A stretch of 37,196 bases of DNA. Origin: an uncultured archaeon (lineage in GTDB: Archaea; Asgardarchaeota; Lokiarchaeia; Sigyniarchaeales; SOKP01). The position numbers and the translations under genes are program-made. The notes below the pieces were generated by a model. The model did not search any database and was not told the origin of the DNA. It was given only the letters and a program-made list of their open reading frames with translations. The stretch's first letter is position 1, and each line of letters opens with the position of its first letter. The stretch spans positions 61,842 to 99,037 of the forward strand of contig CAZWEM010000012.1 in the NCBI GenBank assembly GCA_964632315.1, given 5' to 3'. This document shows, one piece after another, positions 1 through 37,196 of this stretch.

Positions 1-503
1 CTATATTTTTCAATTGCTTGGTACTTTCCCTCTGGATCTTGATCAGTGATTGTTTGATTACCACGTACACTTTTCAAAGCCTGCATTAAGCGATCTTTCG
101 TTATCCCATATTTTTTAAATAGTTGAGAAGTAAAATTGATTGAAGACTGTGTCATTGCTAAAAGCAAATGTTCAGAACTTAAAAATTGATCCTTCATCGT
201 TTCTGCTTCTTTCCAAGCAAGATCGAATAATTTTGCGGAATTATTACTAAGTACCACGTCAGTTGCCCCAGAGCCTGTTACTTTAGGTAATTTATCTAAC
301 TCATTTTCAAATTCATTTCGTATTTGATTTAAATTAACTCCTAATTTTTGAAATAATGGACTTGCAATTCCTTCTTGCTGATCAATAAGGGCTAAAACAA
401 TATGAAGAGGTTCAATTTGCTGATGGTCATTAGTTTGAGCTAATGATCGAGCAGCCACCAAAGCTTCTTGTACTTTAATCGTGAATTTGTCAAATTTCAT
501 CAT
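1..503 (-). CDS. clpB: ATP-dependent chaperone ClpB, N-terminal part (runs off window start)
   Basis: Not in the ORF track. Manual translation gives M(M)KFDKFTIKVQEAL...HQQIEPLHIVLALIDQQEG...EAETMKDQFLSSEHLLLAM...LKSVRGNQTITDQDPEGKYQAIEKY, the Clp repeat N-domain and linker typical of ClpB. It lies directly downstream of dnaJ. Confidence 0.92.
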   Translation of the reverse strand, partial: MMKFDKFTIKVQEALVAARSLAQTNDHQQIEPLHIVLALIDQQEGIASPLFQKLGVNLNQIRNEFENELDKLPKVTGSGATDVVLSNNSAKLFDLAWKEAETMKDQFLSSEHLLLAMTQSSINFTSQLFKKYGITKDRLMQALKSVRGNQTITDQDPEGKYQAIEKY

Positions 504-519
504 AGAATATCACTCTCTC

Positions 520-1551
520 TTATAATCCTGTTTCTTGTAATTTTTCCAACAATTCCTTTTGCTTTTTACTCAATCTTTGAGGTACTTTAATATTTACCTT
601 AACTAACTGGTTGCCTCGATCATCAGAATTTAGTTTGTAGAATCCTTTATTCCTTAATCTTAAAATTGTATTATCTTTAGTAAGAGGAGGCACAGTTACA
701 CTTATCTTTTTTTCTATTCCCGGTACTTCAATCTTACCTCCTAATAAAGCAGTCGTGAAAGGAATTTCTTGCTCAACATATACATCGTCATCATCCAATT
801 TAAAGCCCTTCCGAGGTCGGATATTTATATTTATATATAAGTCTCCAGGAGAGCCTCCATTGTTTCCAGGCATTCCCTTACCTTTTAATCTTAATTTCTG
901 TTGATCTTTTACGCCTCTAGGTATTTTAACTTTTAAAGTTTCTTGCTTTCCAGTTGCAGGATTTCTATAGGTAATTCTTCTCTCTCCACCATAAAAAGCG
1001 TCCATAAAATCAACTTCCATATCATAACGTAAATCATCACCCTCAATGGGTTGATTTCCAAAGTGATCTGATCTTACTCGAGAGGTCCTTCCTTGCTGGT
1101 TGAAAACGTCAAATATATCTCCTAAATCATTAAAGAAGTCAAATCCTCCAGAGTTCCTAGAATTACGTGAATTTCGTGCGGAACCTCGGTTACCAAAAAT
1201 TTCACTAAAGTCAAAACCTCCGCCCGGAGATCCAGTATAGTAATATGTTGTAGTACCATCAGGTGATCGATGTACTCTTCCACCTCCTGGGAATCCACCA
1301 CTTTGATTCCATTGCTGATAAGTAGAAGGATCACCCTCAACTACTCCAAATTTATCATACATTTCTCTTTTTTTATCATCACTTAAAACGCTATACGCTT
1401 CATTAATTTCTTTAAATTTGTCTCCTGATTTAGCCTCATCAGGGTTAACATCGGGATGATACCTACGGGCCATTTTACGAAATGCCCTCTTAATTTCATC
1501 TTTAGAAGCATTTTTCGAAATTCCTAATATTTTATAATAATCTTTTGGCAT
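520..1551 (-). CDS. dnaJ: DnaJ-class co-chaperone without zinc finger (type II, CbpA-like)
   Basis: J-domain with HPD motif, G/F-rich region and DnaJ C-terminal domain (GDLYI). No CxxCxGxG repeats. Confidence 0.93.
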
Positions 1552-1618
1552 ATTTCATCCTCTATATAATAAATTAACTATAATCGTGAAAATTAAAAAT
1601 AAAAAATTTAAAAAAAAA

Positions 1619-3511
1619 TTATTCATATTCTGCATCTACTACTCCATCATCTTGACCAGTAGCTTTTCTAAATTGCTCTTCCTCGATCTCATCTTGTGTT
1701 TTTTGTTGTCCTTGAGAGCCTCCCATACCTCCTGGAGGGGCTCCTTGATAAGGTCCTTGAGCACCAGCTTGTTGGCCGTACATTTTAGCAGAGACGTCAT
1801 GTAATGCTTTTTGAAGTTCTTCGATTCCTTTTTTCATTCCAGGAATATCATCTGATTCCATCGCAGATCGTAGGCTTGAAATTTTACTTAAAATTTCAGT
1901 CTTTAGATCCCCAACTACAGCTTCGTTTTCATTCAATAATTTCTCTGTCTGATAAATAAGTGCCTCTGAATTATTTTTTGTTTCCGTTAATTCCTTGAAT
2001 TTCTTGTCTTCTTCTGCATGACGTTCAGCTTCTCTAACTTTTTGCTCAATTTCATCATCACTCATCTTTGTTGAGGCAGTAATCGTAATCGATTGACTCT
2101 TTCCAGTTCCTTTATCCTTGGCTGAAACGTTTAATATCCCATTTTGATCGATATCAAAAGTAACTTCTATTTGAGGAACACCGCGTGGAGCTGGAGGAAT
2201 TCCTGTTAAATGAAATTTACCTAAGGTAATGTTATCAGCGGCTCGTGGTCTTTCACCTTGTAATACATGAATTTCAACGGCAGGTTGGTTATCAGCAGCA
2301 GTAGAAAATACCTCGGTCTTTTTTGTAGGAATTGTGGTATTTCTATCAATTAACTTCGTAAATACTCCTCCTAATGTCTCAACACCTAATGAAAGCGGAG
2401 TTACATCTAAGAGTAGCAGATCCTCGACTTCTCCAGTTAAAACACCTCCTTGAATGGCGGCTCCTAAAGCAACACACTCCATAGGATCAATGCTTCTTTC
2501 TGGTTGTTTACCTAAGAATTCTTCGAATTTTTGTTGTACACTTGGCATTCTAGTGGGACCTCCAACTAATATTACTTTATCAACATCTCCTCGTGAAAGT
2601 CCTGCATCTCTTAAAGCTTTAGAAATCGGCGCTTCTAATCGTTTCAAAACTGGATCGATTAATTGTTCTAATTTTGCTCTAGTTAATGTCATATTCAAGT
2701 GCTTAGGCCCCTCGTTCGTAGCAGTAATGTAAGGAAGGTTTAAATCGGTTGTTATAGAAGTGGATAATTCAATTTTAGCCTGTTCCACTGCTTCTCTTAC
2801 TCGTTGCATTGCCATTGAATCCTTAGTTAAATCTACACCTTCTTGATTCTTAAATTCTTGAATTACATAGTCAGTCAGAATCTTATCCATATCTGTTCCG
2901 CCTAATTGAGTATCTCCAGCAGTTGATATCACCTCAAAAACTTGATTGTCCATCTCCATAATTGTCACATCGAATGTTCCTCCTCCAAGATCTAACACTG
3001 CAATTCTCAAATGAGCATCCTTCTTATCTAATCCGTAAGCCACAGCAGCGGCAGTAGGTTCGTTAATTAAACGACGCACGTTTAATCCCGCGATTCTTCC
3101 CGCGTCTTTCGTGGCTTGTCTTTGATTATCATTAAAGTATGCCGGTACAGTTATAATCGCATCTGTGACTTCTTCTCCTAGATATGCACTTGCGTCATCT
3201 TTGATCTTTCTCAAGATCATTGCTGAAATCTCTTGTGGTGTGTAATCCTTTCCATCTATGGTTACTTTATAGGATGTACCCATTTTTCGTTTGATTGCTG
3301 TAATAGTACGATCTGGATTGGAGATAGCTTGCCTTCTAGCAGGTTCTCCAACTAATCGTTGGCCATCCTTTGTAAAAGCGACAACAGAAGGAAATGCCTT
3401 TCCACCTAATGTATTTCCTTCAGCACTAGGAATAATTGTTGGTTTACCACCTGATAATACAGCAGCTGCAGAATTTGACGTTCCTAAGTCAATTCCAATT
3501 ATTTTTCCCAT
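1619..3511 (-). CDS. dnaK: Chaperone DnaK (Hsp70)
   Basis: [27 protein letters not shown] and [12 protein letters not shown] motifs. Lacks the ~23-aa N-domain insert, as in archaeal and Gram-positive DnaK. GGTGA RBS upstream. Confidence 0.99.
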
Positions 3512-3546
3512 TTATTTCACCTATTTAATATTTTAATTTTATATTT

Positions 3547-4227
3547 CTAATCATTTTTTGATTTAAATTTTGATATTTTTACCCCTGCGGGTTTTAAAAT
3601 TTCGTTATTAAGAAAATAACCTTTATCTATTTCTTCAATAATGGTATTTTCTGGAATGTCATCTCGTTCTTCTACCAAAAGAGCTTCATGCTTGTACGGA
3701 TCGAATTTTTCACCTTCGCTATTCATTGGTCTTATCCCCTCTTCCTGGAGCATTTTTTTAAAATTCTGTACTATAATCTTAAATCCTTTTTGGATCGACT
3801 CATCATTATGAAGAGTTTCCAATACTTTTAATGCCCGTTCTAAATCCTCAGCATGCTTAATTAACTTTCTGGCAATCTTTGCTTTAAATTGCTTTTGATT
3901 AGCCTCATTATTCCTATCTACTGATTTTTTATAATTTTCAAAATCAGCTCTCGTTCTTAATAAGGAATTCATAAATTTTTCATTTTCTTCTTCCAATTTT
4001 TTTAACTTTCTACCATCATCTTTAAGTATTTCAAGCTCTTTTTCTAGTTCTGACTTAGTTTTTTCCATCATCTCAAACTTCTTTAAAAGCATTTCATAAT
4101 TAGCAGCCATTTTCTGTAATTTTTCATATTCCTTTTTTGAAATTGTTACTTTAGCATAAGGATCTTCTAAAGATCTTCGAGCTTTAAAGAAATCATCATA
4201 AAAATCTTCAAATACCATTTTTTTCAA
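3547..4227 (-). CDS. grpE: Nucleotide exchange factor GrpE with long N-terminal coiled coil (start may be ATG at 4218)
   Basis: LRTRADFENYKK, GEKFDPYKHEAL and KGYFLNNEILKPAGVKI motifs. First gene of the dnaK operon. Confidence 0.93.
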   Translation of the reverse strand: MKKMVFEDFYDDFFKARRSLEDPYAKVTISKKEYEKLQKMAANYEMLLKKFEMMEKTKSELEKELEILKDDGRKLKKLEEENEKFMNSLLRTRADFENYKKSVDRNNEANQKQFKAKIARKLIKHAEDLERALKVLETLHNDESIQKGFKIIVQNFKKMLQEEGIRPMNSEGEKFDPYKHEALLVEERDDIPENTIIEEIDKGYFLNNEILKPAGVKISKFKSKND

Positions 4228-4259
4228 CTTCTATGTCTTTTTTAATAAGCATTATTTAT

Positions 4260-4280
4260 TTGTCAACAACTTATTGACAA
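4260..4280. promoter_or_regulatory. Inverted-repeat operator candidate TTGTCAA-N7-TTGACAA of the grpE-dnaK-dnaJ-clpB operon
   Basis: Perfect 7-bp arms, about 20-40 nt downstream (on the - strand) of a TTTAAATA box at 4301-4308. Confidence 0.6.
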
Positions 4281-4610
4281 TTATTATATGTTAAAAATAC
4301 TATTTAAATGTATTGATTTTAAAATATGTGGAACTAAAACGGATAAAACTCATATTTTATGAAGATATGGGGGAAATTTTTTTTCTATAGTCTTCTAAAG
4401 TCTCACATCTTACGGATAGGATTTAATAAAGATTTATGGATACTAGAAAAACTAAATCAAAGGTTCTAGTGGATCGAGATTCTCAATCTCATAGAACATT
4501 TTTAAGAAATTTTCAATTCAATAATTATGAAGATAAGATAAGATAGAAATCTAGTTATAAATAAATTTTAAGCTAAATTTTTTTAAAATTAAATTAACAA
4601 TCTTTGAATA

Positions 4611-6332
4611 ATGAATTTTAGAATTTCAAAGCATTACTTTTTGCTGTTTGCCCTTACATATTCTATAGTAATTATAAGCATTTTATATGGAATAAGGGCA
4701 AATTCATATAATTATTACGAACGAGTCGAATTTGAATCTAGCGGAGCGATTATATATGCAAATTTGTATTATCCAGAAGGAAAACTTAATTTTCAAAATA
4801 AGCATCCCTTTGTAATTTTTGCTCACGGTCTAGGGAGCCAAAAAGATTTAGATCCAAGAATCCCAATAGAGCTTACCAAACGAGGATTCATTGTAGCAAG
4901 TATTGATTATAGGGGAGATGGAGAAAGTACGGGACATTTATTAGATATAAATCATGGAACATATCGAAATCGAACTGATATCCCCGCTATAGCTCAAGAC
5001 TGCTCAAAGTTATTAGATATGGTAGAAACACTTCCAATTTACTCTCAGATTAATACGTCTCAAATAGGTATTGTTGGACATTCTCTAGGAGGAATGGTTG
5101 CATTAATGACTAGTTCTTTAGACGAGCGATTTAAAGCGACTGTTACATGGGCTGGATTGGTGAATTTCTCTGCTTCTTTTTTTGGGCTAAGTGAAGATAA
5201 TCCTTTCATGGATTATATTCCAGCAAAAATAATGAATACCACAAATCCTACAAATTTATTGCTAATTCAATCAATATATGATACGGTGGTTCCTTATAAA
5301 GCAAATGCTTTGGTCGCTCAAAATATTACTCATTGTCAATTAATAAGCATTACACATCACATTTTTGGAGGTCCCCATTTTCTATTTACCGATGAAGTGT
5401 TAATTAGAACTATCAATTGGCTCGAAGAAACCTTTTTTGGCTCAACATCTATAAATGGTCCGATACATCTTTCATATAAACAAACATATGTTTTTCTATT
5501 TTTAGCATTAATAGGGATCTTTTTGATGACGGTTGCAATACTGGTATCAATTTCTCATTTTTTCAAAATAGACAAATCAAGAAATCGAAAAGTTGGAGAA
5601 TTAAATCATCCTATAAGTAAAAAACATATAGTCATACAAATTATCAAGATTGGCCTTTATTTCACTGGTTTTTTGCTCACTTGGTCCATCTTCTTTACAT
5701 ATATGGGCGCGATCGGATTAATTTTTGCTTCAATTTTTATATTAATAATTTATTTCATTTACATTATCTTGAAATATGTTATAACTGCAGAAGAAAATAA
5801 GGTAAAAATAATGGATTATATCGAGTCTAGACTCAAGAATGAGATTAAATCTCAATTTAAGAAGAATGTTCTTCTTTTTTCATTCATTGCTACAGGTCTT
5901 TTTTTAAGCCTCTATTTTTCCATTTCATTTTCATTTCCATTCGCATTCTTCTCTCCAGTAAATGCCCTAAGTTTCATACTAACATTTTCAATATATCCGT
6001 TTTATCTTGCCATGGAGCTTTTTTACAGGAAAATTGTTTATCAAGATATTGATTTCATAAAATCTCCTGTAATTAAGACATTAATTACTGCTTTAATGGG
6101 AGTTTTAAATATTGGAATCTTAATGGCATTATCATATAGTTTATTTTTAATTTCAGCTTTTTACGCGACATTTTTAATACTTTTAGCAGTAATGGTTTTA
6201 AATTCCGTGATATATGAAAAGACAAATAAGTTCAGTTCTGTACTGATAAGTTCATTTATTATAATTCAAATCTTTTTCGGATCTGCAATTTCAACTGTTT
6301 TAGGATTTGGATCGGTGATTCATTTATTATAG
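4611..6332 (+). CDS. Alpha/beta-hydrolase with N-terminal anchor and C-terminal multi-TM domain
   Basis: HGLG, DYRGDGES and GHSLGG nucleophile elbow. Several hydrophobic helices in the C-terminal half. Confidence 0.85.
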   Translation: MNFRISKHYFLLFALTYSIVIISILYGIRANSYNYYERVEFESSGAIIYANLYYPEGKLNFQNKHPFVIFAHGLGSQKDLDPRIPIELTKRGFIVASIDYRGDGESTGHLLDINHGTYRNRTDIPAIAQDCSKLLDMVETLPIYSQINTSQIGIVGHSLGGMVALMTSSLDERFKATVTWAGLVNFSASFFGLSEDNPFMDYIPAKIMNTTNPTNLLLIQSIYDTVVPYKANALVAQNITHCQLISITHHIFGGPHFLFTDEVLIRTINWLEETFFGSTSINGPIHLSYKQTYVFLFLALIGIFLMTVAILVSISHFFKIDKSRNRKVGELNHPISKKHIVIQIIKIGLYFTGFLLTWSIFFTYMGAIGLIFASIFILIIYFIYIILKYVITAEENKVKIMDYIESRLKNEIKSQFKKNVLLFSFIATGLFLSLYFSISFSFPFAFFSPVNALSFILTFSIYPFYLAMELFYRKIVYQDIDFIKSPVIKTLITALMGVLNIGILMALSYSLFLISAFYATFLILLAVMVLNSVIYEKTNKFSSVLISSFIIIQIFFGSAISTVLGFGSVIHLL

Positions 6333-6395
6333 GAAATTCTATTATAAGTAGGTGTATATTTTAAACATAATATCAAGAGAAATAATTGAGATGAA

Positions 6396-7652
6396 ATGGA
6401 AGAAAAAATTAGAGTGAATTCTTTTTTCAAGAAAGATAGGATTTTTGAATATATTAATGACTTTGCTTTCCCTCGATTATCAGGAACAGAAGGAGAAAAG
6501 CGAGCAGTTAAGTTAGTGAAAAAAAAATTTAAGGAGATTGGGTTTGAGGAAAACCAAATAATGTCTCAAGAATTTAATTTTTCAACATTTTATTCTGAAG
6601 TTTTAGTCAAAATATTAGCTTTTTTATGTATAGTAATATTCTCGCTACTCTTATTCATCAAATATTTATATCCTTTTTTTACAATCATAACTATTATAAT
6701 AATATCGATTGTTTTCCTATCGATACTAGGAGCGCTAAAACATCCTGAATATCAAGGGTTTTGGGAAAAACATTTTGGAAAAAAATTGTCATCCACCAAT
6801 ATATTTATTACATTAAATGCTAAAAATAAGACTTTCGAAAATGCTGGAAATATCATTGTTTCAGCACACTTGGATTCTAAATCTCAAACCTTTAAGACCA
6901 TCTGGAGAGTCGTATTTTTGACGTTATGGGAGATTGGAGTGGTAGCATTACCAATTCTTTATACTTTTTTCTTGATTGATTTATATTTCCATGTAATTCG
7001 AACTATTATTTTAGGCATCGAATTGGGAATAATTTTTACTACCTCATTAGTGATTTTTTCAAACTTTATGATCTTATTCAATAACACTAGAAATAAATCT
7101 CTGGGTTCATTAGATAATGCGAGTGGAATGGCAATTGTTTTTGAACTGAGTTCATTTTTTAAAGATAATAATCTGAATAATTATAATCTGTGGTTTTGCC
7201 AATTTTCGGCGGAAGAAATTGGCACAATGGGTTCAAGAATATTCCTTGATTCGTTTGAAGATATATTCTCCAAGAAAAATACCTACCAGATCAACTTTGA
7301 TATGATATCTTGCAAAAACGAAAAACAAGTTGAATATGTGAAATCTTATGGATTTTTGCCTCCTAAAATTAGCTCTGAACTACTGGATAGTTATATTCAT
7401 CAAGCAGCCAAGGAAGAAAGCGTTCCCATTAAGGGATTACGTGGAGTCTCTGGAGCTCATACAGATAGTGTTCCATTCCATTTAAGAAAGTTTGATAGTA
7501 TCGATTTTGCAACTTTTAACGCCACGAAGTATGCACATAGTAGAGAAGACACCCCAGACAAAGTAAATAAAGAAGTTCTCTATTATGCATGCGTGCTTAT
7601 TGCTAGAATGCTTATAAATTTTGATAAAAATACGGATATTAATGATCAATAA
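6396..7652 (+). CDS. Membrane-inserted M28-family metallopeptidase
   Basis: SAHLDS, DNASG, SAEEIG, NFDM and terminal H(S)REDT motifs, with two TM hairpins inserted. Confidence 0.85.
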   Translation: MEEKIRVNSFFKKDRIFEYINDFAFPRLSGTEGEKRAVKLVKKKFKEIGFEENQIMSQEFNFSTFYSEVLVKILAFLCIVIFSLLLFIKYLYPFFTIITIIIISIVFLSILGALKHPEYQGFWEKHFGKKLSSTNIFITLNAKNKTFENAGNIIVSAHLDSKSQTFKTIWRVVFLTLWEIGVVALPILYTFFLIDLYFHVIRTIILGIELGIIFTTSLVIFSNFMILFNNTRNKSLGSLDNASGMAIVFELSSFFKDNNLNNYNLWFCQFSAEEIGTMGSRIFLDSFEDIFSKKNTYQINFDMISCKNEKQVEYVKSYGFLPPKISSELLDSYIHQAAKEESVPIKGLRGVSGAHTDSVPFHLRKFDSIDFATFNATKYAHSREDTPDKVNKEVLYYACVLIARMLINFDKNTDINDQ

Positions 7653-7676
7653 AAAAACGGGTAAACAAAAAAAAAT

Positions 7677-8189
7677 TTATTTGAGATTCCAAGTCATAGT
7701 ACAAACTCCTACTCCACCTTTTTGAACACCCTCGAATCTAAGATTTTTAAATCCAAACTTTCTACGTACCTTAGATAGAATTCCCATAATTACTTGGGGA
7801 AATATGCATGAAGGGTCCCCGTTATCGTGGAACCTATAATAAGTATTAGCAAAACACATTTTACAACTGTCCTGTAAAGCTTCTAATTTAACAACTTGTC
7901 CATTTTCATCTCTGCGGAATTTTACTTTAGCTTTATCTGTAATAGCCCAATCTTCTTCAAGAAATTTTTGAAGCCCATTTAAAAAATCTTCAGTAGTTTC
8001 GATACCCTTATCATTAAATTCTAGCCCAATAGTCCTTCCAATTTTAGTAAGGATCTCTTCTTTTTTATCTGGGGGAAGTGCTTTTTGTAAAGCATGCCAT
8101 ACTTTAAAGAATGTACTATAAGGGATGGTATCATATCTTTTTGGCAGATTTCTTACTTCTTCTTCAGATATAGTATCCATTTTAACCAA
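7677..8189 (-). CDS. Hypothetical protein, V4R-like small ligand/metal-binding fold
   Basis: Helical N-half (GRTIG) followed by C-x-x-C...C...C spacing reminiscent of V4R domains. Confidence 0.5.
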   Translation of the reverse strand: MVKMDTISEEEVRNLPKRYDTIPYSTFFKVWHALQKALPPDKKEEILTKIGRTIGLEFNDKGIETTEDFLNGLQKFLEEDWAITDKAKVKFRRDENGQVVKLEALQDSCKMCFANTYYRFHDNGDPSCIFPQVIMGILSKVRRKFGFKNLRFEGVQKGGVGVCTMTWNLK

Positions 8190-8358
8190 CTATATTCTTT
8201 TAGTTATTAAAGTATAATTAGAGCCAAAAAGGTTGTATTTATAACTCATAAAGAAAAGCTAAATTTCAATTAACAGAATAAGTTGCTCAGAAAATATCAC
8301 TACTAATAACATAAAGGATATTAAAAATGGAAAATGGATAAAAATAAGAGTACTTTCT

Positions 8359-9267
8359 ATGAAAGACTCTAGTTTGATGTTAATCATGTTAGAAAATTCA
8401 AAAGTGATTGTAGATCTTGATTCTTGCACTAAGTGCAAAGCCTGTGCAAATGAATGTCGTTATTATGTCTTTGATTCTGGAGAAATGCATTTTCATGAAG
8501 ATATGGATGAATTTTGCATTGAATGTGGCAAATGTGTAGCAGTTTGTCCTGTCAATGCTATAAAACTTAAAGTTTATCAAGATGAGAGCTTAGAAGCTTA
8601 TCCAAATGAAAACGATATCCCATCATTCGATAAGTTAGCTAAGCTTTTCAAGATTAGAAGATCACGAAGACAATTTAGAAAAGAAAGGATTCCTAAAGAA
8701 TTAATTGAAAAGGTACTTAATGTAGCGGGTAGATATTCTCCAACAGGACATAATGAAGAAAATGTTTATTTCACAGTTGTTCAGGAGAGAGATATTTTAA
8801 ATAAAGTTTCGGATGAATGCACAGTTCAAGTCAATAATCTCGTACAAAAATTTGATGATCCCAAAGGAAGGGTTTCTCTAGCTTCTGTATTCTCGCCCGA
8901 AATGATGTCGAAGATTGAAGCGGTAGTTCCTTCATTCAAAAGGAATTTAAAGCAAATTAGTAAAGGTAAAGAAGTATGGCATTGGGATGCAGAAATAATC
9001 ATAATTCATTCCCCTAAAGATTCTCTCGCTTTAGTAGAGAATTGTACTTTAGCTGCTGCTCAAATAATGTTAGCTGCAGAAACTTTAGGTCTAGGAACTT
9101 GTTCCCTTGGCTATATAACTACCTTTTTCAATCAATTTCGTTCGATAGGAAAGATTGTAAAAATACCAACTAAGCATCGTGTAGGTTATACTTTAGCCAT
9201 AGGATATCCAAAAGCCAAGTATTATCGTGTTCCGGCAAGAAAACCACTTAAAGTAAAATGGCTCTAA
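8359..9267 (+). CDS. Nitroreductase with N-terminal 4Fe-4S ferredoxin domain
   Basis: CTKCKACANEC and CIECGKCVAVCP clusters; RRSRR, SPTGHN, LAAETLGLGTC and IGYP motifs. Confidence 0.92.
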   Translation: MKDSSLMLIMLENSKVIVDLDSCTKCKACANECRYYVFDSGEMHFHEDMDEFCIECGKCVAVCPVNAIKLKVYQDESLEAYPNENDIPSFDKLAKLFKIRRSRRQFRKERIPKELIEKVLNVAGRYSPTGHNEENVYFTVVQERDILNKVSDECTVQVNNLVQKFDDPKGRVSLASVFSPEMMSKIEAVVPSFKRNLKQISKGKEVWHWDAEIIIIHSPKDSLALVENCTLAAAQIMLAAETLGLGTCSLGYITTFFNQFRSIGKIVKIPTKHRVGYTLAIGYPKAKYYRVPARKPLKVKWL

Positions 9268-9330
9268 TAAACTAGTTTAATAATAGGATTTCTAATGTCT
9301 AATGAAAAACTAAAAATGTAAAAAAAGAGA

Positions 9331-10212
9331 TTATTTTGCTTTAGAAGCATTTTCTGCTATTGCATTTACGACTTGAGTCCAGACTTCAGGAGGTAAACTA
9401 TGCCCCATTTTATCAATCAAAAGTAATTTTGATCCGGGGATATTTTTTGATGTATCAATTCCACCCTCCATTGGAACAAGAGGGTCCTCTTTTCCGTGAA
9501 TGACAAGAGTCGGAACTTTAATATTCTTCAGTTTTTCTCTACGATCTCCATTCGCTAAAATAGCGACCAATTGTCTGGTTTGTCCTTCTGGATAAAAGCT
9601 CCTATCATATGCTTCTTCTGCCATTTTTGCTCTTAAACCTTCATCATAAGGATAGGATCCCCAAAGAATTCTCCATCGTTTCACTGATTCTTTTATATAT
9701 CTTTCTTTTTTTGTAGGCATCGGAACAACTAGAACTTGCATTGCTTCTGGTTTAGCTTCTGGTAAAGCGGGATTTCCAGTAGAACCCATAATCGAAACCA
9801 AACTCAAAACTCTTGTTGGATGACGATATGCTACAATTTGTGCTATCATTGAACCCATTGATGCCCCGCAAACATGTGCTTGTTCTATATTCAAAACATC
9901 TAGGAGACCAATAGCATCATCTGCCATATCTTCTAAAGTGTAAGGGGGATCGATTTTTTCACCATTTCTTGCTTTAGTTACTACTTGCATTACATCTGGA
10001 ACTCCAGCATCCTCAAATTTCGTAGAAAGCCCAACATCCCTATTATCAAAACGAATAACGTAAAATCCCTTTTGGACAAAACGTTCGCAAAACTCAGGAA
10101 TCCAAGAGATCATTTGAGAACCGAGCCCCATTATCAAGAGAAGTGGTTTTCCAGAAGGATCACCAAAAGTGTCATACTCAATCTCGATATTGTTTGCTTT
10201 TACTTTAGACAT
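9331..10212 (-). CDS. Alpha/beta-hydrolase (esterase/lipase-like)
   Basis: DNRDVGLS, GASMG, HGKEDPLV and MGH catalytic motifs. Confidence 0.9.
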   Translation of the reverse strand: MSKVKANNIEIEYDTFGDPSGKPLLLIMGLGSQMISWIPEFCERFVQKGFYVIRFDNRDVGLSTKFEDAGVPDVMQVVTKARNGEKIDPPYTLEDMADDAIGLLDVLNIEQAHVCGASMGSMIAQIVAYRHPTRVLSLVSIMGSTGNPALPEAKPEAMQVLVVPMPTKKERYIKESVKRWRILWGSYPYDEGLRAKMAEEAYDRSFYPEGQTRQLVAILANGDRREKLKNIKVPTLVIHGKEDPLVPMEGGIDTSKNIPGSKLLLIDKMGHSLPPEVWTQVVNAIAENASKAK

Positions 10213-10311
10213 TTCAAATCACAATTAGTTTATGATTATATAACTAAATTCATCCAAATTTATTAATTAAACTTCGAATTAGAAAATAATTTAAATTTTT
10301 CAAAAATAAAA

Positions 10312-10548
10312 TTATGAATTTGAAGTGATCCAAGCCTTTATGGCTTCTTCAAATTCTAATTTCAATAATGCTTGATAAGTAGGATGTCGATCTTTAAATG
10401 GCATCTTTTCCTTTCCAGTGTAGATATCTTTAGATTTTTTCTTTTTAAATAAGGATGAAAATGGAATGATAAATTTTTGTTGTTCATCACTAATTTGGTC
10501 GATAATTAAATCTTCATACTTTTTATTTTCAACATTATAAACGATCAT
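10312..10548 (-). CDS. Small hypothetical protein
   Basis: 78-aa ATG ORF filling the gap between two co-oriented genes. No recognisable motif. Confidence 0.6.
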   Translation of the reverse strand: MIVYNVENKKYEDLIIDQISDEQQKFIIPFSSLFKKKKSKDIYTGKEKMPFKDRHPTYQALLKLEFEEAIKAWITSNS

Positions 10549-10647
10549 AAAATAGACACTTTAATTTTATTTAAGAAGTAGATTCAATAAAAAATGCAGA
10601 ATATAAAAATTCGAAAAGACTGGGGATTTATGAATTAACTAAATTAT

Positions 10648-11487
10648 TTATATCTCAACTATAATCTGATCATCCATTATTGGCATTACCACTTTTATTT
10701 CAGGGTATTTGTTTTTCATGAGGTTAAAAAATGGTTTAAGATTTTCAAGTCTGCTAATTGGAGGATAAAAATCATCCCAATGTATGGGGATAACATATTT
10801 GGGTTTCAATAAACCAATCATTTTACCCGCTTTCTTTGCGATATTCCTCTTGCTATTTCCTGCCAAAGGAGCGATTAAAATGTAACAATTTTGATATTTC
10901 TTAAGTACATCCTCATATTTGTGCCATAAACTCCCAAATGATACGATTCTTTTATCATAAAACTGGATGTTAAAACCAAATACCTTTCCCATCTGGAATG
11001 TTTTCCCTAGATGAACCATTGATCTTGCTTGTTTTAAAAATTTCCATGAAAATAATCTTGAAAGAATGGTAGGGATATCAAACCTTATATGTTCAGATTT
11101 GAATAACTCTACTGAAATATTTGAAGTTAGAAAAATTTTCTCAAAATAGTTACAAGCTTGAATTTTATTGATTGTCGATTCAGACAAGGGACCGAGTCGT
11201 GTATCCAATATTTCTCCGTTAGACCAATTTAAAATATTTCTCTTAGCAGTTTCAGAGCAGTAGATTGGTATATCTAATTTTTCTGCAAGCCATCCGGCTT
11301 CGGTGAGGTGATCAAAATGACCATGAGAAATGAAAATTGCATCAATATCCTCAATATCTTCTTTTTTAGTTACCAATTCAGGAAAAGACTTTTCATTTCG
11401 ATAAAAAAAAGGATCAAAAAGCAAATTTTTTCCATTCAGCGTCAGAACGAAGTTTGCTGTTCCATACCAAGTAAATTTAATCTTCAT
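10648..11487 (-). CDS. Metallo-beta-lactamase-fold hydrolase (UlaG/UPF0173-like)
   Basis: LLFDPF, SHGHFDH and IPIHWD motifs. Confidence 0.9.
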   Translation of the reverse strand: MKIKFTWYGTANFVLTLNGKNLLFDPFFYRNEKSFPELVTKKEDIEDIDAIFISHGHFDHLTEAGWLAEKLDIPIYCSETAKRNILNWSNGEILDTRLGPLSESTINKIQACNYFEKIFLTSNISVELFKSEHIRFDIPTILSRLFSWKFLKQARSMVHLGKTFQMGKVFGFNIQFYDKRIVSFGSLWHKYEDVLKKYQNCYILIAPLAGNSKRNIAKKAGKMIGLLKPKYVIPIHWDDFYPPISRLENLKPFFNLMKNKYPEIKVVMPIMDDQIIVEI

Positions 11488-11565
11488 TTTATAATTTCAC
11501 AAAAATGCAGGCGTAGATTTTGGATTATAAATAAATAAAAAAAATATTTAAATTTAAAATATCAA

Positions 11566-12033
11566 TTAGGACCAATTGTAAGTCCTTGGACCCATAAATA
11601 TTAATAATATGGCAGGTAACAGTACAAAAATTCCACCCCAATAATACCAACTGAAAATGGTAAAAATTATGCCCCATATTAGCATCCAAGGGATTTTAGT
11701 ATTACCCAATGCAAGAGTCCAACTGTACAATGCTTCCCAGTCTTGATCAGCGCACTTATTTGAGAATTTTGGTCTAATTATAGCGAAGGAAATGAATATT
11801 AAGATTATTGCTCCTATGATTGCCCAGACACCTCCAAAGTAAGCTGGAGCAATTCCAAGTGCTTGATAATACGGTAATAAACTTATCTCTACAGATATTA
11901 ACCAAATTCCCCAGATTAAATTAATTATTCCATTTATTAATCCAAAAATCCAAGCCCATTTTCCTAATGTTGAAACTATGGATGCAAATTGCCAAGTTTT
12001 CGGAGTGCTGGGTTGTGGTTGCGATTCATTCAT
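11566..12033 (-). CDS. Hypothetical Trp-rich membrane protein
   Basis: About four TM helices. The likely start is ATG 12033 after GAGGAA (the ORF track extends it to 12075). Confidence 0.75.
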   Translation of the reverse strand: MNESQPQPSTPKTWQFASIVSTLGKWAWIFGLINGIINLIWGIWLISVEISLLPYYQALGIAPAYFGGVWAIIGAIILIFISFAIIRPKFSNKCADQDWEALYSWTLALGNTKIPWMLIWGIIFTIFSWYYWGGIFVLLPAILLIFMGPRTYNWS

Positions 12034-12192
12034 ATTTAATTCCTCTTTACTTTTATATGATTTCTTATACCTCAAAAAAACTAAAGGTAAATATTATATT
12101 CTTTATCTAAAACTTCGAATTTAAAATTAATTATTTTGGCTTAAACAAATGTCCAAAAAAGAAAGGTAAAACACTGATTTTAAAAATAGTGA

Positions 12193-13665
12193 TTATTGAT
12201 CGGACTGAGGTTCAAGAATTTCACCTACATAATATAACCCCACAAGATTTCCCCTTAGTTGAAATTTTCTTGAAACCAACAAGATTATTACGTGCTCATT
12301 TTCATCTATTTTCCCTATCTCGACTCCAAATTTAACAGATTCTTCAATCAAGCTTTCTGCATCCAAATTGAAAAAATCTATGTTCTCAATATAAATTGGT
12401 TGAACTCCCCAAATCATACTCATCTCTCTCGAGGTCCTCTCGAATGGCGTCATTGCAATTATGGGAAGTGGAGGCCGAAATTTTGAGATCATGCGTGCGC
12501 CATAACCATGTCGTGTTATTACTAAAATTTTCCCTCTAAAGTTGAGTTGTTCCATTTCTTTTGACAAAGAATGAATCGCATGACCAAGAGTTTGAGTATG
12601 AGTTAATCTGTCTGAATCGTAATCATCAGGAGATCTAAGAGGGGAATTCAGACTTGCTGTAGTCGCGATTTTATTCATGTATTCGACAGAATTAATCGGA
12701 AATTTACCTACTGCTGTTTCGGCTGAAAGCATGACAGCATCGGTACCATCAATTACTGCATTGAACACATCATTCGCTTCTGCTCTTGTGGGAATCGGAG
12801 TATTGACCATTGATTCTAACATTTGGGTTGCTACAATAACTGGCTTTCCTTCCTTGTTACATTTATATATTAACTCTTTTTGTTTAAGAGGAACTTGATC
12901 TGGAGAAATTTCTACACCTAGATCCCCTCTTGCGACCATTATGCCATCGGAAACTTCTAAAATTTGCTCAAAATTAGTGAGAGCTATGGGGCGTTCAATT
13001 TTTGAAATTAGCTTGATATCACTATTCCCATAATTCTCTAATAGTTTTTTAACAGTTAAAACATCATCCCCACTTCCCACAAAGGAAATTGCAACAAATT
13101 CGGGATTTAATTTAGCAATAAATTCTAAATCTTTAATATCCTTTTCCGTGGGAACTTTTGTTTCCAGATCACTAGAAGGAATATTGACTCCTTTATTGTT
13201 ACTTATAGTTCCACCGGCAATAACTTCTCCAACTAAATGATCCTTTTCCTTATCTACAACTTTAATCTTTATAATCCCATCATTAATATAGAAAAATTCT
13301 CCCTTTTTCATTGATTTTATAAACCCAGGTAAGGGAATCGAAAACTGATCTTGAGTTCCTCCACCATCGATTTCATGCTCAAATACCTTGACTTCTTGAC
13401 CCACATTGAGGGAAAATGATTTATCATCCTTAAATCTCCCAACTCTTATTTTAGGACCTTGAATATCCGCTAGAATTGCTACTGAGTTGTTTATTTCTCT
13501 AATTCTTTCAAAAATTCGTTTCATTTCTTCATGATCCCCATGAGAAAAGTTTAAACGAAAAACATCGACACCCGCTTCAATTAACCTTGTAATCATTTGC
13601 TTGGATTCAGAAGCAGGACCTAGAGTGGCTACTATTTTAACGGGATTATCTCGAAATGACATCAT
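12193..13665 (-). CDS. pyk: Pyruvate kinase
   Basis: KIVATLGPAS, RLNFSHG, DIQGPKIR, ISKIE, MVARGDLGVE, ATQMLESM, PTRAE and DAVMLSAETA motifs. Confidence 0.98.
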   Translation of the reverse strand: MMSFRDNPVKIVATLGPASESKQMITRLIEAGVDVFRLNFSHGDHEEMKRIFERIREINNSVAILADIQGPKIRVGRFKDDKSFSLNVGQEVKVFEHEIDGGGTQDQFSIPLPGFIKSMKKGEFFYINDGIIKIKVVDKEKDHLVGEVIAGGTISNNKGVNIPSSDLETKVPTEKDIKDLEFIAKLNPEFVAISFVGSGDDVLTVKKLLENYGNSDIKLISKIERPIALTNFEQILEVSDGIMVARGDLGVEISPDQVPLKQKELIYKCNKEGKPVIVATQMLESMVNTPIPTRAEANDVFNAVIDGTDAVMLSAETAVGKFPINSVEYMNKIATTASLNSPLRSPDDYDSDRLTHTQTLGHAIHSLSKEMEQLNFRGKILVITRHGYGARMISKFRPPLPIIAMTPFERTSREMSMIWGVQPIYIENIDFFNLDAESLIEESVKFGVEIGKIDENEHVIILLVSRKFQLRGNLVGLYYVGEILEPQSDQ

Positions 13666-13741
13666 AATACTTCATTCTGGTAGTTTTTTATATATATATC
13701 AAATTACTAATATTAATCTTACATATTATTTATAAAAGTAA

Positions 13742-14218
13742 TCAATCACATGATAATTTAATTAACTTATCCATTTTCTCTTGAAACGATAACTTTATAT
13801 CATTTAATCTATCCCTCAAATTCGTGAGTTCATCAAGATTTTTCAATTCTGATAAGCATAATAAGCTTATTCTTGAGTTATTAGGATGAAGTGAAAATTG
13901 TATCAATTGAAAACTCAGGGGGTTTTTTTTCATAGTTTTCTTTGCAAGGTTGACTAAAAAATCAGAACTCTGTGATGCTAATCGTTTTGTAAGAAAATAC
14001 CTTAATTTTTGATCAATCGAAGGATCGCTAATAACAATTAAATAAAAATTTTTAAAATCATTAAATAGTTGATAAATATTTTTAATGGAATATACCCTTT
14101 GAACGCCCTCAATATTCTCCGAGATTGGCGGATATTTTTCTTTAAGTTTTTTAGCATTCTCGAACAAGCCATTTTCTTTTAATACCTTCAGATTATTCTT
14201 TCTTCTCATCTTTTTCAA
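13742..14218 (-). CDS. Hypothetical protein
   Basis: 158-aa ORF (ATG at 14209 is the probable start). No motif recognised. Confidence 0.65.
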   Translation of the reverse strand: MKKMRRKNNLKVLKENGLFENAKKLKEKYPPISENIEGVQRVYSIKNIYQLFNDFKNFYLIVISDPSIDQKLRYFLTKRLASQSSDFLVNLAKKTMKKNPLSFQLIQFSLHPNNSRISLLCLSELKNLDELTNLRDRLNDIKLSFQEKMDKLIKLSCD

Positions 14219-14546
14219 TTTTCTTCTATATCTTCTACAACAAAATCAAGTTTGAGATCTAATAAAGTTTGCCAATAAAAAAATCAAAAATGTGGAACTT
14301 AAGCCATTTTTTACTCGAATATTCAAGCGTATTTAAATAGTAATCATTGACATAAAAATCAAATAATCGAAACTATTAAATAGGATCTTTTTTATATTAA
14401 TCTGCTGTCGAATATTATCATTTAAGATACTCTTGAGGGCTATCATCAACTGAAATATCTACAACTAAGAACTCTAGATTTACAAGTTTTAATAGTGCAT
14501 TTTATATATAACCAATTTATTACTAAAGTGATTACAAAAGAGGAAA

Positions 14547-14765
14547 ATGATGGAATTAGAACATGTAATAAAAATTAAGGATATTTCATTTACTATGTTT
14601 TTGGATTGGGATAAATATAAAAATCGTTTCTATAATAACCTGTATTTAGATGAGTATAAATTTGTTATTAAAATGCCTTTATTAACTGAAAAAAAAAATA
14701 AAGATAAACTGAAAATAAAAAAATTTAGCTTAACGAGATATACTTATCTTGTGTCTTATGAGTAA
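14547..14765 (+). CDS. Small hypothetical protein
   Basis: 72 aa, with GAGG just upstream, TTTATATA near 14501 and a T-run after the stop. Confidence 0.6.
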   Translation: MMELEHVIKIKDISFTMFLDWDKYKNRFYNNLYLDEYKFVIKMPLLTEKKNKDKLKIKKFSLTRYTYLVSYE

Positions 14766-14811
14766 TTTTTTGCTAAAATTTACCTTTTAATTCTTTTTAA
14801 TTTTTTTTAGA

Positions 14812-14940
14812 TCATAGATCTTTTATTTGCTCTTTTAAATGAATATTCCAACAATGAAAGCAAATAAAAGTACTTGGACTAAGTTTGACTAAATCTTTTT
14901 CTGACCTTATCATTCCACATTTACTGCATTTTCTCTTCAT
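14812..14940 (-). CDS. 42-aa zinc-finger microprotein (CxxC-x18-CxxC)
   Basis: Manual translation: MKRKCSKCGMIRSEKDLVKLSPSTFICFHCWNIHLKEQIKDL*. Below the ORF-track size cut-off. Confidence 0.75.
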   Translation of the reverse strand: MKRKCSKCGMIRSEKDLVKLSPSTFICFHCWNIHLKEQIKDL

Positions 14941-15008
14941 AAATGATCTAGCGATAAACTGAAATTAAAATTTGATCATCAAAAAAAGTTATCAATAAAG
15001 GAAAAAGT

Positions 15009-15147
15009 AATGGATGTTTCGCCATAAAATAAAAAATTAAAGGGGGAGAAAATTAAACCGCTTTTTCGGTTTAATAGAGGGCTTAATCAAGCAAATCGAA
15101 TTGACCTACCTTGAAATCCAATGTACTATTTATGGCTTTCATCCATT
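15009..15147 (-). ncRNA. Candidate ~140-nt structured small RNA
   Basis: The ends pair through two 8-bp helices and there are two internal hairpins. A TTTATATA box lies 23 nt upstream and an oligo-U run immediately downstream. Confidence 0.55.
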
Positions 15148-15521
15148 TAATTATATGTTTGTTCGAAGTTATATAAAAATGATAGAGTCTATCTCAAAAT
15201 TGTGATCATAACACGCAATTAATATTGAGATCGACAATAATGTCTATATCTGAATTCAAATTCATAATAAGGACCTTAGTAAAAATCGGAGAATTTTTCT
15301 TCATCGAAAATTAGATTTTCACTTAAATTAAAAGTTGAAATTAAAAGAAAAAATGGAAATAATATTTAGAATCTAAATCCGTAATATATGTTTATGATTA
15401 ATAATAAACTGCTTCTCAGAGAAATGGGGTTGAAGAAAAAAGTTGGAATCAAATAATCTATCGAGAATTATAAATAATATTAATTTTTACTCTTCAAAAG
15501 AAAATTTATAGGAATTATAAA

Positions 15522-16058
15522 ATGAGTTTTCATATATCTCAGAAAAAGATCAAAGCAAGAATAAAAAAATTAGCGGTCGAAATCTATAATTATTACAAAA
15601 AAAAGAAAATTAATGAAATTCATTTCATATTCATCACAACGAGTTCTTTCGTGTTTGCTTCTGACTTAATTCGACAATTATCTCGTTTTGACATTAAAAT
15701 TCATACGGAACACATTTCTATTAGATCTTATTCAGGAGTAGAATCATCTGAGGTATTTATAAGAAAAGAAAAGCTTAATAGAATGAATTTAGATAAAAGG
15801 GCGGTTCTAATCGTTGATGATATATTAGATACAGGAAATACCTTAAATTGCTTAAACAAGGCGATACACGGGCTTTATAATCCTTTAATGATTGATTTTT
15901 GTTGTCTCATGAGAAAGAGAGGGAAAGAGAGAAACATCGATTTTTATGTTAAATTTATCGGCTTTGATATTCCTAATATATTTGTTGTAGGATATGGACT
16001 TGACTATAACGGGCTCTATAGAGAATTGCCTTTTATAAAGGAATTAAAATCCCACTAA
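15522..16058 (+). CDS. hpt: Hypoxanthine(-guanine) phosphoribosyltransferase
   Basis: PRPP motif VLIVDDILDTGNTL, SY loop and FVVGYGLDY...YRELP. Confidence 0.88.
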   Translation: MSFHISQKKIKARIKKLAVEIYNYYKKKKINEIHFIFITTSSFVFASDLIRQLSRFDIKIHTEHISIRSYSGVESSEVFIRKEKLNRMNLDKRAVLIVDDILDTGNTLNCLNKAIHGLYNPLMIDFCCLMRKRGKERNIDFYVKFIGFDIPNIFVVGYGLDYNGLYRELPFIKELKSH

Positions 16059-16753
16059 CTAAAATCAAATACATTTGATCTATTTTTTTTACCAACAATT
16101 TTTAGTAAATTCATTTTTCTTAGGCAGTAAGTCATCATACTTGCTAATCTTTGAGAGATAATAATTGATTTAGAGAGATCATTATTGGTAAATGGTGTTT
16201 CTAAATCGCTTGGCAGTAAGGCTAGAAAATGTTCTGGACTCGAAAATAATTTTTGATCTAAAATTCGGATTAAATTCCTATCTTTTATGCTCCATCCCCT
16301 TCTTTTCCAACTTCCTCTATCATCATTAACCCATATCTCATTAGCTTGAATAATTAATGCCTCAATCATCAAATTAGGTTCACAAATTAGGTCAGGCATC
16401 CTAATTAGTTCTTCAAAAATGGCATAGTAATTACAGTGTTTAGGAGATAATGTTCTTTTTATAATTTTTTTATTATTTAGATCAAACTTGAGGATCCATT
16501 TATCTTGGATAATGGGAAATACCAACAAAACTTTATAGTCCCTAATAAGTGTTTCAAGTTTCTTTTTTATCGCGGAAAAATTCTTGGTCTGAACTTCTAT
16601 TAAATAGTTTTTCCTAACAATGTCAATAATAAATTTATCCACATGGTATTCTATTTTATCTCCTGGTTGGTGATAATATTCCTTCAATTGTAAATGGAGT
16701 GAACTTTCAGAGGAGCTATTATTTTGATTAACAATTTTACTTAAATTAATCAT
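16055..16753 (-). CDS. Hypothetical protein, PD-(D/E)xK-like nuclease fold with C-terminal winged helix
   Basis: ESSLH...E...IDIV...IEVQ pattern and a C-terminal HTH-like segment. Overlaps the hpt stop by 4 nt. Confidence 0.55.
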   Translation of the reverse strand: MINLSKIVNQNNSSSESSLHLQLKEYYHQPGDKIEYHVDKFIIDIVRKNYLIEVQTKNFSAIKKKLETLIRDYKVLLVFPIIQDKWILKFDLNNKKIIKRTLSPKHCNYYAIFEELIRMPDLICEPNLMIEALIIQANEIWVNDDRGSWKRRGWSIKDRNLIRILDQKLFSSPEHFLALLPSDLETPFTNNDLSKSIIISQRLASMMTYCLRKMNLLKIVGKKNRSNVFDFS

Positions 16754-16800
16754 ATATTTAGTATAAGATTAGTTAAATTATATAAGACTGTAATATCCAT

Positions 16801-18231
16801 TTATTTAGGAGTTATTGGTTGATAATTAAAATCAGAATTTTTGCCTCGTTCCATATAAAAAAACTCTGAGGATGAAGGATTGAACTTTTCTTTTAGTATT
16901 TTGATTACCTCCATTCCTTTTTCAAATTCATCACAAATAAATATATCTATGCTAATATATCCGTGTTCAGGCCAAGTATGAATCGCAGCATGACTTGTTT
17001 GAAGAATCGCAACAGAAGTGTAACCATGAGGTTTGTAGGGATGGTGGAACACATCAATTATTTTTAATTGCGCAGATTCAAGAGAATGATAAAAAAAATT
17101 TTCAATTCTGCCATTATCAAATAACATTGCTTGATTGTTAAAACGAAGTTCACCTATGAAATGATAACCTAGAGGGCGGAAAGGGAGCCCTTTTTGACTC
17201 TTTACTTCTGAAGTATAAATTGGGTTTAATTTTTGATCTAAATTATGACTTATTGAGTTTGCTTGCTCTGTTAATTGTAAATAATAGAGATGACTAAATT
17301 GACCTAAGATACTTGCTCCTTTATACAAATTAAAATAAGGAATCATCTCATTTATAATGAATCCATGATCCAATATTGACAATTGAACGTGGAGCAATTC
17401 ATTTGGAGGTTTATTACCAAAGCTTAATAAGCATTTTTTTCCAATAACATCATGTTGATCTTTATCTATCTGTATTTTGGTTCGGAGTGCTTGCTGAGCT
17501 CTTTTTAAAAATAATCTCAATCCTTCATTGGTATAGGGAGGATCTGTAATTACCAAATCATATTTGTTTATTATGTTTGATGGTAAAGGATCTCTAAGAT
17601 CATGCGAAACTACATTGTAGTTTTTTATTGATAAATTGTTTGCTTTAACAGAAAGAAAATCAATAACGTGAGGATCGATATCAATCACCGTTAATTCTTC
17701 GATTAAACCTAATGATCCAATTAACAACGATGTTGCATCATCGTCTCCCAAAAATAGTATTTTTCTTCCTTCAAGATCTCCTTTTTTCAATAGATAAAGC
17801 ATTCGATTAATTACTGTATCAGAAGTAGCATGAGATTGATCCAAGGAAAAATCTGCATCAGGTCGCTCATTTAAAACTTCATTGATATTTTTTAGACCAT
17901 CTTTATTTAAATCATCTGGGATGGTTAAATCCAGAGAATTATAATTTGGAATGGGATCATATTCGTATTTAAGATTGAGGTATTCTCGAATCCACGTTCT
18001 ACCTTTTTCACCGAGGAAGTTCTTTTTCTCAATTATTCCCGCTTTTACTAATTCTCCTCTTACCGCTGCTAATGCTGGGATTGCAATTCCTGTTTTCTGA
18101 GACACTTTTTTATTTTTTAGTGAGGGAAAACGAAACATTGTCAACATAATCGATCTTACACCTTCACTTCCTTCTAATAAATTGGCTTTTTCAGCTATTA
18201 AGGTTAAAATCCTTTCCGTGTTTAGTTGCAT
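16801..18231 (-). CDS. Fusion of branched-chain polyamine synthase BpsA-like aminopropyltransferase and pyruvoyl SAM decarboxylase (SpeD-like)
   Basis: BpsA motifs DQ, GDLEGR, LGDDD, DID, DLRDPLP and TDPPYT. The C-terminal ~120 aa has GYHFI...PHGYT...LQT-SHAAIHTWPEHGYISIDIFIC. Confidence 0.85.
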   Translation of the reverse strand: MQLNTERILTLIAEKANLLEGSEGVRSIMLTMFRFPSLKNKKVSQKTGIAIPALAAVRGELVKAGIIEKKNFLGEKGRTWIREYLNLKYEYDPIPNYNSLDLTIPDDLNKDGLKNINEVLNERPDADFSLDQSHATSDTVINRMLYLLKKGDLEGRKILFLGDDDATSLLIGSLGLIEELTVIDIDPHVIDFLSVKANNLSIKNYNVVSHDLRDPLPSNIINKYDLVITDPPYTNEGLRLFLKRAQQALRTKIQIDKDQHDVIGKKCLLSFGNKPPNELLHVQLSILDHGFIINEMIPYFNLYKGASILGQFSHLYYLQLTEQANSISHNLDQKLNPIYTSEVKSQKGLPFRPLGYHFIGELRFNNQAMLFDNGRIENFFYHSLESAQLKIIDVFHHPYKPHGYTSVAILQTSHAAIHTWPEHGYISIDIFICDEFEKGMEVIKILKEKFNPSSSEFFYMERGKNSDFNYQPITPK

Positions 18232-18376
18232 GATAGATCAATAGAGTGGATTACTTTAAGTTATTTTCAAAAAATGGTTCAGTAAATAGAAAATTTTAAA
18301 ATTATAAGCGTTAAGTATATACTTTCTAACATGTGCCCATATTCCAGTTGTATATTATTTTATAAAATACAATTTT

Positions 18377-18408
18377 TCTGATTTGTACGAAAAATATGAA
18401 TTATATGA
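18377..18408. promoter_or_regulatory. Four direct repeats TMYGA with 9-bp period upstream of the AbrB-like regulator
   Basis: TCTGA 18377, TACGA 18386, TATGA 18395 and TATGA 18404. Confidence 0.4.
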
Positions 18409-18466
18409 TAAACTTTAATTGTTTCGTCTGTTTTTACATTATAATTAGTTATTTTTAGGGGAAAAA

Positions 18467-18745
18467 ATTATTTTTGGAAAATTAGAATTTTATGGTAGTG
18501 CAACTGTAGGCGAACGGGGACAAGTCGTTTTACCAATAGAATTACGAAAAAAAATAGAACTTGAAGCAGGCGAGAAGTTAATTGTTATGGGGACAGAGGG
18601 GCAAAATGTAGTTCTTTTACTCAAAGCAGATTTCTTGACTCACATGTTAAATAAGATGGAAAAAGGACAAAACGAGTTAAAGAAATATCTAATGGACAAT
18701 CCTCTTTCTATAGAAACAGAAGACAAAGAAATAGAGTCTAAATAA
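18467..18745 (+). CDS. AbrB/MazE/SpoVT-family transcriptional regulator (no canonical start codon; ATT presumed)
   Basis: Not in the ORF track. The frame reads IIFGKLEFYGSATVGERGQVVLPIELRKKIELEAGEKLIVMG...EIESK*. AGGGG at 18457-18461 and an in-frame TAG at 18446. Confidence 0.8.
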   Translation: MIFGKLEFYGSATVGERGQVVLPIELRKKIELEAGEKLIVMGTEGQNVVLLLKADFLTHMLNKMEKGQNELKKYLMDNPLSIETEDKEIESK

Positions 18746-18763
18746 GTTAATGGTGATTATATA

Positions 18764-21010
18764 ATGAAAGTCAGAATGATTAAATATTCAAAACCCTACC
18801 TCATAATGATTGCTGTTTCTATTGCGTTGTTATTTGGACAAGCAAACTTTAACCTCACATTGCCTGATTATCTCGCAAAGATAGTGAATGTAGGCATTCA
18901 ACAAAAGGGTATAGAGAATGCAGTGCCTGAAGCAATGCGAGGAATCGAAATGAACCATACTTTGCTATTTCTTACTCCAGGGAACCAAACAGACGTGCTT
19001 GATGCTTATACATTCGTGGAAAACGGAACTACAGAAGCTAATAATTATGTCAAAAAATATCCTGCTGTGGTTAACCAGTCTATTTATGTATTGACCGATA
19101 CTGATAGCAAGACAATCGCGCATTTAAACCCGATTATAGCCAAGGGACTCTTGACAGTATCCTTCGTCGAATTACTCATGGCAAATGACACATTACGTAT
19201 GCTTGTAAATCTTCAATTACAACCATTAAACATTTCTCTTCCTAGTGGAGATTTATTTAATTACTTTCAAACATCACCTGAAGGGCCTATTGCAGTGACA
19301 TTGATAACTGCTCTTGCTAACTCACGATTTAGCGCTCTTGGGGAAGCCTTTATAATACAGGCCGCAATTCAAGTTGTAAGAGTGGAGTATGAAAAACTTG
19401 GTATAAATGTAGATCAAATGCAACTTAATTATATGTTCTACTACGGTGGTTTGATGCTCCTTCTTACCTTCCTTGCAATGGCATGTACAATTGGAGTGGG
19501 GTATTTCGCTGCTAAAATTGCTACCGGAATGTCTCGAGATATGCGAAAGGATATATTTGAGAAGGTCGAAAAATTCTCAAGTACCGAATTTGATACATTT
19601 TCCACCGCATCTTTGATAACGCGGTCAACGAATGATATAACTCAGATCCAAATGGCAATAATGATGGTGATTCGTTTAGTGTTTTATGCTCCTATTTTGG
19701 GGGTTGGGGGGGTAATACACGCCCTTGAGTTAGCTCCCTCGATGTGGTGGATATTAACAATGGCGGTCGGAGTATTACTCGCCCTTATCCTTATAGTCTT
19801 TTATATAGCGTTACCGAAGTTTAAGAGCATTCAAAGATTAGTAGATCGTCTTAATCTCGTGGCTCGAGAGAGTTTGTCGGGTTTAATGGTTGTAAGGGCT
19901 TTTAATAAACAAAAATTCGAAGAGAAACGGTTTGATGAGGCTAATATTGATCTTACTAAGGTTTCGCTGTTTATAAACCGAGTCATGGTGATTATGATGC
20001 CAGTGATGATGATGTTAATGAACGCCCTGATAGTTATCATCATATGGGTTGGATCACACGGTGTAGCCAATGCAAGTATCCAAGTGGGTGATATGATTGC
20101 TTTCATGCAGTATGCTATCCAGGTGACGTTTGCGTTCCTCATGCTTTCGTTAATGTTTATCATCTTACCTCGAGCTTTAGTGTCTGTAAATCGTATTGCA
20201 GAGGTTTTAAAAGTTGATGTAATGATCCAAGATCCCCAAAATCCAAGACACTTTGATGACCCATTTAAGGGTAAAATTGAGTTTCGAGATGTTTCTTTCC
20301 GTTATGCTGGAGCACCAGAGAATGCATTGAATGATATTTCCTTTACCGCTCAAGCAGGACAGTTCACTGCTCTTATTGGGCCGACTGGGTCTGGTAAGTC
20401 TACGCTTGTAAATTTGATTCCTCGTCTATATGAGGTGACATCAGGGGCAATATTGATCGATGGCGTCGATGTACGTGAAGTAACTCAAGAAAACCTTCAT
20501 GAAAAAATTGGATACGTGCCTCAAACAAGCGTGTTGTTTTCCGGAACTATTGAAAGTAATCTCTTGTTTGCAGATGAAAATGTGAATGAAGAAGTTCTTC
20601 AATCATCAATAGAAACCGCTCAAGCTAGTGAGTTCGTAAGTTCTAAACCCGAGGGCATGACTACTGAGATAGCTCAAGGTGGTAAGAATGTATCTGGAGG
20701 TCAAAAGCAGCGCCTTTCAATTGCTCGGGCATTAGTTAAAAAGGCTCCCATTAATATTTTAGACGATAGTTTTTCTAATTTAGATTTTAAGACCGATATT
20801 GCATTAAGAAAAGCACTTCGAAAATCTATATCAGCAAGTACAGTAATAATTGTGACACAAAGGGTTTCCACGATAAAAGATGCTGATCAGATCATTGTTC
20901 TGAATGAGGGTAAGATTGTTGGAAAGGGTAAGCATACTGAACTCATGGAAGATTGTGCTATATATAGAGATATAGCCATTTCACAACTTGAATTGGAGGA
21001 ATCATCATGA
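18764..21010 (+). CDS. Heterodimeric ABC exporter, TMD+NBD subunit with degenerate site and large extracellular loop
   Basis: GPTGSGKST and VSGGQ motifs. Walker B is ILDDS (E->D) and the switch is TQR (H->Q), the TM287-like pattern. Confidence 0.93.
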   Translation: MKVRMIKYSKPYLIMIAVSIALLFGQANFNLTLPDYLAKIVNVGIQQKGIENAVPEAMRGIEMNHTLLFLTPGNQTDVLDAYTFVENGTTEANNYVKKYPAVVNQSIYVLTDTDSKTIAHLNPIIAKGLLTVSFVELLMANDTLRMLVNLQLQPLNISLPSGDLFNYFQTSPEGPIAVTLITALANSRFSALGEAFIIQAAIQVVRVEYEKLGINVDQMQLNYMFYYGGLMLLLTFLAMACTIGVGYFAAKIATGMSRDMRKDIFEKVEKFSSTEFDTFSTASLITRSTNDITQIQMAIMMVIRLVFYAPILGVGGVIHALELAPSMWWILTMAVGVLLALILIVFYIALPKFKSIQRLVDRLNLVARESLSGLMVVRAFNKQKFEEKRFDEANIDLTKVSLFINRVMVIMMPVMMMLMNALIVIIIWVGSHGVANASIQVGDMIAFMQYAIQVTFAFLMLSLMFIILPRALVSVNRIAEVLKVDVMIQDPQNPRHFDDPFKGKIEFRDVSFRYAGAPENALNDISFTAQAGQFTALIGPTGSGKSTLVNLIPRLYEVTSGAILIDGVDVREVTQENLHEKIGYVPQTSVLFSGTIESNLLFADENVNEEVLQSSIETAQASEFVSSKPEGMTTEIAQGGKNVSGGQKQRLSIARALVKKAPINILDDSFSNLDFKTDIALRKALRKSISASTVIIVTQRVSTIKDADQIIVLNEGKIVGKGKHTELMEDCAIYRDIAISQLELEESS

Positions 21011-22854
21011 TGCGACGAGGTGGAGGACACATGAGGGGTCCTGGTCCGCCGGGATCTGGGTTAGGTGTTCGTGAAAAACCAACTGATTTTCGTGGAACTA
21101 TGGGTAAATTATTCAGGTATATGGGTAGATATAAATGGTTAGTGTTATTGGTGTTCATTTTTGCAGCAGCTTCTACTACAGCAAATATTATAGGACCAAA
21201 GATTCTAGGAACTGCTACCACGACTTTGGTGGATGGTGTAATTGCTAAAGTTAGTGGTAGTGGTGAAATTGATTTTATTAAAATTGGAGGTATCCTTTTA
21301 GAAGTACTAATAATTTATGTTATCTCAGCAGCGTTTGGGTTTGTTCAAGGTTGGATCATGGCAAATATTTCAACAAATGTAGCTTACAGACTCCGTCGAG
21401 ATATTTCAGAAAAAATTAATCACTTGCCCCTTAAATATTACGATAAAACAACGCATGGAGAGGTTCTCTCTCGTATTACGAATGATATAGACACGATAAA
21501 TCAAACTTTGAGTCAGAGTCTCACATCAATTATTACGTCAGTAGTAACAGTCGTTGGTATTGTAATCATGATGCTAAGTATCAATTGGATGATGACACTA
21601 GTCGCACTGGGGATGCTCCCGCTGACACTACTACTTATAGGCATCATCATTGGTCGATCACAGAAGTATTTTAAACAGCAACAAGATTATTTAGGGCATG
21701 TGAATGGACATGTGGAAGAAATGTATGGTGGCCATGTTGTCGTAAAAGCTTTCAGCGGAGAAGAAAAAAGTATTGAAAAATTCAAAGGATTAAATAATCG
21801 ATGGTACCAAGGATCCTGGAAAGCGAATTTTGTCTCTGGTTTGATGATTCCAATCACGTTTTTCATCAGCAATTTGGGATATGTTGTTGTAACTATACTT
21901 GGAGCGTATTTAGCTATTCAGAATGTTATAAATATAGGGGACATTCAAGCATTTATCCAATACATCCGATCATTCACACAACCTCTCAGTCAACTTGCAA
22001 ATGTTTCAAATGTTCTCCAGCAAACAGCTGCTGCAGCAGAACGCGTATTTAAATTCCTTGATGAAGAAGAAGAAATCCAGGAAGTCTCCAATCCTATTAA
22101 AATAAAGAAAGTTAAAGGGTTAGTAGAATTCCGTAACGTGACTTTTGGATACAGCAAAGATAAGATAGTCATTCATAATTTCTCCGCGACAGCTCAACCA
22201 GGACAAAAGATTGCAATTGTGGGTCCAACAGGAGCGGGTAAGACCACATTAGTTAAATTACTCATGCGATTCTATGAACTAAATAGTGGAATAATTTTAG
22301 TAGACGGTCATGATACTCGGAAAATGACTCGCGAAGACTTGCGCAAATTGTTTGGAATGGTACTTCAGGATACATGGCTTTATAATGATTCCATTTTGAA
22401 TAATATCCGTTTTAGTAATCAAGATGCAACTGACGAAGAAGTACGAGCCGCTGCACGTGTTGCTAATGTTGATCACTTTGTAAAAACCCTACCAGATGGA
22501 TATAACATGATAATAAACGAAGAAATAACAAATATCTCGCAAGGTCAGATGCAATTACTAACAATCGCTCGTGCTGTTCTTGCCGATCCACCAATACTTA
22601 TCCTCGACGAGGCTACCAGTTCAGTAGACACGCATACAGAAATATTAATTCAGAATGCTATGGATGCACTAATGCAGGGTAGAACTAGTTTTGTCATTGC
22701 TCACCGTCTGTCCACTATACGAAATGCTGATTTGATCCTTGCAATTCGAGATGGAGAAATCGTGGAACAAGGCACACATAAAGAATTATTGGCCCGAAAT
22801 GGATATTATGCTGACTTATATAATAGTCAGTTTGAAGCTTTAGATTCTACTTAA
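21007..22854 (+). CDS. Heterodimeric ABC exporter, TMD+NBD subunit with consensus catalytic residues
   Basis: GPTGAGKTT, ISQGQ, ILDEATSSVD and IAHRLST (TM288-like). ATGA overlap with the partner gene. Confidence 0.95.
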   Translation: MMRRGGGHMRGPGPPGSGLGVREKPTDFRGTMGKLFRYMGRYKWLVLLVFIFAAASTTANIIGPKILGTATTTLVDGVIAKVSGSGEIDFIKIGGILLEVLIIYVISAAFGFVQGWIMANISTNVAYRLRRDISEKINHLPLKYYDKTTHGEVLSRITNDIDTINQTLSQSLTSIITSVVTVVGIVIMMLSINWMMTLVALGMLPLTLLLIGIIIGRSQKYFKQQQDYLGHVNGHVEEMYGGHVVVKAFSGEEKSIEKFKGLNNRWYQGSWKANFVSGLMIPITFFISNLGYVVVTILGAYLAIQNVINIGDIQAFIQYIRSFTQPLSQLANVSNVLQQTAAAAERVFKFLDEEEEIQEVSNPIKIKKVKGLVEFRNVTFGYSKDKIVIHNFSATAQPGQKIAIVGPTGAGKTTLVKLLMRFYELNSGIILVDGHDTRKMTREDLRKLFGMVLQDTWLYNDSILNNIRFSNQDATDEEVRAAARVANVDHFVKTLPDGYNMIINEEITNISQGQMQLLTIARAVLADPPILILDEATSSVDTHTEILIQNAMDALMQGRTSFVIAHRLSTIRNADLILAIRDGEIVEQGTHKELLARNGYYADLYNSQFEALDST

Positions 22855-23032
22855 AGAGATTATAAATTTTTTCTTTTTTATTTATATGTATTAAATATGC
22901 TTTCTCTTATCTAATTTACATCAAGGACAATTTGTGGATATAAGAGATTTTAATACTTTTTAAAGCAAAAAAATTTACAAATGCTTAGTAGAGATAGAAA
23001 TATTTATATATTCTTGATAAATAATATTATAT

Positions 23033-23620
23033 ATGAATAATATTACCAGTGAAGATTATTCATTGAATCATCGAGAATTTGCAATTTTGGGTTTAATCTC
23101 TGAATTTCCATCACATGCTTATAGTGTTAATCAGAGGATTGAAGAGAGAGGTATGAGAGCTTGGACCCAAATTGGAATGTCTTCAATATATAATGATTTA
23201 GGAAACCTAGAAGAGAATCGATTAGTAGATTCTTATAATGAAGAAGTTGATAACAGAATTCGTAAGGTTTACCAGATTACTGAAAAAGGATTGAATATTT
23301 TAAAAAATAGAATTTATAATACTCTTAAGGACTATAAAGGCAGAAATGATCCTGATTTCTATATAGCTTTCTCAATGCTTCCTTATCTCTCAAAACAAGA
23401 ACAATTAGAAGTATTTTCAAGTTCTTTAACTATGATAAAAACCCATAAAAAAGAATTAGAAGACATGTTACAGAGTAACATTAATCAACCATTAAATGTC
23501 AGAGGTTTATTTATTCACCCAATTATGATTTTACAGACAGATATTGAATTTTTAGAACAAATTATAGAAGAAATACAAAATGGGGTGGATCAAGTTGACT
23601 CAAAAGATTACCGTAAATAA
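23033..23620 (+). CDS. PadR-family transcriptional regulator
   Basis: ILGLI...HAYSV...SSIYNDL...RKVYQITEKG motifs. Confidence 0.9.
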   Translation: MNNITSEDYSLNHREFAILGLISEFPSHAYSVNQRIEERGMRAWTQIGMSSIYNDLGNLEENRLVDSYNEEVDNRIRKVYQITEKGLNILKNRIYNTLKDYKGRNDPDFYIAFSMLPYLSKQEQLEVFSSSLTMIKTHKKELEDMLQSNINQPLNVRGLFIHPIMILQTDIEFLEQIIEEIQNGVDQVDSKDYRK

Positions 23621-24728
23621 TTTTGTTCATCGTGTTGGTGTACATTGTGAGTCGTCTGCTATGAGAGACCTCTTTGAGTTTTATGGTTTTAAAATGTCAG
23701 AAGCTATGGTATTTGGCTTGGATGCTACATTAGGATTTGGATTCTTTGACACTACAGAAAGCGCCTCATTCATACCAGAATCAAAAATCCCTTTTTTTCT
23801 CGGAGGAAAACAAGGAACAATTGATCCAAACTCCTTAGCTTGCCGGTTATTGGGATTTATTTTGAGAAAACAGTCGTTTACTAGTGCTGATAAAGCTTGG
23901 GAAGAATCTAAAAAATTGATAGAACAGGATACCCCACTAATTCTAAAAGTGGATTTAGGATTTTTACCTTATTTTGAGGAAACAGGAGATATTCATTTTG
24001 GTGGACATTCGATTACATTAAGTGGATATGATGAGGAGAATGGATGTGCGTTCGTAGGTGATACAGATTTAATCGGTTTTCAAATGCTCCCCATTGAGAA
24101 ATTAAAGGAAGCGCGAAGCTCTGAGTTTGGCCCTTCCTTTATGCATCCAAATAATACTCAATATTCTATGATGAAGAGATCTGATGGTAAACGCCCTCCT
24201 ATAGCAGCGGGAGTAAAGGTCGCTATTCAAAAAGTTGCGAATAATATGCTTCGCCCCTCAATGAATAGTCATGGAATCCAAGGATTAAAGCTTTTTGCAA
24301 ACTCAATTCCTCATTGGAAAGAAAAATTAGCAGGTGAAGCAAAAGATTCCCTTGGAAAATCAGTATCACGAGCAAAATTAATGTTTGAACTATTATATGG
24401 GTACATTGAAACTTGGGGGACTGGTGGAGGGAGCTTTCGGAATCTTTATACTCAATTTTTAGAAGAGTTATATAATCACCCAGAGATGAGGGGAGGTCCT
24501 AAAGCTTGGAACCAGATAGATTTCAAGATTTTAGAGGAGAGTATCCCAATGATTCGAGAATCAGCAGATAATTGGACTAAAATTGCAAAAACTTTAAAAC
24601 AAGCCGTTGATGAGTATAGCAATGACTGTTTGGATAACATTGATTTGCTAGAGCTACAAGAATATGTTTTATTAATCCTTGATAAAGAGGAAAAATTATT
24701 TAAAAATCTCCTGAATTTAAAAGTTTAA
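23580..24728 (+). CDS. BtrH-like papain-fold (C39-like) protein with DUF4872-like C-terminus
   Basis: HCESSA, SEAMVFGL, HFGGHSITLSGYD and GTGGGSFRNLY motifs. The true start may be TTG 23595. Confidence 0.8.
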   Translation: MGWIKLTQKITVNNFVHRVGVHCESSAMRDLFEFYGFKMSEAMVFGLDATLGFGFFDTTESASFIPESKIPFFLGGKQGTIDPNSLACRLLGFILRKQSFTSADKAWEESKKLIEQDTPLILKVDLGFLPYFEETGDIHFGGHSITLSGYDEENGCAFVGDTDLIGFQMLPIEKLKEARSSEFGPSFMHPNNTQYSMMKRSDGKRPPIAAGVKVAIQKVANNMLRPSMNSHGIQGLKLFANSIPHWKEKLAGEAKDSLGKSVSRAKLMFELLYGYIETWGTGGGSFRNLYTQFLEELYNHPEMRGGPKAWNQIDFKILEESIPMIRESADNWTKIAKTLKQAVDEYSNDCLDNIDLLELQEYVLLILDKEEKLFKNLLNLKV

Positions 24729-24740
24729 ATGGTGATATAA

Positions 24741-25175
24741 ATGAGCGAAATTAATTTGGTTGCACCATGCGGCATATATTGTGGAGCGTGTCGATCATAT
24801 TTAGTTCAGAAAAAAAATCTTTTTAAAGAAAAAAATCGTAAATCTGGATGTCTAGGTTGTAGAATTCGTAATAAAAACTGTACTTTTATTAAAAAAGGTT
24901 GTCCACCTATTAGAAAGGGTGAATATGATTTTTGTTATGAATGTGAATCATTTCCATGCGATAATTTAAAAAAAATTGATAAAACTTATGTCTCTAGATA
25001 TAATGTAAGTCCAATAATGAACCTTAAAAGACTCGTTGATATAGGAATTGACGCTTGGATTCAAGAGAAGAAAAATTTATATAAGTGCCCAAATTGTGGA
25101 GGAGAAATTTGTGTTCACGATGCAGAATGTTTTGATTGTGGACTTAAAATTAATCCTAATTTGGATGGTGAATGA
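24741..25175 (+). CDS. DUF3795-family Cys-rich protein with C-terminal zinc ribbon
   Basis: APCGIYCGAC, CLGCR, FCYECESFPC and CPNCGG...CFDCG motifs. Confidence 0.85.
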   Translation: MSEINLVAPCGIYCGACRSYLVQKKNLFKEKNRKSGCLGCRIRNKNCTFIKKGCPPIRKGEYDFCYECESFPCDNLKKIDKTYVSRYNVSPIMNLKRLVDIGIDAWIQEKKNLYKCPNCGGEICVHDAECFDCGLKINPNLDGE

Positions 25176-25263
25176 CTTGGATTTATCTCAATTCAACGAG
25201 TTGGATTTTGTCAGTTTTTGTAGTAACTATTACGATGCTTGTCCAGATTATCATAAATGGTAA
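25168..25263 (+). pseudogene. Truncated remnant of a second DUF3795-like gene
   Basis: VSFCSNYYDACPDY aligns with VAPCGIYCGACRSY of the preceding gene. Stops after about 31 codons. Confidence 0.45.
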
Positions 25264-25301
25264 AGAAAACAATAAGAAATTCAATATAAGAGGAAAAGAA
25301 T

Positions 25302-25973
25302 ATGTCATACAAAGAACCATATACAGAGCAGTTAAGGATTAATTTTCTTAAGTATACCGGAAAAGCGTTTCAATTCCTGCCAGAAATGAAAAATCCAAAA
25401 ATTCTTGATTTAGGTTGTGGTTCTGGTCTAATTAGTCTTGAACTTGCAAAATTAACAGATGGAATTATCCATGCTATAGACATTGATCCAATTCTCTTAG
25501 ATAAGTTGAATGAAAAAGTCGAAATAAGAAATCTTTCACAAAAATTTAGAATTCAAAGGATTGATTTCTTAAAAAATAATTTCCCTAATGATTATTTTGA
25601 CCTGATATGGGAAGAAGGTGTGGTACATATAATAGGATTTAAGAAAAGCTTCAAGGAATGCAACCGGATCCTTAAACAAGGGGGATTTTTAGTTCTTGGT
25701 CAATCGATCAAATTGATGGAGAAAAATGAAGCACTAATAACCGAATGTGGTTATGAATTGATCAAACAATTAAACTGGCCTAAGGGATGTTGGTGGAATG
25801 AGTTCTATGGCCCTTTAGAGATAATAATTAAAGAAATACATGAAGGTAAGAAACCTAATCTTTTTGAAGATATTAACAAAATCGAAGAAGAGATTAGATG
25901 GGTCAAAGCCAATCCTAATGATAGTGATTGTGCGCATTACATTTTAAGAAAAAAAATAGAAGGAGGTGAATGA
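25302..25973 (+). CDS. Class I SAM-dependent methyltransferase
   Basis: ILDLGCGSG, AIDID, FDLIWEEG and LKQGG motifs. Confidence 0.92.
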   Translation: MSYKEPYTEQLRINFLKYTGKAFQFLPEMKNPKILDLGCGSGLISLELAKLTDGIIHAIDIDPILLDKLNEKVEIRNLSQKFRIQRIDFLKNNFPNDYFDLIWEEGVVHIIGFKKSFKECNRILKQGGFLVLGQSIKLMEKNEALITECGYELIKQLNWPKGCWWNEFYGPLEIIIKEIHEGKKPNLFEDINKIEEEIRWVKANPNDSDCAHYILRKKIEGGE

Positions 25974-28480
25974 GATTGGATGAAATAAAAGTAATTGGAG
26001 CAAGAATACATAACCTTAAAAATGTAAATGTAAACATTCCAAAGAGAAAGATGGTTCTTATTACAGGAGTTTCAGGATCCGGAAAATCAAGCTTAGCTTT
26101 TGATATCATATTTGATGAAGGGATGAATCGATATCTTCAATCAATTGGATTTCCTCCAAAATTCGAAGATGAGAAACCATTCGATAGGATTGAGGGACTA
26201 AGTCCTACAGTTGCTGTGGAACAAAGGACCACGAGGGTTTTTAATCCGCGTTCTACAGTTGGGACGAAGACTGCGTTATATAATCTTTTACGGATGTTAT
26301 ATTCAACAGAAGGTGAGTTCCTTTGTCCAATTTGTAAGATCCCTGTTAATGATAATTTGGAATGTGATACTTGCGGAATGGTTATAGATCGCCCCCAAAT
26401 TAAACATTTCTCTTTCAATGAGCCCAGTGGAATTCATTTTTGAGCTTATCAGATGACCAAATTGTGTCTCAATTGTAAGGGGAGGGGTTTTACATCCCAT
26501 CTAACTGAAGAACTTATCATACAGGATGAAAATTGGAATTTAGTAGAGATTACTAAAGCGGGATCAGCTGTTTTTGCTGATCAATTGCGATTTGTAGAAC
26601 AACTACCTAAGTTCTATGATTTTGACGGCAATACTCCGTATAAAGATCTATCTGATGAAATAAAGAAAGTATTTCTATATGGAAGTGGGAAAAAACTACC
26701 TTTTGAGTGGGATTCGAAAACATTTACAGGGACATTAGAACGAGAATTTGAAGGTATTATTCCTCACGTGGATCGCGCACTTAAAGAATCAAAAAGCTCA
26801 TATAGACGAAATAAAGCAAAGAATTTTATGGCTATTATGAAATGCGATGAATGCGATGGGTATCGCATAAATGAGCAAGCACGGGAAATTAAGATCAATG
26901 GAAAGCATATAGGAGAAATAGCAATGATACCTGTCGATGAGTTAAACAAATTTCTCTCAGAATTAACTGAGAATCACGTTAAGACACCTCAAGGTAAATC
27001 TATTATTGAAACGATAATCAAAGGTATTCAGAACATGATAGATGTAGGTTTATCTTATATTCATCTTAATCGAACTTTACCATCACTTAGTGGAGGGGAA
27101 TTACAACGTCTTTCTTTGATGACGCATTTGGATGCTGGTATTGATTCATTGATTTATGTGTTAGATGAACCAAGTATGAGTTTACATGAAAGAGAAAAAG
27201 ATTCTCTTATTAAAATTATAAAAAGATTAAAGGAATTGGGAAATTCAATAATAGTGGTTGAACATGATAGGCGTTTTATAGAAATTGCTGACATAATTAT
27301 CGATATCGGTCCAGACGCTGGAAAAAATGGAGGTAAAATTGTGTATAAAGGAGATCTTGAAGGATTAAAGGGTGTCAATGAGTCTTTTACAGGATTATTC
27401 TTGCGAGGCTTGATTAAACTTCCTCAAAAAATAAAAATGAATCGGGTTGATAAAACGACCAAATTCATAACCCTAAAAAACGCCACAACAAATAATTTAA
27501 AGGATATTACTGTTAATATTCCTTTAGAAATGATGGTTGGAATTGCCGGTGTTTCTGGATCGGGGAAGAGTTCACTAATTTTAGACACCCTTGTGCCACT
27601 ATTGAAGAAAATTTTTTCTGAGAACTCAGATTATGAAAATGAAGATGATATTGATGAGAATGGAGATGACGTATCTGAATATTATGCAAAAATTGAAGGA
27701 GCACAAAATATTGACGAAGTTATAGTAGTCAATCAAAAACCTATATCTAGAGTAAAAACATCTACGCCATGTTCTTATGTTGGGATATGGGATAAAATTC
27801 GAAAGGTATATGCAAAAACAGGTGATGCAAAAAAAATGAAATATAGTGCGGGGCATTTCTCTTATAATTCTGAAAAAGGAAGATGTCCTACATGCAGGGG
27901 AACCGGAGAACAAGACTTACAAATATCTTTTCTCAGCAGTTTTAACATTCCTTGTAAAGAATGTCATGGCACTCGATATAAACAAGAAATTTTAGATGTA
28001 TTTTACAAAGGTAAGAACATCGCTGATGTACTTAATATGACTGTTATTGAAGCATTAGAACATTTCAAATCCTATCCTAATATAACAAAAATACTACAAA
28101 TCCTTGATGACATTGGAATGGGATATATTACTCTAGGACAGCCTGCACCAACCTTAAGTGGTGGAGAAGCTCAAAGAGTAAAGTTAGCTAAAGAATTAGG
28201 CAAGACACGAAAAAAAAGTTCGCTCTATGTTCTTGACGAACCAACGGTTGGACTTTCTTTTTATGATGCCGTAAAACTCATGGAATTACTTCAAAAGATC
28301 GTGAATGAGGGCAATAGTGTAATTATAATTGAACATGATCCCGAAATCCTCTCGTATACTGATTATATTATTGAGCTTGGACCAGAAGGAGGCCCAAAAG
28401 GAGGAAAAGTGATCGCATTCGGAACACCTAAAGAAATTCGGGAAAATACTAATTCAAATACAAGTCCATACTTAAAATGA
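25970..28480 (+). CDS. uvrA: UvrA-family ABC ATPase (short class II/DrrC-like), interrupted by a 30-nt in-frame insertion containing TGA
   Basis: GARIHNLKNV, 2x GVSGSGKSSL, LSGGELQR/LSGGEAQR, LDEP and zinc fingers. ORFs 25970..26443 and 26453..28480 are in the same frame, separated by one TGA. Joined length is 826 aa. Confidence 0.88.
26433..26462 (+). other. Candidate 30-nt bulge-helix (BHB/BHL-like) mRNA intron in uvrA
   Basis: The insert forms a hairpin with a 3-nt bulge AAU next to a GUGG/CCAA helix. Excision gives FSFNEPSG-M-CLNCKGRG. Confidence 0.5.
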
Positions 28481-28487
28481 AAGATGT

Positions 28488-31400
28488 TTAATCTACAGCT
28501 TCAGGGATTAAAACTACAAAAGAATCTCCTTCTACCCAAATTTTACCGTTATAATTATCTAAGATTCTTTCGACGAGAAGAAAACCAAGGAGAATTTCCT
28601 TAATCTTACTATCTTTTTCTCTCTCCATTCGCAGGATATCTTTTTTTCCAATATCAGAAATCGCATTTCGATAATCTACAAATTCAATTTTTATAAAACT
28701 TTTATCATCTTGTAGATTCCTAAAGATAACAATCTTTAATTCAATTGATTGATCTTTGTTATATCGAATTGAACTGAAAAGCAAATTCGTGAAAATATCT
28801 GTTAAAAATTCATCTGCCATCACATAAAATTCTTCACTGGGAGCCTCAATTATAATATTAATCTTCTTATTTGTGTACATTGAAATTATATACTTTACGG
28901 CATTATCAATTTCTTTGTTTAAATTCACTTTTTTCATTGAGAGCGTTTTTTCATTAATGGATGTCAGCTTTTGGATCACTGATAAAAGCTGTTGCCCGTT
29001 TACATTTTGTTGTTTAATATTATTTAGTAATTCCTCTCCAATTTCTGACCTAAAAAAAGCAGTTTCATCCGCTAATTGATTTAGATAGGTCTGTAAATTA
29101 TTCATTATGATTTTAAAATCATTTACAAATAATTCTCTGTAAAAATATTCTCTATCAAATTCTCTATGAAATTCTTCTTCACTCTTTTGAAGTTCATATT
29201 TTGCAATTTCTCGAAATATACCATTCTTAAGAATTTCTGAAAAAAATCCTATCAATTCTAAATCTTCTATTTCCTTAGAAGAGAAATCTGAAAAATTTAC
29301 AAGAATTATGATTCCTTCCAAGTTATTCTCAATTTTTATTGCATAGACAATACAATTCCATATCTTTAATTTCTCAAGAAATTTCTTGAAATTGATACCA
29401 TCATTGGGGATTACTCCAATCTCAGTTAAGGTAAGATAATCTTTACTTTTTAACGTTTCTTTTAACCATGGAAAATTAGATATAGATATTGTCTCTGGTT
29501 CAATAATCTCAGGATTTAATATTTGAGCATGCCAAATAATTCCACTTTCCATAAAGCTAAAATCTTCATTTAGGTAATAAAAGTATGCTCTCCTTGCCTT
29601 GGTATAATCTCCAATATCTTTAAGAGAATCATATATCGCTTGATTAAAATCTTTCATTCCTACAAATCGAGAAATTATTCGAGCAATAATATTTTCTAAT
29701 TTTAAGACCTTCTTAAGCTCTTTTTCTGATCTTTTTTGTTCCGAAATATCATAACAAATTACTTGATAGTATGTTTCTTTACCAATTCTCACAAATGAAT
29801 TTTGTAAAGTAATCCAGGTAACTGTTTTATCCTTTCTATAAATTTGAACATCTATCGGAGGAAAATTCATATCTCTTGTTTCCTCCTTGAATCTTTTAAG
29901 GAATTCTACTAAAAAATCTTCGTGTATAATCGGTAAATTAATGAATTTCTTACCAATCAATTCTTCTCTACTATAACCAAAAATTTTTTCTAAAGCAGGG
30001 TTACAATCAACGACATAACCTTTAGGATCCAATAATAGAATACAAAATGGTGATTCCTCGAAAAGATGTCGATATTTTATTTCTGAATCCATTAATTTAA
30101 GTTCCGTTTCAATCCGCTCACTAACATCTCGAATAATGCATTGCACTAACATTTGATTGCCCATCTTCACTTCATTTACGTTAACTTCCACTGGGATGAT
30201 ATTTCCAGAGTGGCTAATTACATTTAACATGATAGGAGTCGGTTTATCGATATGCTCAAAGATTTTTTCCTTGAAATTTTTTCTGATATCGTCAATTAAT
30301 AACTGACTCGCGTGAAGTCCAACAAAATCCTCAAAAGGAAGCTCGAACAAATCTTCTGCTTTTTTATTTGCATCTATTATTATACCAGATTTTCGATCAA
30401 TAATTAAAATTGTATCTTGAGCTGCTTTAAATAATGTACTATAACGTAATTCAGCAAGTTTAAGTGCTTCAATAGAAGGTTTATATAATCCAATTTGAGT
30501 TATAATCGTTTGTTGGATATTTCGTAAATGTTCTAATATATCTTCATCATTTAGATAAGCCTCTTTAATAATTTCAAACTGCTCAAAAATAAAAATATTA
30601 AATTGATTAATAATTACTTTCGGAATATTTTGATTATAATATACGATTAAAGAAATAGGCAATAAACCCCCTCTAATCGATTCATCTGGCACATAATCAA
30701 AATAAATAGCAGCATTAGAATTTAGATGCGGAAAGGGAAGGATAATTGAAGCTCTTTCAAATTGACCGCCACTAAATATTACTTGCGACATTGCGAAACT
30801 TTTAACTGAAACTAATTCAGGATCTTCAAAAGCATCTTTAGGATGAACATTTTCTATTTTGACGCCTAAATTTTCATCCCATCTACAAAAAATTATTCCA
30901 ATGTCACTACTCGGGGTAACTCTATCTAATTTTTCTGCTATTTTTAAGGAGAGCCAATTAAAACTTTCATCTACATTCTTGTTTTTTATTCCACTTGTCA
31001 AGAAACATTTAATGGGTCGTTTTCCAAGCCGATTTATGCCCATAGCTTCAACTAAATCATCAAGATTAGGTTCACCTAAATCTACTTTATTGAACATAAT
31101 TAGAAGAGGTAATTCACTTAGTTCTGGTTTTCCTGCTATCTCGTGTAATAATGCTCTAGCATCTGGAAATTTAAGTTTATCATGGATATCCAATACAAAT
31201 ATTAGTCCATCTTGATCCTTCAGATATGGTTTCCATAAGTCCTTAAATTTAGATTGCCCAGGAACATCATAAGTTAAAAGAGATACATTATTGACTAAAA
31301 CCCTTGAAATATCTACACTTATTGTTGGGAATATCGTTTTTGATACAGATTTTCTTCGGCACCTTATTATAGTCGTCTTTCCAGCAAGGAATAAGCCAAA

Positions 31401-31865
31401 AACAAGAATTTTAGCCTCTTTTTGTTCAAAAATAACTTCCTGCTCGGGAAAAGAAGTATAGAATGAATTGATTAATTGAACTATTTCTTCGTATTTCTCT
31501 TTATCTCCTTTATACACTCTCGAATTGGTGTAAAAAGCTTTATAAACATCATCAATTTTCTTAAATTCTTCAACAAATCCGTTTAATAGTTTATTAGCTT
31601 GCTCAGTGTTTAAGTTACTTTTATTATCATACACTATCGAAATCAATAATCGTTCTTTTTTTGTTCTTGAATATGCACTATCAATGTCAAATAATAGATT
31701 TGCTGTTTTAAAGGACCCAAACATATGTTTAAAGAACCCTTTTTCATATAAATCTATCAATGTGGGAATCTGCTTTAGATCATCTCTATCTACTGATTCT
31801 GGAGCTTGTATTACTATTCTCGGTCGAAAAAAGGGTTTTAAATGGCTCAAAACTATAATTATCAA
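28488..31865 (-). CDS. Multidomain signalling protein: longin/uDENN-like, Arf-like small GTPase, longin/uDENN-like, PAS, PAS, GAF, degenerate HisKA/HATPase
   Basis: G1 GLFLAGKTT, G2 PTI, G3 DVPGQ, G4 NKVD and G5 TSG. Two PAS domains (IIDANKKAEDLF...RDVSER; VVDCNPALEKIFGYSREELIGK...DISEQ), a GAF-like region and a HATPase-like tail GKIWVE. Confidence 0.85.
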   Translation of the reverse strand: MIIIVLSHLKPFFRPRIVIQAPESVDRDDLKQIPTLIDLYEKGFFKHMFGSFKTANLLFDIDSAYSRTKKERLLISIVYDNKSNLNTEQANKLLNGFVEEFKKIDDVYKAFYTNSRVYKGDKEKYEEIVQLINSFYTSFPEQEVIFEQKEAKILVFGLFLAGKTTIIRCRRKSVSKTIFPTISVDISRVLVNNVSLLTYDVPGQSKFKDLWKPYLKDQDGLIFVLDIHDKLKFPDARALLHEIAGKPELSELPLLIMFNKVDLGEPNLDDLVEAMGINRLGKRPIKCFLTSGIKNKNVDESFNWLSLKIAEKLDRVTPSSDIGIIFCRWDENLGVKIENVHPKDAFEDPELVSVKSFAMSQVIFSGGQFERASIILPFPHLNSNAAIYFDYVPDESIRGGLLPISLIVYYNQNIPKVIINQFNIFIFEQFEIIKEAYLNDEDILEHLRNIQQTIITQIGLYKPSIEALKLAELRYSTLFKAAQDTILIIDRKSGIIIDANKKAEDLFELPFEDFVGLHASQLLIDDIRKNFKEKIFEHIDKPTPIMLNVISHSGNIIPVEVNVNEVKMGNQMLVQCIIRDVSERIETELKLMDSEIKYRHLFEESPFCILLLDPKGYVVDCNPALEKIFGYSREELIGKKFINLPIIHEDFLVEFLKRFKEETRDMNFPPIDVQIYRKDKTVTWITLQNSFVRIGKETYYQVICYDISEQKRSEKELKKVLKLENIIARIISRFVGMKDFNQAIYDSLKDIGDYTKARRAYFYYLNEDFSFMESGIIWHAQILNPEIIEPETISISNFPWLKETLKSKDYLTLTEIGVIPNDGINFKKFLEKLKIWNCIVYAIKIENNLEGIIILVNFSDFSSKEIEDLELIGFFSEILKNGIFREIAKYELQKSEEEFHREFDREYFYRELFVNDFKIIMNNLQTYLNQLADETAFFRSEIGEELLNNIKQQNVNGQQLLSVIQKLTSINEKTLSMKKVNLNKEIDNAVKYIISMYTNKKINIIIEAPSEEFYVMADEFLTDIFTNLLFSSIRYNKDQSIELKIVIFRNLQDDKSFIKIEFVDYRNAISDIGKKDILRMEREKDSKIKEILLGFLLVERILDNYNGKIWVEGDSFVVLIPEAVD

Positions 31866-32010
31866 AATAATTCCTTCTTTACGTATATATCAAAATTTTA
31901 ACATTAATTGAATATAAGATTTATAATAAAAATATATACAAATTAAAACCGTGCATTCTACGGTTAAGTCTTTTAAGAAAGCTATAAATTATAGTATCAA
32001 AATTTAAATA

Positions 32011-32484
32011 ATGAAATCTGACTATCTCATTTTAGTAAATCTATATGAGAAATCATTAATGGCGACTAAGGCTCATATTGGCCAAATTAACTCCGAAAAA
32101 AAGAAGAAAAAATCAATCCAAAATAAATTGATATTTATAGGAGGTACAATAGCACTAATGATTGGATTGATTGGAATTTTTTTACCCATCCTTCCAACAA
32201 CACCATTTTTATTAATTTCCGCTGCAGCATATGCTAAATCATCAAATAAATTTTATAATTGGCTTCTAAAGAATAAGATATTAGGATCATATATTAGGAA
32301 TTATAAAGAAGGTCTCGGGATGCCTTTAAAAGTAAAGATATTTACTATAACCTTTTTATGGGTTATGATAATTGTAGCGATGATTGTAGTTCCAATCTTT
32401 TGGATTCAGATTTTGTTATTATTGATAGCAATTGCAGTATCAATACATATAATACTAATTAAACCAAAAAATACTTTAAAATAG
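32011..32484 (+). CDS. YbaN/DUF454-family membrane protein
   Basis: GIFLPILPTTPFLL...SS...WLL motif. The start may be ATG 32059. Confidence 0.88.
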   Translation: MKSDYLILVNLYEKSLMATKAHIGQINSEKKKKKSIQNKLIFIGGTIALMIGLIGIFLPILPTTPFLLISAAAYAKSSNKFYNWLLKNKILGSYIRNYKEGLGMPLKVKIFTITFLWVMIIVAMIVVPIFWIQILLLLIAIAVSIHIILIKPKNTLK

Positions 32485-32574
32485 GAGAGAGAAAATCTAA
32501 ATACGGAACAAAAAATTCCTAGTTTTTTGGTTTTAAAAAAATTGACATTAAATTATTTCAATAAAAAAGTTATT

Positions 32575-32614
32575 TGTCACAGATCTGTGACATAGTTGTG
32601 ACAAGATTTAAATA
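32575..32614 (+). promoter_or_regulatory. Actin promoter: perfect 18-bp palindrome TGTCACAGATCTGTGACA, extra TGTGACA half-site and TTTAAATA box
   Basis: Palindrome 32575-32592, third half-site 32597-32603 (11 bp after the second) and TATA-like box 32607-32614. Confidence 0.65.
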
Positions 32615-32713
32615 TTAGAATTTCTATGTATAAATCATAAAATCATTTTGTTTTATAATAAATCTTTAAATGAAAGTGTATAAATTAGAAATTTTAGCGA
32701 GTTGGGTTTTTAA

Positions 32714-33859
32714 ATGACAGTTAATGAAAGTTTAATTGGTAGAAAATCAATTGTTCTTGATAATGGCACAGGAATCTCAAAGAATGGCTATTCAGGAGAG
32801 GATCAACCACGTTCAGTCTTTCCAACAGTAATAGGAAAACCAAAATATGGGCATATTATGCCTGACGTTAAAGAATATTCGAGAGAATGGTATATTGGGG
32901 AGGAAGCAATGGAATTGAAAGGATTAATGTCTCTTCGATTTCCTATTGAACATGGAATTGTTGATGATTGGCCTTCAATGGAGCGAATATGGCATTATAC
33001 CTTTTATACTGATTTGAGAGTAGATCCTAGTGAGCACCCAGTATTATTAACAGAAGCTCCATTGAATCCAAGGTCAAATAGAGAAAAAATCGCAGAAATC
33101 ATGTTTGAGACTTTTAATGTACCTGCTTTATACATAGCAACACAAGCGATCCTTTCCCTTTATGCATCTGGGAGGACTACTGGTTGTGTCTTGGATATTG
33201 GAGACGGAGTCTCCCATATAGTGCCAATTTTTGAAGGTTTTGCTTTAAGTCATGCAATTCAAAGAGTTGATCTTGCAGGAAGAGATGTTACAAGCTACTT
33301 GCAACGATTATTAAGGCAGAAAGGATACAATTTTACTTCTTCAGCTGAGAGGGAAATTGTTAGAGACATTAAAGAAAAGTTATGTTATGTAGCCATAGAT
33401 CCTGAGAAGGAATTGATGTTATCGAAGAAAATATCTGGAATGGAAAAAAGTTATATGCTTCCCGATGGAGAAGTTATAAAAGTGGGAATTGAAAGGTTTT
33501 TAGGGCCCGAAAGTTTCTTTAATCCATCAGTCTTAGGTAAAGAATTAGATCCATTAGATGATGTGCTTGTAGACGCTATAAATGAATGCGATGTAGATTT
33601 AAGAAGAGAATTATTCAGTAATATAGTGCTTTCTGGTGGTTCTACCATGTTTCCTGGTATTAAAGAAAGATTGGCTAAAGAAATTAAAGAATTAATTCCT
33701 GAATCAGTAGATGTACGTATTCTCTCCCCACCTGAAAGAATGTATTCGGTATGGATTGGAGGGTCAATTCTTTCTTCTCTTAAAACATTCTCAAGAATGT
33801 GGATTACAAGACGGGAGTATAAAGAATTAGGACCGAGTGTGATCCATAGATGTTTTTAA
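32714..33859 (+). CDS. Eukaryote-like actin (Asgard actin, Lokiactin/ARP-like)
   Basis: [107 protein letters not shown] and GPSVIHRCF motifs. Confidence 0.97.
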
Positions 33860-33867
33860 AAAAACGG

Positions 33868-34032
33868 GTGAATTACCGAAATAAAGTAATAAAGGAAGAT
33901 CCTTTAATTGAAATTCCTCAGGAGATATTACTTGATTCTCAGATTGATTATATTAATGAAGCATTAAGTTCTATTAAATGCCTAAAAAAGATTGATAAAT
34001 TTAAAGTATTTACGAAAAATCTTGACGAATAA
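33868..34032 (+). CDS. Possible 54-aa small protein between actin and the profilin-TrmB gene
   Basis: In-frame GTG 8 nt after the actin stop, filling the gap. No motif recognised. Confidence 0.35.
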   Translation: MNYRNKVIKEDPLIEIPQEILLDSQIDYINEALSSIKCLKKIDKFKVFTKNLDE

Positions 34033-34075
34033 AACTTCATCTTTAACTTTTTTAGTAAGAATTCAAGAATAATAA

Positions 34076-35314
34076 GTGATAGTGATGAGTGGAATATTAG
34101 CATCCATCAAAAACAATTTAGAACCAGTTAAAGAAGTGATTGCCTTAGCGATAGTTGATTTTGAAGATTGTGTAATTCATTCCTCAGACAACTGGGATAT
34201 AGAGAAAGAACTTAGCACTTTAAACTCTGTTTGGGGATCTTTACAACGGGAATTAACATTATTTGGAGAAAGTTATTCGATTCTTCATAATTCTAAAGAA
34301 TTACTTATTGCAATTATTTTTGAAAAGGGAAAAGTTAAGGAGAATAAACCTAAAGAAGGGATTGTAGGGTTTAGAAATGAAGATAACAAAATATATGTGA
34401 AAATATCTGATTTTAATTCCTTACGTTCAGTGGTTGCTAATGCAGCTAGAGTTCTTACAGATATAAGGAGGAAAGAACCATATATTAAATCAGGAGAGAT
34501 TTTTAGTAAAACTAAATTCGATTTAACTCCCAAAATTTTATCTGATACATCGCATGTACTTGAAAAAGTGGGATTAAACCAATTTGGGATTAGTGAGGAT
34601 GAAGCAAAAGTCTATCTTGCCTTATTAAGAAAAGGTGAAGATGGGGATAAGGTAGGTAACTTAGACAAAGAGTTATTACTTAAAAGAACTCATATATATC
34701 GCATAATAAATAGATTAGTTGAAAAGAATTGGGTTGAGGAATTAGCCAAATTTCCTAGAGGAGCTCAATTATATGGCGCGAGACCCATTGATGAATTATT
34801 AGATAACGTTATAAAGGAAAAAGAGGAAGAAATAAAGGTGTTAAAGGGATTTAAATTAATCTTAGGTGAAAATCTCGAAAATGGATGGAATTTGGATAAT
34901 TTGGATCTCAATGATTTGAAAAAACCGTTTGATCTTGATATTAAAGAGATAACTGGATTTGAGAAGGATAACGGGATTGTTATATTTGAATATGATAGAT
35001 TGATTAAGGATGAGGAGAATTTGGACAGAGTAAAATTACGTTTGTATTCCGAGAAATTAAAACAAGAAATTAAAGAGAATGCAATATCTGATTTGGAGTA
35101 TATAGAAATAGATGAGGTTAAAATCAGTAATTATCTAGGTGCTAATATTAAAATTAAGTTTCGAAAAAATAGTAACATCTCCAATAATTTAGGATCTGAC
35201 TGGATCATTGTAGCAAAGTTAGTAGCAATCCCCATTGATAATAAAATATACGTTATTTGGGGTTCTGAACAAAAGTTTCCTTATCTATTAAATATAATTC
35301 AAAAACTAAAATAG
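34076..35314 (+). CDS. Fusion of N-terminal profilin-like domain, TrmB-type winged HTH and unknown C-terminal domain
   Basis: N-terminus: IALAIVD...IHSSDNWDI...LTLFGESYSILHNSKELLIA...GIVG. Middle: FGISEDEAKVYLALL...RTHIYRIINRLVEKNWV...YGARPIDELL. Confidence 0.75.
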   Translation: MIVMSGILASIKNNLEPVKEVIALAIVDFEDCVIHSSDNWDIEKELSTLNSVWGSLQRELTLFGESYSILHNSKELLIAIIFEKGKVKENKPKEGIVGFRNEDNKIYVKISDFNSLRSVVANAARVLTDIRRKEPYIKSGEIFSKTKFDLTPKILSDTSHVLEKVGLNQFGISEDEAKVYLALLRKGEDGDKVGNLDKELLLKRTHIYRIINRLVEKNWVEELAKFPRGAQLYGARPIDELLDNVIKEKEEEIKVLKGFKLILGENLENGWNLDNLDLNDLKKPFDLDIKEITGFEKDNGIVIFEYDRLIKDEENLDRVKLRLYSEKLKQEIKENAISDLEYIEIDEVKISNYLGANIKIKFRKNSNISNNLGSDWIIVAKLVAIPIDNKIYVIWGSEQKFPYLLNIIQKLK

Positions 35315-35332
35315 AAATCCTAAAAAAAATAC

Positions 35333-35803
35333 TTAAAAGAAACGTTCTACTTCCGGGTGCCTTTTCGCCTCGTTAAAAATGAATCCTTTAGTAATAAATG
35401 CAATCGCTAAATAACTTCCTCTCCCAGAGAGTAAAATATCTCCCTTTTTAATTCCAAAAGAATCTAAGGTTGTTTCTGGAAGGTTTATACTCATATCATC
35501 ATTAATTTTTAACCAGCAGTATTTTTTGCTTTTTATTATGATGATCTCTCCTTCAGCTAATTCATAATTTATCAAAGAAGGAAAATTGATGATAAATTCT
35601 TCAATTCTTGAATTTTTTAATATTCTAATAGAACTTAATCCAAATCCTCCTGAAGTTTTACTGCCCGAAAATAAAATCACTTCAGGATCCAACGATAATG
35701 CATACTCGTCATAAGCTTCTTTAGGGATTATAATTTTCCCTTCTTTACCAACTCTTGACCATCCAAATACATATTTCCCTCCTTTTACAATTTGAGGTGC
35801 CAT
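35333..35803 (-). CDS. Hypothetical protein with tandem AbrB/MraZ-like domains
   Basis: VGKEGKIIIPKEA and INDDMSINLPETTLDSFGIKKGDIL swapped-hairpin-like repeats. Confidence 0.6.
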   Translation of the reverse strand: MAPQIVKGGKYVFGWSRVGKEGKIIIPKEAYDEYALSLDPEVILFSGSKTSGGFGLSSIRILKNSRIEEFIINFPSLINYELAEGEIIIIKSKKYCWLKINDDMSINLPETTLDSFGIKKGDILLSGRGSYLAIAFITKGFIFNEAKRHPEVERFF

Positions 35804-35808
35804 TTATA

Positions 35809-36423
35809 TCATAAAAGATTACGTAATTTAGATTCATTTAATATTTCTTCATAAAATTCATTTATGATCTTTTTCCTCCTTTCAGCTAATCGCTTCGAAA
35901 TATCAAAGTATAATAGTTTAGGTAAATTTAGAATTTTATCTTCAAGATGCATAATTATTTCTTTAAGACCACCCTTATTCTTTACAGTAAATCCAATTGT
36001 CCTGTATAATCCTATTGCTCCTAAAGCATCTAATTTATCTGCATCTGACAAAATTTTTGCTTCTAATGAATTTGGTTTAATTATACTAGAATAGGAATGA
36101 GATCTAATACAATGTATAATCTGTTCTTTTTCTTCATTAGAATAGTATGCACTAAGTGAATCTAAAAAAGTTTTTGCTAATTCCGCAGAAATATTAGAAT
36201 GATTTACTTTAAATTGATAAGTTTTTTCCTTTATCCTTCCAATATCATGGAGGAGAGCTGCTGTTTTTAATATCTTTAAATCCACTTTTAATTCTTTACT
36301 GATTTTAATACAAAGATCATATACTCTTTGAACATGTTGATAACCATGTATATCACCTTGCTCAGAATTTACCATAGCATAATTTTTAACTTTTATAAAT
36401 GGATCTTCTTGGAAATTAGTCAT
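35809..36423 (-). CDS. HD-domain phosphohydrolase (YedJ-like)
   Basis: HGYQHVQRV, ALLHDIGR, HS and SDADKLDALGAIG motifs. Confidence 0.92.
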   Translation of the reverse strand: MTNFQEDPFIKVKNYAMVNSEQGDIHGYQHVQRVYDLCIKISKELKVDLKILKTAALLHDIGRIKEKTYQFKVNHSNISAELAKTFLDSLSAYYSNEEKEQIIHCIRSHSYSSIIKPNSLEAKILSDADKLDALGAIGLYRTIGFTVKNKGGLKEIIMHLEDKILNLPKLLYFDISKRLAERRKKIINEFYEEILNESKLRNLL

Positions 36424-36518
36424 CGAGAATCTCCTTATTAATTTAATTGCTTTATAAAGAGAATACTAAAAGAAATTAAAATTAATATAATTAGTTATTT
36501 GGAAAAATAGAAGAAAAA

Positions 36519-37196
36519 TTATACTTCTTCTCCTCGACGTCTAGCTTCAATATCCTTTAGATCTTTTCTTAACACTTTGCCAACAAGGGTTTCGGGCAAT
36601 TCTTTTCGGAACTCGATGAATTTTGGTACCTTATAGGGAGCTACAGTTTGTCGACAAAATTCTTTTATTTCTGCTTCTACTTCTTCGCTTTCTTGATAAC
36701 CATCTTTTAAGACGATATATGCCTTGACTTTTTCACTACCAGGAATATCAGGGTTTGGAACTCCAATTACAGCAGCATTCTCTACTGCTTCGTGCTCAAA
36801 TAAACAATCTTCTAATTCTCTTGGATAGACTTTAAATCCAGAAACATTTATCATATCCTTTTTTCTATCAACGATGTAAAAGTAACCATCTTCATCCATT
36901 TTACCAATATCACCAGTCAATAACCATCTGTCTTTAATCTGATTTGCTGTTGCTTCTGGTTTGTTCCAGTAACCCTTCATAACTTGAGGTCCCTTAATCA
37001 TAATCTCACCAGACTCACCAATGGGTATAATTTTAGTATAATCTTCAATATCGACAATTCTAACTTCTGTATCAGGAATAGGCATTCCAACAGAACCAAT
37101 TTTACGTTCTCCAACAAATGGATTAGTATGAGTGACTGGAGATGCTTCTGTCATTCCATATCCTTCAATGATGATTCCCCCTGTTCTCTCCTCAAA
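36519..37196 (-). CDS. Long-chain fatty acid-CoA ligase, C-terminal part (runs off window end)
   Basis: EGYGMTEASP, GPQVMKGYW, TGDIG, DRKKDMI and VGKVLRK motifs. The frame is open to the window edge. Confidence 0.93.
   Translation of the reverse strand, partial: FEERTGGIIIEGYGMTEASPVTHTNPFVGERKIGSVGMPIPDTEVRIVDIEDYTKIIPIGESGEIMIKGPQVMKGYWNKPEATANQIKDRWLLTGDIGKMDEDGYFYIVDRKKDMINVSGFKVYPRELEDCLFEHEAVENAAVIGVPNPDIPGSEKVKAYIVLKDGYQESEEVEAEIKEFCRQTVAPYKVPKFIEFRKELPETLVGKVLRKDLKDIEARRRGEEV

Follow-up and report, generated by a model that had tools for sequence, protein, structure and literature searches.

The window studied here, a stretch of 37,196 nucleotides from the assembly of a Loki-type archaeon, holds on its minus strand what appears to be an archaeal small RNA gene carrying a bulge-helix-bulge (BHB) intron. 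Comparison with related genomes identifies the element as a copy of an uncatalogued family of predicted small RNA genes, found in almost every genome of one Loki-type family. The explanation that we consider probable as a whole is that of a small RNA gene specific to this family and transcribed on its own, present in the window as an intron-containing copy. The features of the locus, in window positions, are as follows.

15202..15214, minus strand: inverted repeat GTGTT-N3-ATCAC, ~25-40 nt upstream of the TATA box, conserved in the aligned subfamily-1 orthologues
15177-15170, minus strand: TATA box TTTATATA, conserved at the same distance in all aligned orthologues
15147-15129 with 15028-15009, minus strand: closing stem, in which AAUGGAUG-aaa-GCCAUAAA pairs with UUUAUGGC-gaaa-CAUCCAUU
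15113..15147, minus strand: predicted exon 1, made of the 5' strand of P1 (15147-15127) followed by the initial portion of the invariant loop
15142-15083, minus strand: 19-codon ORF with an ATG start
15124-15113, minus strand: part of the invariant loop contributed by exon 1, ACAUUGGAUUUC
15114-15087, minus strand: hairpin 1, confirmed as it had been described from the sequence alone
15083..15112, minus strand: predicted 30-nt BHB intron, corresponding to hairpin 1
15007..15082, minus strand: predicted exon 2, made of the remainder of the loop, P3, the 3' loop strand and the 3' strand of P1
15082-15076, minus strand: part of the invariant loop contributed by exon 2, GCCCUCU
15075-15052, minus strand: apical hairpin P3 (hairpin 2), AUUAAACCG/CGGUUUAAU
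15051-15031, minus strand: C/U-rich 3' loop strand
15030-15009, minus strand: 3' strand of P1
15006-15002, minus strand: U-run UUUUU; T-runs follow the closing stem in all orthologues
14812-14940, minus strand: gene of a 42-aa zinc-finger microprotein (CxxC...CxxC), a real conserved small gene

The minus-strand elements claimed by the sequence-only reading of this DNA (TATA box, closing stem, two hairpins, UUUUU and ORF) are all present, and the architecture that it proposed is the minimum free energy structure given by RNAfold. The energy of this structure is -36.8 kcal/mol, against -23.3 +/- 3.2 kcal/mol for 200 dinucleotide shuffles, none of which was as good (z = -4.2). The usual spacing between an archaeal TATA box and the transcription start is 23-27 nt. 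From this spacing, transcription would begin ~25 nt past the TATA box, at about 15150-15147, and it would end at the U-run, which is likely the terminator. In close orthologues, the inverted repeat upstream of the TATA box takes the form GTGTT-ATC-AACAC and occupies orthologous positions in the loci L009, L015 and L225-L233; it may be a site for a transcription factor or regulator.

The inner part of the element was matched by BLAST in ten genomes of the same genus. In its own 4.45-Mb assembly, the element has a single BLAST match, which excludes a dispersed repeat. When a consensus-like orthologue served as query, BLAST retrieved the RNA in 7 of the 13 genera of the family. In the alignment of the loci with their flanks, the TATA box stands at a fixed distance and a T-run follows the closing stem. 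This agrees with the earlier proposal of an unannotated structured RNA gene on the minus strand with its own promoter and terminator. The sequence of the closing stem is wholly different between species in these aligned loci, while its pairing is retained. RNAalifold detected 17 pairs with compensatory changes in the aligned orthologues. For the closing stem and hairpin 2 alone, 90% of the cells are paired and 12 pairs have changed on both sides; none of 500 shuffles was as good, and slid partners were at most 54% paired. In a separate structure count, the closing stem and hairpin 2 of the orthologues were 98% paired.

To describe the distribution of the family, we built a covariance model (R1) from 27 intron-less copies. 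R1 matched 116 of the 131 genomes of the family, in 12 of its 13 genera and with 1-7 copies per genome, and none of the 19 genomes in the three sister families of the order. At the scale of the class, it matched 111 out of 126 genomes of the Promethearchaeota (Loki-type) family versus 0 out of 24 in sister families. The RNA was not found in genus g18, where R1 matched none of the five genomes. A homologue was also sought beside a conserved MBL gene (see below) in genus g18 and in family f2, where only chance-level matches were obtained, the best of them lying on a coding strand. In the genome of the window, R1 found the window copy (65.8 bits) and a second, intron-less copy on another contig (C40:30764-30890, 82.6 bits).

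A weak third R1 match was observed in the same genome (C16:31972-32073, minus strand; 28.9 bits). It retains UUUGGAUUUCGCCCUCU and a GGAAAG/CUUUCC outer stem, has no apical hairpin and could represent a variant of the RNA or a copy in decay.

Among the catalogued RNA families, no relevant match was found with Rfam at E <= 10, either at the locus or at seven intron-less loci. In the same way as for the sequence-only reading, which had recognized no tRNA, SRP RNA, RNase P RNA or C/D layout, each of these identities was rejected. ARAGORN found no tRNA in the window, and no T- or D-loop motifs of a tRNA or permuted tRNA are present. The SRP RNA and the RNase P RNA of the genome were both found elsewhere. 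Alignments display no conserved C/D boxes, and the Rfam matches to C/D box RNAs have E > 0.6 and are located elsewhere. An H/ACA RNA was also rejected: the lower stem runs into P1a without a conserved ACA, and the P3 loop is 3-7 nt long and variable in sequence. No conserved GA pairs of a K-turn were seen by eye in the internal loop of P1. Finally, a Y RNA was rejected, the Ro60 protein (TROVE, PF05731) not being found in this 99.5%-complete assembly.

The proposal of a ~140-nt RNA with two inner hairpins has to be revised, as hairpin 1 is absent at exactly its position in most members of the family. Many of the BLAST matches join positions 19-45 and 72-114 of the query back to back, omitting hairpin 1, and in the intron-less loci ACAUUGGAUUUC is directly followed by GCCCUCUAUUAAAC. 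From 132 distinct copies, the junction GGAUUUC|GCCCUCU is contiguous in 96. An insert of 29-32 nt separates GGAUUUC from GCCCUCU in 17 copies, including that of the window, and the other 19, mostly from another genus, have an insert of 30-52 nt located 3 nt upstream (GGAU|UUC).

Both insertion sites present two opposite 3-nt bulges with a 4-bp helix between them, which corresponds to the definition of the BHB motif (a 4-bp helix flanked by two 3-nt bulges; PMC7714728). At the window site, the central helix pairs GAUU of the exon (15118-15115) with GAUU at the 3' side of the intron (15088-15085), the bulges are UC|A (15114-15112) and AA|G (15084-15082), and the distal stem of the intron is formed by 15111-15103 and 15097-15089. 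The upstream site has the same geometry, with UUGG of the exon paired with CCAA or CCGA of the intron and with the bulges AU|A and AA|U. For both sites, a cut after the second nucleotide of each bulge followed by the joining of the exons gives exactly the intron-less sequence. In addition, a scan of JGI metagenome contigs, with a pattern specific to the sub-lineage of the window, retrieved only long DNA contigs, five with the 30-nt intron and four without it. The promoter, stems and flanks of these contigs are nearly identical, so the gain or loss of the intron was precise and recent.

The structure of the intron was counted in an alignment of 14 distinct introns of the window site. In this alignment, 91.5% of the cells are paired, against 76.7% after shuffling (none of 500 shuffles as high), and slid partners reach at most 53%. 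All seven pairs of the distal stem show compensatory changes, and the central helix is paired in all 14 introns, with three one-sided switches (U-A to U-G, U-G to U-A). Apart from these BHB constraints, the sequence of hairpin 1 varies freely. We conclude from this comparative evidence that hairpin 1 (15112-15083) is a predicted tRNA-type BHB intron, lying outside the mature RNA.

The distal helix is 7-9 bp long and covaries, and the outer helix between the exons comes down to one invariant G-C pair. Compared with the strict hBHBh' form, which has helices on both sides of the bulges, the motif is thus of a relaxed type and would depend on an endonuclease of broad specificity. Two EndA genes (PF01974; contigs C28 and C8) and one RtcB gene (contig C26) are present in the assembly. 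Two EndA paralogues imply a heterotetrameric enzyme, which accepts relaxed motifs. The splicing endonuclease of this genome would accordingly be of the alpha2-beta2 type, a relevant point here because of the single G-C pair outside the bulges.

From these observations, the processing of the RNA may be proposed as follows. The pre-RNA would fold with the long closing stem P1, the apical hairpin P3 and the BHB motif between them. The splicing endonuclease, formed by the two EndA paralogues, would cleave both sides just past the second nucleotide of the bulge, and RtcB would join the exons, with the removal of 30 nt (15112-15083). The product would be a mature rod of ~115 nt in which the invariant loop ACAUUGGAUUUC-GCCCUCU is contiguous, next to the invariant base of P3 and opposite the C/U-rich strand.

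The alternative derived from the sequence-only reading is that of one unspliced ~140-nt RNA in which hairpin 1 is functional, or of a structured leader controlling the downstream zinc-finger microprotein. The stable fold of the pre-RNA is compatible with this alternative, as are the location of the zinc-finger ORF, 65 nt downstream on the same strand, and its conservation in several orthologous loci. However, hairpin 1 is missing from the 96 copies mentioned above and from near-identical orthologues, and its sequence is free outside the BHB constraints. A U-run and a separate TATA-like box moreover lie between the RNA and the zinc-finger ORF. The zinc-finger gene is absent from most of the orthologous loci, and in four intron-less metagenome orthologues (L226, L230, L231 and L233) it is upstream and divergent, so the RNA cannot be its leader. 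We consider this alternative very unlikely.

Another alternative is that the element is mobile, degenerate or protein-coding, i.e. a MITE, a divergent 5S rRNA or a short coding gene using the 19-codon ORF. Each of these options has its own argument: the RNA is similar in size to the 5S rRNA, for which Rfam finds no gene in this genome, and an ATG-initiated frame of 19 codons is present. Against a MITE, there are only two good copies in the genome (R1), synteny is conserved across genera and no terminal repeats are present. The ORF, which the sequence-only reading had noted, is not conserved: its start is located in a stem whose sequence no orthologue shares, and its frame crosses the intron. 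Moreover, the P3 loop is 3, 4, 6 or 7 nt long, which breaks any frame and excludes a conserved reading frame.

The 5S option is contradicted by a real 5S gene located elsewhere. No match to the Rfam 5S model (RF00001) was obtained at the locus. The Rfam 5S is missing from this genome and from nearly all of the family, which is also the only one to have the RNA, and is found in a sister family. The only 5S-like gene of the genome (C49:~24886-25076, plus strand) is circularly permuted, with orthologues at the loci L126, L129 and L130. The gene opens with the back part of the 5S, and a small loop closes helix I. Its ends, GCG-CCGG-AA|C and CCGG-UC|U-CGC, form a BHB junction whose ligation restores a normal loop C. 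Such permuted genes, which are the real 5S of the family, score 25-33 bits, under the Rfam cut-off, and this explains the apparently missing 5S. Altogether, a MITE, a 5S rRNA or a coding gene is extremely improbable.

With the preferred reading, that of a spliced small RNA, the removal of the intron leaves a sequence of 117 nt in which the closing stem and hairpin 2 still fold. If hairpin 1 is an intron, the mature RNA would thus be ~115 nt long and comprise one apical hairpin together with an internal loop of invariant sequence. This mature RNA is predicted as a rod composed of an outer stem, an inner stem, a large internal loop and the apical hairpin AUUAAAC-N/N-GUUUAAU. The outer stem is commonly 5' GAAGG(G) / 3' CCCUUC in the family, and the window copy has AAUGGAUG/CAUCCAUU in its place. 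At least 99% of the copies gathered share the same 5' loop strand AUUGGAUUUCGCCCU, and 15 loop positions show this level of identity; these values are biased upward because the model and anchors used for the collection contain the loop. Six of the nine base pairs of P3 are invariant and the top three covary. The 3' loop strand is C/U-rich (UCUCUCCCU and UCUCUCUUAACCU in the family, UUUUCUCCCCCU in the window copy). The closing stem and the 3' loop strand of the window copy are unusually divergent.

The invariant loop and the base of P3 could together form a recognition platform for a conserved partner acting in trans. This partner is perhaps a protein, within a small RNA-protein particle, the option to which we give the most weight although we hold it short of an even chance. 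Antisense pairing through the C/U-rich loop and some other type of partner are each somewhat less likely, to about the same degree. A protein is favoured because none of the RNA targets examined was significant, because conservation extends over more than 20 nt including paired positions, and because both lineages of the gene keep their neighbours.

An antisense function supposes that the RNA, spliced as proposed above, is a trans-acting regulator whose unpaired C/U-rich loop (UUUCGCCCUCU, with UCUCUCCC opposite) pairs with purine-rich, Shine-Dalgarno-like mRNA starts. All copies have unpaired, C/U-rich loops, the genome uses Shine-Dalgarno sequences of the GGAGGUGA type, and the gene is multicopy with divergent stems, all of which would suit such a regulator. 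Nevertheless, in 3,867 predicted start regions, the duplex energies were no better than with shuffled loops (1st percentile of -17.6 against -16.1). The best site precedes an ATP-citrate-lyase-like gene (contig C48); 29 orthologues have an ordinary Shine-Dalgarno sequence there, without conservation of the match. Furthermore, an invariance of more than 20 nt and the invariant pairs of P3 exceed what a seed requires. Such a regulator is possible, although we hold it to be rather unlikely.

The strands of the internal loop could instead pair with the 16S rRNA in its central domain, at helix 22 (UAGAGGGCGGGAGAGG) or in the region of the 690 loop (GGGGUGAAAUC), the RNA being then an assembly chaperone or a guide, in the manner of snoRNA-like pockets. 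Contiguous complementarities of 9+7 nt and of 12 nt to the 16S of relatives were found, which were suggestive on the partial 16S of a relative, and an invariant rRNA target would explain the invariant loop. On the full 16S, marginal values were obtained for one type of paralogue (18 of 400 shuffles) and for loop 1 taken by itself (14 of 400). Yet three of the four paralogue types remained within chance on the full 16S of the same genus (46, 51 and 99 of 400), and the RNA has no ACA box, K-turn or C/D boxes. In addition, the 16S segment is conserved well beyond the family bearing the RNA, and genus g18, which is without the RNA, also has it. The complementarity of the loop strands to the 23S rRNA was not significant, and none was found to the 5S, SRP RNA, RNase P RNA and tRNAs of the genome itself. 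A role directed at rRNA is therefore quite improbable.

The gene neighbourhoods are conserved in both paralogue lineages across genera, with an RNase Z-like MBL protein, an RNase J-like beta-CASP protein and Zn-ribbon microproteins. The lineage of the window copy adjoins a BpsA-SpeD fusion gene, followed in most genomes by the gene of the RNase J-like beta-CASP protein. The other main lineage is directly downstream of the gene of a 267-aa MBL-fold protein in at least five genera. This protein (L090:1701-2501, minus strand, and homologues) is single-copy, 62-84% identical across the family and weakly RNase Z-like (43 bits, for a cut-off of 293). The MBL gene of the genome of the window (C40:23857-24654) lies 6 kb from the RNA copy on the same contig. 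The MBL neighbour is also present in genera and families without the RNA. A Ras-like GTPase gene was observed ahead of the 267-aa MBL-fold gene.

The zinc-finger microprotein gene is found near the RNA in the genomes G016, G032 and G025, in one genome of another genus and in metagenome contigs. Its orientation with respect to the RNA changes from one lineage to another. A second, distinct Zn-ribbon ORF, of 51-52 aa, is convergent with the RNA gene of the second lineage and just downstream of it in two genera (e.g. L092:1802-1957 and L103:1745-1903). No significant homology was detected between these two Zn-ribbon neighbours.

A broader reading would make the RNA a subunit of a lineage-specific RNA-protein particle acting in RNA processing, which would have arisen in the one Asgard family where endonuclease-type mini-introns have spread to the 5S rRNA, to mRNAs and to this RNA. 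As part of the same joint reading, the candidate partners in the particle would be the RNase Z-like MBL protein, the RNase J-like beta-CASP protein and the Zn-ribbon microproteins. We regard this reading, partners included, as speculative and unlikely. The conserved neighbours could be plain synteny instead. Moreover, genus g18 has a permuted 5S without the RNA, which argues against a strict link between the RNA and the spread of mini-introns.

Several known systems can be compared with this RNA. In the papers that could be searched, known hosts of BHB motifs are tRNAs and rRNAs, together with the cbf5 pre-mRNA of Crenarchaeota (PMC2738675), and a BHB-excised segment of a 5' UTR has been described in Haloferax (HVO_1309; PMC7714728). 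The intron of the window resembles these archaeal BHB introns by the geometry of its helix and bulges, by cuts that would restore a conserved sequence, by its patchy presence among close relatives and by the presence of genes encoding EndA and RtcB. It differs from them by its host, a predicted stand-alone small non-coding RNA, and by its size, that of a mini-hairpin of 29-32 nt. Here, in addition, half of the central helix comes from the invariant exon, only one base pair is left of the outer helix, and two insertion sites are located 3 nt apart. In the searchable literature, we found no report of a BHB intron hosted by a stand-alone small RNA, nor any account of this RNA family.

A permuted SRP RNA processed by the endonuclease has been reported in Thermoproteus tenax (Plagens et al. 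2015, PMC4731332). As in that case, the tRNA-splicing endonuclease would act here on a structured RNA other than a tRNA, and the processing would rebuild an important conserved loop. The T. tenax case concerns the gene permutation and circularization of a universal RNA, whereas ours would concern an ordinary intron in a lineage-specific RNA.

The comparison with archaeal H/ACA guides is limited to architecture, both being rods in which a large internal loop, made of two conserved single strands, separates a lower stem from an upper hairpin. Unlike these guides, the RNA described here lacks an ACA box beyond the lower stem, has neither K-turn nor K-loop in the upper stem and shows no significant rRNA complementarity, and its loop strands are of ~20 nt instead of 5-10 nt. 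Multicopy regulatory sRNAs with C-rich loops are known in Firmicutes (RsaE/RoxS and LhrC1-5). Like our RNA, they exist as several paralogous copies per genome, display unpaired C/U-rich motifs on a stable scaffold and have a promoter and a terminator of their own. Our RNA differs from them in being archaeal, without any sequence relation to them and without enrichment in complementarity to start sites; its conserved part also exceeds the length of a seed by far and extends to invariant base pairs.

An essential-looking and uncatalogued RNA would thus join the few conserved non-coding RNAs of the archaea closest to eukaryotes. With two insertion sites separated by 3 nt and an intron gained or lost very recently between near-identical genomes, it suggests that endonuclease-type introns can colonize a stand-alone small RNA. 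Considered with the permuted 5S and the mRNA mini-introns of the same genomes, the RNA points to a lineage where cut-and-join RNA processing may have become general, which would bear on the origin of intron-rich gene expression. Such RNAs could provide compact substrates (~145 nt) to test intron recognition and intron gain. Interrupted genes of this kind are missed by gene finders and RNA models.

Other RNAs of this genome and one further neighbour of the RNA gene gave minor observations. In its own assembly, ARAGORN detected only ~30 tRNA genes, many of them 100-105 nt long. Such lengths correspond to inserts of ~30 nt and suggest that mini-introns are pervasive; many tRNA genes of the genome probably escape detection. 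Two sub-threshold matches to the SRP RNA were also seen, on the contigs C78 and C64. Between the BpsA-SpeD and RNA genes, the window encodes a 232-aa protein (16055-16753, minus strand) that matches no Pfam or NCBIfam family. At the same place, a 214-aa ORF was clustered across nine loci (e.g. L084:1751-2392). By eye, the N-terminal part of the 232-aa protein shows a D...E-x-K pattern, like that of nucleases with a restriction-endonuclease fold.

What the first reader, a model, noticed from the sequence alone, without database searches (positions are those of the whole stretch)
26416..26475. 30-nt stop-containing insertion in uvrA that looks like an endonuclease-spliced (BHB/BHL) mRNA intron
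Seen: the two uvrA ORFs are in one frame. Between FSFNEPSG and CLNCKGRG there are 11 codons including TGA, where the UvrA consensus (FSFNxPxGxCxxCxGxG) has one. The insert folds as a hairpin (UCAU..UUGA 26434-43 / UCAGAUGA 26449-56). It is preceded by a 3-nt bulge AAU (26431-33) and a central helix GUGG/CCAA (3 of 4 pairs), with an in-register exon-exon helix UGAG 26419-22 / CUCA 26468-71 extendable by CAA/UUG. Cutting after the 2nd nt of each bulge, which is the EndA rule, removes 26433-26462 and yields GGA ATG TGT = G-M-C. Known: archaeal tRNA-splicing endonuclease removes such introns, and mRNA examples are rare (cbf5 in Crenarchaeota). Inference: a protein-coding intron in an Asgard gene, possibly a splicing switch analogous to HAC1/XBP1. 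Caveat: the 3' side is relaxed (internal loop), and any 30-nt deletion here restores the frame.
Basis: partly seen in the sequence, partly recalled or inferred. Interest (0 to 1): 0.85.

Follow-up and report, generated by a model that had tools for sequence, protein, structure and literature searches.

The report
tRNA-type mini-intron splits Asgard uvrA
A 30-base hairpin insert with a stop codon interrupts an otherwise healthy DNA-repair gene (a UvrA paralogue) of a Loki-type Asgard archaeon. Comparison of 84 related genes shows that it behaves as a real intron that must be cut out of the mRNA, most likely by the tRNA-splicing enzymes. In the papers I could search, this is reported inside a coding sequence for only one archaeal gene (cbf5).

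Summary
The uvrA-like gene (25970-28480, +) is interrupted at 26433-26462 by 30 nt carrying TGA. Removing those bases gives GGA-ATG-TGT (G-M-C), and 70 of 74 uninterrupted orthologues read G-M-C there.

The insert is not an assembly error or a pseudogene scar. Homologous 30- or 31-nt inserts sit at the same site in 12 distinct sequences from independent assemblies.
- The 31-nt versions shift the frame, so only exact removal restores the protein.
- The hairpin and central helix keep pairing through compensatory changes, including an exon serine third position that covaries with an intron base.
- Both exons are under strong purifying selection (dN/dS about 0.07-0.11 at dS 0.7-1.0).
- There is no conserved restart codon.
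- Intron-bearing alleles have a much stronger exon-exon helix than intronless ones (-14.0 vs -6.6 kcal/mol).

Relatives fold into a canonical hBHBh' motif. The window's own copy is relaxed (central helix 3 of 4 pairs). The genome encodes two EndA paralogues and RtcB.

I verified two further 30-nt inserts of the same geometry in this genome (an EF-2-like GTPase and TBP). Earlier scan notes list more, so the scan has found this class before on other DNA of this genome.

No RNA evidence could be obtained. The HAC1/XBP1-like switch idea has no support.

The parts
25970..26432 (+). Exon 1 of the class-II-like uvrA paralogue. It encodes 154 codons plus the first base (A) of the Met codon.
   Evidence: NCBIfam UvrA profile positions 2-141 are matched. 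dN/dS is 0.01-0.09 within the intron-bearing clade.
26433..26462 (+). A 30-nt intervening sequence, the predicted EndA-type intron. It carries an in-frame TGA at 26441-43.
   Evidence: It is absent from 74 of 80 species-representative orthologues. Homologous 30/31-nt inserts lie at the same site in 12 distinct sequences. It has no other copy in the genome.
26463..28480 (+). Exon 2 of uvrA. It starts with the UG of the Met codon and then UGU (Cys), and includes the stop codon.
   Evidence: UvrA profile positions 277-923 are matched. dN/dS is 0.10-0.14.
26427..26430 (+). 5' strand of the central helix H (GUGG), exonic. It pairs with 26457-60.
   Evidence: The pair U28-A59 covaries with C-G in relatives (UA in 6 sequences, CG in 5). 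G27.A60 is a mismatch throughout the window's clade.
26431..26433 (+). 5' three-nucleotide bulge AAU. The predicted cut is after 26432.
   Evidence: The bulge is AAU or AAA in all 12 variants. It is unpaired in the MFE or near-MFE folds.
26434..26456 (+). Intron hairpin h', 23 nt: a lower stem, a 2-nt asymmetry, an upper stem and a 5-nt loop.
   Evidence: 5 of 9 pairs change on both sides across the 12 sequences, and 88% of cells are paired.
26457..26460 (+). 3' strand of the central helix H (CCAA), intronic.
26461..26467 (+). 3' splice-site loop (AU|UGUGU). The predicted cut is after 26462. It is relaxed (a loop, not a clean 3-nt bulge) in this clade.
   Evidence: Relatives of group B can form a clean AUU bulge followed by GUG pairing with CAU. 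The window's clade cannot.
26408..26423 (+). 5' strand of the long exon-exon helix h (the FSFNE codons).
   Evidence: fold. Duplex energy is -12.3 kcal/mol here. The mean is -14.0 in 13 intron-bearing alleles and -6.6 in 71 intronless alleles.
26466..26484 (+). 3' strand of the exon-exon helix h (the LNCKGRG codons).

Best explanation
The 30 nt at 26433-26462 are an archaeal endonuclease-type (bulge-helix-bulge family) intron inside the coding sequence of a class-II-like UvrA paralogue.

Proposed mechanism (inferred, not observed):
- In the pre-mRNA the two exon ends pair over about 15 bp (helix h).
- The last exon bases (G)UGG pair with CCA(A) at the intron's 3' end (helix H).
- The rest of the intron forms a 23-nt hairpin (h').
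- This presents the 5' splice site in a 3-nt bulge (AA|U) and the 3' splice site two bases past H (AU|U).
- The splicing endonuclease (two EndA paralogues, presumably an (alpha-beta)2 enzyme of broad specificity) cuts both sites.
- RtcB joins the exons to give ...GGA AUG UGU..., restoring the zinc-module motif FSFNEPSG-M-CLNCKGRG. It probably also circularises the 30-mer.

Unspliced mRNA would terminate at the in-frame UGA after 157 codons.

Shown here: the insert's exact position, its homologues, the compensatory evolution of H and h', the intron-linked exon-exon helix, purifying selection on both exons, and the presence of the enzymes.

Inferred: the RNA-level excision itself and the identity of the enzymes that perform it.

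The element is old in this genus. It has been lost or exchanged repeatedly, with at least 6 changes on the gene tree, apparently together with a short patch of flanking exon.
For: 1. Site and product. 74 of 80 species-representative orthologues are uninterrupted, and 70 of those 74 read FSFNEPSG-M-C. The EndA rule (cut after bulge nucleotide 2) gives exactly GGA|AUG|UGU in all 12 intron variants.
2. Frame. Six variants are 31 nt and shift the frame, so only exact removal yields a UvrA.
3. RNA structure under selection. 77% of cells are paired, against 41% or less when slid. Covariation is 0.258 against 0.137 +/- 0.018 (0 of 500 shuffles). 5 of 9 hairpin pairs and H pair 21-53 change on both sides (UA in 6 sequences, CG in 5; the exon base is a Ser third position).
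4. The gene is alive. dN/dS is 0.07-0.11 at dS 0.66-1.0 within the window's clade, in both exons. All 13 intron-bearing alleles tested were open on both sides of the insert over the roughly 575 codons examined.
5. Exon-exon helix. It is -14.0 +/- 2.7 kcal/mol in 13 intron-bearing alleles and -6.6 +/- 2.1 in 71 intronless ones. All 6 sister comparisons go the same way.
6. Fold. The BHB-compatible fold lies within 0.3-3.8 kcal/mol of the MFE. In most variants H + 3-nt bulge + h' is the MFE itself. Group-B relatives form a canonical hBHBh'.
7. Enzymes. There are two EndA catalytic-domain paralogues and RtcB. The literature reports that Asgard EndA is (alpha-beta)2 with the L1 loop that confers relaxed specificity (PMC5829648).
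8. Not locus-specific. A 30-nt insert of the same 1+23+4+2 geometry interrupts an EF-2-like GTPase. Intronless orthologues there read DSD|DEEQERGIT, and the insert recurs in a relative with compensatory changes. Another interrupts TBP.
Against: - There is no RNA-level observation.
- The window's own copy is the weakest of the family. H has only 3 of 4 pairs (G.A). No short helix follows the 3' cut, so the 3' site sits in a 7-nt loop (BHL, not BHB).
- The MFE of the 81-nt region is unexceptional against shuffles (z = -0.59).
- An alternative helix, CAGU with AUUG, competes with H.
- Whether this organism's EndA accepts such a relaxed site in an mRNA is untested.
- The gene is a paralogue (two other intact uvrA genes), so viability does not depend on it.
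Confidence: 0.8

Rival explanations
1. Split gene. The insert is never removed. The N-terminal 157 aa and a C-terminal protein restarting at ATG 26453 are made separately and assemble into a two-piece UvrA.
For: In the window an in-frame ATG (26453) lies inside the insert. Both ORFs are under purifying selection, which a two-piece protein would also explain.
Against: - There is no conserved restart. In L140-L148 the insert ends AAC|UG, and gene callers lose 44 residues including the CxxC. The ATG of the window is absent from L138, L139 and L140.
- The break would fall inside a zinc module.
- A split gene does not explain the compensatory evolution of the hairpin and H.
- It also does not explain the intron-linked exon-exon helix.
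Confidence: 0.05
2. Pseudogene. The insert is a 30-nt insertion scar that inactivated a redundant uvrA paralogue.
For: A stop lies in the frame. Two other intact uvrA genes are in the genome. A decayed second copy exists in one relative (G011:C76:1182-1601, 3 TAA).
Against: - dN/dS is 0.07-0.11 over dS up to 1.0 in the intron-bearing clade.
- No further stops or frameshifts were seen in the 13 intron-bearing alleles over the roughly 575 codons examined.
- The insert itself evolves under structural constraint.
Confidence: 0.03
3. Translational recoding. Ribosomes bypass (hop over) the insert, or read through the stop with a frameshift, without RNA splicing.
For: A stable hairpin follows a GGA codon and an early in-frame stop is present. 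This loosely recalls the phage T4 gene 60 bypass (recalled from my own knowledge, not tested here).
Against: - There is no matching landing codon.
- The Met codon is split A|UG. In L140-L148 no AUG exists at the 3' boundary in the unspliced RNA.
- Read-through would insert 10 unconserved residues into an invariant G-x-C spacing. In the 31-nt variants it would also need a frameshift.
- The exon-exon helix and helix H have no role in bypassing.
Confidence: 0.03
4. The insert is removed from the RNA, but by something other than EndA/RtcB, or only conditionally (a regulated switch as in HAC1/XBP1).
For: The 3' site of the window's copy is not a canonical bulge. Most variants have an in-frame stop within the first few insert codons (L131 does not), which would make unspliced mRNA yield a defined truncated product.
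Against: - The geometry (4-position helix, 3-nt bulge, cuts 2 nt past the helix on each strand) is that of EndA substrates. It is canonical in relatives.
- It lacks the twin 7-nt hairpin loops of Ire1 substrates.
- Inserts of the same kind lie in TBP and an EF-2-like gene, which argues for constitutive removal.
Confidence: 0.09

Closest known systems
BHB intron in the cbf5 (pseudouridine synthase) pre-mRNA of Crenarchaeota, orders Desulfurococcales and Sulfolobales (Watanabe 2002; Yokobori 2009, PMC2738675)
   Same: A short intron inside an archaeal coding sequence, often with a relaxed cleavage motif. It is attributed to a hetero-oligomeric, broad-specificity splicing endonuclease. Its distribution is patchy and explained by gain and secondary precise losses.
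   Different: The gene (uvrA paralogue) and the phylum (Promethearchaeota/Asgard) are different. Here the length is fixed at 30-31 nt. A roughly 15-bp exon-exon helix is specific to intron-bearing alleles. Presence or absence is tied to a recombined exon patch. Splicing of cbf5 was shown experimentally, and here it is only inferred. As of 2020 cbf5 was described as the only coding-sequence example (PMC7714728).
[quoted passage not shown]
   Same: The same motif logic applies (h, 3-nt bulge, 4-bp H, bulge, h'; cut after bulge nucleotide 2). The same enzymes are presumed ((alpha-beta)2 EndA with the L1 loop, and RtcB). The size range is the same.
   Different: The host RNA is an mRNA, so helix h must be built from codons. 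It is built here through synonymous-site choice (Ser UCY vs AGY, GAG, CUC, GGA). The preprint does not mention mRNA introns.
BHB intron in the 5' UTR of Haloferax volcanii HVO_1309 (PMC7714728)
   Same: An EndA substrate within an mRNA. There the excised circle was detected and in vitro cleavage was shown.
   Different: That intron is 46 nt and lies in the untranslated leader, so it does not interrupt the reading frame.
HAC1/XBP1 unconventional mRNA splicing (Ire1 plus tRNA ligase/RtcB)
   Same: Spliceosome-independent, protein-only cleavage of a small mRNA intron, followed by ligation by a tRNA-type ligase.
   Different: Ire1 cuts in the 7-nt loops of twin hairpins, and splicing is stress-regulated and changes the frame. 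Here the cuts are in bulges flanking a 4-bp helix. No sign of regulation was found.

Membership tests
Archaeal EndA-type (BHB/BHL) intron | [quoted passage not shown] | tested here: inconclusive
   Relatives G002, G010 and L144 form the full canonical hBHBh' (h CAU/GUG, H CUGG/CUAG, bulges AAA and AUU). The window's clade has H at 3 of 4 pairs (G.A). Its 5' half is canonical (H-B-h'), but its 3' site lies in a 7-nt loop before a distal h. That is a relaxed BHL.
Archaeal EndA-type (BHB/BHL) intron | Cuts after the second nucleotide of each bulge give a junction that restores the functional sequence | tested here: met
   In all 12 variants the rule gives GGA|AUG|UGU. 70 of 74 intronless orthologues read G-M-C at this site.
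Archaeal EndA-type (BHB/BHL) intron | The structure, not the sequence, is conserved (compensatory substitutions) | tested here: met
   covariation 0.258 vs 0.137 +/- 0.018 (0 of 500 shuffles). 6 pairs change on both sides. 77% of cells are paired vs 41% or less when slid.
Archaeal EndA-type (BHB/BHL) intron | The host encodes the splicing endonuclease and RtcB ligase | tested here: met
   Two PF01974 paralogues (C28 and C8; 103 and 70 bits). RtcB is at C26 (568 bits). I did not examine the L1 specificity loop. The broad specificity of Asgard EndA is taken from PMC5829648.
Archaeal EndA-type (BHB/BHL) intron | The intron is excised from the RNA (spliced junction, circular intron) | not testable with these tools
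UvrA, class II (lacking the UvrB-binding domain) | Tandem ABC ATPase with zinc modules, without the roughly 135-residue UvrB-binding insertion | tested here: met
   In the NCBIfam UvrA profile, exon 1 covers positions 2-141 and exon 2 covers 277-923, so 142-276 are skipped. An intact orthologue aligns end to end with chain 2VF7 (842 aa) but only from residue 247-265 onward with full-length UvrA chains. That 2VF7 is a class II UvrA is recalled from my own knowledge.
HAC1/XBP1-type (Ire1) regulated splicing | Cleavage sites in the 7-nt loops of twin hairpins | tested here: not met
   The cuts lie in a 3-nt bulge and in a loop flanking a 4-position helix. There is only one hairpin and it is internal to the intron. 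Ire1 itself was not searched for.

The most novel reading that the evidence does not exclude
This uvrA intron is one member of a genome-wide population of uniform, roughly 30-nt EndA-spliced introns in protein-coding genes of a Promethearchaeota (Loki-type Asgard) genus. The population includes core genes: TBP and an EF-2-like GTPase, which I verified, and histone, GAPDH, E2, SCP2 and Top6B, which earlier unverified scan notes report. These introns are maintained by exon-exon pairing written into synonymous sites, and they are gained, lost or exchanged among lineages by short recombination patches. That would make these archaea the first prokaryotes known to need routine protein-enzyme splicing of many mRNAs.
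Probability: 0.6. Interest if true: 0.92.

Novelty: new member of a known kind. Interest (0 to 1): 0.8.

Why it matters
In the papers I could search, an endonuclease-spliced intron inside an archaeal coding sequence is documented for a single gene family, cbf5 in Crenarchaeota. A 2020 study of EndA substrates says so explicitly (PMC7714728).

[quoted passage not shown] The comparative support is unusually clean.
- Natural 'deletion mutants' (74 intronless orthologues) define the exact junction.
- Frameshifting 31-nt versions exclude in-frame read-through.
- There are compensatory changes between an exon codon position and an intron base.
- The exon-exon helix exists only where the intron exists.

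It also shows how coding sequence is co-opted to build a splicing motif. Two further cases that I verified in the same genome suggest that mRNA splicing by the tRNA machinery may be routine in this lineage.

A practical consequence follows. Gene callers split or truncate such genes: public databases hold 632-679-aa 'UvrA' fragments for this clade. Asgard proteomes and pseudogene counts are distorted accordingly.

Tried and rejected
- Spliced junctions in public contigs. Exact-pattern scans of JGI metagenome contigs for the spliced junction of the window's clade and of group B found nothing. This is uninformative, because the collection is mostly DNA.
- Spliced-form proteins. The large protein collection holds no spliced-form protein at more than 72% identity. 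All close relatives (73-89%) are the truncated downstream ORF.
- Single-sequence thermodynamics. These are not significant (z = -0.59).
- Mobile repeat or MITE. Rejected, because the intron has no other copy in the 4.4-Mb genome.
- My own genome-wide scan for BHB-like inserts whose removal joins two ORFs. It recovered the uvrA intron but gave 4418 hits with no enrichment at 30 nt. It was too unspecific to count introns.
- Assembly artefact. Rejected, because homologous inserts occur in independent assemblies from NCBI, ENA and JGI.
- Alternative genetic code (TGA as sense). Rejected, because relatives carry TAG or a frameshift instead.
- A single conserved register for the exon-exon helix. This does not hold across the two groups (helix 1 is only 60% paired). 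Each group has its own register.
- ARAGORN on the genome. It gave 31 tRNAs, many with introns, some implausibly long. I did not use these further.
Full report
**Observation**

The window carries a uvrA-like gene on the + strand, read as two ORFs in one frame: 25970-26443 (157 aa) and 26453-28480 (675 aa). Between FSFNEPSG and CLNCKGRG there are 11 codons including TGA (26441-43).
- hairpin 26434-43 with 26449-56;
- bulge AAU 26431-33;
- helix GUGG 26427-30 with CCAA 26457-60 (3 of 4 pairs);
- exon-exon pairs UGAG/CUCA and CAA/UUG.

Deleting 26433-26462 gives GGA ATG TGT. On its own the 81-nt region does not fold better than shuffles (z = -0.59). The case therefore rests on comparison.

**Organism and gene**

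Record titles of the nearest relatives name Promethearchaeota/Promethearchaeia MAGs, that is Asgard of the Loki type. The genome (4.45 Mb, 119 contigs) has two other intact uvrA genes.

This paralogue lacks the UvrB-binding domain. Exon 1 matches UvrA profile positions 2-141 and exon 2 matches 277-923. An intact orthologue aligns end to end with PDB chain 2VF7. It is therefore class-II-like.

**Natural controls**

Among 80 species-representative loci, 74 are uninterrupted. Of those 74, 70 read FSFNEPSG-M-C. An insert at exactly this site occurs in four further representatives (L094, L104, L126, L131). It also occurs in metagenome contigs found through the downstream ORF.

In all there are 12 distinct insert sequences, 30 nt (the window's clade, 'group A') or 31 nt ('group B'). 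In every one the exon ends are ...GGAA and UGUGU....

The 31-nt inserts shift the frame. Read-through cannot make a UvrA there, and only exact removal can.

**RNA structure is under selection**

On the 12-sequence alignment A2, I tested the structure of H (4 pairs) + h' (9 pairs) + one exon-exon register.
- It is 77% paired, against 25-41% when the partners are slid.
- The covariation score is 0.258, against 0.137 +/- 0.018 in shuffles (0 of 500 as high).
- Five of nine hairpin pairs change on both sides.
- H pair 21-53 is U-A in six sequences and C-G in five. The exon partner is the third position of the serine codon (AGU, AGC, UCU). A synonymous exon site therefore covaries with an intron base.

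The fold with H, a free 3-nt 5' bulge and h' lies within 0.3-3.8 kcal/mol of the MFE in all variants. In most it is the MFE.

**Canonical versus relaxed**

In group B (G002, G010, L144) a textbook hBHBh' can form: h CAU/GUG, bulge AUU, H CUGG/CUAG, bulge AAA, then h'. Both cuts fall after bulge nucleotide 2.

In group A, including the window:
- H has a G.A at its outer position;
- no short helix follows the 3' cut;
- the 3' site therefore lies in a 7-nt loop closed by a distal exon-exon helix, which makes it a relaxed BHL.

The window's copy is thus one of the weakest of the family. Even so, group A is a well-supported clade of seven sequences (100% SH-aLRT support) that has kept the element across dS of about 1.

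**The exon-exon helix is intron-linked**

I computed the duplex energy between the 19 nt upstream of H and the 24 nt downstream of UGUGU.
- It is -14.0 +/- 2.7 kcal/mol in 13 intron-bearing alleles.
- It is -6.6 +/- 2.1 kcal/mol in 71 intronless ones (Mann-Whitney p = 1.5e-8). Kin are not independent, so this p-value overstates.
- In six comparisons of an intron-bearing allele with its nearest intronless neighbour on the tree, the intron-bearing allele is always stronger: -10 to -19 against -2.5 to -8.9.

The helix is written in synonymous choices: Ser UCY not AGY in FSF, Glu GAG, Gly GGA, Leu CUC or UUG.

**The gene is functional**

- Within group A, dN/dS is 0.07-0.11 at dS 0.66-1.0. It is low in both exons (0.01-0.09 and 0.10-0.14).
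- All 13 intron-bearing alleles tested are open on both sides of the insert over the roughly 575 codons examined.
- There is no conserved restart codon. Several variants end AAC|UG, and gene callers there lose 44 residues including the CxxC.
- The window's ATG 26453 is not conserved.
- Synteny is conserved: a methyltransferase upstream and a 1125-aa Ras/Roc-PAS protein downstream.

These results reject the pseudogene reading and make a two-piece protein unlikely.

**History**

On the protein tree the intron needs at least six changes. Group-B introns sit next to intronless sisters that are 88-92% identical gene-wide.

Within +/-12 codons of the site the pattern reverses:
- intron-bearing alleles of different clades are 84-92% identical there, against 69-84% gene-wide;
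- they are only 76-79% identical there to three of their intronless sisters, which are 88-92% identical gene-wide.

The serine codon family switches between UCU and AGU across these pairs. This fits exchange or loss of the intron together with a short recombined patch. Selection on the flanks could contribute as well.

The intron has no other copy in the genome, so it is not a repeat element.

**Machinery**

Two EndA catalytic-domain paralogues and one RtcB are present. The literature reports that Asgard EndA is (alpha-beta)2 with the L1 loop associated with relaxed-motif cleavage (PMC5829648). A 2026 preprint finds two EndA paralogues in most Asgard genomes and very intron-rich tRNA genes, but does not mention mRNA introns.

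**Not locus-specific**

Earlier notes of this scan list similar inserts in other genes of this genome. I tested two of them.
- An EF-2-like GTPase on contig 25 has a 30-nt insert with TAA, H UCAG/CUGA, bulge AUU and a 23-nt hairpin. Intronless orthologues in the genus read DSD|DEEQERGIT exactly as predicted. One relative (G046) has the same insert with changes in the hairpin. Two more (G015, G016) show the shortened frame.
- The TBP gene on contig 18 has a 30-nt insert whose removal restores QNI-V-ASGDL. Its geometry is the same 1+23+4+2, and its H also has an outer mismatch.

This supports a class of roughly 30-nt mRNA introns in this organism. It argues for constitutive rather than switch-like splicing.

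**What is missing**

No RNA-level observation was possible. Pattern scans for the spliced junction in JGI contigs found nothing. No spliced-form protein of this clade is in the large protein collection. The enzymatic step is inferred from geometry and gene content.

**Comparison and verdict**

The closest known case is the cbf5 pre-mRNA intron of Crenarchaeota. It shares the relaxed motif, the hetero-oligomeric endonuclease, and a history of gain and secondary loss (PMC2738675). As of 2020 it was described as the only coding-sequence example (PMC7714728).

The present element is a new member of that kind, in a new gene and a new phylum.

I put 0.8 on 'EndA/RtcB-spliced mRNA intron'. About 0.09 goes to removal by another route or conditional removal. 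About 0.1 in total goes to split gene, recoding or pseudogene.

Noticed in passing
G000:C25:28609-29514 (-), loci L153/L165: An EF-2-like GTPase gene carries a 30-nt insert with TAA just before EEQERGIT. Its geometry matches the uvrA intron (H UCAG/CUGA, bulge AUU, 23-nt hairpin). Intronless orthologues read DSDDEEQERGIT. The insert recurs in G046 (L177), and G015 and G016 show shortened frames.
   Followed up: yes
G000:C18, about 19075-19104 (+), loci L161/L162: The TBP gene is split between its two repeats by a 30-nt insert with TAA. Removal restores QNI-V-ASGDL. H is ACAU/AUGG (3 of 4 pairs), the bulge is AGA, and the hairpin has a 9-bp stem with loop AUAUC.
   Followed up: partly
window 26393-26467 and the orthologous flanks in L094, L104, L126, L144: Within +/-12 codons of the intron site, intron-bearing alleles from different clades are more alike (84-92%) than they are gene-wide (69-84%). 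They are less like three of their intronless sisters there (76-79% vs 88-92% gene-wide), with a Ser UCU to AGU codon-family switch. This looks like a short recombination patch that travels with intron presence or absence.
   Followed up: partly
G011:C76:1182-1601 (locus L055): A second, decayed copy of the uvrA paralogue's N-terminal part (68% identity, 3 TAA stops) lies about 5 kb upstream of the intron-bearing copy in that relative. It is a true pseudogene, for contrast.
   Followed up: no
L104 (DATKTW010000076.1): The record is titled 'Candidatus Nanopelagicaceae bacterium'. It nevertheless carries the Promethearchaeota-type uvrA paralogue with the intron, and the genome search placed it in the same genus (G011). 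The label or the binning is probably wrong.
   Followed up: no
G000 contigs C74, C80, C87, C90, C103-C113: These small contigs are strongly GC-rich, unlike the AT-rich bulk of the genome. They are likely the source of the reported 8.6% contamination.
   Followed up: no
window 28488-31865 (-): A 1125-aa ORF lies next to uvrA. In the syntenic relatives it is annotated with Arf/Ras/Roc small-GTPase and multiple PAS domains, a typical Asgard 'eukaryote-like' signalling protein.
   Followed up: no
Public protein collections (P0003-P0007, P0041, P0044, P0048, P0103, P0115): Gene callers record this clade's UvrA as 598-679-aa fragments plus a separate 155-157-aa ORF. The intron therefore causes systematic mis-annotation in databases.
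   Followed up: partly

Follow-up and report, generated by a model that had tools for sequence, protein, structure and literature searches.

We describe a conserved chromosomal accessory unit of Lokiarchaeia in which a candidate operator is followed by a second lokiactin gene, a gene for a small protein, and a gene for a fusion protein consisting of a profilin domain, a TrmB-type winged helix (wHTH) and a C-terminal domain. The best reading of the fusion protein, to which we assign a probability of about 0.4, is that of a local regulator whose activity may be gated by monomeric actin. The evidence comes from the strict linkage of the fusion gene to the second actin gene, the restriction of the candidate operator to the promoter of that actin, and the identification of the N-terminal domain as an Asgard profilin.

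Results

The cassette was analysed in a window of 37,196 nucleotides, which is the whole stretch of DNA under study, from a Lokiarchaeia-type Asgard archaeon with a genome of 4.45 Mb. Its features, in the order in which they lie, are as follows.

32575..32592, no strand: perfect 18-bp palindrome TGTCACAGATCTGTGACA, TGTCACA-GATC-TGTGACA (GTCAC-N6-GTGAC), the candidate operator and distal half-site pair (sequence read)
32597..32603, + strand: third half-site TGTGACA, 11 bp past the second half-site and 3 nt before the TATA box, overlapping the expected BRE
32607..32614, + strand: TATA box TTTAAATA of the linked actin, implying a 5' leader of ~75-80 nt
32714..33859, + strand: second lokiactin paralogue, termed the linked actin, 381 aa (Pfam Actin E 7.6e-129)
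33850..34032, + strand: small ORF of 60 aa, with an alternative GTG start at 33868 (ORF list; 38% identity over 50 aa to the small ORF of locus L012)
34048..34053, + strand: T6 run, which may act as a weak archaeal signal for termination or attenuation
34085..34489, + strand: profilin domain of the fusion protein, aa 1-135, numbered from the ATG at 34085 (profile search, model and Foldseek)
34574..34864, + strand: TrmB-type wHTH with a long helix of coiled-coil type, recognition helix KRTHIYRIINRL (Pfam TrmB E 5.5e-10)
34937..35311, + strand: C-terminal alpha/beta domain of ~125 aa, no known family (model elements E139-H262)

The gene that the first-pass annotation had called actin was confirmed to encode a full actin (ORF 32714-33859, +), which matched eukaryotic actins with an E value of ~1e-155 and was ~82-83% identical to the main lokiactin, encoded on contig C10 of the same genome. 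Linked actins were about ten times more variable in evolution than the unlinked lokiactins and, in a tree, formed long branches outside the tight clade of the unlinked actins. Their fixed differences clustered at positions 42-53, which an alignment to solved actins places in the D-loop region; the barbed-end and C-terminal parts were conserved, whereas the D-loop region varied. Genomes bearing the fusion contained two lokiactins each, with the exception of one 84%-complete genome, and the fusion-less genomes that were covered by both scans (n = 30) contained one each.

The linkage of the fusion to the second actin was determined by scanning 301 genomes of the phylum for the full-length fusion. 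It was found in 23 of these, and an actin gene lay directly upstream and co-oriented in all 23. The same order, actin followed by fusion, was repeated at three more loci (L090, L093 and L115), so that an actin gene lies just upstream of each of the 26 full-length fusions for which the flanks were read, and the synteny across Asgard genomes by which the first-pass annotation had proposed to judge the linkage was thus observed at 26 of 26 loci elsewhere. The fusion proteins at the linked loci have diverged to 35-63% identity. These results show that the linkage of the fusion to the second actin is obligate.

The cassette was present in about half of the genus, and its flanks, which comprise genes for an HD hydrolase, an AMP-ligase, a UvrA-like protein and methyltransferases, were kept across genera. 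No integrase, replication or plasmid genes were found within ~7 kb at the 14 loci checked, and several of the cassette loci lie inside contigs of 0.3-1.3 Mb. The flanking genes are of a housekeeping type and conserved across genera, and no mobile-element context was found.

Between the two genes lies the small ORF, the ATG of which overlaps the end of the actin gene. It is a degenerate copy of a conserved protein of 45-75 aa that occupies the same place between actin and fusion in 15 of 25 loci and, in addition, in L115. The family comprises 18 database clusters, is characterized by the motif RIKIIDGIPCIVLD together with a C-terminal LLDELKKKF, and had no match in Pfam. The first-pass annotation had described the fusion gene as directly downstream of the actin gene; the two are indeed co-oriented neighbours, but they are not strictly adjacent, because the conserved 60-aa ORF intervenes. 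The T6 run of the window is located between this ORF and the fusion gene. In 14 of 25 loci, 7-13 consecutive T were also found immediately 5' of the fusion gene, and actin and fusion may therefore not share one transcript.

The half-sites of the candidate operator are located at -139, -128 and -117 from the actin ATG. The distance from the TATA box to the transcription start is usually ~25 nt in archaea, and the leader length of ~75-80 nt was estimated from this distance. In all of the linked promoters in which the operator was read (n = 23), TTTA(A/T)ATA is preceded at a distance of 1-5 nt by a half-site of the GTGACAA type, with GTCACAA in one promoter and GTGACAG in another as variants; one or two partner half-sites accompany it, mostly at a spacing of 11 bp. 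A GTGACA-type motif was absent from all 37 promoters of unlinked lokiactins that were read. The TrmB-style palindrome that had been noticed in the actin promoter on first reading is thus conserved and restricted to linked-actin promoters.

The only exact occurrence of GTCAC-N6-GTGAC in the 4.45-Mb genome was that at 32575-32592; about one match anywhere in 4 Mb would be expected by chance. The exact motif occurred once per genome in five of the six genomes searched (G000, G207, G210, G279 and G135), always at the linked-actin promoter. Genome G121 had zero exact matches, because its distal pair reads GTCGC-N6-GCGAC; this symmetric double change, which characterizes one subgroup, would be expected if a dimer reads the site. 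The recognition helix did not co-vary with the operator variants and was identical in the GTCGC subgroup. With respect to a wider regulon, no second exact operator was found in G000 or in four other genomes. These results show that the candidate operator is conserved, specific and unique genome-wide. The suggestion on first reading that an actin gene is the target of the regulator would accordingly apply to the linked gene, a spare D-loop-variant paralogue, and not to the main lokiactin, the promoter of which is without the site.

The ORF of the fusion protein (34076-35314, +) encodes 412 aa from a GTG; counted from the ATG at 34085, where the alignment of its homologues begins, the protein has 409 aa. 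A profile built from 28 N-domains matched Loki profilin-1 (5yed/5yee) with an E value of 1.4e-14, Loki profilin-2 (5zzb) with 2.7e-14, Odin profilin (5zza_P) with 2.8e-11 and Heimdall profilin (7pbh) with 7e-9. The AF2 model of the N-domain (pLDDT 87), with the element order H-E-E-H-E-E-E-E-E-H, has the N- and C-terminal helices on a 7-stranded sheet that define the profilin fold. When this model was compared with the PDB by Foldseek, ranks 1-43 were all profilins, with the Loki and Odin profilins first (TM 0.67-0.75); an identity as a Roadblock or GAF domain was ruled out, Roadblock-type folds (LC7 and MglC) appearing only at ranks 44-45, below the 43 profilins. The first ~135 aa, which had been called profilin-like from sequence patterns, therefore proved to be a genuine Asgard profilin by profile search and Foldseek, and not a Roadblock or GAF domain. 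The cut-off of PF00235 was not reached: 8 of the 28 members touched this family, with a best E value of 2.6e-4, and the N-domain of the window itself had no match to it. The N-domain was 14-20% identical to the solved Asgard profilins in the Foldseek structural alignment, has the NW-D-I-S and G-x-KY-x-I motifs in common with them, and is the fastest-evolving part of the fusion, with a mean column identity of 47% versus 57% for the C-part.

The winged helix was identified by the Pfam TrmB HTH at aa 167-223 (39.4 bits versus a cut-off of 25.6). This match corresponds to nt 34574-34744, with the wing extending to ~34780, and falls inside the range of ~34570-34850 in which a TrmB-type HTH had been proposed in the middle of the protein. 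The model of the wHTH part shows helices at 25-67, a wing at 71-86 and a further helix at 89-114, with a pLDDT of 80-90, and its fold resembled those of archaeal wHTH regulators (VIA Z 11.3). Across the fusion family, the sequence of the recognition helix, K-R-T-x-I-Y-R-I-I-x-R-L, shows little or no variation, matching the invariant half-site. In other genomes, paralogues with the HTH and C-domain only are located a few kb away from the cassette. In such a profilin-less paralogue, basic residues of the recognition helix are changed (K to G, R to A), and the paralogue probably reads another site, as judged from these residues.

The C-terminal domain had no match in Pfam, PF11495 included, when 28 members were searched, and a PDB profile search returned only marginal HTH rows. 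Foldseek returned nothing at E <= 0.001, the weak rows being EagT6, SciW and PsbP (TM 0.16-0.29); a weak row for DUF1795 (TM 0.36/0.48) was obtained from the Atlas, where scores in a feature search were at most 0.84. The wide VIA fold list for the wHTH together with the C-part was filled by wHTH matches. A second profilin-like domain was ruled out for this region (hhalign probability of 2% versus the N-domain), and no paralogue of the C-domain was found in the source genome.

Discussion

The regulation of Asgard actin has been discussed only at the protein level, with respect to profilins and gelsolins (PMC13716822; PMC8410842). The fusion, the second lokiactin with an operator of its own, and the small cassette protein had no published account in the literature searched, which agrees with the statement on first reading that no description of such a module was known.

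We infer from the sequences that the fusion protein may bind the candidate operator and that its profilin domain may bind actin. As the palindrome occurs only at the promoter of the linked actin, the cell may set the output of this actin by sensing actin. In the reading that we prefer, the fusion would be the dedicated local regulator of the cassette; it would dimerise via the helix that follows the winged helix and occupy the GTGACA half-sites, which are phased by 11 bp and adjoin the BRE/TATA in the promoter of the linked actin. The presence or absence of an actin monomer on the profilin head would determine either the occupancy of the site by the regulator or the effect of the regulator on the recruitment of TBP and TFB, and expression of the spare D-loop-variant actin would in this way track the state of the pool of actin. 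Because the site touches the BRE, the regulator could act either as a repressor, by occlusion, or as an activator bound upstream, in the manner of TrmBL1.

The components of the fusion can be compared with known systems. Its N-domain is homologous by profile to the Asgard profilins (5yed/5yee, 5zzb, 5zza and 7pbh/6yrr) and has the same fold (TM 0.67-0.75); however, those are single-domain proteins of ~120-150 aa that act on actin dynamics, whereas here the domain heads a predicted DNA-binding protein of 409 aa. The winged helix and the long helix are also those of the TrmB family (PF01978), which includes TrmB, TrmBL1/Tgr and TrmBL2 of Thermococcales. In that family the wHTH is N-terminal and is joined to a C-terminal sugar-binding domain (PF11495), there is no profilin head, and the targets belong to sugar metabolism; in the fusion, the wHTH is central, starting from ~aa 165 after the profilin domain and a linker, the C-domain has neither a PF11495 match nor a clear fold match, and the presumed target is an actin gene. 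The glycolytic motif of Thermococcales is TATCAC-N5-GTGATA, which the candidate operator, GTCAC-N6-GTGAC, resembles, and the latter lies just upstream of the BRE/TATA, as do activating TrmBL1 sites.

The first-pass annotation had also drawn an analogy with eukaryotic MRTF-SRF. This holds for the proposed logic, in which a regulator with an actin-monomer-binding element controls actin-related genes, but does not extend to homology: MRTF senses via RPEL motifs and acts through SRF, whereas in the cassette protein the profilin domain is joined directly to a wHTH of prokaryotic type, and a single promoter makes up the presumed regulon. RPEL motifs were not found in the fusion, and a Pfam search with the whole protein gave HTH families only at E up to 1; because no other family matched, the comparison is functional only.

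An explanation that we consider unlikely is that the fusion regulates the linked actin locally, as an ordinary member of the TrmB family, and that the ligand of its profilin head is something other than actin (a lipid of the phosphoinositide kind, a proline-rich peptide or the small protein of the cassette) or that the head aids oligomerisation. The signal could also enter via the C-terminal domain, which, as in TrmB proteins, might be the actual sensor; the profilin head would then have another role. TrmB proteins normally sense via their C-terminal domain, and a conserved C-domain is present here; the paralogues with the HTH and C-domain only that lie near the cassette elsewhere also fit an ordinary regulator, but the changed helix residues of the profilin-less paralogue suggest that it serves another site. 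Profilin-fold domains can bind lipids or peptides instead of actin, and this profilin domain is joined to many unrelated partners. Asgard profilins have been reported to bind PIP2 and, in the case of some, polyproline (PMC8410842). The N-domain has diverged far from profilins with demonstrated actin binding, but it keeps the beta4 'KY-x-I' core of the solved actin-binding Asgard profilins, and the strict lineage-wide adjacency to actin (26/26) is hard to explain without actin as the partner.

Two further explanations bear on what the DNA site is for. One, which we regard as quite improbable, holds that the palindrome is read by another transcription factor and that the fusion is mainly a profilin or actin-dynamics factor, the wHTH of which serves for dimerisation or for non-specific tethering to the nucleoid. 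wHTH domains can indeed mediate protein contacts, and each genome has many TrmB/MarR-type regulators (4-30 first-look candidates); however, the site and the fusion co-occur perfectly, being present together and absent together, proteins that have diverged to 35-63% identity all keep the same DNA-reading residues in the recognition helix, and one site per genome is as expected of a dedicated local regulator. The other, highly improbable in our estimate, is that the cassette is a ParMRC/AlfAB-like DNA-positioning system built on a genuine actin, in which the phased repeats are centromere-like and the fusion is an adaptor to the growing barbed ends of linked-actin filaments that represses its own promoter like ParR. 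The layout is that of type II partition loci (ParMRC of R1 and AlfAB of pLS32), with promoter repeats as a unique cis site, an actin-family gene and a DNA-binding adaptor with an actin-end-binding domain, in the same order; one site per genome, half-sites phased by one helical turn, the accessory nature of the cassette and a fast-evolving linked actin with a different D-loop also agree with partition. In contrast, type II loci are of plasmid type, their ParR/AlfB adaptors are unrelated to the profilin-wHTH fusion, and ParMRC centromeres have more repeats than the two or three half-sites found here. The chromosomal flanks are conserved across genera, with no integrase, replication or plasmid genes seen, the linked actin is a genuine actin 82% identical to the main lokiactin, with which it probably co-polymerises, and profilin is established to prefer monomers over filament ends.

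Returning to the local regulator gated by actin monomers, a wider form of this proposal can be put forward only tentatively and is doubtful: an Asgard feedback from actin to gene combined with an isoform switch, in which the profilin head would read free lokiactin of either paralogue and toggle the D-loop-variant actin via the single operator, in a manner that would predate eukaryotes and be MRTF-SRF-like but unrelated. If the profilin head binds actin, the fusion would be the first prokaryotic transcription factor that senses via a cytoskeletal monomer-binding domain, and the cassette would be a compact system, fully defined by a single operator, a single actin and a single regulator. The results also show that, in some Lokiarchaeia, two isoforms of actin are maintained under different promoters, the main difference between the isoforms being in the D-loop.

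The profilin domain was also found outside this cassette architecture. It occurs with a wHTH in other orders (P0192 and P0209), in tandem in P0102, again behind actin, and fused to Ras GTPases, LRR proteins and a methyltransferase. This recurrence with many partners, from GTPases and LRR proteins to a methyltransferase and DNA-binding domains, indicates that the Asgard profilin domain acts as a portable partner-binding module. In the PDB, even the solved Loki profilins carry the label 'uncharacterized protein'.

Results and Discussion

The fusion protein combines a profilin domain and a TrmB-type winged helix

The cassette in the window comprises a candidate operator, an actin gene (the linked actin), a small ORF and the gene of a protein in which an N-terminal domain (N-domain, aa 1-135) is followed by a TrmB-type winged helix and a C-terminal domain (the fusion).

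Features of the cassette
32575-32592, perfect 18-bp palindrome TGTCACA-GATC-TGTGACA (sequence read)
32597-32603 (+), third half-site TGTGACA (sequence read)
32607-32614 (+), TATA box TTTAAATA (sequence read)
32714-33859 (+), actin, 381 aa (Pfam Actin, E 7.6e-129)
33850-34032 (+), small ORF, 60 aa, ATG inside the actin 3' end
34048-34053 (+), T6 run
34076-35314 (+), fusion ORF, 412 aa; 409 aa from the ATG at 34085, where homologues start aligning

The fusion family comprises 62 database clusters, nearly all of 400-435 aa, with the source labels Promethearchaeota, Hermodarchaeota or Hodarchaeota. A profile of 28 of its N-domains (A2) matched Loki profilin-1 (1.4e-14), Loki profilin-2 (2.7e-14), Odin profilin (2.8e-11) and Heimdall profilin (7e-9) in the PDB, and beyond these four solved Asgard profilins there was no match below 0.1. 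The AlphaFold model of the N-domain (pLDDT 87, pTM 0.81) has the element order of profilin and, when searched against the PDB by Foldseek, placed profilins at all of ranks 1-43, with those of Loki and Odin on top (TM 0.67-0.75) and Roadblock-type proteins first at ranks 44-45. The N-domain did not reach the cut-off of the Pfam Profilin model, as is common among Asgard profilins. Thus, the N-domain is a real profilin, as the first-pass annotation had suggested for the first ~135 aa, and the Roadblock/GAF identity which that annotation had named as the refuting case is excluded by the 43 profilins that outrank such folds.

The TrmB-type winged helix-turn-helix, which had been noticed in the middle of the protein, was also borne out by Pfam at aa 167-223 of the ORF (39.4 bits; cut-off 25.6). 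The model of aa 147-409 consists of the winged helix, a 26-residue helix like those through which TrmB proteins dimerise, a poorly predicted linker and the C-terminal domain, and its winged helix resembled PH1932, MJ223-type and MarR/TrmB-like regulators with a Z of ~11. Across the family, the recognition helix (K-R-T-H/T-I-Y-R-I-I-x-R-L) shows little or no variation. The C-terminal domain, modelled in the order beta-beta-alpha-beta-beta-alpha-beta-beta-alpha, matched no family in the Pfam search, and fold searches gave nothing convincing, with weak DUF1795/EagT6/PsbP-like rows only. Its kinship with the profilin domain was rejected, the two being unrelated on comparison.

Paralogues of 280-305 aa, consisting of the winged helix and the C-terminal domain with no profilin head (L100:~2830-3640, L101, L102:4506-5390 and L110), are encoded a few kb away from the cassette in some other genomes, and there is none in the window's genome (G000). 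They probably read another site, because two basic residues are gone from their recognition helix (K to G, R to A).

The fusion is obligately linked to a second actin

The full-length fusion was present in 23 of the 301 genomes of the phylum that were scanned, all of one family (four genera), and an actin gene lay directly upstream on the same strand in 23/23, so that the co-oriented arrangement noted in the window extends to every one of them and the linkage is obligate. Three further loci (L090, L093 and L115, the last encoding a variant headed by two profilin domains in tandem) have the same gene order. At the 23 loci of the scan, the fusion proteins are 35-63% identical and the actins 80-90%.

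The window's genome encodes two lokiactins, 83% identical to each other: the linked one and the main, unlinked one elsewhere (contig C10). Each genome with the fusion has two, the exception being an 84%-complete genome showing one, and those without it have one in 30/30 (genomes covered by both scans). In the actin tree, the 36 unlinked actins group in a single, very compact clade (SH-aLRT 100, branches of 0-0.02), whereas the 24 linked actins fall outside it with branches of 0.05-0.13; the mean column entropy is 0.04 and 0.44, respectively. No residue is common to the two groups at positions 4, 10, 42, 46, 47, 50, 67, 75 and 121, several of which fall in the D-loop region on alignment to solved actins, and the linked actins keep the C-terminal, barbed-end part. 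Because the fixed differences are grouped in the D-loop region (protein positions 42-53) and the N-terminus, they suggest that filament contacts, and not the profilin-binding face, may be altered in the linked actin.

The small protein of 45-75 aa between actin and fusion is found in 15/25 loci, one of which has two copies, and in L115 as well; it has an N-terminal RIKIIDGIPCIVLD motif and a C-terminal LLDELKKKF-type helix, makes up 18 database clusters and was assigned to no family. The window's ORF is a degenerate yet recognisable copy (38% identity). In 14/25 loci there is an oligo-T run (7-13 T) ahead of the fusion gene, so that expression of the regulator may depend on read-through or on a promoter of its own.

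Cassette flanks common to several genera encode an AbrB-like 156-aa protein, an HD hydrolase, an AMP-ligase, a UvrA-like protein and SAM methyltransferases, and no mobile-element genes were seen in them. Therefore, the cassette is a chromosomal accessory unit, vertically inherited and often lost, and a plasmid or provirus nature was rejected. In the window, a 156-aa protein (35333-35803, -), which has no Pfam match, lies immediately 3' of the cassette and is followed by an HD-domain protein; its homologues (cluster c5) occur near the cassette in three genera, in some genomes adjoining a MazE/AbrB-like 152-aa protein.

The linked-actin promoter carries a conserved candidate operator

The palindrome that had been pointed out in the actin promoter of the window proved to be conserved at linked-actin promoters. 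The operator was read in 23 linked promoters, all of which have a GTGACAA-type half-site 1-5 nt upstream of TTTA(A/T)ATA and one or two partner half-sites, mostly 11 bp (one helical turn) off, making up GTCAC-N6-GTGAC in most lineages. The GTGACAA-type site is absent from all 37 unlinked lokiactin promoters, which have another promoter in common. The window's genome (4.45 Mb) contains a single exact GTCAC-N6-GTGAC, as does each of four other genomes, every time at the linked-actin promoter; by chance, about one match anywhere per genome is expected, and a reversed control pattern gave 0-1. Because the candidate operator touches the expected BRE position, a protein bound there could either occlude or recruit TFB, the sign not being readable from the sequence.

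In one subgroup, the distal palindrome is GTCGC-N6-GCGAC (L042, L045, L050 and L052, in G077, G222, G141 and G121), with degenerate forms in L051 (G099) and L044 (G057). The change is symmetric in both half-sites, as would be expected if a dimer reads the site; neither the TATA-proximal GTGACAA nor the recognition helix of the regulator has changed.

The unlinked promoters (L061-L098; in the window's genome, upstream of 18751 on C10) have a common AAAAAATTTATAAA-type TATA region and, in several lineages, a TCCGTTTGG-like leader motif ~60-70 nt ahead of the start codon. Some linked actins with long leaders (L059, L090 and L093) also have a CCGTTTG-like motif there, and the leader motif may be a common post-transcriptional element.

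A possible regulatory loop

The observations fit a dedicated local regulator with a profilin-domain sensor, having the promoter of the spare actin as its sole target. In the full loop, actin monomers held by the profilin head would change the occupancy of the operator or the action exerted there, a tentative reading to which we assign a probability of roughly 0.4. It is rather unlikely that the same regulator responds to a non-actin ligand or senses through the C-terminal domain, and it is improbable that the palindromic site is read by another factor. The cassette layout also points to a DNA-positioning unit of the ParMRC/AlfAB kind; however, its conserved chromosomal context and few repeats weaken this reading, which is slightly more improbable still. 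Literature searches on Asgard profilin, TrmB/winged-helix fusions and lokiactin returned no account of the fusion, of the second actin or of the operator, and in recent work Asgard profilins figure as stand-alone proteins (PMC13716822, PMC8410842).

Other architectures of the profilin domain

The profilin domain is a portable one, and an exhaustive profile search for it gave 135 cluster representatives.

Partners of the profilin domain
None (stand-alone profilins)
Tail of ~80 aa
LCM-type methyltransferase, in the window's genome
Ras-family GTPases, profilin C-terminal
LRR repeats
Several wHTH/TrmB domains, profilin C-terminal (P0192, P0209)
Second profilin and TrmB (P0102)

The repeated, differently ordered fusions of profilin and DNA-binding domains support a real functional coupling, and the ligand of the domain is not indicated by them. 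No actin gene adjoins that of P0192. Database proteins with the Ras GTPase, LRR or wHTH/TrmB architectures are P0110, P0118, P0151, P0154, P0164, P0192 and P0209.

In the window's genome, the nearest stand-alone relative of the fused N-domain (E 1.2e-18) is a 209-aa profilin with a ~80-aa C-terminal tail (contig C17, L002:1501-2130, +), and almost all genomes of the family encode tailed profilins of ~205 aa. In a 440-aa protein on contig C14 (L004:616-1938, -), a profilin at the N-terminus (E 4.8e-14 against the A2 profile) is joined to a leucine carboxyl methyltransferase domain (PF04072, 2.7e-32); the protein has homologues of 441-457 aa in other genomes of the family and is a candidate for a protein methyltransferase that is directed to actin or guided by it.
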